DNA of 64,000 bases from Thermoanaerobaculia bacterium (GTDB lineage Bacteria; Acidobacteriota; Thermoanaerobaculia; UBA5066). The first letter of the stretch is position 1, and every line of letters starts with the position of its first letter. Below are positions 1 to 64,000 of the stretch, piece by piece. The translations under genes and the position numbers were made by a program. The notes beneath the pieces are model-generated. The model saw nothing but the letters and a program-made list of their open reading frames with translations. It ran no database searches and was not told where the DNA came from. The stretch covers positions 2,304,001 through 2,368,000 of the forward strand of contig CAVRAY010000001.1 of NCBI GenBank assembly GCA_963719225.1, written 5' to 3'.

Positions 1-161
1 CGGCGCTCTTCACCTTCTAAGAAATCTTCCGGCAGCACTTTGACTGCGACGTCCCTCGCCAACCTCAGGTCCCTCCCTCGGTAGACCTCTCCCATCCCTC
101 CCGCCCCGAGCGGCGAAACGATTTCGTACGCTCCCAGTTTCATTCCGGCGGCGAGCGTCAT
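1..161 (-). CDS. Ser/Thr protein kinase, 5' end only (runs off the window start)
   Basis: Manual translation from ATG at 161: [53 protein letters not shown] (Gly loop, VAVK). ATGA overlap with the stop of the upstream kinase at 158-160. Confidence 0.9.
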   Translation of the reverse strand, partial: MTLAAGMKLGAYEIVSPLGAGGMGEVYRGRDLRLARDVAVKVLPEDFLEGEER

Positions 162-2753
162 CGCGCTCCCTCCACGAGGAACAGGTGGGAGATGGTCCTC
201 GAGAAGACGTATGCGTAGCTCTTCTCGTCACTTGCGAGAAACGGAGAGCCGATGGAATTCACGCCGCTCAGGTCCGGCGGTCCGAGCGTCCGCACAGCGT
301 CACGCTTGCCGGATGAGAGAGACGCGCTCGATGCGCAGGGGAACGTCACTCTCCCGGCAGACGAGAAGCGAGCCTCCGTCCGGACTCCAGCGGATCGCCG
401 CCTCGTCCGGAGTCGTGTCCGGCACCGGCCGCCCGTCGCCTCCTCCAACCGGATAGACCGCGAGTCCGCCACCACTCGCGCCAACCACGATCTGGCGCGC
501 GTCCGGCGAGAGGATCCCTCGTGTCGTGCCTTCCGGCGTGATCGCCCGCGGCTTGCCGGCGCCGATCTCCTGAACATAGCACCGCGACGCATGCCCCGGC
601 TCGTGGCCGCAGACGAGCGCCGACCGGCCGTCGGGGAAGAACCTGGCTGACTCGTAGCTCTCGATCCCGCCGCGATCTAGGCGGCGCGGCTCCCCGGCGC
701 CGGTCGGATAGAGCACGAGCTGCTGCGGCGACGTGGGCACGACCGCCAGCGCCCATTTTCCGTCGGGGGACAGGTCCGTAGGCATCCCCTCGCCCAGCCG
801 CACGACGGGCGAGCCGTCGGTGCGGCGCAGACAAACTGCGTAGTTGGCACCGAGGCTGCCGCTGTATTCGACGAAGACGATCGTCTTTCCGTCGGCCGAG
901 AGCATGGGACGGTCTGAGAGGTCGAGCCACGAGAGGTCTCGCTCAGCGGTCTGGCCGGGCAGGACGACGGGCATGCCCTGGAAGAAGTCATCGCGTGTGG
1001 CGAGCCACCGCCCGTCAGAGCGCACGTCGCGGATCGTCAGGCCTCCCGCGCTCTCGAGCGCGGTCCTCCGGCGTCCGGAGAGCGTCACGGCGATGACCTT
1101 GAACGAGCTGAGGGTGCCGCCTGCCGAGAAGAGGACCTCCTGCCCGCCGGGCGACCACGCGAGGCCCTCCTCGCCCCAGAACCCGTCGGCAAGGACGGTC
1201 TTCTTGCCCTGGAGATCCACGACGGCGACGAGACCCCGGTCGTCCCACCGGACCGGATGCTCGAAGAACGCGATCCGGTCGCCCTTCGGCGAAAAGCGAA
1301 GGTCGCTGAAGTAACCGCCCGTCTCGCACAGAACCGTTCCCGTGGGGAACTCGAGGCGGTCCTTTCCGGCGACCTCGCGGATCAGGGCGAGGCTCGCGCC
1401 GTCGGGAGACCAATCCGCCTCGCGGACGTTCTCGAGAACGTCTCGCGGCGCCCCTCCTTCGAGCGGCATCTGTGCCAATGTGCCCTGGTAAATGTTGTGA
1501 TTGATGTAACGCGCACCCGTCAGCAGCGCGAGGTCGCCCCGCGAAGAGACGGAGAGGAGGTGCACGCCCCGCAGACCCAAGGGCCGGGGCTCGGGGAACT
1601 CCGGGCGCACGGTGAAGATCTCTGGCGTGTTGCCCTGCAGGGCCGCGCTGTAGATGATCGTCCGGCCGTCGGCAGCGAAGCGCGCGTTGAAGATCGCCTG
1701 CTGGCGGTACGTCAACTGGCTGAAAGAGGCGCCGCCCTGCCGGGAAGCGTTCTCCGCCCGCCGCCCGACGAAATAGGCCGCCACCCCGGTCCCGGCGAGG
1801 AGCGCGACGATCGCCACCGGAAGCAGCCCGCGTTTGGGCCTCGCGGAAAACGCCTGCGCGGGCGGGACGCTCGACGCCGAAACACCGGACAGCGCTTCCA
1901 GCGCGAACGCGACGTCGTGCGCCGAGTGAAACCGCTGTTCCGGGTTCTTCTCGATGCAGTGCCGGACGATGCGGTCGAGTCCGGGCGAGATGCTCTGGTT
2001 CGTGACGGAGAGCTCGGGCGGGTCTTCCCTCAGGATCGCCGACATCGTCTCGGCCGCCGAGTCGCCGTGGAACGCCCTCTTCCCCGAGAGCATCTCGTAC
2101 AGGATGGCTCCGAACGAGAAGATGTCCGACCGCGCGTCGGCCGGCTTGCCTTTGACCTGCTCGGGCGACATGTACCCGAGCGTGCCCATCACGACTCCGG
2201 GCTCTGTGCCCGCTGACGCCGTCGGGAGGTTCGTCGCCTGGCGGCCCTCTTCCGGGTGGGTTAGCTTGGCGAGACCGAAGTCGAGGATCTTGAGGCGGCC
2301 ATCCCTCGTCACGAACAGGTTCTCGGGCTTCAGATCGCGGTGCACGATCCCCTTCTCGTGTGCCGCGGCGAGGCCGTGCGAGATTTGCAATGCAAATTCG
2401 ATCGCCTTCCGTTGCGACAACTTTCCCGCCGCGAGGGCCGCGCGCAGCGTTTCGCCCTCGAGCAGCTCCATGACGAGGATGTGGCGCGAGGGGGCACCCG
2501 AAGAAACAGGGATTTCTTCGAATGAATGAATGGCGGCGATGTTCGGATGGTTCAGCGAGGCCAGCAGCTTCGCTTCACGCTCGAATCGCTGCCTTTTCTC
2601 TTCCCCTTCAAAGAATTCTTCCGGGAGGACCTTTACCGCGACGTCCCTCGCGAGCCTCGTGTCCTTCGCCCGGTACACCTCTCCCATCCCCCCCGCGCCG
2701 AGTGGCGCGAGGATCTCGTACGGGCCGAGCTTCGTGCCGGCAGTCAGCGTCAT
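158..2753 (-). CDS. Ser/Thr kinase-TM-TolB/PD40-like beta-propeller receptor; one frameshift near 315
   Basis: Starts [15 protein letters not shown] at 2753 inside ORF 300..4586. Motifs [21 protein letters not shown] and [28 protein letters not shown], then WSPDG/FSPKG repeats. The C-terminus (...[17 protein letters not shown]...HLFLVEGAR) lies in the frame of ORF 158..592. Confidence 0.9.
2536..2701. repeat. 166-bp near-identical repeat, copy 1 (kinase N-lobe)
   Basis: By manual alignment it matches 7850-8015 with 2 mismatches. Confidence 0.85.
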
Positions 2754-5461
2754 CGGCTCGACTCCTCGCTCTTCTCGAGGAGCCGGGTCCAATGAACGAG
2801 CAGGCTCAGGGGCGGCGAGCCCTGCTCGTCGGGGACAGTGTTGACGAGGAACCTCTGGTGGTCTCCCGTGGCGTCGTAGGCCGATCCGTTCAGGCTCGGA
2901 TGGATCGCAAACAGGAGCGCGGGCGGCCCGGCGTGGAATCCGGAACTCGTGCCGAGCGGCACCGCCATGAGCTTGTTGTCCGGGGTGAGGAACGTGAGCT
3001 CCTTGCCGTCGCGGCGCCAGTGCGGCTGGCTGCCTCCCGCGGTCGAGATCTGCCAGCGGCCGCCGGGGCCCGGGAACGGGCGCACGTAGACCTCGAATCG
3101 CCCGGATTCGTCCGAATCGTATGCAAGCCATCGCCCGTCGGGCGAGAAGCGGCTGTCTCCTTGAAAGTTCGCTTCCGTGGCGAACGGACGGACTTTCTTC
3201 TCTCCCGACGCATCGGCGATCCACAGCTGGTTGTTCCGCTTTCCCTGCGCCGGGACGTTGTCGAGCGAGAGGAATTTTCCGTCCGGAGACCAGTCCTCGG
3301 GAGTCCGAGCGTCGGGAGATTCGAGCAGAACTTCCTCGGCGCTTCCGTCGAAGGACTTCGTCCAAAGATCCTGCCGGTGTCCCTTCGCCTTCCGGTCGGA
3401 CCCGAACAGCAGGCGGTCGCCGCGCGGAGCCCAGACGGGCGCGAAATTGTTCCCGCTGCCGAACACGAACTTCGTGCCGGCTCCTCCGGAGACGTCGTAG
3501 AGCCAGATGTCGGTCGTATTCCGGCCGAGATCGATGAGACCGACCGCGATCCTCCGGCCGTCGGGCGAGAGACGCGGGGCGAACCAGAGACCTGGCTCGC
3601 CGACCGTTCCGGCGGGCCGGCCGTTGCGGTCGAACCAGGCGAGCTGCGACGGGATGGCGAAGGCCGGGATCGAGAGGAGGAGGTCGTTCGACACCGTGAA
3701 CTGGCCGTATCCGTACCAGCTCGAGGTATTCAGGCGCTGCGCGATGGGGACGGGCTCTCCTTGCGCCTCGAGCCGCGCGAGATCGATCTTGACGGCGAAA
3801 AGCGCTCCCTCGTGGAGATAGAGAACGCGTCCCGCCGCGAATGCGGGATTCGAGGCGATCCCCGCGACCAGGGCTTTGTCCGTTTTGCCGTCGAGAGACC
3901 CCACGCGAATCGAGTTCGCGGGATCGCCCGTGTTCCCCGACAGGTTGGCGGCCATGTAAAGGAAGTGCCGCCCGTCCGGCAGGAACACGGGGTATCGATG
4001 GGCGGTGACGTGAAGAGACGCGTCGAGCCGCGTGACCGGTTCCGGCTTGCCGCCCGACGAGGAGACGCGGAACAGGGGCGAGGTCGGCGTCGGGCCGAAG
4101 ACGATGACGCCGTCGCGGTTCCACGCTCCGCCGACGCCCCGCGCCGCTTCGCAGACGGTGAGGGCGGGACCGCCGGACGGGTCGATCTTCTTCAGCGATC
4201 CCTGGGTGAAGTAGCCGATGAACCGGCTGTCGGGCGACCAGAATGGAAAGCTGGCTTCCTCGGCGCCGGCCACCGGGTGCGCCGCGGGGGAGCCGAGGTC
4301 CCTGATCCAGAGGCCCGGTTGCGCGCCCGCTATCGACGCGGTGAACGCCAGCGTTCTCCCGTCGGGAGAGAGCGCGATCGACTCGACGAACGTCTTCTCG
4401 GGAGGCGGGATCGCGGCGAAGATCGGCGCGGGGATGCGCGGAGCACGCCGGAGGAATCCGGCCACGAAGACGACTGCAGCGGCCGCCGCGACAGCCGCGA
4501 GCGTCCATGCGAGCTTCTCGCGGTTCTTCCGCCGGGCGGCGACGGGCGCCGGGAGTCCGGCCTGCGAGCCGCCCTCGCCGACCCACTGGAGCTGGAGCTT
4601 CACGTCGTGCGCCGTCTGGAGACGGTCCTCCGGGTCCTTCGAGAGGCAGGTCGCGATCAGCCGATCGAGCGCCGGCGGCGTCATCGGCGCGATCGACGAG
4701 ACGGGTGGCGGGTTGTCCTTCAGGATCGAGCCGATGAGGCTCGCCTGGCTTTTCCCGTCGAACGCCTTCTTCCCCGTCGCCATCTCGTAGAGCACCACGC
4801 CGAAGGAGAAGATGTCGCTGCGCGCGTCGGCCTCGCCCCCCTCGAGCTGCTCGGGCGCCATGTACTGGAACGTCCCGAGGATCGTGCCCTGCTGCGTCAG
4901 GTTCTGAGGAGGGGCCATCGTGGGCAGCGACGTGGCGCCGGACGTGTGAGCGGCGGGCGCGAGGACCTTCGCGAGGCCGAAGTCCAGGAGCTTCGCGCCG
5001 CTCTTCGTCAGCATGACGTTCCCGGGCTTGAGGTCTCGGTGCACGATCCCCTGCCGGTGCGCCTTGTCGAGCGCGTCGGCGATCTGCATCCCGATCGGCA
5101 GCAGCTGGTCGAGCGCCATCGGCCCCTTCGCGAGGCGGGCCATGAGCGTCTCTCCCTCGATCAGCTCCATGACAAGGACGTGACGCGTTACCGAAGAAGA
5201 GGAAGAAGAAGAACCGGCGATTTCTTCGAATGAAAAGACCGCCGCGATGTTCGGGTGGGTCAAGCCTGCGAGCAACTTCGCTTCCCGCTCGAAACGCGCC
5301 CTGTTCTCTTCACCTTCTAAGAAATCTTCGGGGAGTACCTTGACCGCGACGTCGCGTCCGAGGCGAAGGTCTCGGGCCCGGTAGACCTCTCCCATGCCTC
5401 CCTTGCCCAGCAAGGAGACGATCTCGTACGGACCGAGCCTGGTGCCGGGCGTCAGCGTCAT
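2750..5461 (-). CDS. Ser/Thr kinase-TM-beta-propeller (PD40/TolB-like) receptor
   Basis: [15 protein letters not shown] at 5461 in ORF 2750..6616. [39 protein letters not shown], many SPDG repeats. Confidence 0.92.
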
Positions 5462-8067
5462 CTCAGCCCTTCGATGACGTAGAGCGTGCTGCGCTGCACG
5501 ATGTATCGCGCAGCCATCTGGCGACCGGCCTCGCTGAAGCGCATCGATGTGGCCTCGACGCCCACGTAGCCGGCGGGGTTGACGACGCGCCACGTCTGGC
5601 GTTTCCCGGTCGCGGGATCGAGCTTCCAGACCTCGATCGGAAAGCTGCCGGGCCTCGAGGCGTAGAAGCGCCCGTCGGGCGTCCACTGGATCAGCCGCTC
5701 GCCGTCCTCCAGACCCACGATGCGGCGCGGCGGCGCTTGCGGATGGCCGAGATCGAAGATCCCCCATCCAGCCTTCTCGCGCGCGAGGAAGCTCCGGCCG
5801 TCGGGGCTCAGGAACGGCCACGTGTCGAGACCCGTGACGCCCTCCGGCGTGATGGGCTTCGGCGTGCTCCCGTCGAGGCTCTGAACCCAGACGCGGTCCT
5901 CTTTCTCTCCCTCCGCGCCGATGAAGATCAGGCTCTTTCCGTCCTTCTGGAAAGCGACCGACTTGATCGAGCGGATGCCGTGGGCCGGGAGCTCGCGAGG
6001 ACTGCCCGTTCCCGTCGGATAGAGGACCCAGCGCCGGCTCGGCTTCTCGACCCACGCCGCCGCGAGCGATCCGTCCGGCGAGAGAGCGCCCCAGCCGCTG
6101 CTCTTCCCGAGCGGTGTCGCGTGGCCGCCGACGGCGGGCCTGAGGAACAGGTCGGGGAGCGGACCTTCCTCCTCCTCGAAGAGGAGTGTCTTTCCGTCGG
6201 CCGAGCAGTCGAGCAGGTAACTCCACGTGCGCCACGAGAGGTCGACCGGCTGCGCCTGCCCGTCGGCCTGCGCGAGGAGCCCGCCGCGCATCTCTTCCCG
6301 GCTCATGAGGACGCGCCCGTCCGGAGAGACGTCGTGAATCGACAATCCGCCGGCCTGGCTGAAGACCCTGCGCTCTCTTCCGGAAAGGTCCACGGCGTGA
6401 AGAGCGCGGTTGAGAACGTTCGTTCCGGCCGTGAACCAGACTTCCCGCTCTTTCCAGGCGAGCCCGCGGAGAGTGTCGTGATCCTTCGACAGGATCCGAG
6501 TCTTCCCCGCGTCGACGTCGAGGACGGCGACGCGCCCCGCGTCGTCTCCGGCGGCCGGGTGGTCGACGTACGCGAGCAGCTTGCCGTCCGCCGAAAACCT
6601 CAGGTCGCCGAACCACCCCGCGGATTCCGCCCGAACTTTTCCCTGCGGGTACTCGAGAAACGACCGCCCTCCCGCCTCACGTGCGAGCGCGAACTCGCCC
6701 TTCGGCCCGCAGGCGGACTGAAGGACGCCGCCGAGGAGTGGTTTGGGAGCCAGATCCACGCCGAGAGCCGAGCGAGCCAGTGTTCCCTCGAACTGCCACG
6801 TGTCGGCGACCTTGCTCTTCAGCCGCAGGGCCACTTCACCGGCGGGCGAAAGGTCCATGAGCTGAACGTCGCCCTGGCCGAGCGGCCTCTCCTTGGGGTC
6901 GGCGACGGGGGTCGAGAAGAGCTGCCACGGCTCCCCCTGCCAGCTCGCGTCGTAGACGACGTCCTGACCGCCGGGCGCGAACCGGGCCTTGCCGATACGG
7001 CCCTGGCGAAACGAGATCTGCTGGAAGGACGGCTGAGGATGGCGTCCCACGTGCACCGCGCCGGCCAGCCATGTGGCAGTGGCCACGGCCAGCACGGCCG
7101 CGGCACCGAGGCCGATCCACCTCCAGCGCTCGCCCTTCGGCCGGCCCCTTTGCTTCCCGCCGTCGACGGAGGAGATCGTCGTAATGGCTTGAAGGTCGAA
7201 GCCGATGTCTTTCATCGACTGGAAGCGGCTCTCGGGCGACTTCTCGAGGCAGTGAAGAACGAGGCGCTCCAGCGCCGGTGGCATCTGGCCCCGCGTGACC
7301 ACGAGCGCCGCCGGATCGTCGTGAAGGATGGCGTTCAGTGTCTCGACGCCCGACTTTCCTTCGAACGCCTTTCGCCCGCTCAGCATCTCGTACAGGACGA
7401 CCCCGAAGCTGAAGATGTCGGTCCGATGATCCGCGGGCTCGCCGCGCACCTGCTCCGGGCTCATGTAGCCGACGGTCCCCATGACGACGCCGGCCTGCGT
7501 GTGGTGGCTTCCCCCGGCCTCCGTTGGGGCGGTCGTCTGTTGGTCGCTCGGACCGGCCCACTTCGGCAGCTGCTTGGCGAGGCCGAAGTCCAGCAGCTTC
7601 ACCCGGCCGTCACGGCCCAGGAAAATGTTCTCCGGCTTCACGTCGCGGTGGACGATTCCGCGGAGGTGCGCCGCGGCGAGGCCCTCGGCCATCTGAGACG
7701 CCAGTTCGACGGCCTTCTTCGGCGCCAGCGCGCCAGCCCGAAGGCGATCGCGAAGCGACTCCCCTTCGAGCAGCTCCATGACGAGGATGTGGCGCGACGG
7801 CGAAGAGGAAGAAGGAGAGGAAGGGATTTCTTCGAATGAGTGGACGCCCGCGATGTTCGGATGGTTCAGCGAGGCCAGCAGCTTCGCTTCACGCTCGAAT
7901 CGCTGCCTTCTCTCTTCCCCTTCAAAGAATTCTTCCGGGAGGACCTTTACCGCGACGTCTCTCGCGAGCCTCGTGTCCTTCGCCCGGTACACCTCTCCCA
8001 TCCCCCCCGCGCCGATCGCGGAGAGGATTTCGTAGGGCCCCAACTTGGTGCCGGCGGCGAGCGTCAC
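5458..8067 (-). CDS. Ser/Thr kinase-TM-beta-propeller receptor
   Basis: 869-aa ORF with GTG start. HRDVKPEN, DFG, YMSPE, TM WIGLGAAAVLAVATATWLAG, SPDG/SADG repeats. Confidence 0.92.
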   Translation of the reverse strand: MTLAAGTKLGPYEILSAIGAGGMGEVYRAKDTRLARDVAVKVLPEEFFEGEERRQRFEREAKLLASLNHPNIAGVHSFEEIPSSPSSSSPSRHILVMELLEGESLRDRLRAGALAPKKAVELASQMAEGLAAAHLRGIVHRDVKPENIFLGRDGRVKLLDFGLAKQLPKWAGPSDQQTTAPTEAGGSHHTQAGVVMGTVGYMSPEQVRGEPADHRTDIFSFGVVLYEMLSGRKAFEGKSGVETLNAILHDDPAALVVTRGQMPPALERLVLHCLEKSPESRFQSMKDIGFDLQAITTISSVDGGKQRGRPKGERWRWIGLGAAAVLAVATATWLAGAVHVGRHPQPSFQQISFRQGRIGKARFAPGGQDVVYDASWQGEPWQLFSTPVADPKERPLGQGDVQLMDLSPAGEVALRLKSKVADTWQFEGTLARSALGVDLAPKPLLGGVLQSACGPKGEFALAREAGGRSFLEYPQGKVRAESAGWFGDLRFSADGKLLAYVDHPAAGDDAGRVAVLDVDAGKTRILSKDHDTLRGLAWKEREVWFTAGTNVLNRALHAVDLSGRERRVFSQAGGLSIHDVSPDGRVLMSREEMRGGLLAQADGQAQPVDLSWRTWSYLLDCSADGKTLLFEEEEGPLPDLFLRPAVGGHATPLGKSSGWGALSPDGSLAAAWVEKPSRRWVLYPTGTGSPRELPAHGIRSIKSVAFQKDGKSLIFIGAEGEKEDRVWVQSLDGSTPKPITPEGVTGLDTWPFLSPDGRSFLAREKAGWGIFDLGHPQAPPRRIVGLEDGERLIQWTPDGRFYASRPGSFPIEVWKLDPATGKRQTWRVVNPAGYVGVEATSMRFSEAGRQMAARYIVQRSTLYVIEGLR
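7850..8015. repeat. 166-bp near-identical repeat, copy 2 (kinase N-lobe)
   Basis: By manual alignment it matches 2536-2701 with 2 mismatches. Confidence 0.85.
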
Positions 8068-8666
8068 GGTTCCTCCTCGATCACGATCTCATCCCCGTCC
8101 ATCGACCTGATCCTGACGAGTGCCTCGACGGGTACGCCCAGGGATGCGACCGCATCGCGGCCACCCTCGAACGCCTTCTCGATGAGCGCGCCGACGCCGA
8201 CGATGCGCGCCCCGGCAGCGCCCGCGAGGCGGGCGAGGCCGAGGATCGTCGCGCCGGACGCGAGGAAGTCGTCCACGATGAGGACGCGCTCGGCGGCACC
8301 GAGGTACTCGGGTGAAACGATGAGCTCCACCGTGCGCCCCTTCGTGTGCGATGGCGCCAGGGTCAGGAAGACCTGGTCGGGCATCGTGATCGGCTTGCTC
8401 TTGCGGGCATAGACGACCGGGATCCCGAGGTGGAGGGCCGTGGCGACCGCGGGGGCGATGCCCGAAATCTCGGCGGTGAGCACCTTCGTCGCGCCCTCCG
8501 GCGCGAAGCGCCGGGCCAGCTCCTTCCCGCAGGTGTCCATGAGACGGGGATCCACCTGGTGGTTGATAAAGCCGTCCACCTTCAGGATCCCGCCACCGAG
8601 GTTGCAGCCGTCGCGCCGGATCCGGTCTGCGAGGAGCGCGTGCGCGCCCGTGGCGATCGGACTCAT
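8064..8666 (-). CDS. xpt: xanthine phosphoribosyltransferase
   Basis: ATG at 8666. ILKVDGFINHQVDP, TAEISGIAPA and the PRPP loop VLIVDDFLASG are typical of the Bacillus-type Xpt family. Confidence 0.88.
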   Translation of the reverse strand: MSPIATGAHALLADRIRRDGCNLGGGILKVDGFINHQVDPRLMDTCGKELARRFAPEGATKVLTAEISGIAPAVATALHLGIPVVYARKSKPITMPDQVFLTLAPSHTKGRTVELIVSPEYLGAAERVLIVDDFLASGATILGLARLAGAAGARIVGVGALIEKAFEGGRDAVASLGVPVEALVRIRSMDGDEIVIEEEP

Positions 8667-11431
8667 TTCCTGCCGCTCCGCTCCGCCGGCCAGTTCACGA
8701 CGAGGTCGAGCAGGGCATTGGGCTTCTGGCCCTCGCCGACGACGAGGAGGCGCTCGTGGTCGGCCGTCGGGGAGAAGCCCGGCGCCGCCGGGCTCGGGCC
8801 GGGGGCGCGCATGAGGGGCCGGCTCGCACCGACCTCGAGGCTCTCCCCCCGCGACTCGACGCTCACCGCCCGGACGATTCCGGACGTGTCGTGATACAGG
8901 ATTTCCTTGCCGTCGGCGCTCCAGAACGCGTACGCGCCCCCTTCGGTCGAGATCTGCCACTTCCGGCCGGCGCGCGGGAAGGAAGTGGCGTACACCTCCC
9001 AGCGGCCGGACTCGTCGGAGCTGTAGGGTAGCCACTTCCCGTCGGGCGAAAGCGGCGAGGCGACGAGGCTCGCTTTCGACTTGAGGACGACCTCCTGCGC
9101 GTGCGTGGCGTCGAGCGCGAGCGTCCGGATTTCCGCGCCCGGCGCATCGCCCCACTGGACGAACACGATCTTGCCTCCGTCCGGCGTCCAGGCCGACGCC
9201 TCCTTGTCGATGTCCGAGACGAGAAGGGGCTCCTCGTCTCCGGTGCCGTCGAGCGACTTGCGAAAGAGGTCCTCGTGGCCCTTTCGGACCGAGGAAAAGA
9301 CGATGGACCGCCCGTCCGGGGACCAGAGCGGCGACCGGTCGTTCGCGGGGTCGAACGTGAAGCGCGTCCTCACGCCGCGCGCCACGTCCACGATCCAGAT
9401 GTCGTAGGTGGACGTCGCGGCATCGAGGGCCGTCACGGCCGCGAGCTTGCCGTCGGGCGAAAGCACGGCGCCCTGATACTCGCCGGCCTCGCCAACGTAC
9501 TCGGCCGCCTTGCCATCGCGGGTGAACCACCGGAGCCGCGACGCGAGGTCCCCGCGCGCTCCCTGCGTCACGAGAACGCCGTTCTGCGACGCCGAGAAGC
9601 AGGCGATCGCCGTCTGGACCGACGGCATCACGATGCGGTCCACGAGAGGAGACGCCTCGCCCGTGAAAGTTCCATTCGCGTCGATCGGGCGCGCCATCAG
9701 CGTCGCGTCGCGCAGGTAGAGGAGATGGCCCGAGGCGAACTGGGGTGCGGCCGGAGAGCGCAGGAGGACCTTCTCGGCCCCCCCGTCGAGAGACGCGAGG
9801 ACGATCGGGAACCCTTCCGCGGCGGACGCCGCCGAGCGCGCAACGTAGAGGAACCGCTTCCCGTCGGGCAGGAACCGCGGGTGGCGGTGTGAGTTGTCGC
9901 CGCGCTTGAAGTCGATCTTCGTGACTTCGACCGAGTCCCCACCCTTTTCGGAGACCTTGAAGATCGATGTGTTCGCCGAGGGCGCGAAGAGGACGACGCC
10001 CACGGGGCTCCAGGCGCCACCCTTTCCTTCGGGCGCCGGGCAGAGCGTCAGCACCGACCCGTCCGCGACGCCGATCGTCTTCAGCTTCCCGGGCACGAAA
10101 AAGCCCAACGAGCGGCTGTCAGGCGACCAGAACGGGTACTGCGCGCCCTCGGTGTTCGGAAGCACCCGCGCTTCGGCGGCGTCCAGCGGGCGGACGTAGA
10201 GGTTCACCTTCCCGACGCCGTCCGCCGCCGAGAACGCGACGGATTTCCCGTCCGGCGAGACGATGGCCGGGCCAGGGGTGTTGGACTCGAGCCAGAAGCT
10301 CGTGCCCTCCGGAGGCGAGATTCGCGCGCGAACGACCGGCGCCCCCGGGGCGCGAGCGCGCAGCGCGAGTGCCCCAGCCGCGGCCGCGAACGCGGCCGCA
10401 ATCGCCCAGGGGAGAAAGAGGGAGAAAGACTTTTTGTTCCCTCGCTCCAGTCTCGTCCGTTCTGTGCTTGCTACAGCGGGGCTGGGCAACGCGGTCTTTT
10501 CTTCGAAGGGTAATGAGGAAGACGAGGTCGCCGCGCCGGCTGCGCTCAATTCCTCGAGGTCCAGCCTCGCATCGGCGATGTCGTGGAGGCGCTGCTTCGC
10601 GTCCCGCCTCAGGCACTTTCTGAGAATCTCCTTGACCTTCTCCGGTGTTCCCACCGGCAGCGCCTCCCAGTCCGGCTCACCTCTCAGGATCGCCGCGAGC
10701 GTGTCGGAGACGGTCTCGCCTTCGAAAGCGCGCTTGCCCGCGAGCATCTCGTAGAGAACGCAACCGAACGCCCAGACGTCCGTCCGCTTGTCGACCGTCT
10801 TTCCCCGCGCCTGCTCGGGGCTCATGTACGCCGCCGTCCCGAGGATCACGCCCGCCGCCGTCGCGCGCGCCGTCAGCGTCGGCGAATGCGTGACGCCCGC
10901 ACCCGACCCCGCGACCGAATCCCCCTCGAACATCTTCGCGAGGCCGAAGTCCAGGAGCTTCACGCGGCCCTCGGGCGTGACCTTCACGTTCGCGGGTTTC
11001 AGGTCCCGATGCACGATCGCCTTCTCGTGCGCGGACTCCAGCGCCTCGGCGATCTGACGGGCATATGAAAGAGATTCTTCGAGGGAAAGAGGGCCCGACG
11101 CGAGGCGCATTGCGAGGTCTTCTCCCTCGACCAGCTCCATCACGAGGAGATGCCGGGTCGACGGAGAGGAAGAGGAGGAAGAAGAGGGGATTTCTTCGAA
11201 TGCGTAAAGAACGGCGATTCCGGGATGATTCAGGCTCGCGAGCATCCGAGCTTCGCGCTCGAACCTCTGCCGCCTCTCTTCACCTTCGAAGAATTCTTCC
11301 GGCAAGACCTTCAGTGCCACCGCCCGATCGATGCGAACGTCCTTCGCCCGATAGACCTCTCCCATCCCTCCCGCGCCCAAGGGGTCGGTGATCTCGTAAG
11401 AGCCGAGCCTCGTCCCCGTCGCGAACGTCAC
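8663..11431 (-). CDS. Ser/Thr kinase-TM-beta-propeller receptor
   Basis: GTG at 11431 (VTFATGTRLGSYEI). HRDLKPAN, DFG, YMSPE, TM LPWAIAAAFAAAAGALAL, SPDG repeats. Confidence 0.92.
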   Translation of the reverse strand: MTFATGTRLGSYEITDPLGAGGMGEVYRAKDVRIDRAVALKVLPEEFFEGEERRQRFEREARMLASLNHPGIAVLYAFEEIPSSSSSSSPSTRHLLVMELVEGEDLAMRLASGPLSLEESLSYARQIAEALESAHEKAIVHRDLKPANVKVTPEGRVKLLDFGLAKMFEGDSVAGSGAGVTHSPTLTARATAAGVILGTAAYMSPEQARGKTVDKRTDVWAFGCVLYEMLAGKRAFEGETVSDTLAAILRGEPDWEALPVGTPEKVKEILRKCLRRDAKQRLHDIADARLDLEELSAAGAATSSSSLPFEEKTALPSPAVASTERTRLERGNKKSFSLFLPWAIAAAFAAAAGALALRARAPGAPVVRARISPPEGTSFWLESNTPGPAIVSPDGKSVAFSAADGVGKVNLYVRPLDAAEARVLPNTEGAQYPFWSPDSRSLGFFVPGKLKTIGVADGSVLTLCPAPEGKGGAWSPVGVVLFAPSANTSIFKVSEKGGDSVEVTKIDFKRGDNSHRHPRFLPDGKRFLYVARSAASAAEGFPIVLASLDGGAEKVLLRSPAAPQFASGHLLYLRDATLMARPIDANGTFTGEASPLVDRIVMPSVQTAIACFSASQNGVLVTQGARGDLASRLRWFTRDGKAAEYVGEAGEYQGAVLSPDGKLAAVTALDAATSTYDIWIVDVARGVRTRFTFDPANDRSPLWSPDGRSIVFSSVRKGHEDLFRKSLDGTGDEEPLLVSDIDKEASAWTPDGGKIVFVQWGDAPGAEIRTLALDATHAQEVVLKSKASLVASPLSPDGKWLPYSSDESGRWEVYATSFPRAGRKWQISTEGGAYAFWSADGKEILYHDTSGIVRAVSVESRGESLEVGASRPLMRAPGPSPAAPGFSPTADHERLLVVGEGQKPNALLDLVVNWPAERSGRK

Positions 11432-13086
11432 TTCGCGTCGTCCTTCAGCCCCAGCATCTCCCACCGCTGGAGGGAGAGCGGGACGTTCCCATTCTTGTAG
11501 ACGAAGTCGTGGAACGCGCGCAGCCGGAACGAGTCGCCCTGCGCCTTCTTCGCTTCGGCGAGGAGCCGCAAAACCTGGAGCTTCCCGATCTGGTACGTGA
11601 TCGCCTGTCCGGGCGACGACGCGAACGCCGCCGCCTCGGCTCGCGCGGTTTCGGCATCCATCGGGACTGCGGTCCTGAGGTACTCGGCCGCTTGTGGGAT
11701 CGTGAACGTCCCGAGCGCGAGCCTGACGTCCACCTCGACGCGCAGAGCCCTCAGGCGCATGTAGTTCGCGACCATCTCGCGTGTCTTCGGCGCGTCCGCG
11801 TAGAGGCCGGTCGAGAGGAGCAGCTCCTCGGAGTAGAACGCGAGGCCCTCGATCGGGCCGGAGTCGTAGAACGCTCGGCGGATCTCGTCCTCGTGCCGCG
11901 ACGCGAGCGCGAGCTGGAACGCGTGCCCCGGGATCCCCTCGTGCGACATGTGCGGACGCCGGTCCTTCGCCATCGAACCCGCGAAGTAGCCGAGCTTCGC
12001 GGACGGCTTCGGGATCCAGCGGATCGAGGGCTCGCCCGGCCGCGCCGTGTTCGCGAAAAGAGTCCACTCGCCGAAGCCGTCCAGCGCCTCGAGGTACGGC
12101 GGCACGGGCAGGTCGACGTAGCGCGGAAGGTCTGCGGGCACGCTCGCGATCCCCTTCTCCTCGAGGAACCGCCGGATCTCGGCCTCGGCGCGTGCCGTCA
12201 TCGCCGACTGGGCGGCCTGGTTCGGGACCATCGCGAGCTCGGGCGCGCCCGTGTTGCGCTGGCGCTCGTAGACCTCGAGCGCAACGGAGCGGTCGTACTC
12301 CTGCCGGCCCATGAGGAGCAGCTCCTCCGGCGTGAACGGTACGAGAGCGACCTCGCGGAGGAAGAAGAGATAGCCGTCGCGGCCGACCGGCTTCCGGTCC
12401 GACAGCAGCGGCAGACGGGCCTCGAGCCAGACCCTGAAGGACTCCAGCGCCGCGATCGCGCTTTCCGTTGCCGGGCCGACGCGCGCGCGCGCGTCCGGAG
12501 CGAGAAATGGGGAGAGCGCCGCCATGGACGCCTTCAGCTTCAAGCCGATCCTCTGCAGATCCTCGATCGCGAGCTTCGTGAACGGCGCGGCGGCTTCGTG
12601 GAGCATGGCTTGCGCCTGATCCAGCGTGCGCGGGATCGACTCCAGCCGCACCGCGAGGTCCGTGCTGCGCGCCTCGTCGAAGGGTGGCGGCGACAGCATC
12701 GCGTCCACGAGAACCGGCAGCGTCTGGTCCACCCAGAACGTCGGGTCGCGCCGCCACGAGCGCTTGACGTCCAGCTCCCAGCGCACGCGCGCGAGAGCCG
12801 AGCCGATCAGGCGCCGATCCACTTGCCACGGGACCGGACGCGACGGATCGGCGAGCGCCTTCAGGCGTTCCTCGAAGAGGACGAGCGTCCGGCGCCGGGT
12901 CTCGATGGAGTCCGCCGACCAGTCGGGCGCCCAGCCGTGCGGCCGGACGACTCGCGCCACGTCGTCGCGGTCCATCGGCTTCGTGACCGCGCGCCAGGAC
13001 CAGAAGTCGCGGGAAAGCGTCAGGAGGTCGTCGGCCGCGGCCGGGCACGCGAAGGACAGCACGAGTGCGATCGCGACGGATCTCAT
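11428..13086 (-). CDS. secreted DUF885-family protein (putative zinc metallopeptidase-like)
   Basis: ATG at 13086 with signal peptide MRSVAIALVLSFACPAAA. HEGIPGH, EGLAFYSEE and PGQAITYQIGK are motifs typical of DUF885. Confidence 0.8.
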   Translation of the reverse strand: MRSVAIALVLSFACPAAADDLLTLSRDFWSWRAVTKPMDRDDVARVVRPHGWAPDWSADSIETRRRTLVLFEERLKALADPSRPVPWQVDRRLIGSALARVRWELDVKRSWRRDPTFWVDQTLPVLVDAMLSPPPFDEARSTDLAVRLESIPRTLDQAQAMLHEAAAPFTKLAIEDLQRIGLKLKASMAALSPFLAPDARARVGPATESAIAALESFRVWLEARLPLLSDRKPVGRDGYLFFLREVALVPFTPEELLLMGRQEYDRSVALEVYERQRNTGAPELAMVPNQAAQSAMTARAEAEIRRFLEEKGIASVPADLPRYVDLPVPPYLEALDGFGEWTLFANTARPGEPSIRWIPKPSAKLGYFAGSMAKDRRPHMSHEGIPGHAFQLALASRHEDEIRRAFYDSGPIEGLAFYSEELLLSTGLYADAPKTREMVANYMRLRALRVEVDVRLALGTFTIPQAAEYLRTAVPMDAETARAEAAAFASSPGQAITYQIGKLQVLRLLAEAKKAQGDSFRLRAFHDFVYKNGNVPLSLQRWEMLGLKDDAK

Positions 13087-15893
13087 TTCGTCTTCACCGT
13101 CACGGCCCAGTTCTGGACGAGGGTCAGCGGCGTCGAGGCCTTCTCGGTGACGACCGCGTTCACGATGAACTTCTGCCCGTCCGGGAACGGGTCGTACTGG
13201 GGGATGTTCGTCCGCCGACTCTGCAGCGTGAACAGCTCGTGCGGCGTGCCTTTCTCGAACGCCGCTCCGGTCTTCACACTCACCGAGGTGAGGCGGAATC
13301 CTTCCGCGAGGTAGAAGAGCTCGCGTCCGTCGCGGCTCCACCTCGGCTGGGAGCCTCCTCCCGCGGAGATTTGCCATTTCCCCCCGGCGCCGCTCGACGG
13401 CCGGACGTAGACCTCCTGCCTCCCGGTCTCGTTGGACATGTACGCGACCCAGAGACCGTCTCGGGAGAAGGCCGCGTCGCGTTCCGAAGCCGGCGTGCGC
13501 AGGAACTCGCGAGCCTTGCCGTCGGCGGCGGAGAGCAGCCAGATGTCGTCCGCCATCTCCGCCGTCGAGCCGTTGTAGACGATGAACCGTCCGTCGGGAG
13601 TCCAGTCCGTCAGAAACTTGGATCCGGGGGAAAGGAAGGCGTCCGCCGGCGAGGAGACGGGCGCCGAACCTGTCGGCGCCGCCCGGGCGACGATCCGCTC
13701 CTCGTCGCCGCCCACGAGGGTCTTCTCGAAGATGAACCACAGGCCCTTCCGGAAGGAGCCGAACGCAAAGCGCCTCCCGTCCGGAGAGAAAACGGGCGTG
13801 TAGTCGTCACCGGGATCGAACGTCCGTCGTACTGGTTGCTCCGCACCGACCGCGTCGAACGTCCAGATGTCGCGATTGCTGCTCACGGGGTCGATCAATT
13901 CCGTGACGACGAGCCTTCCATCCGGCGACACGCGCGGAGTCCAGTAGTTCCCGACGTCTCCCAGCGTGCGAAGGACCTTTCCGGCGCGGTCGTAAACCGC
14001 AAGTCGGGAGTTTCCGATCGTCCCCCCCGCGGCGTAGGCGAGGAGGCCTCCCGCGGAGGCGGTGAAGATGCCGGTTCCGCCGTCCGCGAGGTACTGGACG
14101 CGCGGCACCAGGACGATCGGATCGCCGGTCGTCTCGAGCCGGCCGGCGTCGAACGCCTGCGCCATGAGACTCCCGTTCCACGAATAGAGGAGGTGGCCGG
14201 GGACGTAGATCGCGCGGGTCGCGGCCCTGACGAGCAACTTCCTTTCCTTGTGGCCGACGGCCTGGACATAGAGCTCGCTCTCGTTCCGCCGCGTCTCCCG
14301 GTCGACGCGCTGGACGATGTAGAGAAAATGCACCCCGTCCGGAAGAAACTGCGGCCACTGGTGGGAGCTCTCTCCACGCGTCTCGTCCACCGTCGTGACC
14401 TGCACGCGCTCTTTTCGTCCCGGCATGATTCTGAAGATCGCGTTGAGCAGCGCCGGCGAATAAAGGATCGTGCCGTCCGGGCCCCACGCGGCTCCGCGGC
14501 CGGGACCGCTCGCCGCGATGAACTCGACCGCGCCGCCCGAAGAGGGAATGGCCGCGAGGCCCGTCGCCTGGCCCATGAAGCCGATCATCCGGCCGTCCGA
14601 TGACCAGAACACGTTCCGCACGGCCTCCGTGCCGGGAAGCAGAAGCGACTCGCCGGACGCGAGGGACCTCACGCAAAGCTGGTTCTTCTTTCCGTCCGTG
14701 ACGAGGAACGCGAGCCGCGAGCCGTCCGGCGAGAGGACGGGGGGACCGCCGAGAAGGTCGAATGTCCAGCCTTCCGGCGGCAGGAGCGACGCCGTCAGGC
14801 TCGACGCCGCCGGCGACTGCGGGGCGCGAGCGCGCAGCGCGAGCGCCCCCGCCGCGGCCGCGCACGCGGCCGCAATCGCCCAGGGCAGAAAGATAGAGAG
14901 AGAGGTTTTGCTCCTCCTCTCACGACTCGCTCGTTCCGCGCTTGCTACAGTGGGGCTGGGCACGGCTGCATTTGCTTCGAAGGGTAATTGGCCGGATATG
15001 CCAGCCGTCGCGGCCGTCTCCTCCTCGAGGGCGATGCGCGCGTCCCCGATGTCCCGCAGGCGCTGCTTGGCGTCGCGCTGAAGGCACCTGCGCAGCAGCT
15101 CTTTCACCTTCGAGGAAATCGGCGCGCGAAGCGCGCTCCAGTCCGGCTCTTTCATGAGGATCGCCGCCAGCGTGTCGCTCACGGTCTCCCCTTCGAAGGC
15201 CCTCTTCCCGGTCAGCATCTCGAAGAACACACACCCGAACGCCCAGACGTCCGTCCGCTTGTCGACGGGCTTTCCGCGCGCCTGCTCGGGACTCATGTAC
15301 GCCGCCGTCCCCAGGATCACCCCCGCCGCCGTCGCCCGCGCCGTGAGTGTCGGCGAGTGCGTCACGCCCGCGGAGGACGCGGAGGTTCCGTCCCCTTCGA
15401 AGATCTTCGCGAGACCGAAGTCCAGGAGCTTCACGCGCCCTTCGGGTGTGACCTTCACGTTCGCGGGTTTCAGGTCCCGGTGCACGATTCCCTTCTCGTG
15501 CGCGGCCTCCAGCGCCTCGGCGATCTGCTTCGCAAGAGAAAGCGATTCTTCGAGTGGAAGAGGGCCCGACGCGAGGCGCACCGCGAGATCTTCCCCCTCG
15601 ACCAGCTCCATGACGAGGAGATGGCGGGACGATGAAGAAGAGGAAGAGGGGATTTCTTCGAATGAGTAGATCGACGCGATCCCCGGATGATTCAGGCTCG
15701 CCAGGGCGCGCGCTTCCCTTTCGAAACGCGTCCTTCTCTCTTCACCTTCAAAGAATTCTTCCGGCAAGACCTTGACCGCGACATCACGATTGAGGCGAGG
15801 GTCCTTCGCCCGATAGACCTCTCCCATTCCCCCAGCACCGAGAGGCGCAAGAATTTCGTACGGTCCGAGTCGGACGCCAGAAGCAATCGTCAC
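13083..15893 (-). CDS. Ser/Thr kinase-TM-beta-propeller receptor (first gene of the array)
   Basis: 936-aa ORF. HRDLKPAN, DFG, YMSPE, TM LPWAIAAACAAAAGALAL, SPDG repeats. A TAGAAT -10-like box lies ~12 nt upstream. Confidence 0.92.
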   Translation of the reverse strand: MTIASGVRLGPYEILAPLGAGGMGEVYRAKDPRLNRDVAVKVLPEEFFEGEERRTRFEREARALASLNHPGIASIYSFEEIPSSSSSSSRHLLVMELVEGEDLAVRLASGPLPLEESLSLAKQIAEALEAAHEKGIVHRDLKPANVKVTPEGRVKLLDFGLAKIFEGDGTSASSAGVTHSPTLTARATAAGVILGTAAYMSPEQARGKPVDKRTDVWAFGCVFFEMLTGKRAFEGETVSDTLAAILMKEPDWSALRAPISSKVKELLRRCLQRDAKQRLRDIGDARIALEEETAATAGISGQLPFEANAAVPSPTVASAERASRERRSKTSLSIFLPWAIAAACAAAAGALALRARAPQSPAASSLTASLLPPEGWTFDLLGGPPVLSPDGSRLAFLVTDGKKNQLCVRSLASGESLLLPGTEAVRNVFWSSDGRMIGFMGQATGLAAIPSSGGAVEFIAASGPGRGAAWGPDGTILYSPALLNAIFRIMPGRKERVQVTTVDETRGESSHQWPQFLPDGVHFLYIVQRVDRETRRNESELYVQAVGHKERKLLVRAATRAIYVPGHLLYSWNGSLMAQAFDAGRLETTGDPIVLVPRVQYLADGGTGIFTASAGGLLAYAAGGTIGNSRLAVYDRAGKVLRTLGDVGNYWTPRVSPDGRLVVTELIDPVSSNRDIWTFDAVGAEQPVRRTFDPGDDYTPVFSPDGRRFAFGSFRKGLWFIFEKTLVGGDEERIVARAAPTGSAPVSSPADAFLSPGSKFLTDWTPDGRFIVYNGSTAEMADDIWLLSAADGKAREFLRTPASERDAAFSRDGLWVAYMSNETGRQEVYVRPSSGAGGKWQISAGGGSQPRWSRDGRELFYLAEGFRLTSVSVKTGAAFEKGTPHELFTLQSRRTNIPQYDPFPDGQKFIVNAVVTEKASTPLTLVQNWAVTVKTK

Positions 15894-15928
15894 GTGTTTG
15901 ACCGGATTCTAGCCGCGAATGTGAAGGA

Positions 15929-15944
15929 GGGTATGCGCTTTGCA
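15929..15944 (+). promoter_or_regulatory. sigma54 -24/-12 promoter candidate
   Basis: GGGTATGCGCTTTGCA (GG-N10-GC), 26 nt upstream of ATG 15971. Confidence 0.6.
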
Positions 15945-15970
15945 CGAATTTCCGCGCGATGGAGGACTAT

Positions 15971-16909
15971 ATGGAAGAAATGACAAGGACGACGAGAAGG
16001 TCGAGCGGAATTCGCACGATGGTGGTCGCGAGCGCGGTCGGCGTGATGCTCGCAACCGGGGGCTGCGCGTACAAGGAGCGCGACCAGCTCCGCGCCGAAA
16101 AGGTGCAGCTCACAGCCGAGAAGCAAAAGCTCTCGGATCAGCTGCAATCGATCCAGTCCCAATCGGCCGACGCGAACGCGACGCTGGACGAGGTGCAGAA
16201 GAGCCTGGAAGAAATCCGCGCCAAGGAGCTGAAGGTCATCCAGTCCTCGATCCGGGTGGCCCAGGAAGGACAGGGAAAAACTGCCGGACGTGAGCGGCTC
16301 GAGGCCGAGCTCCAGATGATCCGGGACGCCGTCCACAAAAACCTGGCGAAGCTCGCGCGCCTCGAAAAGGCGAACAAGGCGAGCGGCATCCGTGTCGCAT
16401 CGCTCGAGAAGCTCGGCGAGGAGCTCAAGAAGTCGCTCGAGGAGAAGGCGGCGACGGTCGCCGAGCTCGAGAGAAGGGTCGGGGACCTCTCCAAGACGGT
16501 CCAGACGCAGGCGACGAGCATCGCGGAGAAGGAAGAGACAATTCACAAGGGAGAGACCGAAGTCGCACAGAAGACCAAGGAGCTCAACACCGCGTACGTG
16601 GCGGTCGCCTCCAAGAACGTCCTGCAGAAGAAGGGTGTCGTCGAGAAGAGGGGCTCCATCGCCGGTCTCGGCGGCCGGTGGATCGAGACCGGCAAGTTCG
16701 ATCCCGAGGTCTTCCGCGAGATCGACGTCACGAAGGAGATGGAGGTCGCGATCCCCGCGCCCGCTTCGAAGGTGCAGGTCGTGACCGCGCAGCCGAAAGA
16801 GAGCTACGAGATCGTGGACGGCGGCCCGACCGGCTCGAGGCTCGCCGTGAAGGATCCCTCCGCGTTCTGGAAAGGCGACCGGTATCTCGTCGTGATGATT
16901 CCCAACTGA
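15971..16909 (+). CDS. coiled-coil lipoprotein (resembles the Cbp1-type family)
   Basis: GGAGG RBS then ATG 15971. Hydrophobic signal ending LATGGC, a long coiled coil, and a C-terminal beta domain ending DPSAFWKGDRYLVVMI. Confidence 0.7.
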   Translation: MEEMTRTTRRSSGIRTMVVASAVGVMLATGGCAYKERDQLRAEKVQLTAEKQKLSDQLQSIQSQSADANATLDEVQKSLEEIRAKELKVIQSSIRVAQEGQGKTAGRERLEAELQMIRDAVHKNLAKLARLEKANKASGIRVASLEKLGEELKKSLEEKAATVAELERRVGDLSKTVQTQATSIAEKEETIHKGETEVAQKTKELNTAYVAVASKNVLQKKGVVEKRGSIAGLGGRWIETGKFDPEVFREIDVTKEMEVAIPAPASKVQVVTAQPKESYEIVDGGPTGSRLAVKDPSAFWKGDRYLVVMIPN

Positions 16910-16932
16910 GCTCTGGTCATCCGACGGAATCG

Positions 16933-18236
16933 CTAGAGCTCAGACCGGATGGGGGTCACGAGCCACTCCGTCACTCTCTTCTTCAGCGGGCGTGACCCCC
17001 ACATCGCGTGCGTGTACGGACGGCATCGCGACAGGTCCCGGAGATAGCTCTCTTTCATCTGCGAGGAGAAGGCGGCGTCGTAGACGAACAGGTTGATCTC
17101 CTCGTTCAGGTGGAAGGACCGGTCGTCGAAGTTCGCCGACCCCACCGTGGAGAAGACCCCGTCCACGACCATCGCCTTCACGTGAAACATCGTCGGCTGG
17201 TATTCGAAGATCTTCACGCCCCCCGCGAGGAGCGGTCCGAAGGCCGAACGTCCTGCCGCTTTGGTCGCGGGCACGTCGTTCTGCTCGTCCGACGGAACGA
17301 TCACCCGTACGTCGACCCCCCTCTTCACGGCGGCGACCAGGAGGCCGGCCGTCGCCTCGTCGGGAAGGAAGTACGAGTTCGCGATCCAGATCTCCTTCGC
17401 GGCGGCTGCCAGCGAGATCGCGTAGACGCGGCCCGCTCCCGACATCGCCGCGAGCGGTGACGACGGCACGACGGCGACGGAGCTCGTGCCGGCCTGCAGG
17501 AGAGGGGAAAAAATTCCTCGCCGACGAGCGGCTCGCCCGTCACCTCCGACCAGTTCTCCTGGAACGCCCGCTGGAGGCCGCGGACGGCAGGTCCTTCAAC
17601 CCGCAACTGTGTATCGCGCCAGTGCTCCTTGGAATCGGCGTTGCCCCGCCAGGGATCGGCGAAGCCCACCCCGCCGGTGAAGCCGAGCGCGCCGTCCACC
17701 ACGAGAATGCGCCGGTGGTTGCGATGGTTGAACACCCAGAGCATCCAGGGCTTCATCGAGTGGAAGAACTCCACGTGGCAGCCGGCCCGGCGCAGGACCT
17801 CGACGTCGCCCGCCTTCATGCGTCTGCCCGAGGATCCGACCGCGTCGAGGAGGACGCGGACCTGGACGCCGTGCGCGGCCCGTTCCGCGAGCGCGTCGCG
17901 AAAGCGCATGCCGACCTCGTCCGACCAGAAGATGTACGCCTCGAAGTTCACGGTCTTCCGGGCGGACGAGATGGCGGCGAGCATCGCGGGGAAGATCGCG
18001 TCGCCGTTCTCGAGAAGCTCGAGCTTGTTGCCGGACGTCATCGACGCGCCGGGCAGCGCCGACGGGAGAAACGTCGTCTCTTTCAAGGTGAAGTCGTGGG
18101 GCAGCTCGTAGACGGTCCGTTTCGGAGCGCCGGACTTCGCAATCGTGACGGCGAGAGCGTAGCCGGCAGCGACCGAAACGAGGATGATCGCGAAGACGGG
18201 CAGCCGCTTCGGGCGCCGGGGTGCGGAGGATTTCAC
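16933..18236 (-). CDS. cls: cardiolipin synthase (phospholipase D family); single frameshift near 17505
   Basis: N-terminal TM. HKD1 RNHRRILVVDG-FTGG lies in ORF 17325..19541 and HKD2 FHVKAMVVDG-GSANFD in ORF 16933..17469. The break falls in a GGGG/AAAAAA homopolymer. Confidence 0.85.
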
Positions 18237-18247
18237 CGATCCCAAGA

Positions 18248-19696
18248 CTATCCCTTCTCGCCGGCCTGCTTGCCTGGCGGAACCGGCCCTTCCGAGCCTC
18301 GAGGCCGATCCGTTCGCAGTCCCCCGGCTTGACCTTCCTTCGCGAACCAGCCCGCGGCGCCGACGAGATGTAACGACGTCCCGTTTTCTCCGAGCCCGAG
18401 TCCGAGGGAGAGTGCCCCCTTCCGCACGAGAAGGGCTCCCCAATGGCGGCCGCGGACCTCGCGCCAGTCCGCATCGATCGAGAATGTCCCGGCTTCCGCA
18501 CGGGCCGGCGACAGGGCGAGGAGACCCCGCGAGATGCGCAGGCGGCCCGACGCCTCGAAATCCCGCAGGTCGAGAAGGCCCGCGATCCACTTCGGCGGGG
18601 CGGAGGGCAGCAGGGCCAGGAGCGGCCGTCCGTCTCCCAACCGCGCCGAGAGATGCGCGTCGAGTGATCCGTCCTTGACCCCGAGGCGCGCCTGTCGCGC
18701 TTCGAATACGCCGCTCCACGGCGCGCCGGTCGCACCCTCGAGCGAGACGTCCTTCACTCTGACGCGCGTGCCGTCGAGCGCCACGCTCCACGCCGGAAAG
18801 TCGATCCGGCGCGCAATGACGTTCGCCCGGACCGCGCCCCGCACCGTCCTCTTTCCGAGCCTTGCGACGACCGACGTCGCTTCGGCGTCGATCCGGGCGG
18901 TCCCGCGCCCGTCCCGCAATGCGACGCGCGCGCGAACGATCCCGGCCCCGCCGGGTGCGAGACGCGGCCCGCCGCCCGCGGGCGCGAGAAACGCGAGGCC
19001 GTCGAGCGTGCCGCGGAGGGACGCCCCGCCCGACATGATCTTCCAGACCTCGTTGCCCGCGTAGACCTGCGTGTCGAACCGCGGAAGAGACGCGCGCACG
19101 CTCCCGGTGGTCTCCCGTGAAACGGTTTCTCTTCCCCAGTTCAGAGTGCCCTGCCCTACGGCCAGCTCGCTCGGGAATACCTCGGCCTCGAGGCCTGGAC
19201 GGAGGAAGAGCCCCCCGGTCACACGAGCCGCGCCCGTCCAATGCCAGGAATCGATCCAGATCTCGCGCACGAGCCCCACTCTCAGGTCGTCCACGACGAC
19301 GCTCCAGGGATTGCCGGGTGGGACGGCGGCGGCGCCCGGAGGATCGCGGAGCGGTGGCTCGGCGAATCCGGAGATGCGTGGATATCGCGCGAGTCGGGCG
19401 GGTGTCGCCTCGGAGGGCTCGAGACGCTCCCGAAGGCGAAACGAGAGGGCCTCCGCTCGAACGGAGCCCGCCCGGAAACGCCGCGTCAGAAGGCTCGAGA
19501 GGCGAACGTGAACCGACACTCCTTCGAGTCGGGCCTCCCATTCGATGTTCGAGTCCCGGCTCCGGAGGATGAGGGTGTCGAACCGAAGGCGCCCCGGCAC
19601 GAACGATCGCGCGCCGGTATGCGTGACAAAGAGCTCCGCGGGATCGGAGTTGATGAGCCCGGAGAGCCGATCCGACCGCAGAGCGAGGTTCGTCAC
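18248..19696 (-). CDS. membrane-anchored beta-rich hypothetical protein (possibly AsmA-like); true start probably further upstream
   Basis: 482-aa ORF. The frame stays open upstream through a TM segment (RRAILIVAGAAAVVFLSLVG) with no ATG/GTG/TTG. Confidence 0.55.
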   Translation of the reverse strand: MTNLALRSDRLSGLINSDPAELFVTHTGARSFVPGRLRFDTLILRSRDSNIEWEARLEGVSVHVRLSSLLTRRFRAGSVRAEALSFRLRERLEPSEATPARLARYPRISGFAEPPLRDPPGAAAVPPGNPWSVVVDDLRVGLVREIWIDSWHWTGAARVTGGLFLRPGLEAEVFPSELAVGQGTLNWGRETVSRETTGSVRASLPRFDTQVYAGNEVWKIMSGGASLRGTLDGLAFLAPAGGGPRLAPGGAGIVRARVALRDGRGTARIDAEATSVVARLGKRTVRGAVRANVIARRIDFPAWSVALDGTRVRVKDVSLEGATGAPWSGVFEARQARLGVKDGSLDAHLSARLGDGRPLLALLPSAPPKWIAGLLDLRDFEASGRLRISRGLLALSPARAEAGTFSIDADWREVRGRHWGALLVRKGALSLGLGLGENGTSLHLVGAAGWFAKEGQAGGLRTDRPRGSEGPVPPGKQAGEKG

Positions 19697-19817
19697 ACCG
19701 ACGAGGCTGAGGAAAACGACCGCCGCGGCACCGGCGACGATCAGAATCGCCCGGCGGAGGCCGACACTCCTCCTGCGACCTCGGGGCGTGATTCCGCGAA
19801 ATGCGAGCAGGAGTCTC

Positions 19818-20261
19818 TCAGCCTTCGATCTTGACCGTCACTCGGCGGGCCTTGTCGTCGCCGGTCTGCTCGGTGAGGCGCACGCGAGATCCGACGGCGA
19901 CCCCCGGGTCGACCGCGAGGGCCGTGTCCTTTGCGTCGAGGGCGACCGTGTGGGTCTTCTTCTCGCCGGTCATGACTTCAATCTTCTTACCCGGCTCGTA
20001 GATCGTAACCGTGCCGACGTACGTCTCGACCTTGCCCTTCACGGTGCCGGCGCCCGTCTCCGTCTTCGTCTCGGTCTTCGCCTCCAGCGTGTTGCCGACC
20101 TGCTTCGACTCCTGGGTCGTCTTCACCTCGCCCTGGGCGGTCTTCGTCGTCGACTCCGACTTGCGCTCGATCGCGCCCGGCTCTTTAGCGCAGGCGAAAG
20201 CCGCCACGAGCAGTGCGGCTGCCAGGGTGCTTGGAAGAAAGGTGTACCTGCGGTGTTGCAT
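19818..20261 (-). CDS. small lipoprotein, Thr/Lys-rich with an OB-fold-like C-terminus
   Basis: AGGAG RBS, MQHRRYTFLPSTLAAALLVAAFAC lipobox-like signal. Confidence 0.7.
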   Translation of the reverse strand: MQHRRYTFLPSTLAAALLVAAFACAKEPGAIERKSESTTKTAQGEVKTTQESKQVGNTLEAKTETKTETGAGTVKGKVETYVGTVTIYEPGKKIEVMTGEKKTHTVALDAKDTALAVDPGVAVGSRVRLTEQTGDDKARRVTVKIEG

Positions 20262-20288
20262 GAAGTTGATGTCTCCTGACGGGTGAAA

Positions 20289-20304
20289 AGCAGAGGTCGT
20301 GCCA
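20289..20304 (-). promoter_or_regulatory. sigma54 -24/-12 promoter
   Basis: TGGCACGACCTCTGCT, 27 nt upstream of ATG 20261. Confidence 0.8.
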
Positions 20305-20333
20305 GCAGATCCTTCAAGCGCCAAGCGTTAGTT

Positions 20334-20370
20334 CGGCACGCGTTACCGATTGCAGCGGCAAGAATGTCCG
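20334..20370. promoter_or_regulatory. 37-bp double-site inverted repeat, putative enhancer (UAS) copy A
   Basis: CGGCACGCGTTACCG-N7-CGGCAAGAATGTCCG, located between two divergent sigma54 motifs. Confidence 0.7.
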
Positions 20371-20421
20371 AGCCGTGAACCGAGAAATCGACAGGATAGC
20401 GGCGGCCCGGGCGACCGAGTC

Positions 20422-20437
20422 CGGCATGCGGTGTGCT
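20422..20437 (+). promoter_or_regulatory. sigma54 -24/-12 promoter
   Basis: CGGCATGCGGTGTGCT, 12 nt upstream of in-frame GTG 20450. Confidence 0.65.
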
Positions 20438-20449
20438 CTTCTCCACTCC

Positions 20450-20887
20450 GTGGTAGACCGACTCAACTCCCTCCTGCGTCTCGAGCTCGCGGCCGTGGCC
20501 GGATATCACAAGGCCCTCCGGGCGGTGAAGAAGAAGGCCGTCGTCGACAGCGACCATCTCCTGCAGCTCGCCTCCGATCACCAGCGAACGGTCGCCGTTC
20601 TGCAAGGCTCCGTCCAGGCCCGAGGCGGTGCACCGGTGCTCGAAGGGGACCCCTGGGAGGCCTCGGTCGCCGCCGGTTTCCCCGGCAACGGCACGTCGGC
20701 CGCCCTGGAAAGGCAGAAGTTCGTAGGCGCGCTCCTCGAGGTCGAGCGGCGTGGTCTCGCCGAGTACGAAGCCGCTCTGGGCTCGCTCGACGACGACGCC
20801 CGGGATCTCGTCGAGCTCGAGCTGATCCCGCGGCAGCAGAAACACGTCGCGGGGCTCCTCGCCATGCTGGCCCTCCTCACCGTGTGA
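20450..20887 (+). CDS. ferritin-like domain protein (DUF2383/PA2169-like)
   Basis: DRLNSLLRLELAAVAGY...DHQRTV...EVERRGLAEYEAAL...QQKHV four-helix pattern. The start was moved from 20375 to 20450 because of the promoter position. Confidence 0.65.
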   Translation: MVDRLNSLLRLELAAVAGYHKALRAVKKKAVVDSDHLLQLASDHQRTVAVLQGSVQARGGAPVLEGDPWEASVAAGFPGNGTSAALERQKFVGALLEVERRGLAEYEAALGSLDDDARDLVELELIPRQQKHVAGLLAMLALLTV

Positions 20888-20951
20888 TCCGACTTACGCC
20901 AGAGAACGAGGCGCGCACCTGGGTGAGTGTGCTAGCTTCGCTGCTCGTCGA

Positions 20952-21620
20952 ATGGACGCTCCGCCTCTTCCCGACCTTGGCGGCGGATCCGCTCGTACCC
21001 TGCTTGCTCTTCGGCATGCCCTGGCCGACCCGCTCTCGGGCGCCGCGCTGAAGCTCGACCTCGTGGAGCGGCGGCTCGCGGCACCCGCTGGTGCCGATCC
21101 GTCCTGGATCGTGGAGCGTGTTCGGGCGGTACAGGCCGACGTGGGGACGGCGAATCGACTCCTCGACCTCCTGCTCCGCCTCGCGGAGATCGCGGGCGAG
21201 CCGGCGGGCGAGACGTCTCTCCGCGACGTCTGCCGCTCCGCGGGCATTCCGCTCGACGAGGCTGCCGCGGCCGTTCCGCGTCTCGCGCTGCGCCAAAGGG
21301 CTTCGGCCGAAGCGATCCAGAGCGTCGCGTCGTTCGGACGGGGTGACGGCGGCCCCTCCCCGATTGGAAGAGCGGGACTCGAGAGCGGGCGGGTGACCCT
21401 GACCCTAGAAGGGTCGCGGGTGGCGAGCGATGGCCGCCCCGAACGGCTTCTCGATCTGCCTCATGGGATCGAGGATGCGGAGGCTCTCTTCGTGGCCCGG
21501 GCCGCGGTCGAGGCCGATGGGGGTCGCCTGGAGCTCAGCGAGCGCGGCGGACGCCTCGTCGCGCTCTTTTCGTGGCCCATCCGTCTTGAAAGCGAGCCCG
21601 GGGGAAAGGACAGTCCATGA
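20952..21620 (+). CDS. degenerate histidine-kinase-fold protein (H-box retained, ATP-binding boxes eroded)
   Basis: LRHALADPLSG resembles the HisKA H-box, and LFVARAAVEADGGRLEL resembles the post-G2 helix without GxGLG. ATGA overlap with the activator gene. Confidence 0.6.
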   Translation: MDAPPLPDLGGGSARTLLALRHALADPLSGAALKLDLVERRLAAPAGADPSWIVERVRAVQADVGTANRLLDLLLRLAEIAGEPAGETSLRDVCRSAGIPLDEAAAAVPRLALRQRASAEAIQSVASFGRGDGGPSPIGRAGLESGRVTLTLEGSRVASDGRPERLLDLPHGIEDAEALFVARAAVEADGGRLELSERGGRLVALFSWPIRLESEPGGKDSP

Positions 21621-23023
21621 AGGTCCTCGTGGTCGAGGACGAGCCGGGCGTCCGGGCGTCGCTCGTCGAGCTCATCCGGGAGCTCGGATACGAGGCATCC
21701 GCGGTGGGCTCGGTGGCGGACGCACGCGACGCTTTGACTCGCCTGGCGCCGGACGTCTGCATCGCCGACCTCGGGCTGCCGGACGGGAACGGGCTCGACG
21801 TCGTGCGCGCCGCGAAGGCGGATGGAGCGGACTGCGCGGTCCTGGTTCTCACGGGTCAGGGTTCGATCCTGGCTGCGGTCGAGGCGATGAGGGCCGGCGC
21901 CCACGACTTCCTGCTCAAGCCGCTCAAGCCCGCCCTCCTCGCGTCGGCTCTCGCGCGCCTTTCGGAGCGTCACGATCCGCAACCTGCGGCGCACCCCGAG
22001 AGGGCGGCCGCGGGTCAGCTCGGGGAGATGGTCGGCCGCTCCGCGGCGATGCAGGAAGTCTTCCGCCTGATCGCCCGCGTGGCGGGTTCGGAAGCGCCCG
22101 TGATGATCACCGGCGAGAGCGGCACGGGCAAGGAGGTCGCGGCCCGCACCGTTCACGCCCTGTCGCGCCGCCGTCGAGGGCCGTTCGTCGCGGTCAACTG
22201 CGGCGCGATCTCGCCGACCCTCGTCGAGAGCGAGCTCTTCGGACACGAGAAGGGTTCGTTCACCGGGGCGGAGCGGCGTCATGCCGGCACTTTCGAGATG
22301 GCCCACGGAGGAACCCTGTTCCTGGACGAAGTGACGGAGATGCCGCCCGAGCTGCAGGTGAAGTTCCTTCGCGTCCTCGACACCCGCGCCTTTCGGCGGG
22401 TCGGCGGAAACGAGGAGCTGGACGTCGACGTCCGTCTCGTGGCCAGCTCGAATCGCGACCTCAACGAGGCGGTGCGCAGCGGGTCGTTCCGACCCGACCT
22501 CTTCTATCGGCTGAACGTCTTCCCGCTGCGCATGCCGACCTTGCGCGAACGCAAGGCCGACATCCCGGCGCTCGCGAGTCACTTCCTGTCCCAGCTCGAG
22601 GAGAAGGAGCGACGCGGCTTCACGGCGTTCGAGAGCGGGGCGCTCGAGGCGCTGGACCGGCACGACTGGCCGGGAAACGTGCGAGAGCTGAGAAATGCGG
22701 TGCATCGGACCTATGTCCTGAGCGACCCGCCGGTCGTTCAGACGGAGGCGGCGGAAGCGGTCCTCCAGGGGTCGCACCCGGTCGGCGGTCAGCCCGGGGT
22801 AGGCGCGGACGAGGAGTCATGGCCCGAGGTGCCCGTGCGCGTCGGAGAGAAGCTGGAGGCGGTCGAGCGCAAGCTGCTGCTCGCCACATTGCAGGCCGTG
22901 AACGGGGACCGGAGAACGGCGGCCGAGATCCTCGGCATCAGCCTCAAGACCGTCTACAACCGGCTCAAGCAGTACGGCCTCGATCACCACGCGATTCCCA
23001 AGGGACGAAATCGAGGTTCCTGA
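21617..23023 (+). CDS. sigma54-dependent response regulator (REC-AAA+-Fis HTH, NtrC family)
   Basis: VLVVEDE...ADLGLPD...KP receiver, Walker [15 protein letters not shown] loop, [15 protein letters not shown]-terminal [17 protein letters not shown]. Confidence 0.95.
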
Positions 23024-23038
23024 GCGAAATCGGCGCCG

Positions 23039-23407
23039 TCAAGGGCACGAAACCTCGATGCCCTGCCCGGAGGGAGCGACACCCCCATCGAGATAGGAAA
23101 TCACGAGGCGCAGGGAGGAGACCGGCGACATCCACGCCGCGCTCGCCCGCGGCGCCAGCAGGGAAACGTCGGACCACGCGTCTCCGTCATCCGCGGACAT
23201 CACGGTGCCCACGGCGATGAGCGTCCACGACACGGTAACGCCGGCCCGTGTGTTGTTCGTCACCATGATGGTCGGCTGCTGCCAGGCGTCACACCACGCG
23301 AGCATGGTGATTTGAGCCCGCAGGTGCACCACCGAGGGCGGCCCGGCTGGCGCAACAGGCCGATGCGGGCTTAACGCGAGCGCGACGACAAGCAGGAGGG
23401 GATTCAT
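23039..23407 (-). CDS. hypothetical secreted protein
   Basis: GAAGGA RBS, MNPLLLVVALAL signal-like N-terminus. Confidence 0.5.
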   Translation of the reverse strand: MNPLLLVVALALSPHRPVAPAGPPSVVHLRAQITMLAWCDAWQQPTIMVTNNTRAGVTVSWTLIAVGTVMSADDGDAWSDVSLLAPRASAAWMSPVSSLRLVISYLDGGVAPSGQGIEVSCP

Positions 23408-23477
23408 GTGTCCTTCTCCCCTTCTCCTCCGCAAGGGCGATGCCGCGCTTCGCGGCGTCGTCGGTTCTCGGAACCCC

Positions 23478-23708
23478 TTACGTCCGGAAGAGGTAACCCT
23501 GGACGAGAACCACTCCGCCCACGCCGAGCGAAAGGAGTCCGGCGAGCACGAGGACGCCCAGCGAGAGCAGTCCCGCGAGCCGGGGAAGAGAAACGACCAA
23601 TTGTTCCTCGACGGCCGATACCGCGGGATCTGCGGACGGCGGGCTCGCCACTCTTTCGGCTGGAGAAGCACCGCCGCGGCGCGGGCCGAGATCGTGAAAG
23701 GGACTCAT
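23478..23708 (-). CDS. small membrane protein
   Basis: ATG 23708 lies downstream of a sigma54 motif. Hydrophobic C-terminus containing a duplicated LAGLLSLGV. Confidence 0.45.
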   Translation of the reverse strand: MSPFHDLGPRRGGASPAERVASPPSADPAVSAVEEQLVVSLPRLAGLLSLGVLVLAGLLSLGVGGVVLVQGYLFRT

Positions 23709-23755
23709 TGGGACGCGTTTACTTTCTTCAAGGTTTCCATCCGAGCGCAGCACTC

Positions 23756-23771
23756 TGCAAGCCAGGTGCCG
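23756..23771 (-). promoter_or_regulatory. sigma54 -24/-12 promoter
   Basis: CGGCACCTGGCTTGCA. Confidence 0.8.
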
Positions 23772-23810
23772 GTCGAAACGTCGAGGAACGACGTCGGCTG
23801 TCCAACACAA

Positions 23811-23847
23811 CGGCACATTTTTCCGGAAAGAGCTGCAAAGCGTGCTG
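23811..23847. promoter_or_regulatory. 37-bp double-site inverted repeat, putative UAS copy B
   Basis: CGGCACATTTTTCCG-N7-CTGCAAAGCGTGCTG, 40 bp upstream of the sigma54 motif. Confidence 0.7.
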
Positions 23848-23886
23848 GGCGTGCGCGCCGAGCTCTCCGGCGAATTTACGACCGGC

Positions 23887-25537
23887 TCACGAAGGTCCGC
23901 CTCGATCGCTCCCCGCCTCCAGGAGGACGAGCTCGAGTCTCTTGAGCTGGACAGGCTTTGCGAAGTGATGATCGAACCCGGCCGACCGGGACCTTGCCCG
24001 ATCGTCCGGCTGGACCCAGCCGGAAAGGGCGACGAGGAGGAGCCCGCTCAGCTCCGGCTCAGCCCGGAGGCGACGCGCCGCCTCGTATCCATCGAACCCG
24101 GGGAGCCCGATGTCCAGGATCGCGACGTCGGGGCTCAGGCGGCGCGCCGCGTCGACTCCGGATGGGCCATCGTGCGCGACGTGCGTCTCGTGCCCCCCGA
24201 GCGCCAGGAGCTCTGCGAGCGTGAGAGCGGCCTCGACGTTGTCGTCCACGATGAGGATCCGGCGTGGCGGCGCCGGCGCGCCCGGCGCCGCCTGCGCGGC
24301 CGGAGGAGCTGCGGCGTCGGCGGCCGCGCACGCGAGACGGAGCGTGAAGACACTGCCCTTGCCTTCGCCCTCGCTCGCCGCGGTCAGGCTGCCGCCGTGC
24401 AGCTCGGTGAGGCTCTTCGCGAGCGCCAGGCCGATCCCGAGGCCTCCGTAGACCGCCTTGTTGGCCCGGTGCCCCTGTCCGAACATCGTGAAGACGTGGG
24501 CGAGCAGCGCCGCCGGGATGCCGATGCCCGAGTCGATGACCGATACCACGAGATCCTCGCCGTCTCGCACGGCCTCGAGTCGGATTCGCCCGCCCGGCTC
24601 GGTGTACTTGGCGGCGTTCGACAGGAGGTTCGACAGGACCTGCGCGAGCCGCATCGGATCGGCGTGCAGGAGCACCGGCGCCTCGGGCACGATCAGCTCG
24701 AACTCCTGCCGGCGGCCGAGAAGGAGAGGCTCGGCGGTCTCGAGCGCGCTCTCGACGACGGCCGCGAGGGACACCCACTCGCGGCGCAGCTCCAGCTTCC
24801 CGTGCGTGATGCGGGAGAGGTCGAGAAGCTCGTCGATCAGGCGCACCATGTGCCTCACCTGCCGCTCGATCACGCGCAGCGCCCGCTCGCGCCTCTCTCC
24901 TTCCTCGCGCGTGTCGCCCGTTCGCGACAGGATCTCGGTTGCGCTCGAGAGCGGCGCGAGCGGGTTGCGGAGCTCGTGCGCCAGCGTGGCGAGGAACTCG
25001 TCCTTCCGGCGGTCCACGTCGCGAAGCGCGCGCGCGGCCGCGCGCCGCTCGGCCACTTCGGCCGCCAGCGCCTCGTTCATGGTCTCGAGCGCGTCGGCGC
25101 GCTCGGCGACACGAGTCTCCAGCTCGTCTCGAATGTGGCGGAGCGCCGCCTCGCGCTTCGAAGCCGCGACCGCGTATCGGATCGAGCGCTCGAGCAGCTC
25201 CGAGTCGAGACGACTCCCGACGAGGTAGTCCTCGGCTCCGCTCTCCATCGCCGCGAGGTCCTCGGTTCGCTCCGGCTCATCGGCGATCAGGATCACGGCA
25301 CCCTCGCCGCCGGACTCGCGGTATTCACGCAGGAGGTCGACGCCGCTCTTCTTGTCGAGCCGGCAGGCCACGAGGTGGACGTCGTAGCGGTGGCGACGAC
25401 ATGCGCTCGAGGCCGACGTCGTAGGTCGCGGCCCGCTCCACGTCCGCGGGAACCGCCATCCCGGCCATCAGGCCGCGCATCAGAACGGAGCTGTCCTGGT
25501 CGGCGTCCACGAGCAGGACGCGCATCGGGGTCGGCAT
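23887..25537 (-). CDS. cytoplasmic hybrid histidine kinase (pseudo-REC-HisKA-HATPase-REC); frameshift near 25390
   Basis: LAHELRNPL, NLLSNAAKY, DSGIGI, GGLGIGL and a C-terminal ILIVDDN...LDIGLPG...AKP. The N-terminal MRVLLVDAD lies in the adjacent frame. Confidence 0.88.
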
Positions 25538-25557
25538 CGAGCCAAGGCCTCGAAAAG

Positions 25558-25587
25558 AGCATAGGTCTCGCTCGATCGTGGCGTCAA
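25558..25587 (-). promoter_or_regulatory. sigma70-type promoter candidate for the hybrid kinase
   Basis: TTGACG-N18-TATGCT, ~20 nt upstream of ATG 25537. Confidence 0.55.
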
Positions 25588-25631
25588 CGAACGGACCCGG
25601 CGAGCTTCGGCGGCGGTCGCCCGCTACCGGA

Positions 25632-25647
25632 TGGCACTGTTGTCGCG
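25632..25647 (+). promoter_or_regulatory. sigma54 -24/-12 promoter candidate (weak -12)
   Basis: TGGCACTGTTGTCGCG, ~100 nt upstream of ATG 25749. Confidence 0.45.
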
Positions 25648-25748
25648 GTGCCGAGATTTCCGGATGCTCGTCGACCCGGTCTATGGAACGAATGCAATCC
25701 GACGCCTCTGCGGCGCAACGGTCGAGCTCAAGCACGGGAGGAACGACG

Positions 25749-25945
25749 ATGAAATGGATGGGCGCTTTCTTTCTCGGCTACGTCCTTCTGCTCGCGGGCT
25801 CTTTGCGGCCCTCTGGAAGCTCGGAGTCCTGAAGAACGTGAGCGGGGTCTGGATCGGTATCGGGGCCCTCATCGCGGTGGGTGTCGGGCTCATGGTCGCG
25901 GTGGCCAACAGCGGGCGCAAGGAAACCACCCAGATCGACAAGTAG
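25749..25945 (+). CDS. small two-TM membrane protein; frameshift near 25800
   Basis: GGAGG RBS. MKWMGAFFLGYVLLLAG joins LFAALWKLGVLKNVSGVWIGIGALIAVGVGLMVAVANSGRKETTQIDK in the next frame. Confidence 0.65.
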
Positions 25946-26027
25946 ACGAAAAGTTTGCCGGATCTCCGGAAGGACTTACCTCTCCGAGCGTTCGTTCGCT
26001 CGAAGAGGTACCTCCCGTCAGCGGGAA

Positions 26028-26414
26028 TCAGTTGTAGATGACGCGCTCGGTCGACCAGTGTCCTGGGATGTATCGCGTTCCGCCCCGCACCCTCTGATAT
26101 CGGGCGCCGATCCAGCGCGCGTGGGCGCGCGGCGGCTCGGCCCAGCGGCCGTCACTCCAGTTCCACTCCGAACCTGTGTGATGCCAGTACCCGCCCTGCC
26201 ACACGTGATGCCGGCCCGGCCGCTCGGAACGGACTTCGCGTCGGAGCGCCGGCCGCGGGCTGTTCACGATGCGAACGTGGAGGTCGCCCGGCATGAAAGA
26301 TACACCTGGCGGCATCGGGGGTTGAGGCTGCGCGATCGCCGTGCCCGCGAAGGGCACCGCGGCAGCCATGGCGAAGAGAGCGGCGGCTAGAGTGAAATGC
26401 TTCGTTTGTCTCAT
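26028..26414 (-). CDS. secreted YXWGXW-repeat protein
   Basis: Signal peptide, then HVWQGGYW, WNWSDGRW, RWIGARY and YIPGHW repeats. Confidence 0.8.
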   Translation of the reverse strand: MRQTKHFTLAAALFAMAAAVPFAGTAIAQPQPPMPPGVSFMPGDLHVRIVNSPRPALRREVRSERPGRHHVWQGGYWHHTGSEWNWSDGRWAEPPRAHARWIGARYQRVRGGTRYIPGHWSTERVIYN

Positions 26415-26425
26415 GGTGACGACTC

Positions 26426-26441
26426 TGCAAGCGGCAGGCCA
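26426..26441 (-). promoter_or_regulatory. sigma54 -24/-12 promoter (predicts a leaderless mRNA)
   Basis: TGGCCTGCCGCTTGCA, 11 nt upstream of ATG 26414, with no SD sequence. Confidence 0.75.
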
Positions 26442-26543
26442 CGAGTTCAGGCGTGAAGCGTGACGCGCGCACGGGCCAAGACGTGGTCGGTCCCAAGGTG
26501 GACGCCGACGCTCTCCCGACCTAGGGAGCGGCATGAAAGACGT

Positions 26544-26580
26544 CGGCAGGTTTTTCCGACGAGATCGGCAAGACGTGCCA
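26544..26580. promoter_or_regulatory. 37-bp double-site inverted repeat, putative UAS copy C
   Basis: CGGCAGGTTTTTCCG-N7-CGGCAAGACGTGCCA, ~100 bp upstream of the sigma54 motif. Confidence 0.75.
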
Positions 26581-26620
26581 ATGCGCGAGGCGTGACCTCG
26601 GTTCTGGCTCCTCTTTCATC

Positions 26621-26648
26621 AAAAGGCCCCCGCGCGCGCGGGGGCCTC
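26621..26648 (-). terminator. intrinsic terminator
   Basis: AGGCCCCCGCG/CGCGGGGGCCT hairpin followed by TTTT on the minus strand, just after the stop at 26672. Confidence 0.75.
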
Positions 26649-26671
26649 TGCGTCACCACGTCGAGCGAAGA

Positions 26672-27163
26672 TTACGGTTTGAGAACGTGGCGAACCCGGT
26701 TCCACGCGTCGCGACTCGCGTCGCGAACGTCCTCCCAGGCATGGCGCGTCTCACCCCGGGCGGCCGCCCAGCCTTTGGCGAGGTGGGATTTCTCCGCCTC
26801 CTCGAATGTCATGCCCTTCTTCGTCACCGCGTTCTCCCAGCCGTACCGATAGGCGGCCTCATAGTCTCCGAACGTCTTGCCCTGTTTGTAATACGGGCGC
26901 GTCTTGTAGTTCAGGCGCCAGTAGTCCGTCTCCACGGACGGATCAAGAGCCTCGGCGGCGGCGTGGCCACTGACCGCGCCGACAGCCGCGCCGACAGCCG
27001 CTCCGACCGCTGCGCCGACCGGGCCGCCGACAGCCGCTCCGCCCAGAGCACCGGCTCCGGCGCCGCCTGCGGCCCCAACGGCCGTACCGACGGGATGAGA
27101 CTGTGCAGGGCTTGTCTCCACCTTCACCTTGGTGATCGTGTCGGGATTCTTCGTTGTGCTCAT
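26672..27163 (-). CDS. glycine-zipper stress-type protein
   Basis: AGGAGG RBS. HPVGTAVGAAGGAGAGA...GPVGAAVGA glycine zipper, ETDYWRLNYKTRPYY, WEDVRDASRDAW. Confidence 0.75.
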   Translation of the reverse strand: MSTTKNPDTITKVKVETSPAQSHPVGTAVGAAGGAGAGALGGAAVGGPVGAAVGAAVGAAVGAVSGHAAAEALDPSVETDYWRLNYKTRPYYKQGKTFGDYEAAYRYGWENAVTKKGMTFEEAEKSHLAKGWAAARGETRHAWEDVRDASRDAWNRVRHVLKP

Positions 27164-27222
27164 CGTCAAGCCTCCTGCCGACCGCGACGCAACTGCCTTG
27201 AAGGTCGGCATCGTGTGGCAGG

Positions 27223-27238
27223 AGCAAGCGGCGTGCCC
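27223..27238 (-). promoter_or_regulatory. sigma54 -24/-12 promoter
   Basis: GGGCACGCCGCTTGCT. Confidence 0.8.
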
Positions 27239-27312
27239 TGAAGTTCGCCCTGAAAGACGGCTAGCGGTAAAGGCCCGATGAGTGGTTCACTCGGGCCCTC
27301 GAGCTCCGCCAA

Positions 27313-27393
27313 TCACCCGCGTCTGCTGTTCCAATAATAGCCGCCGCCCCCGAACAGAAGGAGCAACACGACAACTAAGAGGATGAGGTTCAT
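27313..27393 (-). CDS. 26-aa membrane microprotein (DUF3309-like), absent from the ORF track
   Basis: MNLILLVVVLLLLFGGGGYYWNSRRG*, with a G-rich RBS and its own sigma54 motif 31 nt upstream. Confidence 0.75.
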   Translation of the reverse strand: MNLILLVVVLLLLFGGGGYYWNSRRG

Positions 27394-27424
27394 GATCTTT
27401 CCCCCCTTTCTCAAGAGGCAAGGG

Positions 27425-27440
27425 AGCACGGGGCGTGCCA
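27425..27440 (-). promoter_or_regulatory. sigma54 -24/-12 promoter
   Basis: TGGCACGCCCCGTGCT. Confidence 0.75.
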
Positions 27441-27514
27441 GTCGCGTAACAGTACCGAAGGGGTCGAAGGCGGCGCCACCGGGTCACGCGCCGCCACAGC
27501 GCCGCTGCCTCACG

Positions 27515-27530
27515 TGGCACCGGGCTTGCG
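27515..27530 (+). promoter_or_regulatory. sigma54 -24/-12 promoter
   Basis: TGGCACCGGGCTTGCG, upstream of ATG 27612. Confidence 0.75.
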
Positions 27531-27611
27531 GTCTCTGTGGCAAGGTTTTGATGCGGTCGGAATCCCCGCTCCCTTGCGAGCGGTTCCGGCTGCCAGGAAG
27601 GAAACTCGACT

Positions 27612-28124
27612 ATGAAAACACAGCATCTCACGGTTCTCGTCCCTGGCATCTTTGCCGCTGCCGCATTCGTGCTGGCCGCGAGCATCCGTGCCCAGACGCC
27701 TGCGCCTCCGGCTACCACGAGCTCTCAGGCGGCCCCGACGACCGGCCACCACAAGCCCATCGCTGCGAAGTCCAAGCACGACGCTGACATGAACTCGGAG
27801 TGTCAGGCCATGATGGCGAAGAAGCAGGAGATGCAGAACAAGCTCCAGGCGATGGACGCCACGCTGGACAAGCTCGTGGCGGAGATGAACGCCGCGAAAG
27901 GGTCCAAAGAAGTCGACGCCCTGGAGAAGCCGATGGCGGCTGTCCTCAACGAGCTCGTCGCCCAGCGCAAGGCCCTTCGCTCCATGATGATGGAGATGCA
28001 ACCCGCGATGATGGCGCACATGATGCATCACATGCACGGCACGAAGGGTGCGATGGAATGCCCGATGATGAAGATGGGCACTGCTCCCGAACCAAAGGCG
28101 GAGGAGAAGAAGCCCATGATGTGA
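27612..28124 (+). CDS. periplasmic Met/His-rich helical protein (putative Cu/Ag binding)
   Basis: Signal peptide, ECQAMMAKKQEM, MMMEMQPAMMAHMMHHMH, MECPMMKM. Confidence 0.75.
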   Translation: MKTQHLTVLVPGIFAAAAFVLAASIRAQTPAPPATTSSQAAPTTGHHKPIAAKSKHDADMNSECQAMMAKKQEMQNKLQAMDATLDKLVAEMNAAKGSKEVDALEKPMAAVLNELVAQRKALRSMMMEMQPAMMAHMMHHMHGTKGAMECPMMKMGTAPEPKAEEKKPMM

Positions 28125-28232
28125 AGAGCCCGCAGGACGGCGGGACGTCTCGATTGGAGCCCCCGCCGCGCGGCCGATTCCCGCGCAGTGTCTGACGCCA
28201 GCCGTCGCGGGCTGGAGGGGAGGTACTTCGAA

Positions 28233-28409
28233 ATGGTCAAGGATCCTGTTTGCGGCATGGCCGTCGACGACAAATCCGTCCACAGAAGCATGCATGCGGG
28301 GCAGATCTACGTGTTCTGCTGTTCTACCTGCAAGACGAAGTTCGACAAGGAGCCGGGACGGTACGTGGCTCCTGCAGGGACAGAAGTCCAGCGAGGGAGC
28401 AGACCATGA
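28233..28409 (+). CDS. YHS/TRASH metal-binding domain protein
   Basis: MVKDPVCGMAV...YVFCCSTCKTKFDKEPGRY, GGAGG RBS. Confidence 0.88.
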   Translation: MVKDPVCGMAVDDKSVHRSMHAGQIYVFCCSTCKTKFDKEPGRYVAPAGTEVQRGSRP

Positions 28410-28522
28410 TGCCCGGCGGAGGATGGCCTGGAATGGGCGGAGGGATGTGGCTTTGGACGGTGATCGGCGTGCTGGTGGTGGTTCTGCTGGTCGTCCTGAT
28501 CAACAGGTTGTCCAAGAAGTAG
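28406..28522 (+). CDS. 38-aa single-TM Met/Gly-rich microprotein
   Basis: MMPGGGWPGMGGGMWLWTVIGVLVVVLLVVLINRLSKK. ATGA overlap with the YHS gene. Confidence 0.7.
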   Translation: MMPGGGWPGMGGGMWLWTVIGVLVVVLLVVLINRLSKK

Positions 28523-28636
28523 TCCCCCTCGGCGAGAGCGGGTAGCGCTCGTGGCGGGCTGATCGTCTCGACAGTTCGTGGTTTTATCGGGTCCCGGCGG
28601 AGGTAGTGACGGCAGGGCGCCACAGGAGAGCGTTTG

Positions 28637-28652
28637 TGGCATGCCGCATGCA
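28637..28652 (+). promoter_or_regulatory. sigma54 -24/-12 promoter
   Basis: TGGCATGCCGCATGCA, 25 nt upstream of the csbD GTG. Confidence 0.78.
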
Positions 28653-28677
28653 GCCTTTCGCAGAAAAGGAGAACTCC

Positions 28678-28881
28678 GTGAGCAAACAAGAAGTCGGCGG
28701 AAAAGTTAAGAACGTCAAAGGGAAAGTGAAAGAGGCGGTCGGGATCCTTACCGGCGACAAGAGGATGGAGCGGGAGGGCTCGGCGCAGCGTGCCGAGGGA
28801 TCGATAGAGGAGGGTCTCGGCAAGGCGCGCCGCAAAGTCGGTGAGGTCCTGACGAATCTCGGCAACGCCGTCAAGAAGTAG
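28678..28881 (+). CDS. csbD: CsbD-family general stress protein
   Basis: AAGGAG RBS, GKVKNVKGKVKEAVGILTGDKRMEREG. Confidence 0.88.
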   Translation: MSKQEVGGKVKNVKGKVKEAVGILTGDKRMEREGSAQRAEGSIEEGLGKARRKVGEVLTNLGNAVKK

Positions 28882-28966
28882 ACCGGGCCGCTCGCCTCGA
28901 ACCGTCGAGAGGTGCGAGGGCGAAGCCATTACGCTCTTCGCACCCGGCGCGTGGATAATCACGGGC

Positions 28967-30298
28967 GTGCCGAAAAACGCCCTCGACCTCCCCACCCAGG
29001 TCGACGCGGTCGTCTGCGGGGGCGGTCCCGGGGGCTCCACGTTCGCGACGCTGATGGCGCGGATGGGCCATCGCGCCGTCGTCTTCGAGCGCGAGAAGTT
29101 TCCCCGCTTCCACATCGGCGAGTCGCTCCTGCCCTGGAACGTGCCGCTCTTCGAGCGCATCGGCGTTCTCGAGAAGCTGAAGGCGACGGCTCCCCAGGTG
29201 AAATACGGGGCCCGCTTCTACCATCAGGGAACGGACTTCACGCGCCCGGTGCTGTTCGTGAACGGCGTCGACCGCGACCACGCGACCTCGTTCCAGGTGA
29301 AACGGGCCGAGTTCGACGCGCTCCTCCTGAACCACGCGCGGGATTCGGGAGCGGCCGTCTTCGAGGAAGCGCGCGTCACGGAAGTGCTCTTCAGCGCGGA
29401 CGGCAAGAGGGCGCGAGGCGTGAAGGTGCTCCTCACAGGGGAAAACGAGCCGCGCACCGTGGAGGCGAAGGTGGTCGTGGATGCCACCGGCCGCGATGCG
29501 CTTCTCTCACGCCACCTCGGCGGGCGGCGCCGGGATCCCCTTCTCGACCGTTCGGCCGCGTTCACCCACTACGACACCTTCAGGCGCGAGGAAGGGCCCA
29601 CCGGCGGCGACATCGTCATCGTCACGACGCCGGAAGGCTGGTGGTGGCTGATCCCGTTCTCGGACGGCTCGGTCTCGGTCGGAATCGTGATGCCTTCGCG
29701 GCGCTTCAAGGAGCGGCAGGGCACCGTGGAGCAGCTCTTCGAGGAGTCGGTCCTGGTCACACCGGAAGTGCGAGAGCTCCTCGCGGGCTCGAAGCGGACG
29801 ATGGACGTGCAGGCCATCGCGGACTACTCGTACGCGACGCCCCGCATCTCCGGCGACGGCTTCTGCCTCGTGGGTGACGCGGCCTGCTTCCTCGATCCCG
29901 TCTTCTCGACGGGCGTCCTCCTGGCGATGCAGTCGGCCGAGATCGCAGCCGCGTCTGTCGACCGCGCGCTCCGCCGAAAGGGTCGCGTCGACGCGGCCGA
30001 TCTCAGGAGCTTCGAAAGGACGTTCCGCGGCGCGACCCGTCGATTCGAGCGCTTCGTCCACGGCTTCTACGAGCCGCACGTCCTCGAGACGTTCTACACT
30101 CCGGCTCCGAGCGCCTGGATCGGCCGCGGCGTCACGACGGTGCTCGGCGGCGGCGTCTTTCATCCGACGTTCAAAGCCCGCCTCTGGATCTTCTCCTTTC
30201 ATGTCTGCGCCGCGTTCGTCAGGGTCGTGCAGGCATTTCGTGGCCGAGGCGCTTTCGAAAGGGCGACGGAAATTCTCGAGCCCGAGAAAACGCCGTGA
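28967..30298 (+). CDS. FAD-dependent oxidoreductase, flavin-dependent halogenase family
   Basis: GGGPGG, FPRFHIGESLLP, WWWLIP (WxWxIP), GDAACFLDPVFSTGV. Confidence 0.85.
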   Translation: MPKNALDLPTQVDAVVCGGGPGGSTFATLMARMGHRAVVFEREKFPRFHIGESLLPWNVPLFERIGVLEKLKATAPQVKYGARFYHQGTDFTRPVLFVNGVDRDHATSFQVKRAEFDALLLNHARDSGAAVFEEARVTEVLFSADGKRARGVKVLLTGENEPRTVEAKVVVDATGRDALLSRHLGGRRRDPLLDRSAAFTHYDTFRREEGPTGGDIVIVTTPEGWWWLIPFSDGSVSVGIVMPSRRFKERQGTVEQLFEESVLVTPEVRELLAGSKRTMDVQAIADYSYATPRISGDGFCLVGDAACFLDPVFSTGVLLAMQSAEIAAASVDRALRRKGRVDAADLRSFERTFRGATRRFERFVHGFYEPHVLETFYTPAPSAWIGRGVTTVLGGGVFHPTFKARLWIFSFHVCAAFVRVVQAFRGRGAFERATEILEPEKTP

Positions 30299-31602
30299 GC
30301 TTCCGACGCGGCCTGAAGCTCGCGGGTTTCGCGCGCCGACACCTGGGCCGCATGCGCCGCGGGCGCGCCGAGGTGATGGAGCACCTCTCCGCTCCCGATT
30401 CCGCCGACCTCCCGATGCCCACGTTCGTGCAGCTGCGCGTCACGAACCTCTGCAACCTCCGCTGCAAGATGTGCGGACAGTGGGGAGACACGGGGATCTT
30501 TCGCGCGGGAGCCGAGGCGTCGGCGTCCGACGGGGAAAGGGAGAGACGCCGGATTCGCGAGCTGATCGGGCTGAACCGCCAGATGGCGCTCCCCGACTAT
30601 GTCCGCCTCCTCGACGAGCTCGCGCCGTCGAAGCCCATCATCAGCCTCTTCGGCGGGGAACCGCTGCTCTATCCCGACATCCTGCCTCTCATCCGGGAGG
30701 TGAAGGCGCGCGGCCTCACGTGCTCGCTCATCACGAACGGCTGGCGGCTCGAGGAATTGGCCCGCGAGCTCGTCGAGGCCGGCGTGGACTCGATCATGGT
30801 CTCCATCGACAGCCTGCCCGCCGTTCACGACCGGATCCGGGGACAGGCCGGCAGCTTCGCACGTGCGGCGGCCGGCGTCCGGGCCGTCGCCCGCGTACGG
30901 GACGAACACCGGTCCGCGGCGCCGATGCTCCTCGCCATCCTGCCGATCACCGAGCTCAACCTCGAAGACGTCGCGCCGGCGCTCGAGGAGCTTCGAAAGC
31001 TTCCGCTCGACACGGTCAACGTCGGGCTTCGCTGGTTCGTCTCGAAGGACACCGGCGCGGAGTACGAGAAGGTGATGTCCGAGACCTTCGGCGTCTCGGG
31101 CAGCTCCTGGAAGGGATTCGAGTTCGACGGCGCGGACTTCGCGGTCACGAAGGGGCGTCAGCTGACGCAGCTCGTGAAGCTCCTGAAGGGCCTCCGTCGC
31201 CGGCGCTTTCTCGACTCCGCGCGAGGCCTCCCTTGGATCTCGTTCGTGCCCGACGTGCCCGCCAAGGGCGTGCCCGACTACTTCGCCGACGCGACGAAGA
31301 CCTTCGGCCACGACCTCTGCCCCGTGGCCTGGTACTTCGCCCAGGTCGAGCCGGACGGCCAGGTCTGCTTCTGCGGGGACTTTCCCGACTACTTCATCGG
31401 GAACGTGCGGAAGACGCCGTTCCGCGAGATCTGGACCGGGGAGCGCGCGGGCCGCTTCCGCGAAAAGCTCGCGAAGGAGCCGCTCCCCATCTGCAGCCGG
31501 TGCTGCGGAAACTTCGTCTACGGCGCGTGGGCGCGCCCGTCGGATTCGGGCCGCGCCCTCGAGCCTCCTTCCGAAGCGCTTCCGTCCTTCCAGAACCGGT
31601 AG
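30295..31602 (+). CDS. radical SAM protein with SPASM/twitch domain
   Basis: CNLRCKMC, GGEPL, C-terminal CPVAW...CFCGD...IGNV...CSRCCG. GTGA overlap with the upstream gene. Confidence 0.9.
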   Translation: MSFRRGLKLAGFARRHLGRMRRGRAEVMEHLSAPDSADLPMPTFVQLRVTNLCNLRCKMCGQWGDTGIFRAGAEASASDGERERRRIRELIGLNRQMALPDYVRLLDELAPSKPIISLFGGEPLLYPDILPLIREVKARGLTCSLITNGWRLEELARELVEAGVDSIMVSIDSLPAVHDRIRGQAGSFARAAAGVRAVARVRDEHRSAAPMLLAILPITELNLEDVAPALEELRKLPLDTVNVGLRWFVSKDTGAEYEKVMSETFGVSGSSWKGFEFDGADFAVTKGRQLTQLVKLLKGLRRRRFLDSARGLPWISFVPDVPAKGVPDYFADATKTFGHDLCPVAWYFAQVEPDGQVCFCGDFPDYFIGNVRKTPFREIWTGERAGRFREKLAKEPLPICSRCCGNFVYGAWARPSDSGRALEPPSEALPSFQNR

Positions 31603-32528
31603 AAGTTGAACCACTGAGTCGGGTGCGCGCGCACGACGCCTTCCAGGTCGGCGGCCACGCGGCTCATGATGCGGCGCGCGTCCTCCTCGGGAGAAAGCGT
31701 TTCGTCGGCGCCGATCGGCGCCCCCCAGACGTTGAAGTACGCTCCGTCGGGCCTGCGCAGGAAGAAGCCCGGAAGGATCTCGCACCGGCAGAAGCGGGCG
31801 AGGAGGGCCGGCGAGCGGAGAAAAGGCGTGGGGCGGCCGAAGTAGGAGACGACCACCTGGTCCTCCGGGTAGGCGCGGTCGACGAGGAGCGCAACCGCCC
31901 GCCCCGCCTCGACGGCCGTCCGCACCCTCAGCGCAGTCGCCATGGAAGAGCCGATGTCGATCGACTCGACGCCGAGGCGCGTCCTGAGGCTCAGGCGCAT
32001 GGCCTCGACGTCCGGATCGAGCTCCGGCTGGCCGACGACGGCCGGCGTCAGCGCGTGACCGCGCAGCGTCACGGCGCCCATCTCCCAGTTTCCGACGTGA
32101 CCTGTCACGAGAAGGAAGCCGCGGCCGTCCTTGCGTACCCGGGCGAGCATGGCCGCATCCGTATCGAACGACGTGATCTTCGGGACAAAGGCTTCGCTCC
32201 GGAGCCTCCAGACGTCGATCACCGATCGGCCATATTCGAAGAAGAGGCGGCGCGCGAGGCGACGCGCCTCCCGCTCCGAAACACCGAGGGCGAGGCGGAA
32301 ATTCTCGCCGATGCCCGCGAGCGTCTCGCGCATGAGAGTCACCGCGAGGCTGTTTCCGAAGAGCGAGATGCCGTGGAGGACGGGCAGAGGCAGCCACCGG
32401 GCGCCGTAGTGGAGTCCCCCGTACACGACCCGGTTCGACAACCCGTGCGTGACCCATTTTCTGCGGCCGCGCGGCGCTGCTCCCGAAGGCGCCGCCGCGT
32501 CGGCCTCGGGCGTCTCCCGGTTCCGCAT
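31518..32528 (-). CDS. lysophospholipid/lipid A late acyltransferase family (LpxL/HtrB/PatA-like)
   Basis: LLVTGHVGNWE, ALLVDR, VSYFGRP, HPTQWFNFYRFW. Confidence 0.85.
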   Translation of the reverse strand: MRNRETPEADAAAPSGAAPRGRRKWVTHGLSNRVVYGGLHYGARWLPLPVLHGISLFGNSLAVTLMRETLAGIGENFRLALGVSEREARRLARRLFFEYGRSVIDVWRLRSEAFVPKITSFDTDAAMLARVRKDGRGFLLVTGHVGNWEMGAVTLRGHALTPAVVGQPELDPDVEAMRLSLRTRLGVESIDIGSSMATALRVRTAVEAGRAVALLVDRAYPEDQVVVSYFGRPTPFLRSPALLARFCRCEILPGFFLRRPDGAYFNVWGAPIGADETLSPEEDARRIMSRVAADLEGVVRAHPTQWFNFYRFWKDGSASEGGSRARPESDGRAHAP

Positions 32529-32602
32529 CTCCCTGACTATATAGAGGCGGTTCTCGATCGAGGAGGTCTCCCGGTCACCTCGCGCGATCGCGCGGCGGAA
32601 CG

Positions 32603-33262
32603 CTACTTCATCGCGCCCTTCGACGAGATCTGACCCGCGACGTTCGAGAGCGCCGCCAGCGCAACGTCGATGCTCTGCCCCACCCGGACTCCCTTGTCAT
32701 TGGCCCCCTGGGCGACCGCGGTTTGCGCCACGAGCGTCTGACCCGCGAAGGTGAGGTCGTTGCCGAGGACCTTCTGAACGTCGCCGAGGTTGTTCAGGAA
32801 TGGGTCGAACGTCTCGGTCGCGACCGTCAGCGACTCGATGACTCTGTCCAAGTTCGCCCTCACCTCGGAGCGGCGTGCATCGCCGAGCTGCCGGAGCTCC
32901 GGGTCGCGCACCTTGCCCTGCTCTTTGCCCCACGCCGCGAGGTAGTCGTTTCTCTTCGTCTTCATGCTCTGAAATCGCTTCTTCGTCTGTACGGCGTCGG
33001 CTCGCAGCTTGTCGACGTCCTTGCTGTACTTGGTGAAGGACGACCGGAGCCGCTCCGGGCTGGCGCTCATCAGATCGCCCAGGGACGTCAAGGTCTGGTC
33101 GATCTGCGCGCGAACCCTGGTGAGGCCCGCGTGGGCCTCTTCCATCGACTCGACCGCCTTCGCAGAGCGGGATGGGCCGCTCGAGGCGCAGGCGATGAGC
33201 CCCAGAGAAAGGGCGCCGGATCCGAGGCCCAGCAATGCAGTCGAGACGGGATTGCGTTTCAT
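32603..33262 (-). CDS. DUF2959-like helical lipoprotein
   Basis: Lipobox LIAC followed by long amphipathic helices, ending ...LGDVQKVLGNDLT. Confidence 0.65.
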   Translation of the reverse strand: MKRNPVSTALLGLGSGALSLGLIACASSGPSRSAKAVESMEEAHAGLTRVRAQIDQTLTSLGDLMSASPERLRSSFTKYSKDVDKLRADAVQTKKRFQSMKTKRNDYLAAWGKEQGKVRDPELRQLGDARRSEVRANLDRVIESLTVATETFDPFLNNLGDVQKVLGNDLTFAGQTLVAQTAVAQGANDKGVRVGQSIDVALAALSNVAGQISSKGAMK

Positions 33263-33298
33263 GTTGACCTTGCCTTTCGTGCGGACTCACGCCGGCCA

Positions 33299-33314
33299 TG
33301 CAAGCGCGCCGCCA
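33299..33314 (-). promoter_or_regulatory. sigma54 -24/-12 promoter
   Basis: TGGCGGCGCGCTTGCA. Confidence 0.72.
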
Positions 33315-33354
33315 ATGCAGGCCCGCGATCCACGCCCTGATGCGCACGGCGGAG

Positions 33355-33391
33355 CGGCACGTTTTTCCGGGGAAATCGGCAAAGCGTGCCG
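33355..33391. promoter_or_regulatory. 37-bp double-site inverted repeat, putative UAS copy D
   Basis: CGGCACGTTTTTCCG-N7-CGGCAAAGCGTGCCG (arms match 13/15 as inverted repeats), between divergent sigma54 motifs. Confidence 0.8.
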
Positions 33392-33450
33392 GCTGCGTGG
33401 ATTTCCAACTGCTTTTCGAGGAGTCCGCAGACTGGCGATCGGGCAAGAGC

Positions 33451-33466
33451 TGGCAGGAACATTGCG
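33451..33466 (+). promoter_or_regulatory. sigma54 -24/-12 promoter
   Basis: TGGCAGGAACATTGCG. Confidence 0.78.
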
Positions 33467-33507
33467 CTGAGAAGTGCGTGCTTCATGCCGCCCCGCTGAC
33501 TCCTTCG

Positions 33508-34701
33508 ATGCCCGCCGCGGTCGGAGGCGATCGAGCGCGCCTCGTGCGCTTCGAGCTGTCACCGAAGACCATGGTGGCGCTCGTTCTCGTCGCCGCCTCC
33601 GTGTGGCTCTTGATCCGGCTCTGGCCCGTCCTCCTCGTGCTCGTCGTCGCCCTCCTTGTCGCCGGCACGTTGAGCCCGGCCGTCCGCTGGCTCGAGGACA
33701 GGCGCGTGAGGCGCGGAGCCGGAATCGCGATCGTCTTCACGGCCTTCTTCATCCTCGCCCTTCTCGTCGTCGTCCTCACGATCCCGACGCTGGTCTCGCA
33801 GGCAGCGTCGCTTCTCGAACACGAGCCTGCGCTGCGCGCGCGCCTCGCGGACAATCTCGCCGGCTCTCATTTGAGCGCTCCGCTCGCGAACTGGCTTCGC
33901 GGCTTCAAGTACGACGCGCCGACCGGCGCCCTCGGCACGACGGTCTTCGCCTTCTCCGTGCGCGTCTTCGGCGCCGCCGCGTACGGGTTGAGCGCCCTGT
34001 TCCTCGGCCTCTACATCATGATCGACCGGGATCGGCTCCGGGGCGGGCTCTTCGCCGTCGTCCCACGGTCCCACCACATCCGGCTCTCGCGCATCATGAT
34101 GAATCTCGAGACGATCGTCGGCGCGTACATCCGCGGACAGATGGTCACGTCGCTGCTGATGTCGATCTTCACCTTCGTGCTCCTGATGGCGTGCGGCGTG
34201 GAGAACGCCCTGGCGCTCGCGGTGTTCGCGGGCCTCGCAGACGTGCTGCCCTACATCGGCGCGCTTTTCTCGGTGGCGCCGGCGGTCCTCGCGGCACTTG
34301 CGCGCGGCCCGGTCGTGGCCGTCGTCGTTCTCGTCCTCATGCTCGCGTACGAGGAGTTCGAAAGCCGCGTGCTCGTTCCCCGGATCTATGGCCGGGCGCT
34401 GCGCCTTCCCTCGTCCGTCGTCCTGTTCGCGCTTCTGGCGGGCGGAACGCTCATGGGAATCCTCGGCGCGCTCCTCGCCCTGCCCGTCGCGGCCGCGGCG
34501 ATGATGCTGGTCGAAGAGCTCCGAGTGGAATTGCCCGGCGAGCAGGAGCTGCCCGTGGATGCGGACCTGCGTGAAGCCGACGACCGCGGCGAGGAAGAGT
34601 ACGAACGCAGGACGGAGGGCGTGGGCGCACAGGCGGCTGCTGCCATCGCCGTGGAAATCTCGGCGGATCGGAGGAAGGAAGAAGCCGCGGTCGAAGCGTG
34701 A
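33508..34701 (+). CDS. AI-2E family transporter
   Basis: Multi-TM protein with LSPAVRWLE, GAYIRGQ, LPYIG, ESRVLVPRIYG and GILGALLALPVAA. The start is approximate. Confidence 0.88.
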   Translation: MPAAVGGDRARLVRFELSPKTMVALVLVAASVWLLIRLWPVLLVLVVALLVAGTLSPAVRWLEDRRVRRGAGIAIVFTAFFILALLVVVLTIPTLVSQAASLLEHEPALRARLADNLAGSHLSAPLANWLRGFKYDAPTGALGTTVFAFSVRVFGAAAYGLSALFLGLYIMIDRDRLRGGLFAVVPRSHHIRLSRIMMNLETIVGAYIRGQMVTSLLMSIFTFVLLMACGVENALALAVFAGLADVLPYIGALFSVAPAVLAALARGPVVAVVVLVLMLAYEEFESRVLVPRIYGRALRLPSSVVLFALLAGGTLMGILGALLALPVAAAAMMLVEELRVELPGEQELPVDADLREADDRGEEEYERRTEGVGAQAAAAIAVEISADRRKEEAAVEA

Positions 34702-34736
34702 ACGGAAAGCATGCAGCACGGTGGTGTCTTGATCTC

Positions 34737-34752
34737 TGGCAGTGGAATTGCT
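34737..34752 (+). promoter_or_regulatory. sigma54 -24/-12 promoter
   Basis: TGGCAGTGGAATTGCT. Confidence 0.8.
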
Positions 34753-34780
34753 CCGTGATGCTCAAAAGGAGACTCAGACG

Positions 34781-35332
34781 ATGAAAAAGAACGCAATCCC
34801 GGTCCTCACGGCAGCCCTCTCCCTCGCGTGGCTCCTCTCGGCGGCGCCGGCGAACGCCGCGGACAAGTCCGGCATGTCCGCGGAGGTCTCCGAGGCGCTC
34901 GCGGCCACGTCCGTCAAGGCCAAGCTGATCGACAAGCTCGGCACGGACGCGCTTCGGATCAAGGTATCCGTTTCCGGGGAGACGGCAATTCTTACGGGTG
35001 AGGTGGCGAAGTCCTCCAGTCAGGGCCTCGCCGAGCAGGTCGCCCTCTCGGTCGGGGGGATCAAGAAGGTCGACAACAAGGTGACGGTGAAGGAGGCCGC
35101 GGGGCCGGCGGCCGCCAGCGAAGCCTCGGTGAAGAACGTGGCCCTCGAGATGAAGGTGAAGGGCATCCTCCTGACCGAGATCGGCACGAACGCACTCAAG
35201 ATCGAGGTCGAGGTGGTCGACGGCGTCGTCAGCCTCCGCGGCAAGCTGAACAACCCCGAGACCGCGAAGGCGGCGATTGCGAAGACCCGTTCGATCGCAG
35301 GCGTCAAGAAGGTCGTCGACCTCCTCAGCTGA
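34781..35332 (+). CDS. dual-BON domain protein (OsmY-like)
   Basis: AAGGAG RBS, signal peptide, two BON repeats (VKAKL...LTGEV...GIKKVDN and VKGIL...LRGKL...GVKKVVD). Confidence 0.88.
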   Translation: MKKNAIPVLTAALSLAWLLSAAPANAADKSGMSAEVSEALAATSVKAKLIDKLGTDALRIKVSVSGETAILTGEVAKSSSQGLAEQVALSVGGIKKVDNKVTVKEAAGPAAASEASVKNVALEMKVKGILLTEIGTNALKIEVEVVDGVVSLRGKLNNPETAKAAIAKTRSIAGVKKVVDLLS

Positions 35333-35347
35333 GGTCCACGACTCCAT

Positions 35348-35386
35348 TTCGGGCGCGGCGGGAGTCCGTCCCCGCCCCGCCCCGAA
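35348..35386. other. GC-rich intergenic hairpin
   Basis: TTCGGGCGCGGCGGG...CCCGCCCCGCCCGAA imperfect inverted repeat between the BON and lmo0937-like genes. Confidence 0.55.
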
Positions 35387-35422
35387 TCCGAAAGGACGAA
35401 AGACGGAAGAAAGGGAAATACC

Positions 35423-35572
35423 ATGCTTTGGACGATCTTCCTGATCCTCGTGGTCCTCTGGGCCGTCGGAATGGTGACCTCGACGACGATGGGTGGCCTC
35501 ATCCACGTTCTGCTCGTCGTCGCCGTCGTAGTGGTGCTGATCCAGCTCATCCAAGGGCGAAGAGTGGTCTGA
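35423..35572 (+). CDS. 49-aa lmo0937-family membrane microprotein, absent from the ORF track
   Basis: MLWTIFLILVVLWAVGMVTSTTMGGLIHVLLVVAVVVVLIQLIQGRRVV*. Confidence 0.88.
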   Translation: MLWTIFLILVVLWAVGMVTSTTMGGLIHVLLVVAVVVVLIQLIQGRRVV

Positions 35573-35599
35573 CCGGCACGTCCCCGTCTCCGCGACCCC

Positions 35600-36013
35600 C
35601 CCGACGTAGGGACCTTCACCTTGCCGCCCGGAACGTACATCATCAAGGTCGTGACGCTCGAATCCAACCGCAATATGATTCAGGTCACGAACGAGGACCA
35701 GACGAAGGTTTTCGCCAGCGTTCTCGCTACGCCGCACGCGATTCGGGCGGGCGAGGTGGTCCCGTCGACCCGATACACCTACTACACGACCGCCGCAGGC
35801 CAGCCCAAGGCGCTGCGCACGTGGTTCCCTCGCGACACGGTGAACGGTCAGGACATCATCTATCCGAAACGGCGTGCCATGTTCGTGGCAGAAGCCAGTC
35901 CTGAAAAAGAGCTGCCGAGAACGGCGAGCCACGTTCCTCTTTATGCGGCGCTCGGGCTGCTGTCGCTGGGCACAGCCGTCGGACTCCGCACGTTCGCAAA
36001 TCGGACGGCGTGA
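35600..36013 (+). pseudogene. LPXTG-like (LPRTA) sortase substrate, apparently 5'-truncated
   Basis: DVGTFTLPPGTY...LRTWF...IIYPK domain, then LPRTAS-TM-basic tail. No signal peptide or RBS, and an in-frame stop at 35570. Confidence 0.6.
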
Positions 36014-36654
36014 CGAGGCCGACCTTCGTGCGATGGCTCCGGCGAGCCGAGATCGCCCTCTGGGTGGTCGGCCTCTCGCTCCTCGGCGGAGTTCTCGCCG
36101 CGATCGTGCAAAGCCGGGTCTACCAGGCGCGCCAGGGGCGCGCCTTTTTCGACGTGGAGCGAAGGGCCGCCGCATCGACGCACGGCCTGGAGCTTCCGCC
36201 GGGGCCGGCGTCCGCAGGGCCCGCCACTCTTTCTCCCGAAGCCGATCCCCTCGTCCTGGGCCGGATCGAGATCCCGCGGATCGGCGTCTCGGCGATCGTG
36301 CGGGAGGGAGACGACGACACGACTCTCGCCGTGGCCGTCGGCCACGTCCCCGGTACGGCGCAGCCCGGCGAACGCGGCAACATGGCGCTCGCGGGACACA
36401 GGGACTCCTTCTTCCGCGCGCTGCGGGACATCCAGGTTGATGACGTGATCCGGTTTCGCGCTTTCGGGCGGGGGTACGAGTACCGCGTGGAGTCGACCGA
36501 GGTGGTCACGGCGGCGGAGCTGCGGGTCCTCGAATCGACCCGCGACACCGTCCTCACGCTCGTGACGTGCTATCCGTTCGGGTACTTGGGGCACGCGCCG
36601 AACCGTTTCATCGTGCGCGCGCGGCTCTCTCTTCTTCCTGGCGCTCCTCCCTAG
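36010..36654 (+). CDS. class D-like sortase
   Basis: N-terminal TM, LAGHRD, TLVTCYPF and NRFIV (His-Cys-Arg triad). Confidence 0.9.
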   Translation: MTRPTFVRWLRRAEIALWVVGLSLLGGVLAAIVQSRVYQARQGRAFFDVERRAAASTHGLELPPGPASAGPATLSPEADPLVLGRIEIPRIGVSAIVREGDDDTTLAVAVGHVPGTAQPGERGNMALAGHRDSFFRALRDIQVDDVIRFRAFGRGYEYRVESTEVVTAAELRVLESTRDTVLTLVTCYPFGYLGHAPNRFIVRARLSLLPGAPP

Positions 36655-36700
36655 CATTTGCCATCCACGGTCTCGTGCCGCCTGGCCGAAGCGGCTCCGC

Positions 36701-36716
36701 GGGCACGACCATTGCG
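36701..36716 (+). promoter_or_regulatory. sigma54 -24/-12 promoter
   Basis: GGGCACGACCATTGCG, 37 nt upstream of ATG 36754. Confidence 0.8.
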
Positions 36717-36753
36717 TCGACGTCGTCTAGATAGAGATAGGGGGACCTGAAAC

Positions 36754-38886
36754 ATGAACAGCACTCTCATACGGGGTCCTGCGCTCGTCGCGCTGCTCGG
36801 CACACTCGCGCTCGCTTCGGTCTCTCACGCGCAATCACCGGCCGGCGATGACATCCAGCAGACGGTCGCACGCGTGGCGTACCTTTCCGGGCAGGTCTCG
36901 TACAGCCGCGGCGACGACCCGGACGAATGGCAGCGCGCGTCCCTCAACTTCCCGATGACGCTCGGCGATCGCCTTTACACGTCGAAGGGTTCGCGCCTGG
37001 AGCTCCAGACCGAGGGCGCCTTGATCTACCTGGCACCCGGGACGGATTTCGCCGCGCTCAACCTCACGTACGAAGTGAAGCAGTTCTCGCTGGGAATAGG
37101 GTCCGCTTCGTTCCGCATCCGGCGAATCGGCTCCGGGGAGTCCTTCGAGGTCGACACCCCGAACGCCGCGGTCACGTTCGACGGTGCCGGCGAATACCGG
37201 ATCGACGTCGACCGCGACGGCAACACTCGCGTCATCGTCAAGCGCGGGCACGCGTACGTGGCTGCGGCGGGCGGCGAGGTTCCGCTCGAAGCGGGCCGAA
37301 TGATGGCGATCGACGGCATCGACTCGCCCGCCTACGACATCGGGTCGCTCCCGCGCCCCGACTCCTGGGATCAGTGGGTCGTGACGCGCTCGCGGCGCGC
37401 CCGCGACAAGGGCTCGCGCCGCTATGTCAACGCCGACATCTCCGGGGTCGACGACCTCGATGAATACGGAGCCTGGTCGCAGATCCCCGAATATGGCAGG
37501 TGCTGGAGCCCGACGAGAGTGTCTGCAGACTGGCAGCCCTACCGCGCCGGACGCTGGGTTTGGCAGGACCCCTGGGGCTGGAGCTGGGTCTCGAACGAGC
37601 CCTGGGGTTGGGCTCCTTATCATTACGGACGTTGGGTGAGGTCTCGAGCGCGCTGGTACTGGGTGCCCGTCGGTCCGGATGTCCGCACGGTCCGCTACGC
37701 GCCGGCGCTCGTCGCGTTCGTCGGCGGTCCCGGCTTCTCATTCTCCGTCTCGGTCGGCAGAGGCGGAAACGTCGGGTGGTTCCCGCTGGCGCCCCGCGAG
37801 CCGTTCGTTCCGTGGTGGGGCTCGCGGGCCCGTGAAACGAACCTCCCCAACGTCACGAACGTCACCTACGTGAACCGCACGTATGTGACGGTGGTCAACC
37901 AGAACACTTTCGTTTCCGGCGCGCCGATCGCGAGGAACATGATCCGCGACGCGAGGGTCGTGCGCGAAATCTCCGCGGCGCCCGTCGTCCGCGGCCCGCT
38001 CCAGGTCGTGCCGGTCGCATCATCGATCCGGGTGTCGACGGATAAGGCCGGCGCGGCGCCACGCCCGCCGGCCGCAGCCCTGACCCGTGCCGTAGTCACG
38101 CGTCTCGCGCCACCCCCGGCGCCAGCTTTGTTTCGTCAGAAGGAGAACCTGATCCGCGAGAACCGCGGCGCCCCCGTGCAGGCCGCGGAGGCCGCACGCC
38201 TTGCGCCGGTCTCCCGGGCCATCCGGCCCACCCGCTCCGTCGTCGTCGAGCCGGGCCGGGTCACACTCACGCCGAAAAAGGCGCAAGGTGCGGGTCCGGC
38301 GCCCGTGCCGGTAGTGCGCGAGGTCGCCCCTGGACCAGCGCGCCGTCCAGCGCCGCCGGTCGGCACCCATGAGGCGCCCCCCGGCCAGGCGAAGAGCGCA
38401 CCAGCGCCGGCGCAGCAGGAACTCGATGCCCGCAAGGCGCAGAAGCAACAGCAGGAGGCCGAAGGCGCTCGCGTGAAGCAGCAGCAGGGGGTCGATGCCC
38501 GTAAGGCGCAGAAACAGCAGCAGGAGGCCGAAGGCGCTCGCGTGAAGCAGCAGCAGGGGGTCGATGCCCGTAAGGCACAGAAACAGCAGCAGGAGGCCGA
38601 AGGCGCTCGCGTGAAGCAGCAGCAGGGGGTCGATGCCCGCAAAACGCAGGAAGCCGAGAGCGCCCGCAAGGGTCAGCAGCAAGAGCTCGATGCGCGCAAT
38701 GCGCAGAAAAAGCAGCAGGAGGCCGAAGCCGCTCGCGTGGAGCAGCAGCAACTCGACCCCAGCAAGGCACAGGAGGCCGCGCAGCCCAAGGCAAAGACGG
38801 ACGACCAGAAGAAGGAAAAGAACGACAAGGACAAGGACAAAGACAAAAACAAGAAGGATCAGCCCGGCGAGAAGGAGAAGGGCTGA
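36754..38886 (+). CDS. secreted FecR-like/DUF6600 protein with Pro-rich and Gln/Lys repeat tail
   Basis: Signal peptide, VARVAYLSGQVS...FEVDTPNAA, WQPYRAGRWVW...EPWGWAPYHYGRW, GWFPLAPRE. Confidence 0.85.
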   Translation: MNSTLIRGPALVALLGTLALASVSHAQSPAGDDIQQTVARVAYLSGQVSYSRGDDPDEWQRASLNFPMTLGDRLYTSKGSRLELQTEGALIYLAPGTDFAALNLTYEVKQFSLGIGSASFRIRRIGSGESFEVDTPNAAVTFDGAGEYRIDVDRDGNTRVIVKRGHAYVAAAGGEVPLEAGRMMAIDGIDSPAYDIGSLPRPDSWDQWVVTRSRRARDKGSRRYVNADISGVDDLDEYGAWSQIPEYGRCWSPTRVSADWQPYRAGRWVWQDPWGWSWVSNEPWGWAPYHYGRWVRSRARWYWVPVGPDVRTVRYAPALVAFVGGPGFSFSVSVGRGGNVGWFPLAPREPFVPWWGSRARETNLPNVTNVTYVNRTYVTVVNQNTFVSGAPIARNMIRDARVVREISAAPVVRGPLQVVPVASSIRVSTDKAGAAPRPPAAALTRAVVTRLAPPPAPALFRQKENLIRENRGAPVQAAEAARLAPVSRAIRPTRSVVVEPGRVTLTPKKAQGAGPAPVPVVREVAPGPARRPAPPVGTHEAPPGQAKSAPAPAQQELDARKAQKQQQEAEGARVKQQQGVDARKAQKQQQEAEGARVKQQQGVDARKAQKQQQEAEGARVKQQQGVDARKTQEAESARKGQQQELDARNAQKKQQEAEAARVEQQQLDPSKAQEAAQPKAKTDDQKKEKNDKDKDKDKNKKDQPGEKEKG
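38412..38770 (+). repeat. 69-bp (23-aa) coding tandem repeat, ~3 near-perfect plus ~2 degenerate units
   Basis: QQQGVDARKAQKQQQEAEGARVK. GAAGGCGCTCGCGTGAAGCAG recurs at 38461, 38530 and 38599. Confidence 0.9.
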
Positions 38887-40862
38887 GAGACCTCCTCTGG
38901 CGCTTTGCCATCCTCATCGCGGGCGCCGTCCTTCCGGCGCGTCCGGCGGTCGCGCAGGACACCGGACGGTGGGAGGTCGGCGCATACGCAGGCGGTTACT
39001 TCGGGAGCCGAATCTTCCTGGACCAAAGCACCGACATCCGGATCGGCAAGTCGGCCGCGTTCGGCCTGCGTGGAGCCTTCAACGTCGATCGCACGTTCAG
39101 CCTCGAGCTCACGCTGTCCCGCGGGAGCGCCCGTCTCGATGCGGTCAGCCCATCGACGGGCGCCTCGCTCGCCCCCTCGGCCCCGGTGGACGTCAATACC
39201 TTCGAGCTCAACGGCCTTTACGGGTTCGGCACAGGCCGGATGCGCGGCTACATGGGGCTGGGCGCGGGCGTCATGACGCTTCACCCGTTCGTTCCGGGCG
39301 TCGCGACGGAGGCGGACACACGGTTCGTCGCGAACGTCGCGCTCGGCGGGAAGCTCTTCCTGAGCGAGCGCCTTGCCCTCCGTTTCGACGCCCGGTATCG
39401 CTGGCGAAGCGCCAGCCGCGGGACCAGCACGGTCGTCTGCGGAAGCCTCGGCTGCTACGGCTTCACGACGGACCTCTACTCGAGCAGCGAGGTCACCGGC
39501 GGGCTCGCGTACCGGTTCGGAGGAGCGCGTATTTGGGATCTCCCGACAGCGCCGGCGACACCGGGCTCTTCCGCCGTCCTCGCGGCCCCGTCGAGGCGCC
39601 CGGCGCCGCCCGAGCGGTTCTTCACGGCCGCGGGCGAAGTCGTCCTCGTCGAGCTCCTGCCCTGGGCCTATGACCGGTACGTCACGAAGGACGACTTCGC
39701 GTTCATCTCCACGGCGAGCGTGAAGGAGAACTTCCGTAACGGCTTCGGCTACGACCGCGATGACTTCAACACGAACCAGGCGGCCCACCCGTTCCACGGC
39801 AGCCTGTACTTCAACGCCGCCAGGTCGAACGGCTACGGCTACTGGGAGTCGGGGGCGTTCACGCTGGCGGGCAGCTTCCTGTGGGAATGCTGTATGGAAA
39901 ACACCCAGCCCTCCATCAACGACATCGTGAACACCACGTTCGGAGGCATGTCGCGCGGCGAGATGGCGCACCGCCTCGGAGTGATGCTCCGCGACAACCA
40001 GGCGACCGGCTTCACGCGCTTTTGGCGTGAGCTCGCCGGCGTCATCGTTGATCCGATGGGGGGGTTCAACCGGCTCGTGCGCGGCGAGATGGCCGGCCAA
40101 TTCCCGAACCCGGACGAACGCTTCCCGAGCCGCTTCAGCGTCGTTGGCGACCTCGGCTACCGGCACATCGGCGGCGGAGCCCCCGATCCGAACCAGGCCG
40201 TCGTCTCTGTTTCCGCGGTCTACGGCGACGCCTTCGCCGGTGAGATACGCAAACCGTTCGACACGTTCTGGCTCGAGGCCGACATCGACACGTCGGGGGG
40301 CGTGTCGCGGGTCGAGGGACGGGGAGTCCTGAAGGGCTGGGAGCTGGGCGACCCGGCCTCGCAGGCGCGGCACATCCTCGGCGTCTTCCAGGAGTACGAG
40401 TACTTCAACAACGAGTCACAGATCTTCGCCGCGCAGATCTTCAGCGCAGGGCTGCTGTCACGATACAGCCTGGGGCCGAACCTCAAGATCTCGGCCGACG
40501 TCACCGCGATCGTGTTTCCTCTCGCCGGCATCCGGACGACCGACTTCCTGAATCCGGCGACGGGCCGGACCTACGACTACGCGCCCGGTGGCGGATTCCG
40601 CCTCGCCGCCCGTCTCTACCGGAAAGAATGGGAGATTATCAGGCTCGGTTACGGCGTCGCTTACGCTCGCACCGCGAACGGGAGCTCCTCCAGCAACACG
40701 CTGCAGTTCTTCCGCGCCTCCGCGCGCCTCCCCCTCACGCGGTCTCTGGGCGTGGGCGCGGGCTATTCGTGGTACAGCCGCAGGTCGACTTACTCCGGCG
40801 GCTTCCAGGAAGCGCCCAAGACTCAGTCCGAATGGCGACTGTTCGTGAGTTGGAGTCTTTAG
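38883..40862 (+). CDS. outer-membrane protein: small beta-barrel fused to a DUF3943-like domain; probable CTG start
   Basis: The frame of ORF 39186..40862 extends upstream to CTG at 38883 (CTGA overlap, GGAG upstream), giving the signal peptide LRDLLWRFAILIAGAVLPARPAVA. Also DDFNTNQAAHPFHGSLYF, SINDIVNT and a terminal strand LFVSWSL. Confidence 0.72.
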   Translation: MRDLLWRFAILIAGAVLPARPAVAQDTGRWEVGAYAGGYFGSRIFLDQSTDIRIGKSAAFGLRGAFNVDRTFSLELTLSRGSARLDAVSPSTGASLAPSAPVDVNTFELNGLYGFGTGRMRGYMGLGAGVMTLHPFVPGVATEADTRFVANVALGGKLFLSERLALRFDARYRWRSASRGTSTVVCGSLGCYGFTTDLYSSSEVTGGLAYRFGGARIWDLPTAPATPGSSAVLAAPSRRPAPPERFFTAAGEVVLVELLPWAYDRYVTKDDFAFISTASVKENFRNGFGYDRDDFNTNQAAHPFHGSLYFNAARSNGYGYWESGAFTLAGSFLWECCMENTQPSINDIVNTTFGGMSRGEMAHRLGVMLRDNQATGFTRFWRELAGVIVDPMGGFNRLVRGEMAGQFPNPDERFPSRFSVVGDLGYRHIGGGAPDPNQAVVSVSAVYGDAFAGEIRKPFDTFWLEADIDTSGGVSRVEGRGVLKGWELGDPASQARHILGVFQEYEYFNNESQIFAAQIFSAGLLSRYSLGPNLKISADVTAIVFPLAGIRTTDFLNPATGRTYDYAPGGGFRLAARLYRKEWEIIRLGYGVAYARTANGSSSSNTLQFFRASARLPLTRSLGVGAGYSWYSRRSTYSGGFQEAPKTQSEWRLFVSWSL

Positions 40863-40880
40863 GGAGGGTTACGATCACTC

Positions 40881-43800
40881 ATGATGCGATCCCTGTTCGG
40901 GCGGCGACGTCCCGTGGAGGAAGTGCCTCTCCGGGGCGAGATCCTGGGCCTCGAGAGCCTCGAGGAGCGCGCGAGGACGCTGGCCGGTATCTTCACGCTG
41001 GCGCGAGACTCCCGGGCGGACAGGCACGACGTCCGAAAGCGGCTGGACGCGAATCTCCGCGTCCTTCGCGAGGCCTACCGGGTCCTGGCCGGCGACGTCC
41101 GTCGGGGTGACGCCGTCGATCCCGCCGCCGAGTGGCTCCTCGACAACTTTCACCTCGTCGAATCCGAAGCGCGGGCGGTACGTCACGACCTCCCTTCGAG
41201 GTACTACCAGAAGCTCCCGAAGCTCGCCGCGCGCGAGCTCTCGGGCCGGGCCCGCATCCACGCGATGGCGCTGGAGCTCATCCGGCACGGCGACGGACGG
41301 CTCGACGCGGAGCGGCTCAACCGCTTCGTCCTCGCTTACCAGACGGTCGCGCCGCTGACGATCGGCGAGCTCTGGGCGTGGCCCAGCATGCTCAAGCTCG
41401 CGCTCCTGGAGAACCTGCGGATCCTGGCCGCGGGGATCCTGTCGGGGCGAGCCGCAAGGCGGGAGGCGGACGCCGCGCTCGAAAGGCTGGCCGGCGGCGG
41501 CCCGCCCGAGCCGCTTCCCGACCCTCTTCACAGCGCATTCGTCGCGCAGCTGCGGCACCGGATGCACGAAGCCGATCCACGCGTCTCGTCGCTTCATGCG
41601 CGGATGGAGGAAGCATTTCCCGAGGGCGGCCCGACGTCCGAGGACGCCGTCCGAGCCGAGCACCAGCGTCAGGCCACCGACCAGGCCTCGACGGGCAACA
41701 CGATCACGAGCCTGAGGCTCTGCGCCACGCTCGACTGGAGCCGCTTCGTGGAGCGGGTCAGCCTGGTGGAGCAGATCCTGCGCCGCGATCCGGCGGGCGT
41801 CTATACGCGCATGGATTTCCAGAGCCGGGACCGTTACCGCCAGGCCGTGGAGGACCTCGCCGAGCCCACGGGCGAGGCTCAGGTGCGTGTCGCCCTGCGC
41901 GCCGTGGAGAGCGCACGCCAGGCGGCGGAGAAAAAGGGAATCGGCGAGAGAGCCGCCCACGTGGGTCACCACCTGATCGGCCCGGGTCGGGTCGGCCTGG
42001 AGATCGACGTGGCATACACGCCGCGGCTCGGCCAGCGCCTCCGCCGGTTCGCCTTCGCCCACGCGACGGCGGCGTACCTCGGCGGCGTCGGCCTCCTGAC
42101 CGGCCTCGTCGTCTACGCGGCGATGAAGTACGTGGGAGCCTCCGGGGCTCCGCAGTTGGCGATCGCCGCGGCGCTTCTCGCGACGATCCCCGGGAGCGAG
42201 CTCGCGGTTCTCATCGTTCAGCGTCTCGTCGCCGCGTTCGTGCCGCCGCGGCGGCTGGCCCGCGTCGACCTCATCGGGGGCGTTCCCGAGAGCGCCCGCA
42301 CGATGGTGGTCGTGCCGGCGCTCTTCGGAGGCGTGAAGGGCGTCGAGGCTCTGCTGGAGCACCTCGAGGTGCAGGCCCTCGGCAACCTCGATCCGCACAT
42401 CCACTTCGCGATCCTCGGCGACTTCAAGGACGCGCCCGCCCAGACCATGGAGGGCGACGCGGAGATCCTGGCGGCCGCCACCGCCGGGATCGAGGACCTC
42501 AACCGGCGCCACGCGACCGAGGCTAAAGACCGCTTCTTCCTGTTCCACCGGGAGCGCCGGTGGAACGCGAAAGAGGGCGTGTTCATGGGCTGGGAGAGAA
42601 AGCGGGGCAAGCTCGAGGAGCTGAACAGACTGCTCCGCGACGCGGGCGACACCGGCTTCATCGTGCGTCAGGGGGAGCTTTCGATCCTGCCGTCCGTCCG
42701 CTACGTCCTCACGCTCGACGCGGACTCGCGGCTTCCGAGAGGCGCCGCGCACACCCTGATCGGGATCCTCTCCCACCCGCTGAACAGACCCGTCTTCGAT
42801 CCGTCGGTGGGACGGGTGACGGAGGGATACGGAATCCTCCAGCCACGAGTCAGCGTCACGCTCGCGAGCGCCGCCGGGTCGCTCTTCGCGCGGGTCTATG
42901 CCGGCCACACGGGAGTCGATCCGTACACGACGGCCGTCTCCGATACCTATCAGGATCTCTTCGGCGAGGGCGTCTTCACGGGCAAGGGGCTCTACGACGT
43001 GGACGCCTTTCGCGCGGCCGTGGACGGGCGCGTCCCCGAGAACGCGCTCCTCTCGCACGACCTCTTCGAGGGCCTGCACGCGAGGACCGGCCTCGTCTCC
43101 GACGTGGAGGTGGTGGACGACTATCCCGCGAACCTCCTTGCGCACGCGCGGCGCCAGCACCGCTGGGTGCGCGGCGACTGGCAGATCCTGGCCTGGCTCC
43201 TGCCGATGGTCCCGACTCCGAGGGGCTTCGCGAAGAACCGCCTGCCGCTCATCAGCCAGTGGAAGATCCTGGACAACCTCCGGCGGAGCCTCGTCGCTCC
43301 TTCCCTTCTCGCTCTCTTCGCTGCCGCCTGGACGGTCCTGCCCGGGAACCCGCTCGCCTGGACACTCGCCGGTCTCGCGGTCGTTTCGTTCCCGCTCGTC
43401 ACGTCGCTCCTCCACCTGCTGAAGAGGCCGCCCGCGTACGAGCCGGCCCGGGTCCACCTGCACGGGCTTCTCGAGGAGCTGAGCACGGCTTCCGCGCAGG
43501 CACTCCTGACGCTCGTCTTCCTCCCCTACCACGCATGGGAGATGGTGCATGCCATCGCCCTGACGCTCGTGAGGCTCGTCATCACGCAGCGCCGCCTGCT
43601 GGACTGGGAGACCGCCGCGGCGCAGGCGGCGCGGGCCGCGTCGCGCGAAGGAATCCGCCCATTCCTGGCGGAGATGGCGGCGAGCCCGATTGCCGCGGCC
43701 GTTCTCGTGGCTCTCACCGCTGTGGCGCGTCCCGGCGCTCTTCCCCTAGCTCTGCCTTTTGCCGTTCTCTGGGCGATCGCGCCCTTCCTCGCCTTTTGGC

Positions 43801-46800
43801 TGAGTCATCCGGTCCCGCCGCGGCGGCGCGAGCTGTCCCCCGCGGATCGCGAGCTCCTCCTCGCGGTCGCCCGGAAGACCTGGAACTACTTCGAGACGCT
43901 GATCGGCCCCGAAGGCCACGGCCTTCCTCCCGACAATCTCCAGGAGGAGCCCGCCCGCGTCGTGGCGCACCGGACCTCGCCCACCAACATCGGCATGGGC
44001 CTTCTCTCGACGCTCGCGGCTCACGATCTGGGTTTCCTGCCGGCGGACGCGATGCTCGAGAGGCTCGAGGAGACTCTGACGACCGTCGAAGGGCTGGAGC
44101 GACACGAGGGGCATCTCCTGAACTGGTACGACACGCGGAATCTCTCGGCGCTCCTTCCGCGCTACGTCTCCACGGTGGACAGCGGCAATCTCGCCGGGGC
44201 GCTGCTCGCGCTGGCCGAAGGATGCCGGCGGCTGGCCGCCTCGCAACCGCCGCTTGCCGCGCGCCTCCTCGACCTCGCCCTGCGCGCCGCGTCTTTCGCC
44301 GACGGAATGGACTTCGCGTTCCTCTACGACCGCGAGCGCCAGCTGTTCTCGATCGGCTACCGGCTGGCCGACTCCGGGGGCCCCGGCCGGCTGGACAGCT
44401 CGTACTACGACCTCCTCGCCTCGGAGGCGCGGATCGCGAGCTTCTTCGCCATCGCCAAGGGGGACGTCGCGCAGAGTCACTGGTTCCACCTCGGGCGGCT
44501 CGTGGTGAGCGTGGACGGCGTCCCGACGCTCGTATCGTGGAGCGCGTCGATGTTCGAGTACCTGATGCCGCTCCTCCTGATGAGGACGTATCCCGGGACG
44601 CTCCTCGACCAGACATATCGCATGGCCGTTCGCAGGCAGCGCCAGTACGCGCGCGACCGTGGCGTGCCCTGGGGCATCTCCGAGTCGGCGTTCAACGTCG
44701 TGGACCGGCTCGGGAACTACCAGTACAAGGCCTTCGGCGTTCCGGGTCTCGGGCTGAAGCGCGGGCTGGCCGACGAGCTCGTGGTCGCGCCCTACGCGAC
44801 CGCGTTGGCCGCGATGGTGGATCCGGCGGAAGCTGCGCGAAACCTGAAGCGCCTCGCGGCCGCGGGGGCCGAGGGGGCGTTGGGCTTTTACGACGCCGTC
44901 GATTACACGCCGCGCAGGCCGGAGGACGCCGCCTCGCCTGCTCCGGCGCGCGGTGTCGGGGCAAGCGAAGGCGTGATCGTGAGAACGTACTTGGCGAACC
45001 ACCAGGGGATGACTCTCGTCGCCCTCGCGAACGTCCTTCTCGGCGACGTCATGGTGGACCGGTTTCACGCGGATCCCAGGATCCAGGCGACCGAGCTCCT
45101 CCTGCAGGAGAGGGTGCCGCGCGAGGCTCCCGTCATCCAGCCGCGTCCCGCGGAGGAAACCCGCGTGGTTCCCACGGTCGCTCGCGCCCCGCGCCGCCTC
45201 CGCTCGCCCCACACGCCGTACCCGCGCGCGCAGATCCTGTCGAACGGCGCCTATGTCGCGATCGTGACGAACGCTGGCGGAGGAGCGAGCTTCTGCCGGG
45301 ACCGGGCCGTCACGCGGTGGCGCGAGGACCCGACGCGCGACCCGGGCAGTCAGTTCATCTATCTGCGTGACGTCCGCGGCGGCGCGGTCTGGTCCGCCGG
45401 CTATCAGCCCGTCGGCGTGGAGCCGGAGAGCTATCTCGTGGAGCTCCTCCCCGAGAAGGCCGTCATCCAGCGACGCGATCACGGCATCGAGACGCGCCTG
45501 GAGGTCGCGGTCTCGCCCGAGGACGACGCCGAGGTCCGGCGGGTCTCCGTGACGAACCGGAGCGACTGGCCGCGCGAAATCGAGCTGACGAGCTACGTCG
45601 AGATCGCGCTCGGATCCATCTCCGAGGACGTCGCGCATCCCGCCTTCGGGAAGCTCTTCGTCGAGACCGAGTGGGTGCCGGAGAGTACCGCCCTCCTCGC
45701 GCGGCGCCGCGCGCGAGGCCCGCACGACCCGGCTTTCTATGCCTTTCACGTCCTGTCCATCGACGGACGGATGCAGGCTCCCGTCGAGTGGGAGACGGAC
45801 CGCATGCGATTTCTGGGTCGCGGGCGCGGCCCCGACGACCCGGTCGCTCTCGACGGGCGGGCGCTCTCGGGCACCACGGGCGCCGTGCTCGACCCGATCC
45901 TCAGCCTGAGGACGCGGCTGCGCCTCGCGCCCGGCGCCTTCGCCCGGCTCTCCCTCGCGACCGGCGTCGCCGCGGACGAGATCGCGGCGCGCGCGCTCGC
46001 GCAGAAGTATCGCGACCCCGGCGTCGCCGCCCGCACGTTTGCCCTCGCCTACACGCACGCGCAGGTCTCGATCCGGCACCTGGGCATCTCCGCCGAGGAG
46101 GCCCAGCTCTTCGAGCGCCTCGGCTCCCGTGTCTTTTTCTCCGACGCGTCGCTGCGCGCCGAACGGGACCTGCTGGAAAAGAGCACCCTGGGACAAGCGG
46201 GCCTCTGGGGACACGGCATCTCGGGCGATCTCCCCATCGTCCTGGTCCGCGTGACCGAGCCGGACGACCTGCCGCTCGTGCGTCACGTCCTGATGGCGCA
46301 GGAGCTCTGGCGCCTCAAGGGGCTGAAGGCGGACGCCGTGATCCTGAACGAGCATCCCGCCAGCTATCGCGACGAGATGCACGAGCAGCTCGTCGAGCTC
46401 GTCGAGGGCGGCGCGTGGGGCGGATGGCAGGGGAAGCCCGGAGGCATCTTCCTTCTCCGCGGCGATGCGATGCCGGACGCGGAGCGGATTCTCCTCAATA
46501 CGGTCGCCCGCACGGTTCTCTCCGGAGAACGCGGGGAGCTGGAGGAACAGCTCGACCGCCACGAGCCGGAGCCCGTGTTTCCTGTCACGGCCCGGCAGGC
46601 CGCCGAGCCGGCGGATGTCGAAGAGCCGGAGGCGCCGGTCGAGCCTCCGCCTCTCGTCATGGAGAACGGGCTCGGCGGCTTCACGCGCGACGGCGGCGAA
46701 TACGTGGTCGTCCTCGAGGGCGAACGCGAGACTCCGCTCCCGTGGGTCAGCGTGCTCGCGAACCCGGGGTTCGGAACCATCGTCACGAGCTCGGGCGCGG

Positions 46801-49132
46801 CCCACACCTGGTGCGAGAACAGCCGTGAGAACCGCCTCACACCGTTCGCGAACGATCCCGTCACCGACCCGACCGCGGAAGCGATCTTCATGCGCGACGA
46901 GGAAGGCGGCGCCGCCTGGGGAGCCACGCCGGGGCCCCTGCAAGCGGACGTCACGCTCCCCGCGGTGGGCGGTACGCCACGCGCCCGGCGTGACGCGCTG
47001 GCAGAGCGCCGGGCGCGGCATCGCGCAGGAGCTGGCGGTCTTCGTGTCCCGGAACGAGCCGGTCAAGCTGTCCCTTCTGACCGTCACGAACCGCTCGAAC
47101 CGGCCTCGCCGGCTCAGCCTCTTCGCATACAACGAGTGGTCGCTCGGACCCCCGAAACCGGGAGTGGCGCGCTCGTGGTGACGGAGCGCGACCCGGACAG
47201 GGCGCGGTCTTCGCGCGCAATCCGTACAGCGAGGACTCAGCGGCCGCGTCGCGTTCGCGGGCGCCAGCGAACGCCTCTTCTCGGCCACCGGCGACCGCCG
47301 GGAGTTCCTGGGCCGCAACGGCTCGCTCCAACGTGCGGCCGCGTTCATGCGCACGCGGCTCTCGGGCCGCTTCGGCGCGGGGCTCGATCCCTGCGCGGCC
47401 CTGCAAGTGGCGTCGACCTCCTGCCGGGCGAGACGCGGCGCGTCGTGTTTCTGCTCGGCCAGGGCCGTGACCTCGTCGAGACGCGCGCGCTCTTCCGGCG
47501 CTACTCGGGAGCGGCCGGCCTCGCCGCGGCCGAAGCCGAGCTCGAAGTGGTGGAGGCGTTCTGGGAGGAGATGCTCGGCGCCGTGCGGGTCTCGACCCCC
47601 GACGACTCCTTCGACCTGCTCGTGAACAGGTGGCTCCTCTACCAGGACCTGGCCTGCCGGCTCTGGGCGCGATCCGGCTATTACCAGCCGAGCGGCGCGT
47701 ACGGTTTCCGCGACCAGCTCCAGGACGTCCTGGCGCTGATGTTCGACGCGACCCGACCTGACCCGCGAGCATCTCCTGCGCGCGGCGGCGCGCCAGTTCA
47801 CGGAGGGCGACGTGCAGCACTGGTGGGACGCGCTCGACCGGCCGCGGAATTCGAACGCGATGCTCGGACGATCTCCTGTGGCTGCCCGTACGCGCTGGCC
47901 CAGTACCTCGAAAGCGACCGGCGACGTCTCTGTCCTCGACGAACGGGTGACGTACCTCGAGGCGCCTGCCGTTCCAGCCGGGAGAGGCGGAGGCCTACGG
48001 GCTGCCGACGGTCTCGACGGAAGAGGGCCCGCTCTTCGAGCACGGTCTCAAGGCCATCGACCGCGCGCTGACGCCGGCTCCCACGGCCTGCCGCTCATCG
48101 GCAGCGGCGACTGGAACGACGGCTACAACCGCGTCGGGCCCCCGGGCCGCGGGGAGAGCGTCTTCGTCGGATGGTTCCTGCACGCGGTCCTGGGCGCCTT
48201 CGCTCCGCTTTGCGACGAGCGAGGCGACGCGCCGCGTGCCGGCGTTACCGCGCCGAGCGCAAGCGCCTCGGGCGCGATGCTCGAGCAGAGCTGGGACGGC
48301 GAGTGGTATCGGCGCGCCTACTTCGACGACGGCACGCCGCTGGGATCCGCCCAGAACGACGAGGGCGGCATCGACTCGGTCGCGCAGACCTGGGCCGTGC
48401 TCTCGGGCGCCGCGCCGAAGAAGCGGGCCGAGCGCGCGATGGATGCGGTGCGCGCCCAGCTCGTGAGACGCGCGTCGCAGGTCATCCTTCTCCTCTCGCC
48501 GCCCTTCGACCGCACGGCCCTCGACCCCGGCTACATCAAGGGTTACCTCCCGGGAGTCCGCGAGAACGGCGGACAGTACACGCACGCGGCCCAGTGGGTC
48601 GTCCTGGCCCTCGCGCGCCTCGGGTAGCGGCGACGAGGCGGCCGAGCTCTTCCACATGCTCAACCCGATCAACCACGCACGCACCGCCGCGGAGGTCGAG
48701 CAATACAAGACCGAGCCCTACGCCGTGGCGGGGGACGTCTACGACCACCCCGCGCACCGCGGTCGCGGGGGATGGACCTGGTACACCGGCTCGGCCGGCT
48801 GGATGTATCGCGTCGGCCTGGAGGGGATTCTCGGGCTCACGCGCCGCGGCGCCACTTCGCGGTGGACCCGTGCATCCCGTCGTCGTGGCCCGGCTTCTCC
48901 GATCGAATGGCGCTTCGGAAAGACCCGATACACGATCGAAGTCGAGAACCCGAACCGTCGCGGCGGCGGCGTCCTGAGCGCCGAGCTCGACGGAGTGGCG
49001 GCGGACTCCGCCGCGATCCCCCTCGTGGACGACGGCGGAGTGCACAGGGTGCGGATCGTCCTGGGGGCGCGGAAGGCGGTCTCCGGCGCCGGGCTGACGC
49101 CGGTTCCGGAAACGACGTCCCCTGCCCGGTGA
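40881..49132 (+). CDS. ndvB: cyclic beta-1,2-glucan synthase/phosphorylase (NdvB/ChvB-like, GT84 + GH94); many frameshifts after ~46940
   Basis: [91 protein letters not shown]. Confidence 0.88.
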
Positions 49133-49174
49133 GCGGCGGCGGGATTTTTTCGCCTACGCCCGGGGTCAGCCGAC

Positions 49175-49669
49175 CTACGCAACCACCTCCGCAAGCACCT
49201 CGCCGAGCGTCACGCGCTGCCCCTCGGCGACGAACAGCTCCGTCACCGTCCCCTCGTGCGGCGCGGCAATCGGGTTCTCCATCTTCATTGCCTCGACGAG
49301 GAGGAGGACCTGACCGGCGCTCACGTAGGCGCCGCGCTCGACGAAGAGGCGCGTGATCACGCCGGGGATCGGGGCCTTCACGCGACCGTCGCCGCTCGCG
49401 GGCCTCGTGCCGGCGCTGTCGAGGTCGCGCACCTCGAGCGGGAAGTAGCCGGCCGCGGACCGCACCCACCTGAGCCCGGTGTCGAAGAGCGCCTCCACGG
49501 GACGGCCCTCGACGACGACGACGCCGAACGAACCCGAGGCGTGCTGGCGCGGCGAGAGCAGGACCTGCTCGCCGTCGACGGTCACGAAGGGCTCGTCCGA
49601 TGCGATCTGGCGCTGATCGAGCTCGACCGTGTAGGTCCGTTCTTCGAGCGTCACCGCGATCCGTCTCAT
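49175..49669 (-). CDS. biotin carboxyl carrier protein
   Basis: VKAPIPG...VEAMKMEN, ATG 49669. Confidence 0.9.
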   Translation of the reverse strand: MRRIAVTLEERTYTVELDQRQIASDEPFVTVDGEQVLLSPRQHASGSFGVVVVEGRPVEALFDTGLRWVRSAAGYFPLEVRDLDSAGTRPASGDGRVKAPIPGVITRLFVERGAYVSAGQVLLLVEAMKMENPIAAPHEGTVTELFVAEGQRVTLGEVLAEVVA

Positions 49670-49685
49670 GTCGTTGCGCCTTTTC

Positions 49686-51175
49686 TCACGGGACCCGGCG
49701 GCTCTCGCGGAACCATCCGGTGAGCGCTTCCTCGGGCAGCTCGGGTTTGAAGTCGAGGTGGTGACGGACGTACGCGAGCGCCGCGGCGACGGCGAGGTCG
49801 CGGCGGTGGCGCTCGTCCCCGTCTCCCCGGAGCAAAGCGGGCGAGAAGAACGAAGAGTCGTATTCGCCGGCGCGAAAGCGGGGATCACGCACGAGCCTGA
49901 CGTGCAGGGACACGTCGTTCCCCACGCCGACGAACGTCATCTCGACGAGCGCCCGCGTGAGCCTGCGGACCGCGATCTCCCGCGTCTCGCCGCGGACCGC
50001 GACCGTCGCAAGCCCCGGATCGTAGGCTTCGGGCACGTCGGCGCCGGGCACGAGATGCGTGTCGGTGCGGACGTTCGGCCCTCCCGGGAGACGCATCCAC
50101 TGCACGCGCCCGGGTGAAGGCAGGAACCCGTGCCACGGGTCCTGGGCGTTGATGCGGCACTGGATGGAATGGCCGCGCGTCGCCGCCGCCTCCGTCAGCG
50201 ACGCATCGAGGAGCTCGCCCGCGGCCAGACGGAGCTGCCAGGAGACGAGATCGATCCCGGTCAGCATCTCGGTCACCACGTGCTCACGCTGGAGCCGGGG
50301 TTTGATCTCGGTGAAGAGGAACCGTCCGTCCGGCAGCCCGAGAAACTCGACGGTGGAGGCGCCGCGACAACCGAACAGCCGCGTGAGCCGCCCGGCCTTC
50401 TCGTGGAGCTCGCGCCGGGCCGCGGAACCGAGCCACGGGGACGGGGACTCGTCGACCAGCTTCTGGTTTCCGCGCTGGACCGAGCCCTCGCGCTCTCCCA
50501 GCACGGCGATCTCTCCGGCTTCGTCGGCGAGGACCTGGACGCCAAGGACATGGACGCGGCGGAAATAGCGCTCGAGGAAGACCCGGCGGTTGCCGTAGTT
50601 GAGCTCGGTCTGCTCCTGGGCACCTCTGAACGCCTCGACGAACTGCTCCGGCTTGCGCACGAGGCGCATGCCCCGGCCGCGCCCGCCACGGGTCGACTTC
50701 ACGAGGAGCGGGTAGCCGAAGCGGGCCGCGTCCTCCTCCGCCGCCTTCTGCTGCCCCTCGTCGTAGGACCTCGGCGAATGCTCGGGCGTCTCGAAGCCCG
50801 CTGCCTCTGCCGAGCGCATCGCGCCGACCTTGTCCGAGACCGCCGAGAGCGCCGTCGAATCGGGCCCGACGAATCGGATTCCCGCCGTCTCGCAGAGCCT
50901 GACGAAACGCGAGTTCTCGGCAAAGTAGCCGTAGCCGGGGTGGACGGCGTCGCAGCCGCGCGCCTTCGCGATCGCGAGCAGTTGCTCCGCGTCGCGGTAG
51001 CCGAGCGGGCCGGTGAGCTCGGCACACCCGTCGGCGAGCCGGACGGCAAGGGCCTCCCGCTCGAGAGGCTCGTACACGGCAACCGACGAGAGTCCGAGGT
51101 CGCGGCAGGTCCGGAGGACGCGCACGGCGACTTCGCCCCGGTTGGCCACGAGAACGCGCCGGAACGCGCCCGAGC

Positions 51176-51179
<4 letters not shown>
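49686..51179 (-). CDS. accC: biotin carboxylase subunit
   Basis: [53 protein letters not shown]. Confidence 0.85.
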
Positions 51180-52754
<1,575 letters not shown>

Positions 52755-53503
52755 GGTGGTCCTTTCCGAGGAGCGCCGACGACCGCGCGGCCAGCGTCAG
52801 GACGAAGCGGCCTCGAACGCTCCAGAGGCCCGAGAAAGGAATCTCGCCGGCGCCAATGCCGGCCGCGCAGAGGGCGTCGAAGCGGCGCCAGGCTTCCCTT
52901 CTGGGGCGGAGAAGCTCGTCCGCAGGCTCGATCGAGAGGCGGATCTCCACGCTTCTCGTGTCGACGGAGAGTCCGAGTGAAAGAGCCTTGAGAACCGACT
53001 CCTTCGCGCTCCAGATCGCGTTCGCGAGAAGGGGTTGCTCCTCAGGAGGGGACTCCTCCCACGCGGCGGCCTCGGCGGGCGTGAAAAAGACGCTCGACGA
53101 AAGCCCGGGAGCGCGGCTCGATCCACTCGACGTCGCCCCCGATCGCGGCTTTGCCCGTCGGCGCCGGGAGGAGCGCGCAGAACGCGGCGCCATGCGCGTG
53201 GCTGACCGAGAGGCAGACCGGCAGCCGCTCTCCCGAGACGAGACGAACGAACGGAGCACCCGAGCCCTCGGTGGCGATCTCGAACGTCTCGGGCCCAAGC
53301 GCGCGACCGAGGATGTCGGATGCGGAGTCGCTCACGAGGCGCTTTGCGGTGAAGCGGCCGAGGAGCCACTCGTCCCGCCTCTTCGGCACGTGAAAGGTCG
53401 CGAGGCGCGCGTTCTCGAACGGCGTGAGCCAGGCAACGGGTGGATTGCAGTCCGGCAGCCCGGCCAAAGTCTCGAAGGCGGTCCGGAGCGACGTCTGCGT
53501 CAT
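52755..53503 (-). CDS. 4'-phosphopantetheinyl transferase (Sfp-like); frameshifted, 3' end uncertain
   Basis: [44 protein letters not shown]. Confidence 0.85.
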
Positions 53504-56500
53504 GGATTGCCTCGAGGGTCACGCCCTCCTGGAACGCCACGGTGCGATAGCCGTTCACCTCCACGAAGACGCGCCCGTCCTCGTCCACGACCGCGCGTCG
53601 AAGGAAGACCCGGCGTCTCTCGCCGTGACGAGCGCGAAGAGCCGCCGGCCTCCGCTGTCCTCCTCGCCGCGGGAGACGCGAATGACATCCACGGAGGCCG
53701 GCAGCGCAGGCGCTGCCGCCTGAAAGCTCCCAGACCCCGCCGTCTGGAAGCAGAGCTCGAGCAGACGGGGCGCCGCGAGTGACGCGGCGGACGAGGGCGC
53801 CGCATTCGGGGGCAGATCGGGCGCCATGGATCCGAGAGCCTCGTCGCCGTTCAGCGAGACCCCTTCCAGAACCCGATAGGCCGGCCCGTGGAAGTAAACG
53901 CGGTAAACCGCGTCTCGGGTGATCGGCAGACCGCTCGGTCCGGGAGGCGTGAACGCAACCGCCGGAGGCTCGGGCACGGTTCCGAGGACGACGCGGGCGC
54001 CGGAAGTGGACGAGCCTCACTGCAGCTGAGCTCCGGCTTCGGTCGCACCTCCGAGCGGAGGAGCGTGTCGAAGACGACTCGCCGGCTCGCGGGATGCGCC
54101 GCGGCGCTAAGGTAGAAGGGTCTGCGGCTTCATGCGGTAGAACTTGAACGGGCCTCTCGAAGACGACATCTTCGTGCGCGCGAAGCCGTCCCCCGACGCG
54201 AGCGGTCGCGACCTCGGCGAAGGCTTCGGCGCCCATCACGCCGGCAGCAGCGGCGTCCCCTCGATCTGGTGATCGTAGAGGAACGGCTGAACGTTCGGGT
54301 CGAGCGTCGTCTCGACTTCCAGACCCGCCGTAGAGCGTCGCCGCCTTGACCGCGCCGATCATGCCGAGCGATGCGTACGCCGCCCAGTCGGCTGACCTTC
54401 GGCAGGTCGAGCCCGCCCGTCCCGTCCGAGTTCCTTGCAGGACGCCGAGCCGCTCGCCGACGACGATCTCGCCCCGGAAGCCGCCCGCGACCAGCTCGCG
54501 CCGCACGGTCGGGATACCGGACTCGGGCGGCAGCATGTCGATGCCCGCCATCTCCATGATCCGCGGGATCGAGCCGCGCGTCGCCATGCCGATGCCGCCC
54601 CACGCCGTCCAGTCGATGGCGATGCCGCGTGTTTCTGGTCGCCAGTGGCGTAGAGCTGCTGGTGATCTTGCACAGCAGGTCGTTGGCGGCGCTGTAATCG
54701 GTCTGCCCGCTGTTGCCAAAGCGCCCGGCGACCGAGCTAAAGGCGACCGTCGCGCCGATGCGGCAGATCCCCTTCGCCGCTGCAGCAGGCTGAAGAAGCC
54801 GTCCGCCTTGATGTCGAAGACGAGATTGAACTGCGCCGCGTCCTTATCGCCCAGATTGCGGCTGATTTCGACGCCGCCCGCGTGGACCAGCACGTCGATC
54901 CGCCCGTACGGCTGGCGGATTTCCTCGACGACCGCGCTCGACCGCTGCGCCGTCGAGCAGGTTGACGCTGCGATAGTAGGCTGTTCCGCCCGCCGCCTGA
55001 CCGCCTCGACTGCCCGCAGCGCCGCTTCCTCGCGCTCAATCGCCATGATCTGCTTGTCGATCTGCGCAGGAGTCGGGCTTTCGCCCGCCGCTTTGCGCTC
55101 CTCGATCAGCGCCGCCTTGAGCGCATCCTTGTCGCTGCGGAAAAGCGCGATCTTCGGATCGTTCGCGTCGGGCAGCGCTGACCAGATCGAGCAGGTAGAA
55201 AATGCCGCCGCTCGCTGCCGCCAGATCGCCGACGATGGCGCTGGTGATGCCGCCCGCCGCCCCGGTGACGAGGAACACGGTATCTTTGCCGAGCGTCAGG
55301 CCGGGCGCGCCGTCGGCGGCGGGCTGCTCCACCAGCGTGACGCTGTAGCGATTGCCGTCGTAGTAGCCGACCTCGACCACGCCCGGATCGCTCAGCGTTT
55401 CGGCGATCAGCGCGTCCGCCGGATCAGCCGTCTTGCGGCTGACTTCAAAATCGACCGCTTTGACGAGCGCATCGCCGCGCTCGCGCTTGTAGGCTTTGGC
55501 GAAGCCGGTCACTGCCCCGCCGAGCGGCGCGCTGCGCGCCGTCCGCCGTAGCCATGCAGTCCGCCCAGCCGCGTCGCGGCGATCAGGAAAGTCCCTGCCG
55601 TGCTGATCGCGTCGTAGAGGACGCGCATCGTGATCGAGAGGTTCTTGACGCGCTGGCGGTTGAGTTCGCGCCACAGCTCCAGATCCAGCTTCGAGCGCCG
55701 GTTCCACGTCGAGCGCGGGCAGCCAGTAGACGCCCTGGATCGCGCCTTCGCTCAGCCACGCCTTGACCTGCGCTTCCAGCGTCGGCGCTGTTGGGCGCAT
55801 TCTTCGACCGTCAAGCGCGGTCACGCCGCGTTTTTGCAGCCGGTTGATCAGCGCCTTGACCGACGCCGCCCATGTCGAGCGCGACGATCACGCGGCTGTT
55901 TTCATCGAGCGTCACGCCGTCGGCTTGCACCAGTCGAGCGGCGGGCGCAGCGATGGCACAGGCACGCGGCGCGGGATGCGATCCGCCGCTTCGAGCGAAG
56001 CACTCCGGACGTACGGCGCAGGACGCGACGCCGGCGCAGGCGTCGGCGCGCTTCGGGCTCCGGCGGCTGCGCCAGGTCGGGCGCGACTCGCGCACGAAGT
56101 CGATCACTTTCGCCAGCGTCGGGTAGTCGCGCAGCTTCAGGTCGTCGCGGCGCGGAATGTCGAACGCCTGCCGGATCGCCGCGAACGTCTCCGCCTGCTT
56201 GACCGTATCGATCCCCAGGTCGGCTTCCATGTCGAGATCGAGTTCCAGCATCTCCACCGGGTAGCCGGTCTGCTCGGCGACAATCTCCAGCACTTTCGCC
56301 GTCACTGGCCGCCGCCCGCGCATGCGGGCTGGCGCTTCGGGCGGCGCTTCGGTGATCGCCGAGGCTCCGTCGCGTTCGCGGCGACGGTGCAGGCGGACGC
56401 TATCCGGTTCGGGCGGCTGCGCCAGATCGGGGCGCGAAGTCGCGCACAAAGTCGATCACCTTCGCCAGCGTCGGGTAGTCGCGCAGCTTCATGTCGTCGC

Positions 56501-59500
56501 GGCGCGGGATGTCGAACGCCTGCCGAATCGCCGCGAACGTCTCCGCCTGCTTGACCGTGTCGATCCCCAGTCGGCTTCCATGTCGAGATCGAGTTCGAGC
56601 ATCTCCACCGGATAGCCCGTCTGCGCGGCGACGATTGCCAGCACCGTTCGCGACCAGCGGTCGGTCCGCTGGCGGGCGCGGCTGGCGAGTCGGAACAGGC
56701 GGCTCGACGCGCTGCGGCACCTGCGAGACCGCTCAGGGATTCGGGCTCGACTTCCACCTTGACGCACTGGCACCGGCTGGGCTCGGCACGATCTCCGGCT
56801 TTCGGTCTTGGGACGGATGCGGCGGGTCTCCGGCGCGTGCGACCGCGCGAGCGCTGGACGGCGGCACCGGCAGCGGCGTTGGCGGCAAATGGCGTGCGCA
56901 CCGTCGGCCCGTGCCGGAGCGCCAGACGTTCGGCGCGGGGGCGCGCGGCGGAAAGCCCTGCTCCTTGACGCGCAGCACGCGCTTGACGACTTCGGTCTCG
57001 GCGCTGTCGTAGCCGCTGACGGCATCCAGCCAGTGCTGATAGAGCGGCGCGTTGTCGACGCGGTTCAAGCCGCCGGGGATGCGTCGGGTCAGCGTCATCG
57101 CGATCTGCGAGCCGAAGCCCGCCGCCAGATGCAGCACGTACTGCACCGGGTAGCGTCCGCCCCGGCTCAGGTTGAGCCTGCCGAGGTCGGGATCGACTTC
57201 CTTGAAGTTCGGCACAGGCGGGACAATGCCGTGTTCGAGGATTTTCACGGCGATCACGTCCTCGATGCCGACGCCCATCGGATGCCCGGTGAAGCCCTTG
57301 GTGTTGGCGATGATGATCTCGCTCGGCGGCGTCGCCGAAGGTCTGGCGCAGCGCGACGACCTCGGCCGCAGCGCTGCCGCCGCGCGCGGGCGTGAATGTC
57401 TCGTGCGACATGAAGACCATCTGCGGCGCCATCGCCGCGCGATGCAGGCCGAAGCGCCGCTCCGCCGCCGTGACCAGGCTCTCCATCACCGGGGCGATGT
57501 GGTCAACGTCCAGGCGCGTGCCGTGATAGGCGCTGTTGCGCGTCTCGCTGCTCAGCACTTCGACGATTCCGCGCATCCCGCGCTCGCGCACCGCGTCTTC
57601 GCTCTCGACCACCAGCGCGCAGGCGCCCATGCCGAGGATCGTGCCGTGACGGCGGCGGTCGAACGGGAGCGCCGCTTCGTCGACGCGGTCGTCGGTGGCG
57701 GCTGCGCCCGTCGCCAGAAAGCCCGCGCCGACCCATTCCATCAGGTGTTCGCTGGTCACGTCGTCCGCGCCGATCACGATCACGCGGCGGCAGCGCCCGG
57801 CGCGAATCCAGTCCTCGGCCATGCCGATCGCCTGAGTCGTGCTGGCGCAGGCGGCGTTGACATGGGTGTTCGGGCCGCGCGCGCCGACATACTCGGCGAA
57901 CTGGCTGTGACCCATCGCCAGGATGCGGAAGAGGAAGCGGCGGTCAAATTCATACGGCTCGCGCTCCAGCTAATCGCGCAGGTCAGCCGTCGCGGCGGCT
58001 GATCTCGCTCAGCGTGTCGGCGTCGGTGGTGTAGCGGCGCAGGTCTTCGAGCAGCTCAAGCTGGTCGAGCCGATTTTGATAGGTGTAGTAGCGCCTGAAT
58101 TCGTCGGCGAAGCGGTCGCCGCCGGGGAAGGCGCTGGCGAAGATCACGCCGGTTTCGTCGCGCAGGCTCGGCGGCAGCATCCAGCGATCCGGCAGGTGCT
58201 TGCCGGTCGAGGTGGCGCGGTAGGTCTGCACCAGCGGAATGCCCGCCTCGCGCAGCGCATCCAGCCCGGCAGCCATCGCCAACTGGGTCGTGATGTCGAG
58301 CGCCTCGATCAGTTTTTCCGGCACGCCGTATTCTTCGTGCAGGTCAAACGAGCCAGGGCGCCCGGCCAGCTTGATCACCTCGTCGGGATCGTTGATGGTC
58401 TCGAAGCTGCCGCTGCCGTCCTCGGATTTGACCAGCCGCGTGACGTGCTTGGCGAGCATCCGCTTGCGGAAGCGCTCCGGGATCAGGTCGATGAACTGCT
58501 CGCCGCGCAGGATGCGCTGCGGCGTTGTCGGGGTCCATCACCGGCTTTTCGGCGCCCGGCAGACCCAGACCCGTCCCGCTGATGATGATCGAGCCGGCGG
58601 GCGGATCGTTGCGGTCGAACGGGCGCGGCGCGACTGCCTGCTGAAGCGTCTGTACCAGCGCGCTGAGCAGTCTCCAGCGAATAGCGGCGCTGAGCCGTTG
58701 GGTGAGGGCATGGTTCACGTCAGTCCTTCTGGTTGAGTGAATGGCGACAGGTGGCGGCGCAGACGGCTGTCTGCGCGCTCGCGGATTCGCTGTAGTAGCC
58801 GGCTGCGTACAGGCCGCACAGCGCCTGATTAAACGAGGGAAGCTCGCCCTGCTTGGGATGGCAGGTGAACAGCGAGAGCACGTCGGTCTGCCCGGCGAAC
58901 ACGTCGTCGGCAAAGCCCTTGAGCGCCCGCTTGGGCCCGACTTCGACGAAGGTGCGCACGCCGTTGGCATAGAGCGTTTCCAGCCCCTTGACCCACTGCA
59001 CGGGCGAGGCGATCTGCCGTTGCAAATGTCCTTGATCGCTTCGACGCTCGTCGGGTAAAGCTCGCCGGTCACGTTGGCGACCAGCGGCAGCTTCGGCGGC
59101 GCGATGTGCAGCCGATCCAGCACGCGGCGCAGCGGCTCGCTGGCCGGAGCGACGATCCGGGTGTGGAAGGCGTGGCTGACCGGTACCTGCACGACCTTGT
59201 AGCCCTTCGCCTCGAACAGCGCGATCGCCTGCTGCACCGCATCGCTGTCGCCGCCGATCACGCACTGGCTGCGGCTGTTGATGTTCGCCGGGACAACGTA
59301 GCCATCGATCTCCTTGAGCGTCGCCTCGACCACGTCAATCGGCGCGATCACCGCCGCCATCTGGCCGTTGTCGTCCATGCTGACCTTGCTCATCTCGCTG
59401 CCGCGCGCGGCGGCGGCTTCGAGCGCGTCGGCAAACGGCATGATCCCGGCGGCGATCAGCGCGGCATATTCGCCGAGCGAGTGCCCCATGACCATATCCG

Positions 59501-61607
59501 GCTTGAAGCCGTAGGCGTCCAGCAGGCGGTAGATCGCGATGTCGAGCGTCAGCATGGCGGGCTGGGTGATCGCCGTCTGCATCAGATCGAATTCGGCCTG
59601 CATCAGCGCGGACGGATCGTCGGCATCGACGAAGATATACGAGGTCAGCGGCTTGCCGAGGATCGGCGTCATGACGCGCGTCGGCTTCCGCGAACACCTC
59701 GGCGACCAGCGGCGAGACGCTTCGCCAGATCGCGCCCCATGTTGACATACTGGCTGCCCTGACCGGGGAACAGGAAGGCGACCTTGCCGGGCTTGGCCGC
59801 TGCCCCGGAAAATCCCCTGCGGCTGCATCGCCTTCCATGCCTGCGGGTTGTCGAAGCTCATGGCTTTGCTGGCGGTTTGCAGCCGCGCCAGCAGTTCGTC
59901 GTGATCGCCGAAGTCGATCACGAGGCGTTCGCTGCGCGCGCAGATCGAGCGGGTTCGGGAAGGCGACCGGCGGCGTCCAGCCGGACTGCACGCGCTTGAG
60001 CGCGGCATCGAGTCTTCTCTTGCAGTTCTTTCGGCGTGGCCGCGCCGAGCGCGAGAGATGCCGCGCAGCGGCGCAGGACGGCGGGGTCGAGACTTGGCCG
60101 TTGGATGGCGATCGCCGTTCGTCGCTGGCGCTGTCGCCGTTGACCGACACGCCAGCGTACGACTTGCTCTTTTGCGTCAGCGTGCCGGGGACATGTTCCT
60201 CCATCACGAGGTGGAAGTTCGTGCCGCCGAAGCCGTAGGCGCTCACGCCCGCAGCGGCGCGGCGTGCCGTCGGGCTTCGCCCATTCGCGCGCTTCGTGAT
60301 TCAGGTAGAAAGGGCTGTGCGCGAAGTCGATATTCGGGTTCGGGCGCTCGGAGTTGAGCGTCGGCGGCAGAATTTTGTGGTAGACGGCCAGCGTCGCCTT
60401 CAGCAAGCCCGCCGCGCCCGCGCCGGCTTTCAGGTGGCCGATGTTGCTCTTGACCGAGCCGAGCGCGATGCTGTGCCGCGCGGCGCCGTGCTGCCGAAAA
60501 TCTTCGCTCAGGCTCTCGACTTCGACCACATCGCCGACTCTGTGTGCTGGTGCCGTGCGCCTCGACCAGCGTCGCCGTCGCCGGGTCAAGCCCGGCGTTT
60601 TCCCAGGCGCGCTGGATGGCGAACTGCTGCCCGACCGGGTTCGGCGCGGTGATGCCCTTGCCGCTGCCCGTCGCTCGAGCCGCCGACGCCGCGAATGACC
60701 GCGTAGATCTTGTCGCCGTCGCGCTCGGCATCGTCCAGCCGCTTGAGCAGGAACGCCGCCGCAGCCTTCGCCCATGACAAAGCCGTCGGCGCCGTCGCCA
60801 AACGGGCGGCTGCCGGTCGCGCTCAGCGCGCCGATCTTGCAGAACTTGACGAAGCGTCGAAGCGCCCATGTTGCGATCCACGCCGCCGGTGATCACGGCA
60901 TCGACACTGATGCTCGATCAGCAGCTCGACGGCGGCATTGACGGCGGCGAAGCTGGAGGCGCAGGCGGCGTCGGTGATGAAGTTGGGTCCGCGCAGGTCG
61001 AGCACGTTGGCGACGCGCCCGGAGACGATGTTCGCCAGCTCGCCGGGCATCGAGTCTTCGGTGACGGGCGGCAGCGTGTCGTCGATCACGCCGTGCCAGT
61101 GGTCGCGGATGGCGCTGCGCACGTCCTGCAGGCAGCGCCTGAAATTCGGGCGACGGCTTCGAGCGCACGCGCGTATTCGGGGAACGAAACGCGCAGATGC
61201 GTCTGATAGTGCAGCTCGCCGCCCATCGCCGTGCCCAGAATGACCGCCGTCCGCTCGGTGTTCAGCGGTCGTTCGGGATAGCCGTAATCGGCCAGCGCTT
61301 CGGCGGCAATCGTCACCGCCCACTGCTGCCCCTGATCCATGGCGGCGGCGACTCGCGGCGGGATGCGAAAGCGCTTCCAGTCGAACTCGAAGCCGCGCAC
61401 CCAGCCGCCGATCTTGCTGTAGGTCTTGTCCGGGCGGCTCGGGTCGGGTCATAGTAGTCGGCCGTGCTCCAGCGCTCCGGCGGCACTTCGGTGATGCTGT
61501 AGCGTTTGTTGAAGATATTGTTCCAGAAAGCGGACGCGTCGGGCGCGTCCGGGAGAATGGCGCCCAGCCCCACAATCGCGATGGCTCGTTCGGCGTCTTT
61601 CGCTCAT
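53500..61607 (-). CDS. type I polyketide/fatty-acid synthase KS-AT-KS-ACP-ACP-KR-DH; heavily frameshifted as assembled
   Basis: KS1 [35 protein letters not shown]2 [23 protein letters not shown], two ACPs [47 protein letters not shown]. Confidence 0.85.
56090..56650 (-). repeat. two ~200-bp direct repeats encoding tandem ACP domains
   Basis: [44 protein letters not shown](L/M)[16 protein letters not shown] occurs twice, ~350 bp apart. Confidence 0.9.
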
Positions 61608-61617
61608 GCTCTTCCCT

Positions 61618-63251
61618 CTAGCCGCCGCGAACGCCTCGACGAGCCCTCTGGCGACCACGTCCATATCGGCGATCAAGCCGGTCTGCGCCTGATAGAGCGC
61701 CGGCGAGGTTGAGTGCCGACGCGAGATCGGGTCGGTTTGCCCCGCGCCGATCGTCCAGCGCAGCCCGTCGAGGCGACCTTGAGGCCGCTTCGCGGGCGAA
61801 AATGCGGGCCAGCGCCTGGCGCGGCGGATATCCAGCGGGATCGCTTCGGTCGGTTTCTGACGACGCGCTCGGCGAAGACCGCCGCCCCTTCGGCATAGGC
61901 GATCAGCTCGCCCAGCCGGAACAGGACGTGCTGGCTGCGCGTCAGCCGGTCGAGCCGGCAGCGCTCGAAGAACGCGCCAGCGCGCGCATCGCCAGCGCCG
62001 CGAAGCGGAGCGCCCGTTGTCCGGCTCGAGCTGCCGCTCTGCGCTCGAGCCGCGCCGCCCAGTCGTTGTAATATGCGCCGCGCGTCTTCAGGTGGAGCTG
62101 CCAGCGGTCGCGCGCAATCGTCCACTCCATGATCTCGGACGTGCCTTCGTAGATCGTCGTGATGCGCACGTCGCGCTTGATCTTCTCGACCATGTATTCT
62201 TTGGTGTAGCCGTAGCCGCCGTGACGCCTGAATGGCGTCTTCGGCCGCTTTGTTGCCGGCCTCGGTCGCCAGATATTTGGCGACTGCGCCTTCGGTCGCC
62301 AGATCCTGTTCGCCGCCGTCGAGCCGCTCCGCCACCCATTCGATGTAGGTGCGCGCCGCTTCCAGCCGCGCGGCATTGGGCACGATCAGCTTATGGGTGT
62401 AGCCCTGTTTCTTGCTGAGGGGCCCGCCTGCCTGCACGCGCTCCTGCGAGTAGCGGATCGCGCGGCGCAGCGCTTCCCAGCCCGCGCCCAGACCGAACGC
62501 GCCGACCATCAGGCGGGTGTAGCCGAAGACGGCCTGCGCCTGCGCCAGACCCTGCCCTTCGACGCAGCCAACCAGCCGATCCGGCGTGACGAACACATCT
62601 TCGAGAAACAGCGCCGCCGTGTTGCTGGCGCGGATGCCATGCTTGTCTTCCGGCTTGCCCTGCGTGAATCCGGGCTGTCCCGCTCGACGATGAACCACGA
62701 CGGACCGCCCGGCGCGAGCGCCAGAATCGTGTACAGGTCGGCGACGCCGCCGTTGCTGATCCACTGCTTGCGCCCGGTGATCTTGTACCCGGTCAGCTGC
62801 CCGTCTTCGAGCACGGGGACGGCTTTGGTCGTCAGCGACGCCAGATCGCTGCCAGCCTGAGGCTCGGTCGCGCCGTAGGCGACCAGCAGCGACTCGTCGG
62901 CGAGCCGCCTCATCCAGTCGACTTCTGCTCCGGCGTCGCGCCGACGGTGATCGGGTCGGTTCCGAGGAACGTCGCCAGCACGCCGGTCGCAATGCCGAGG
63001 TCGATGGCGGCCATGACCTCGGAGACGCGATAAATGTCATGCGCTCCGCCGCCGAGCCCTCCGGCCTCTTCAGGAATAAAGAGGAGATGGAGACCGATCT
63101 GCGACGGGTCGTACAGATCTTTCAGGGTTTTCGCCGGGAAGGCATCTTCTTGATCGAGCTTCAAAAGGAAGGCAGGCGTGAGCTCCCGTTCCGCGTAATC
63201 GCGCACCGTCGACAGGAGCATCTCGAGCACGTCGGTATCGAGCCGCGGCAT
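61618..63251 (-). CDS. acyl-CoA dehydrogenase family protein with C-terminal extension; multiple frameshifts
   Basis: [69 protein letters not shown]. Confidence 0.88.
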
Positions 63252-63416
63252 ACCAAACTCCGCTACGTCTGGAAGTCCAGCAGACGTCGAAGAGAGGATA
63301 GGGTCCAGCCGAGACGCAAACTTGATGCATATGCACTGTTCAATCCCGCATAAACGCGCACGGTTGCAGTGGATCGCGAGGGCGCGAGGGCTAAGATCCG
63401 GCGCTGGAGGTGAATC

Positions 63417-63902
63417 TTGAAAACCACTCGTCACGGGGCTGTCCTGGCCGCAGCGCTCCTCCTCATGGCATCTCCCGCGTTCACGCAAGAGCATCCGGCG
63501 GGGCACGAGCATCCCGCGAAGGGTGAGCACCCGAAATCCGAGAAGGCGAAGACCGTCACGACCGCCGACCTCGACAAGGCCATCAAGGCGAGGATCGCCG
63601 AAAAGACGAAGTCCGACGGCGGGGTCTTCAAGGTGGAGGACAAGGTTCTGAACAGGACCTGGGACCTCACGCTGGTCAAGGTTCACACCGACAAGCTGAC
63701 GCCGCTCTCGGCCGACACCTACTTCGCGTGCACGGACTTCAAGGCCAAGGACGGCACGCTGGTGGACGTCGACTTCTACTTGAAGAACGAGTCCGGGAAG
63801 CTCGTGATCACCGACACGACGGTTCACAAGATCAACGGCAAGGCCCGCTTCAACTATGTCGAGAAGAACGGCGTGTGGGTCCGGGAAGAGGTCAAGGGCT
63901 AG
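63417..63902 (+). CDS. secreted protein with N-terminal EHP repeats
   Basis: GGAGG RBS, TTG start, signal peptide, [23 protein letters not shown]. Confidence 0.75.
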
Positions 63903-63936
63903 AACGGGCGCCTGGCCGAAAGGGGCAGGCGGGCCG

Positions 63937-64000
63937 TCAGCGCCCCCTGAGCGACTGGACGAACTCGCGGTTGACGAGCGGTCTCTCGGCGCCGGTGTCG
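63937..64000 (-). CDS. 3' end of a convergent gene entering from outside the window
   Basis: Open frame ...[20 protein letters not shown]. Too short to assign a function. Confidence 0.35.

Follow-up and report, generated by a model that had tools for sequence, protein, structure and literature searches.

Threonine at the phosphopantetheine site of the ACP domains in Type R lipid synthases, and a partner PPTase clade that may modify it

The locus

The window, a stretch of 64,000 nucleotides of Thermoanaerobaculia DNA, carries an operon in which an acyl-CoA dehydrogenase, a large iterative synthase, a PPTase and carboxylase genes follow one another in a conserved order. All features lie on the minus strand:

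61618..63251, minus strand: acyl-CoA dehydrogenase family flavoprotein, ~540 aa; 7 frameshifts, YEGTSE Glu motif at 62154
53500..61607, minus strand: Type R iterative synthase, KS1-AT-KS2-ACP2-KR-DH, ~2,650 aa; about 42-44 frameshifts, 3 in-frame stops
60961..60963, minus strand: KS1 catalytic Cys (DAAC); His motifs near 60563 and 60445
59478..59480, minus strand: AT catalytic Ser (GHSLG); HAFH motif near 59170
57847..57849, minus strand: KS2 catalytic Cys (NAAC); His motifs near 57408 and 57293
56436..56650, minus strand: ACP1; 1-nt deletion near 56570, upstream of the motif
56556..56558, minus strand: ACP1 Thr codon ACG at the phosphopantetheine-site position, read from the DNA
56087..56305, minus strand: ACP2, an intact 73-aa PP-binding domain (profile match)
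56204..56206, minus strand: ACP2 Thr codon ACG at the phosphopantetheine-site position, aligned with the Ser of solved ACPs
54694..54696, minus strand: KR catalytic Tyr (DYSAAN motif)
54269..54271, minus strand: DH catalytic His (motif)
52774..53503, minus strand: Sfp-type PPTase of the Type R clade (KRRDEW, SVSHA, GGDVE, WSAKES); 1 frameshift near 53100
51180..52770, minus strand: carboxyltransferase (CT) subunit; 10 frameshifts
49686..51206, minus strand: biotin carboxylase (BC), intact ORF
49175..49888, minus strand: ORF with biotin carboxyl carrier protein (BCCP); AMKM at 49294, true start probably near 49680

The catalytic motifs that the initial annotation described as retained are all readable, namely Cys-His-His in KS1 and KS2, GHSLG and HAFH in AT, YxxxN in KR and the DH His, as are the PPTase motifs. 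The PPTase gene does follow the synthase directly, and CT, BC and BCCP come after it. With ~60 frameshifts, which are probably read errors, the window's copy cannot be read as an intact gene, so that the case for Thr is carried by the intact homologs, to which the window synthase is 68-70% identical. This copy sits in an island that is absent from 40/40 relatives searched. In two congeners both flanks lie close to each other, which makes an inserted island more likely than a chimeric join of unrelated contigs.

Relation to Type R and omega-3 PUFA synthases

The gene is a Type R lipid synthase in the sense of Shulse and Allen (2011), who named such clusters from Koribacter, Solibacter, Elusimicrobium minutum and Roseiflexus and described one pfaA-like gene, KS-MAT-(KS/CLF)-ACPn-KR, with a PPTase gene and often ACC genes behind it (PMC3098273). 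The window shows the same single pfaA homolog and the same downstream genes. Kinship with the genes named in 2011 is drawn through homologs from Roseiflexus, Ca. Solibacter and Elusimicrobium, which have the same Thr; against the proteins and loci of Roseiflexus sp., KS2 of the window shows 82-83% identity. The class proposed in the initial annotation, with its arm placed on Thr by a dedicated PPTase, is supported as a probable reading, but the synthase class itself had already been catalogued as Type R.

In several aspects the family differs from its published description. The window has 2 ACPs against 3-6 in the 2011 definition; homologs have 1-6 in tandem, so that the 2011 range reflects the small number of clusters then sampled. 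KS2 was called a chain-length factor, and neither a DH domain nor an acyl-CoA dehydrogenase was listed (PMC3098273), whereas KS2 keeps Cys-His-His in 76/76 covered full-length homologs, DH is present in 73/73 and an acyl-CoA dehydrogenase gene immediately precedes the synthase in 63/63 loci that have room for it. The catalytic residues of KS1, AT, KS2, KR and DH are invariant in the covered full-length homologs (76/76, 73/73). The words "threonine" and "serine" do not occur in the main text of that paper (PMC3098273), and no Type R lipid product was found in the literature searched.

Tandem ACPs, an iterative megasynthase and a dedicated PPTase are reminiscent of the PfaA/PfaE omega-3 PUFA synthases, and one full-length homolog, at 1032 bits, exceeds the TIGR02813 cut-off of 1010. 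In contrast to these, Type R has a second active KS between AT and the ACPs. The pfaB, pfaC and pfaD (ER) partners of Type A/B synthases are found neither in the operon nor among the recurring neighbours of 80 loci, and the ACPs lack the Ser of that class; the PfaA-type ACPs examined read GIDSIKRVE, as the initial annotation had stated.

Threonine at the phosphopantetheine site

ACP and PCP carriers are defined by a conserved Ser to which the phosphopantetheine arm is attached, a rule that is treated as universal. The PP-binding profile (PF00550) expects this Ser to open helix II, but Thr stands there in both window ACPs and throughout the family. Both ACG codons are where the initial annotation had placed them, although it did not record the 1-nt deletion in ACP1, and the family data settle the matter. 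The two ACPs share the same 10-residue motif, and a longer 11-residue stretch is likewise identical. ACP2 scores 33.3 bits against a cut-off of 20.8 and has no Ser residue in the whole domain. The neighbouring Asp codons, GAT and GAC, had been taken to speak against a miscall. The difference is real, but the copies are 93% identical in DNA and therefore weak as independent evidence of each other; it is the homologs that decide.

About 1,800 stretches in species-representative genomes match the KS2 patterns. Among homologs chosen on KS2 and not on the ACP, a set from which the most distant members may be missing, Thr occupies 375/375 covered sites in proteins and 225/225 in loci; it is found at 417/418 covered sites in an Elusimicrobiota-centred set, likewise picked on the ketosynthase, and in 525/528 ACP-selected domain matches, with no Ser in any of the four. 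Overall, the distinct domain sequences comprise 1,100 with Thr, one with Lys, one with Pro and two with Ser. Both Ser domains belong to a differently built synthase and were retrieved by a Ser-specific search, which leaves Thr in 1,100/1,102 distinct Type R domains. The Ser form GIDSVKQAE occurs in 12 metagenome loci, some of them partial, in a scan that covered the TCN codons of Ser and left out AGY; the Type R layout is seen in none of them. The intact homologs, of 2,600-3,200 aa and from several phyla, all have Thr. The residue is thus essentially invariant, as the initial annotation had proposed to check, and the homologs are not mostly of the Ser type.

At 252 sites the Thr codon is ACG 134 times, ACC 92, ACT 16 and ACA 10. 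Synonymous change is free at these sites, without a single instance of the one-step change to Ser. Recoding of the codon to Ser is ruled out, four codons being in use across phyla. In a tree of 73 columns, which included the Thr column and in which the bootstrap had not settled, all 38 Thr ACPs fall together on the same side of one branch (support 98/90) among Ser ACPs, indicating a single origin from Ser. A model of a homolog ACP (AF2, pLDDT 87) has the ACP fold (TM about 0.8-0.85 to solved ACPs), with Thr40 opening helix II.

The partner PPTase

A PPTase of one clade is present in 25/26 Thr-ACP genomes and in 0/525 others, although linkage alone would be expected to make operon genes co-occur and related genomes are not independent. 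The split is 10/10 against 0/241 in Chloroflexota and 15/16 against 0/284 in the phylum of the window; the one Thr-ACP genome without a match (G610) consists of 270 contigs. In four genomes (G066, G070, G081 and G591) the PPTase is kept though it lies away from the operon. The co-occurrence with a single clade that had been suggested as a check is therefore borne out, with catalytic residues intact: 74-77 of 76-77 sequences retain the motifs G-x-D-x-E and W-x-x-K-E-x-x-K.

These proteins are of the Sfp type, with a pseudodimeric fold of ~240 aa and the GxDxE and WxxKExxxK motifs. The best structural match of a homolog model is Sfp in its complex with a PCP (4MRT; E 1e-12, TM 0.65-0.71), with which it has the Mg/CoA motifs in common at 17% identity. 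The helix before WxxKE differs and carries small residues: Phe at W-4 is found in 0/77 against 11/18 other PPTases, W-3 is Thr or Asn in 69/77, W-2 is Ala or Leu in 71/77, and a D-T-R motif comes next. These are candidate changes for accommodating Thr, perhaps by providing a pocket for its methyl group. Ser at W+1 as a compensating methyl swap is ruled out, as WSAKE also occurs in the yeast FAS PPT.

Known PPTases seem to handle Thr badly. ACP(S36T) of E. coli can be neither modified nor acylated and serves as the standard unmodifiable control (PMC3340395, PMC13343975), and for spinach ACP the S38T mutant is cited as a non-functional one (PMC9310384). Since both mutants are inactive, Thr is a poor substrate for known PPTases. 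The engineered substitution is the same and at the same site, but in Type R Thr is the conserved natural state.

Possible fates of the threonine

We consider it probable, at roughly 0.75, that the Sfp-type PPTase of Type R transfers 4'-phosphopantetheine from CoA onto the ACP Thr, judging from the residue, its place at the start of helix II, its near-invariance and single origin, the intact motifs and the co-distribution with one PPTase clade. It is unlikely that the tandem ACPs instead stay apo as docking or scaffold modules, with intermediates carried in trans by AcpP or a similar Ser-ACP that is activated by the cluster PPTase or AcpS. The S36T block in E. coli would fit this, and so would the supply of carriers: the window's genome encodes several stand-alone Ser ACPs outside the window, including AcpP in a FAS II cluster, and AcpP is present in 49/50 hosts. 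FabF is also present, in 165/171 Anaerolineae, so that the synthase need not be essential and a trans ACP could be available. Type R as the only fatty-acid synthase of its host is ruled out by the AcpP count; FabZ is missing in 32/51 hosts, but a control sample of 171 Anaerolineae lacks it throughout, both with Type R (21/171) and without. However, an apo-only module could do with Ala, Asp, Asn or Gly at this site, whereas the family retains Thr almost without exception, and the tandem copies vary in number as in working PUFA synthases. A stand-alone Ser ACP is absent from all 80 loci; the initial annotation had likewise seen no Ser-type ACP in the operon, and a scan of the window with a Ser-ACP profile turns up no further ACP. 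Furthermore, AcpS scores over its cut-off in 43/51 hosts, so that the clade PPTase is not needed for AcpP and has no other obvious substrate.

Less probable still is another use of the hydroxyl, which could be acylated directly, carry a different CoA-derived group or undergo regulatory phosphorylation while the acyl chains are handled as CoA thioesters. The conserved hydroxyl, the exclusion of Ser and a partner from the acyl-CoA dehydrogenase family, which usually acts on CoA esters, could be read in this way, but the PPTase partner is normal, with the Sfp fold and all catalytic residues, the KS and AT sites are canonical, and Claisen condensation requires a thioester on a long arm. That the arm sits on another hydroxyl of the domain seems very unlikely. 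The Thr of TGYP, a Tyr and the Thr of YPTL are also highly conserved, but they are equally so in Ser-type sister ACPs; the YPTL Thr precedes the final helix in the model, a structural capping position, and in the alignment with solved ACPs it is the GxDT Thr, and no other, that falls on the modified Ser. Among 36 ACPs there is no conserved Ser column (maximum 17%). A sequencing error or the mark of a dead gene is scarcely credible: the frameshifts and the island missing in relatives can fit such a reading of the window's copy but not of the residue, for which it is already refuted by intact homologs in several phyla with Thr in four codons.

In the working cycle envisaged for the main reading, the biotin carboxylase system of the operon would make malonyl-CoA, and the AT, whose HAFH motif is presumably of the malonyl type, would load the malonyl unit onto the Thr-linked arm. 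KS1 and KS2 would condense and KR and DH would act in cis, and the adjacent acyl-CoA dehydrogenase, with ETF, would likely stand in for the missing enoyl reductase. The product may be a long-chain secondary lipid. Perhaps Thr also makes these ACPs invisible to the AcpS of the host; ACP and PPTase might then work as an insulated pair, passing together from one phylum to another.

Implications

The Thr-ACP synthase family spans Chloroflexota, Acidobacteriota, Elusimicrobiota, Myxococcota and Actinomycetota, with cultured hosts in Roseiflexus, Elusimicrobium posterum (protein WP_424244195) and Nonomuraea gerenzanensis (near 6.0 Mb of NZ_LT559118). No Thr-linked phosphopantetheine was found in the literature searched, and it seems likely that this is the first natural one, with a whole family operating on Thr-ACPs and a Thr-competent PPTase that the AcpS of the host cannot replace. 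If so, heterologous expression without the cognate PPTase would likely fail for this reason, and tools that score Ser-less ACPs as inactive would misjudge many clusters. The pair would also offer an orthogonal PPTase and tag for protein labelling and for insulating engineered pathways. Above all, a natural family using Thr would change the Ser rule for carrier proteins.

Threonine at the carrier site

The synthase of the window lies in a Type R cluster, the secondary-lipid synthase class described by Shulse and Allen (PMC3098273). The class is already known, and in the main text of that paper the words "threonine" and "serine" have no occurrence, so that Thr goes unmentioned there. The features are as follows.

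Minus strand: genes for an acyl-CoA dehydrogenase, a synthase of layout KS1-AT-KS2-ACP2-KR-DH, an Sfp-type PPTase, a carboxyltransferase, a biotin carboxylase and a biotin carrier
56204-56206, minus strand: ACG codon for Thr in one ACP-like domain
56556-56558, minus strand: ACG codon for Thr in the other ACP-like domain
49150-64000 (to about C1:2368360 on the contig): island of 15 kb
40881-49132, plus strand: large gene, presumably like a cyclic beta-1,2-glucan synthase/phosphorylase; conserved in congeners (77-87%), 3' end frameshifted in the window

The Thr that the initial annotation had read in both ACP domains is borne out by these codons, and both domains read the same 11 residues. The PP-binding domain of ACP2 is intact and lacks Ser altogether; in ACP1, one nucleotide is deleted upstream of the motif. 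In alignment, the GxDT Thr falls on the Ser that is modified in solved ACPs such as PigH and AcpP. In an AF2 model of a homologous ACP domain, built on a 36-sequence alignment (pLDDT 87; TM about 0.8-0.85 to solved ACPs), helix II begins at this Thr.

State and origin of the window copy

By frameshift-aware alignment the synthase has about 42-44 breaks, the carboxyltransferase 10, the dehydrogenase 7 and the PPTase 1, whereas in-frame stops number only 3 over about 3,900 aligned codons. Since indels are many and stops few, we infer that uncorrected long-read error is a better fit than decay. Between 46 and 64 kb a frame-switch proxy gives 1.0-1.4 per kb, whereas 65 samples from the genome have a median of 0.21 and peak at 0.91.

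The operon was not found in any of the 40 relatives searched. Its flanks are near neighbours in the genomes G003 and G017, about 0.8 kb apart in G003, and congeners have an unrelated short acyl-CoA dehydrogenase at the site. The tetranucleotides of the 53.5-63 kb block are atypical (98-99th percentile). Its central part matches Chloroflexota loci best, while the 5' end and the part near the PPTase match Acidobacteriota loci best. Most likely the block is a horizontally acquired island; possibly it is in part a mosaic consensus. Because the window copy is frameshifted and may be mosaic, the argument for Thr rests on intact homologs.

Conservation in the family

Thr in Type R ACPs is real and family-wide. 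Among the best 120 of 1,487 proteins matching an ACP query, Thr occupies the site in 525/528 domain matches (Lys 1, Pro 1, uncovered 1, Ser 0). As such a query might select for Thr, KS2 was used instead. The best 120 of 4,281 proteins then give Thr in 375/380 domain matches, the other 5 being incomplete, and 80 named genome loci give 225/231, the other 6 incomplete. With a KS2 from Elusimicrobiota, GIDTVKQ is present in 417/418 (best 120 of 2,339 proteins), the remaining one being a pattern hit on a flanking motif. In none of these sets, the ACP-selected one included, is the residue Ser. There is slight overlap between the sets, which together hold 1,100 distinct domains with Thr. Every one of the four Thr codons occurs among 252 sites from 75 loci, and in 27 loci the ACP copies of the same locus differ in codon.

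The carriers named among the 80 loci include Anaerolineae, Chloroflexia, several Acidobacteriota classes, Myxococcales, Binatia and Rhodothermales; Elusimicrobiota and Nonomuraea gerenzanensis are further carriers. In the latter, a cultured actinomycete (L180; NZ_LT559118, an 11.85 Mb record labelled plasmid yet chromosome-sized), the operon is complete with one Thr ACP.

A scan for Ser versions, restricted to TCN codons, found 12 metagenome loci, none with the Type R layout; those of readable length encode synthases divided between genes, for example KS-KS and AT-ACP-KR-DH. An ACP tree was built from 38 of the 77 Thr rows together with 17 Ser rows, over only 73 columns and with an unsettled bootstrap; a single branch (98/90) sets off the Thr rows, which nest among Ser ACPs when AcpP-like rows serve as outgroup. 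In sister synthases with Ser ACPs that are split as KS-KS and AT-ACP-KR-DH (L084:3261-11301, L087:1-2964, L093:3153-12299), a gene for a PLP class I/II aminotransferase lies between the split genes or next to them, and the product may be a sphingoid-like or amino lipid. The Ser-ACP loci L091 and L092 have a radical SAM gene in its place.

The cognate PPTase

The PPTase lies at most 1.5 kb from the synthase in 43/54 loci; in the other 11 it is further along the locus (3) or elsewhere in the genome (8). Ten of 251 Chloroflexota genomes have Thr ACPs, and the same ten have the clade PPTase (all at 195 bits or more, the next best match scoring 94.5). A further 300 genomes from the window's phylum were compared: Thr ACPs occur in 16 of them, and 15 of these 16 have the clade PPTase, as against 0/284 without Thr ACPs (173 bits or more; next 101); the sole exception is a genome in 270 contigs. 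The unpublished genomes G115 and G247 count in negative denominators only. Much of this co-occurrence is explained by linkage, but the PPTase is away from the operon in G066, G070, G081 and G591 (3 contigs).

The PPTase retains GxDxE and WxxKExxxK, and its model has an Sfp-like fold (pLDDT 92; best match 4MRT). The helix bearing the catalytic Lys and Glu sets the clade apart from 18 other PPTases: Phe at W-4 (counted from the motif Trp) occurs in 0/77 versus 11/18, and W-3 and W-2 are small. Since a hydrophobic patch in the C-terminal half of Sfp is what contacts helix II of the carrier (PMC8857579), the altered residues are candidates for a pocket that would take up the additional methyl of Thr. 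In five clade PPTases Asp-Arg replaces the conserved Ser-His motif (e.g., MTDR; L114, L119, L163, L164), and the four whose sequences were inspected are away from the synthase locus.

Alternative explanations

Results with substituted carriers stand against a functional Thr. E. coli ACP(S36T) can be neither modified nor acylated and cannot complement acpP (PMC3340395, PMC13343975), and spinach ACP S38T is cited as non-functional (PMC9310384); both observations come from AcpS-type systems rather than from a PPTase that co-evolved with its carrier. It is possible that a Ser carrier acting in trans serves the synthase, because hosts keep AcpP (49/50). However, AcpS is also retained in most hosts (43/51), and the 80 loci contain no free ACP. 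A role of the ACPs in the apo form only fits poorly, since it would have no specific need for Thr. Within open-licence PMC and bioRxiv literature, no natural Thr-linked phosphopantetheine was found.

Type R as the sole FAS of its host is rejected, given that AcpP count and fabF in 165/171 Anaerolineae (class of G041). Irrespective of Type R, fabZ (TIGR01750) is over cut-off in 0 of these 171 genomes, and their FAS II seems to run with a non-FabZ dehydratase.

Proposed mechanism

The catalytic motifs of KS, AT, KR and DH, reported as retained, are so wherever covered among 77 full-length homologs: in 76/76 for KS1, AT and KS2, and in 73/73 for KR and DH. From its sequences, the Type R machine looks alive. 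The dehydrogenase adjoins the synthase in 63/63 loci with room; its best NCBIfam match, far below cut-off, is acryloyl-CoA reductase. ETF alpha and beta genes directly upstream of it in 4/80 loci (L016, L022, L026, L028) support an ETF-linked reductase role. In L017, fabH is upstream of the dehydrogenase. Carboxylase genes are downstream in 38/54 loci; in L070, L079, L081, L083, L180 and L184 one fused biotin-dependent carboxylase of 1,830-1,890 aa replaces the three genes.

Beyond these sequence facts, we infer the following steps. The cluster PPTase would pantetheinylate the ACP Thr, to which we give a probability of about three in four. The AT would load malonyl supplied by the carboxylase of the operon, the two KS domains, KR and DH would carry out the iteration, and the dehydrogenase would supply enoyl reduction.
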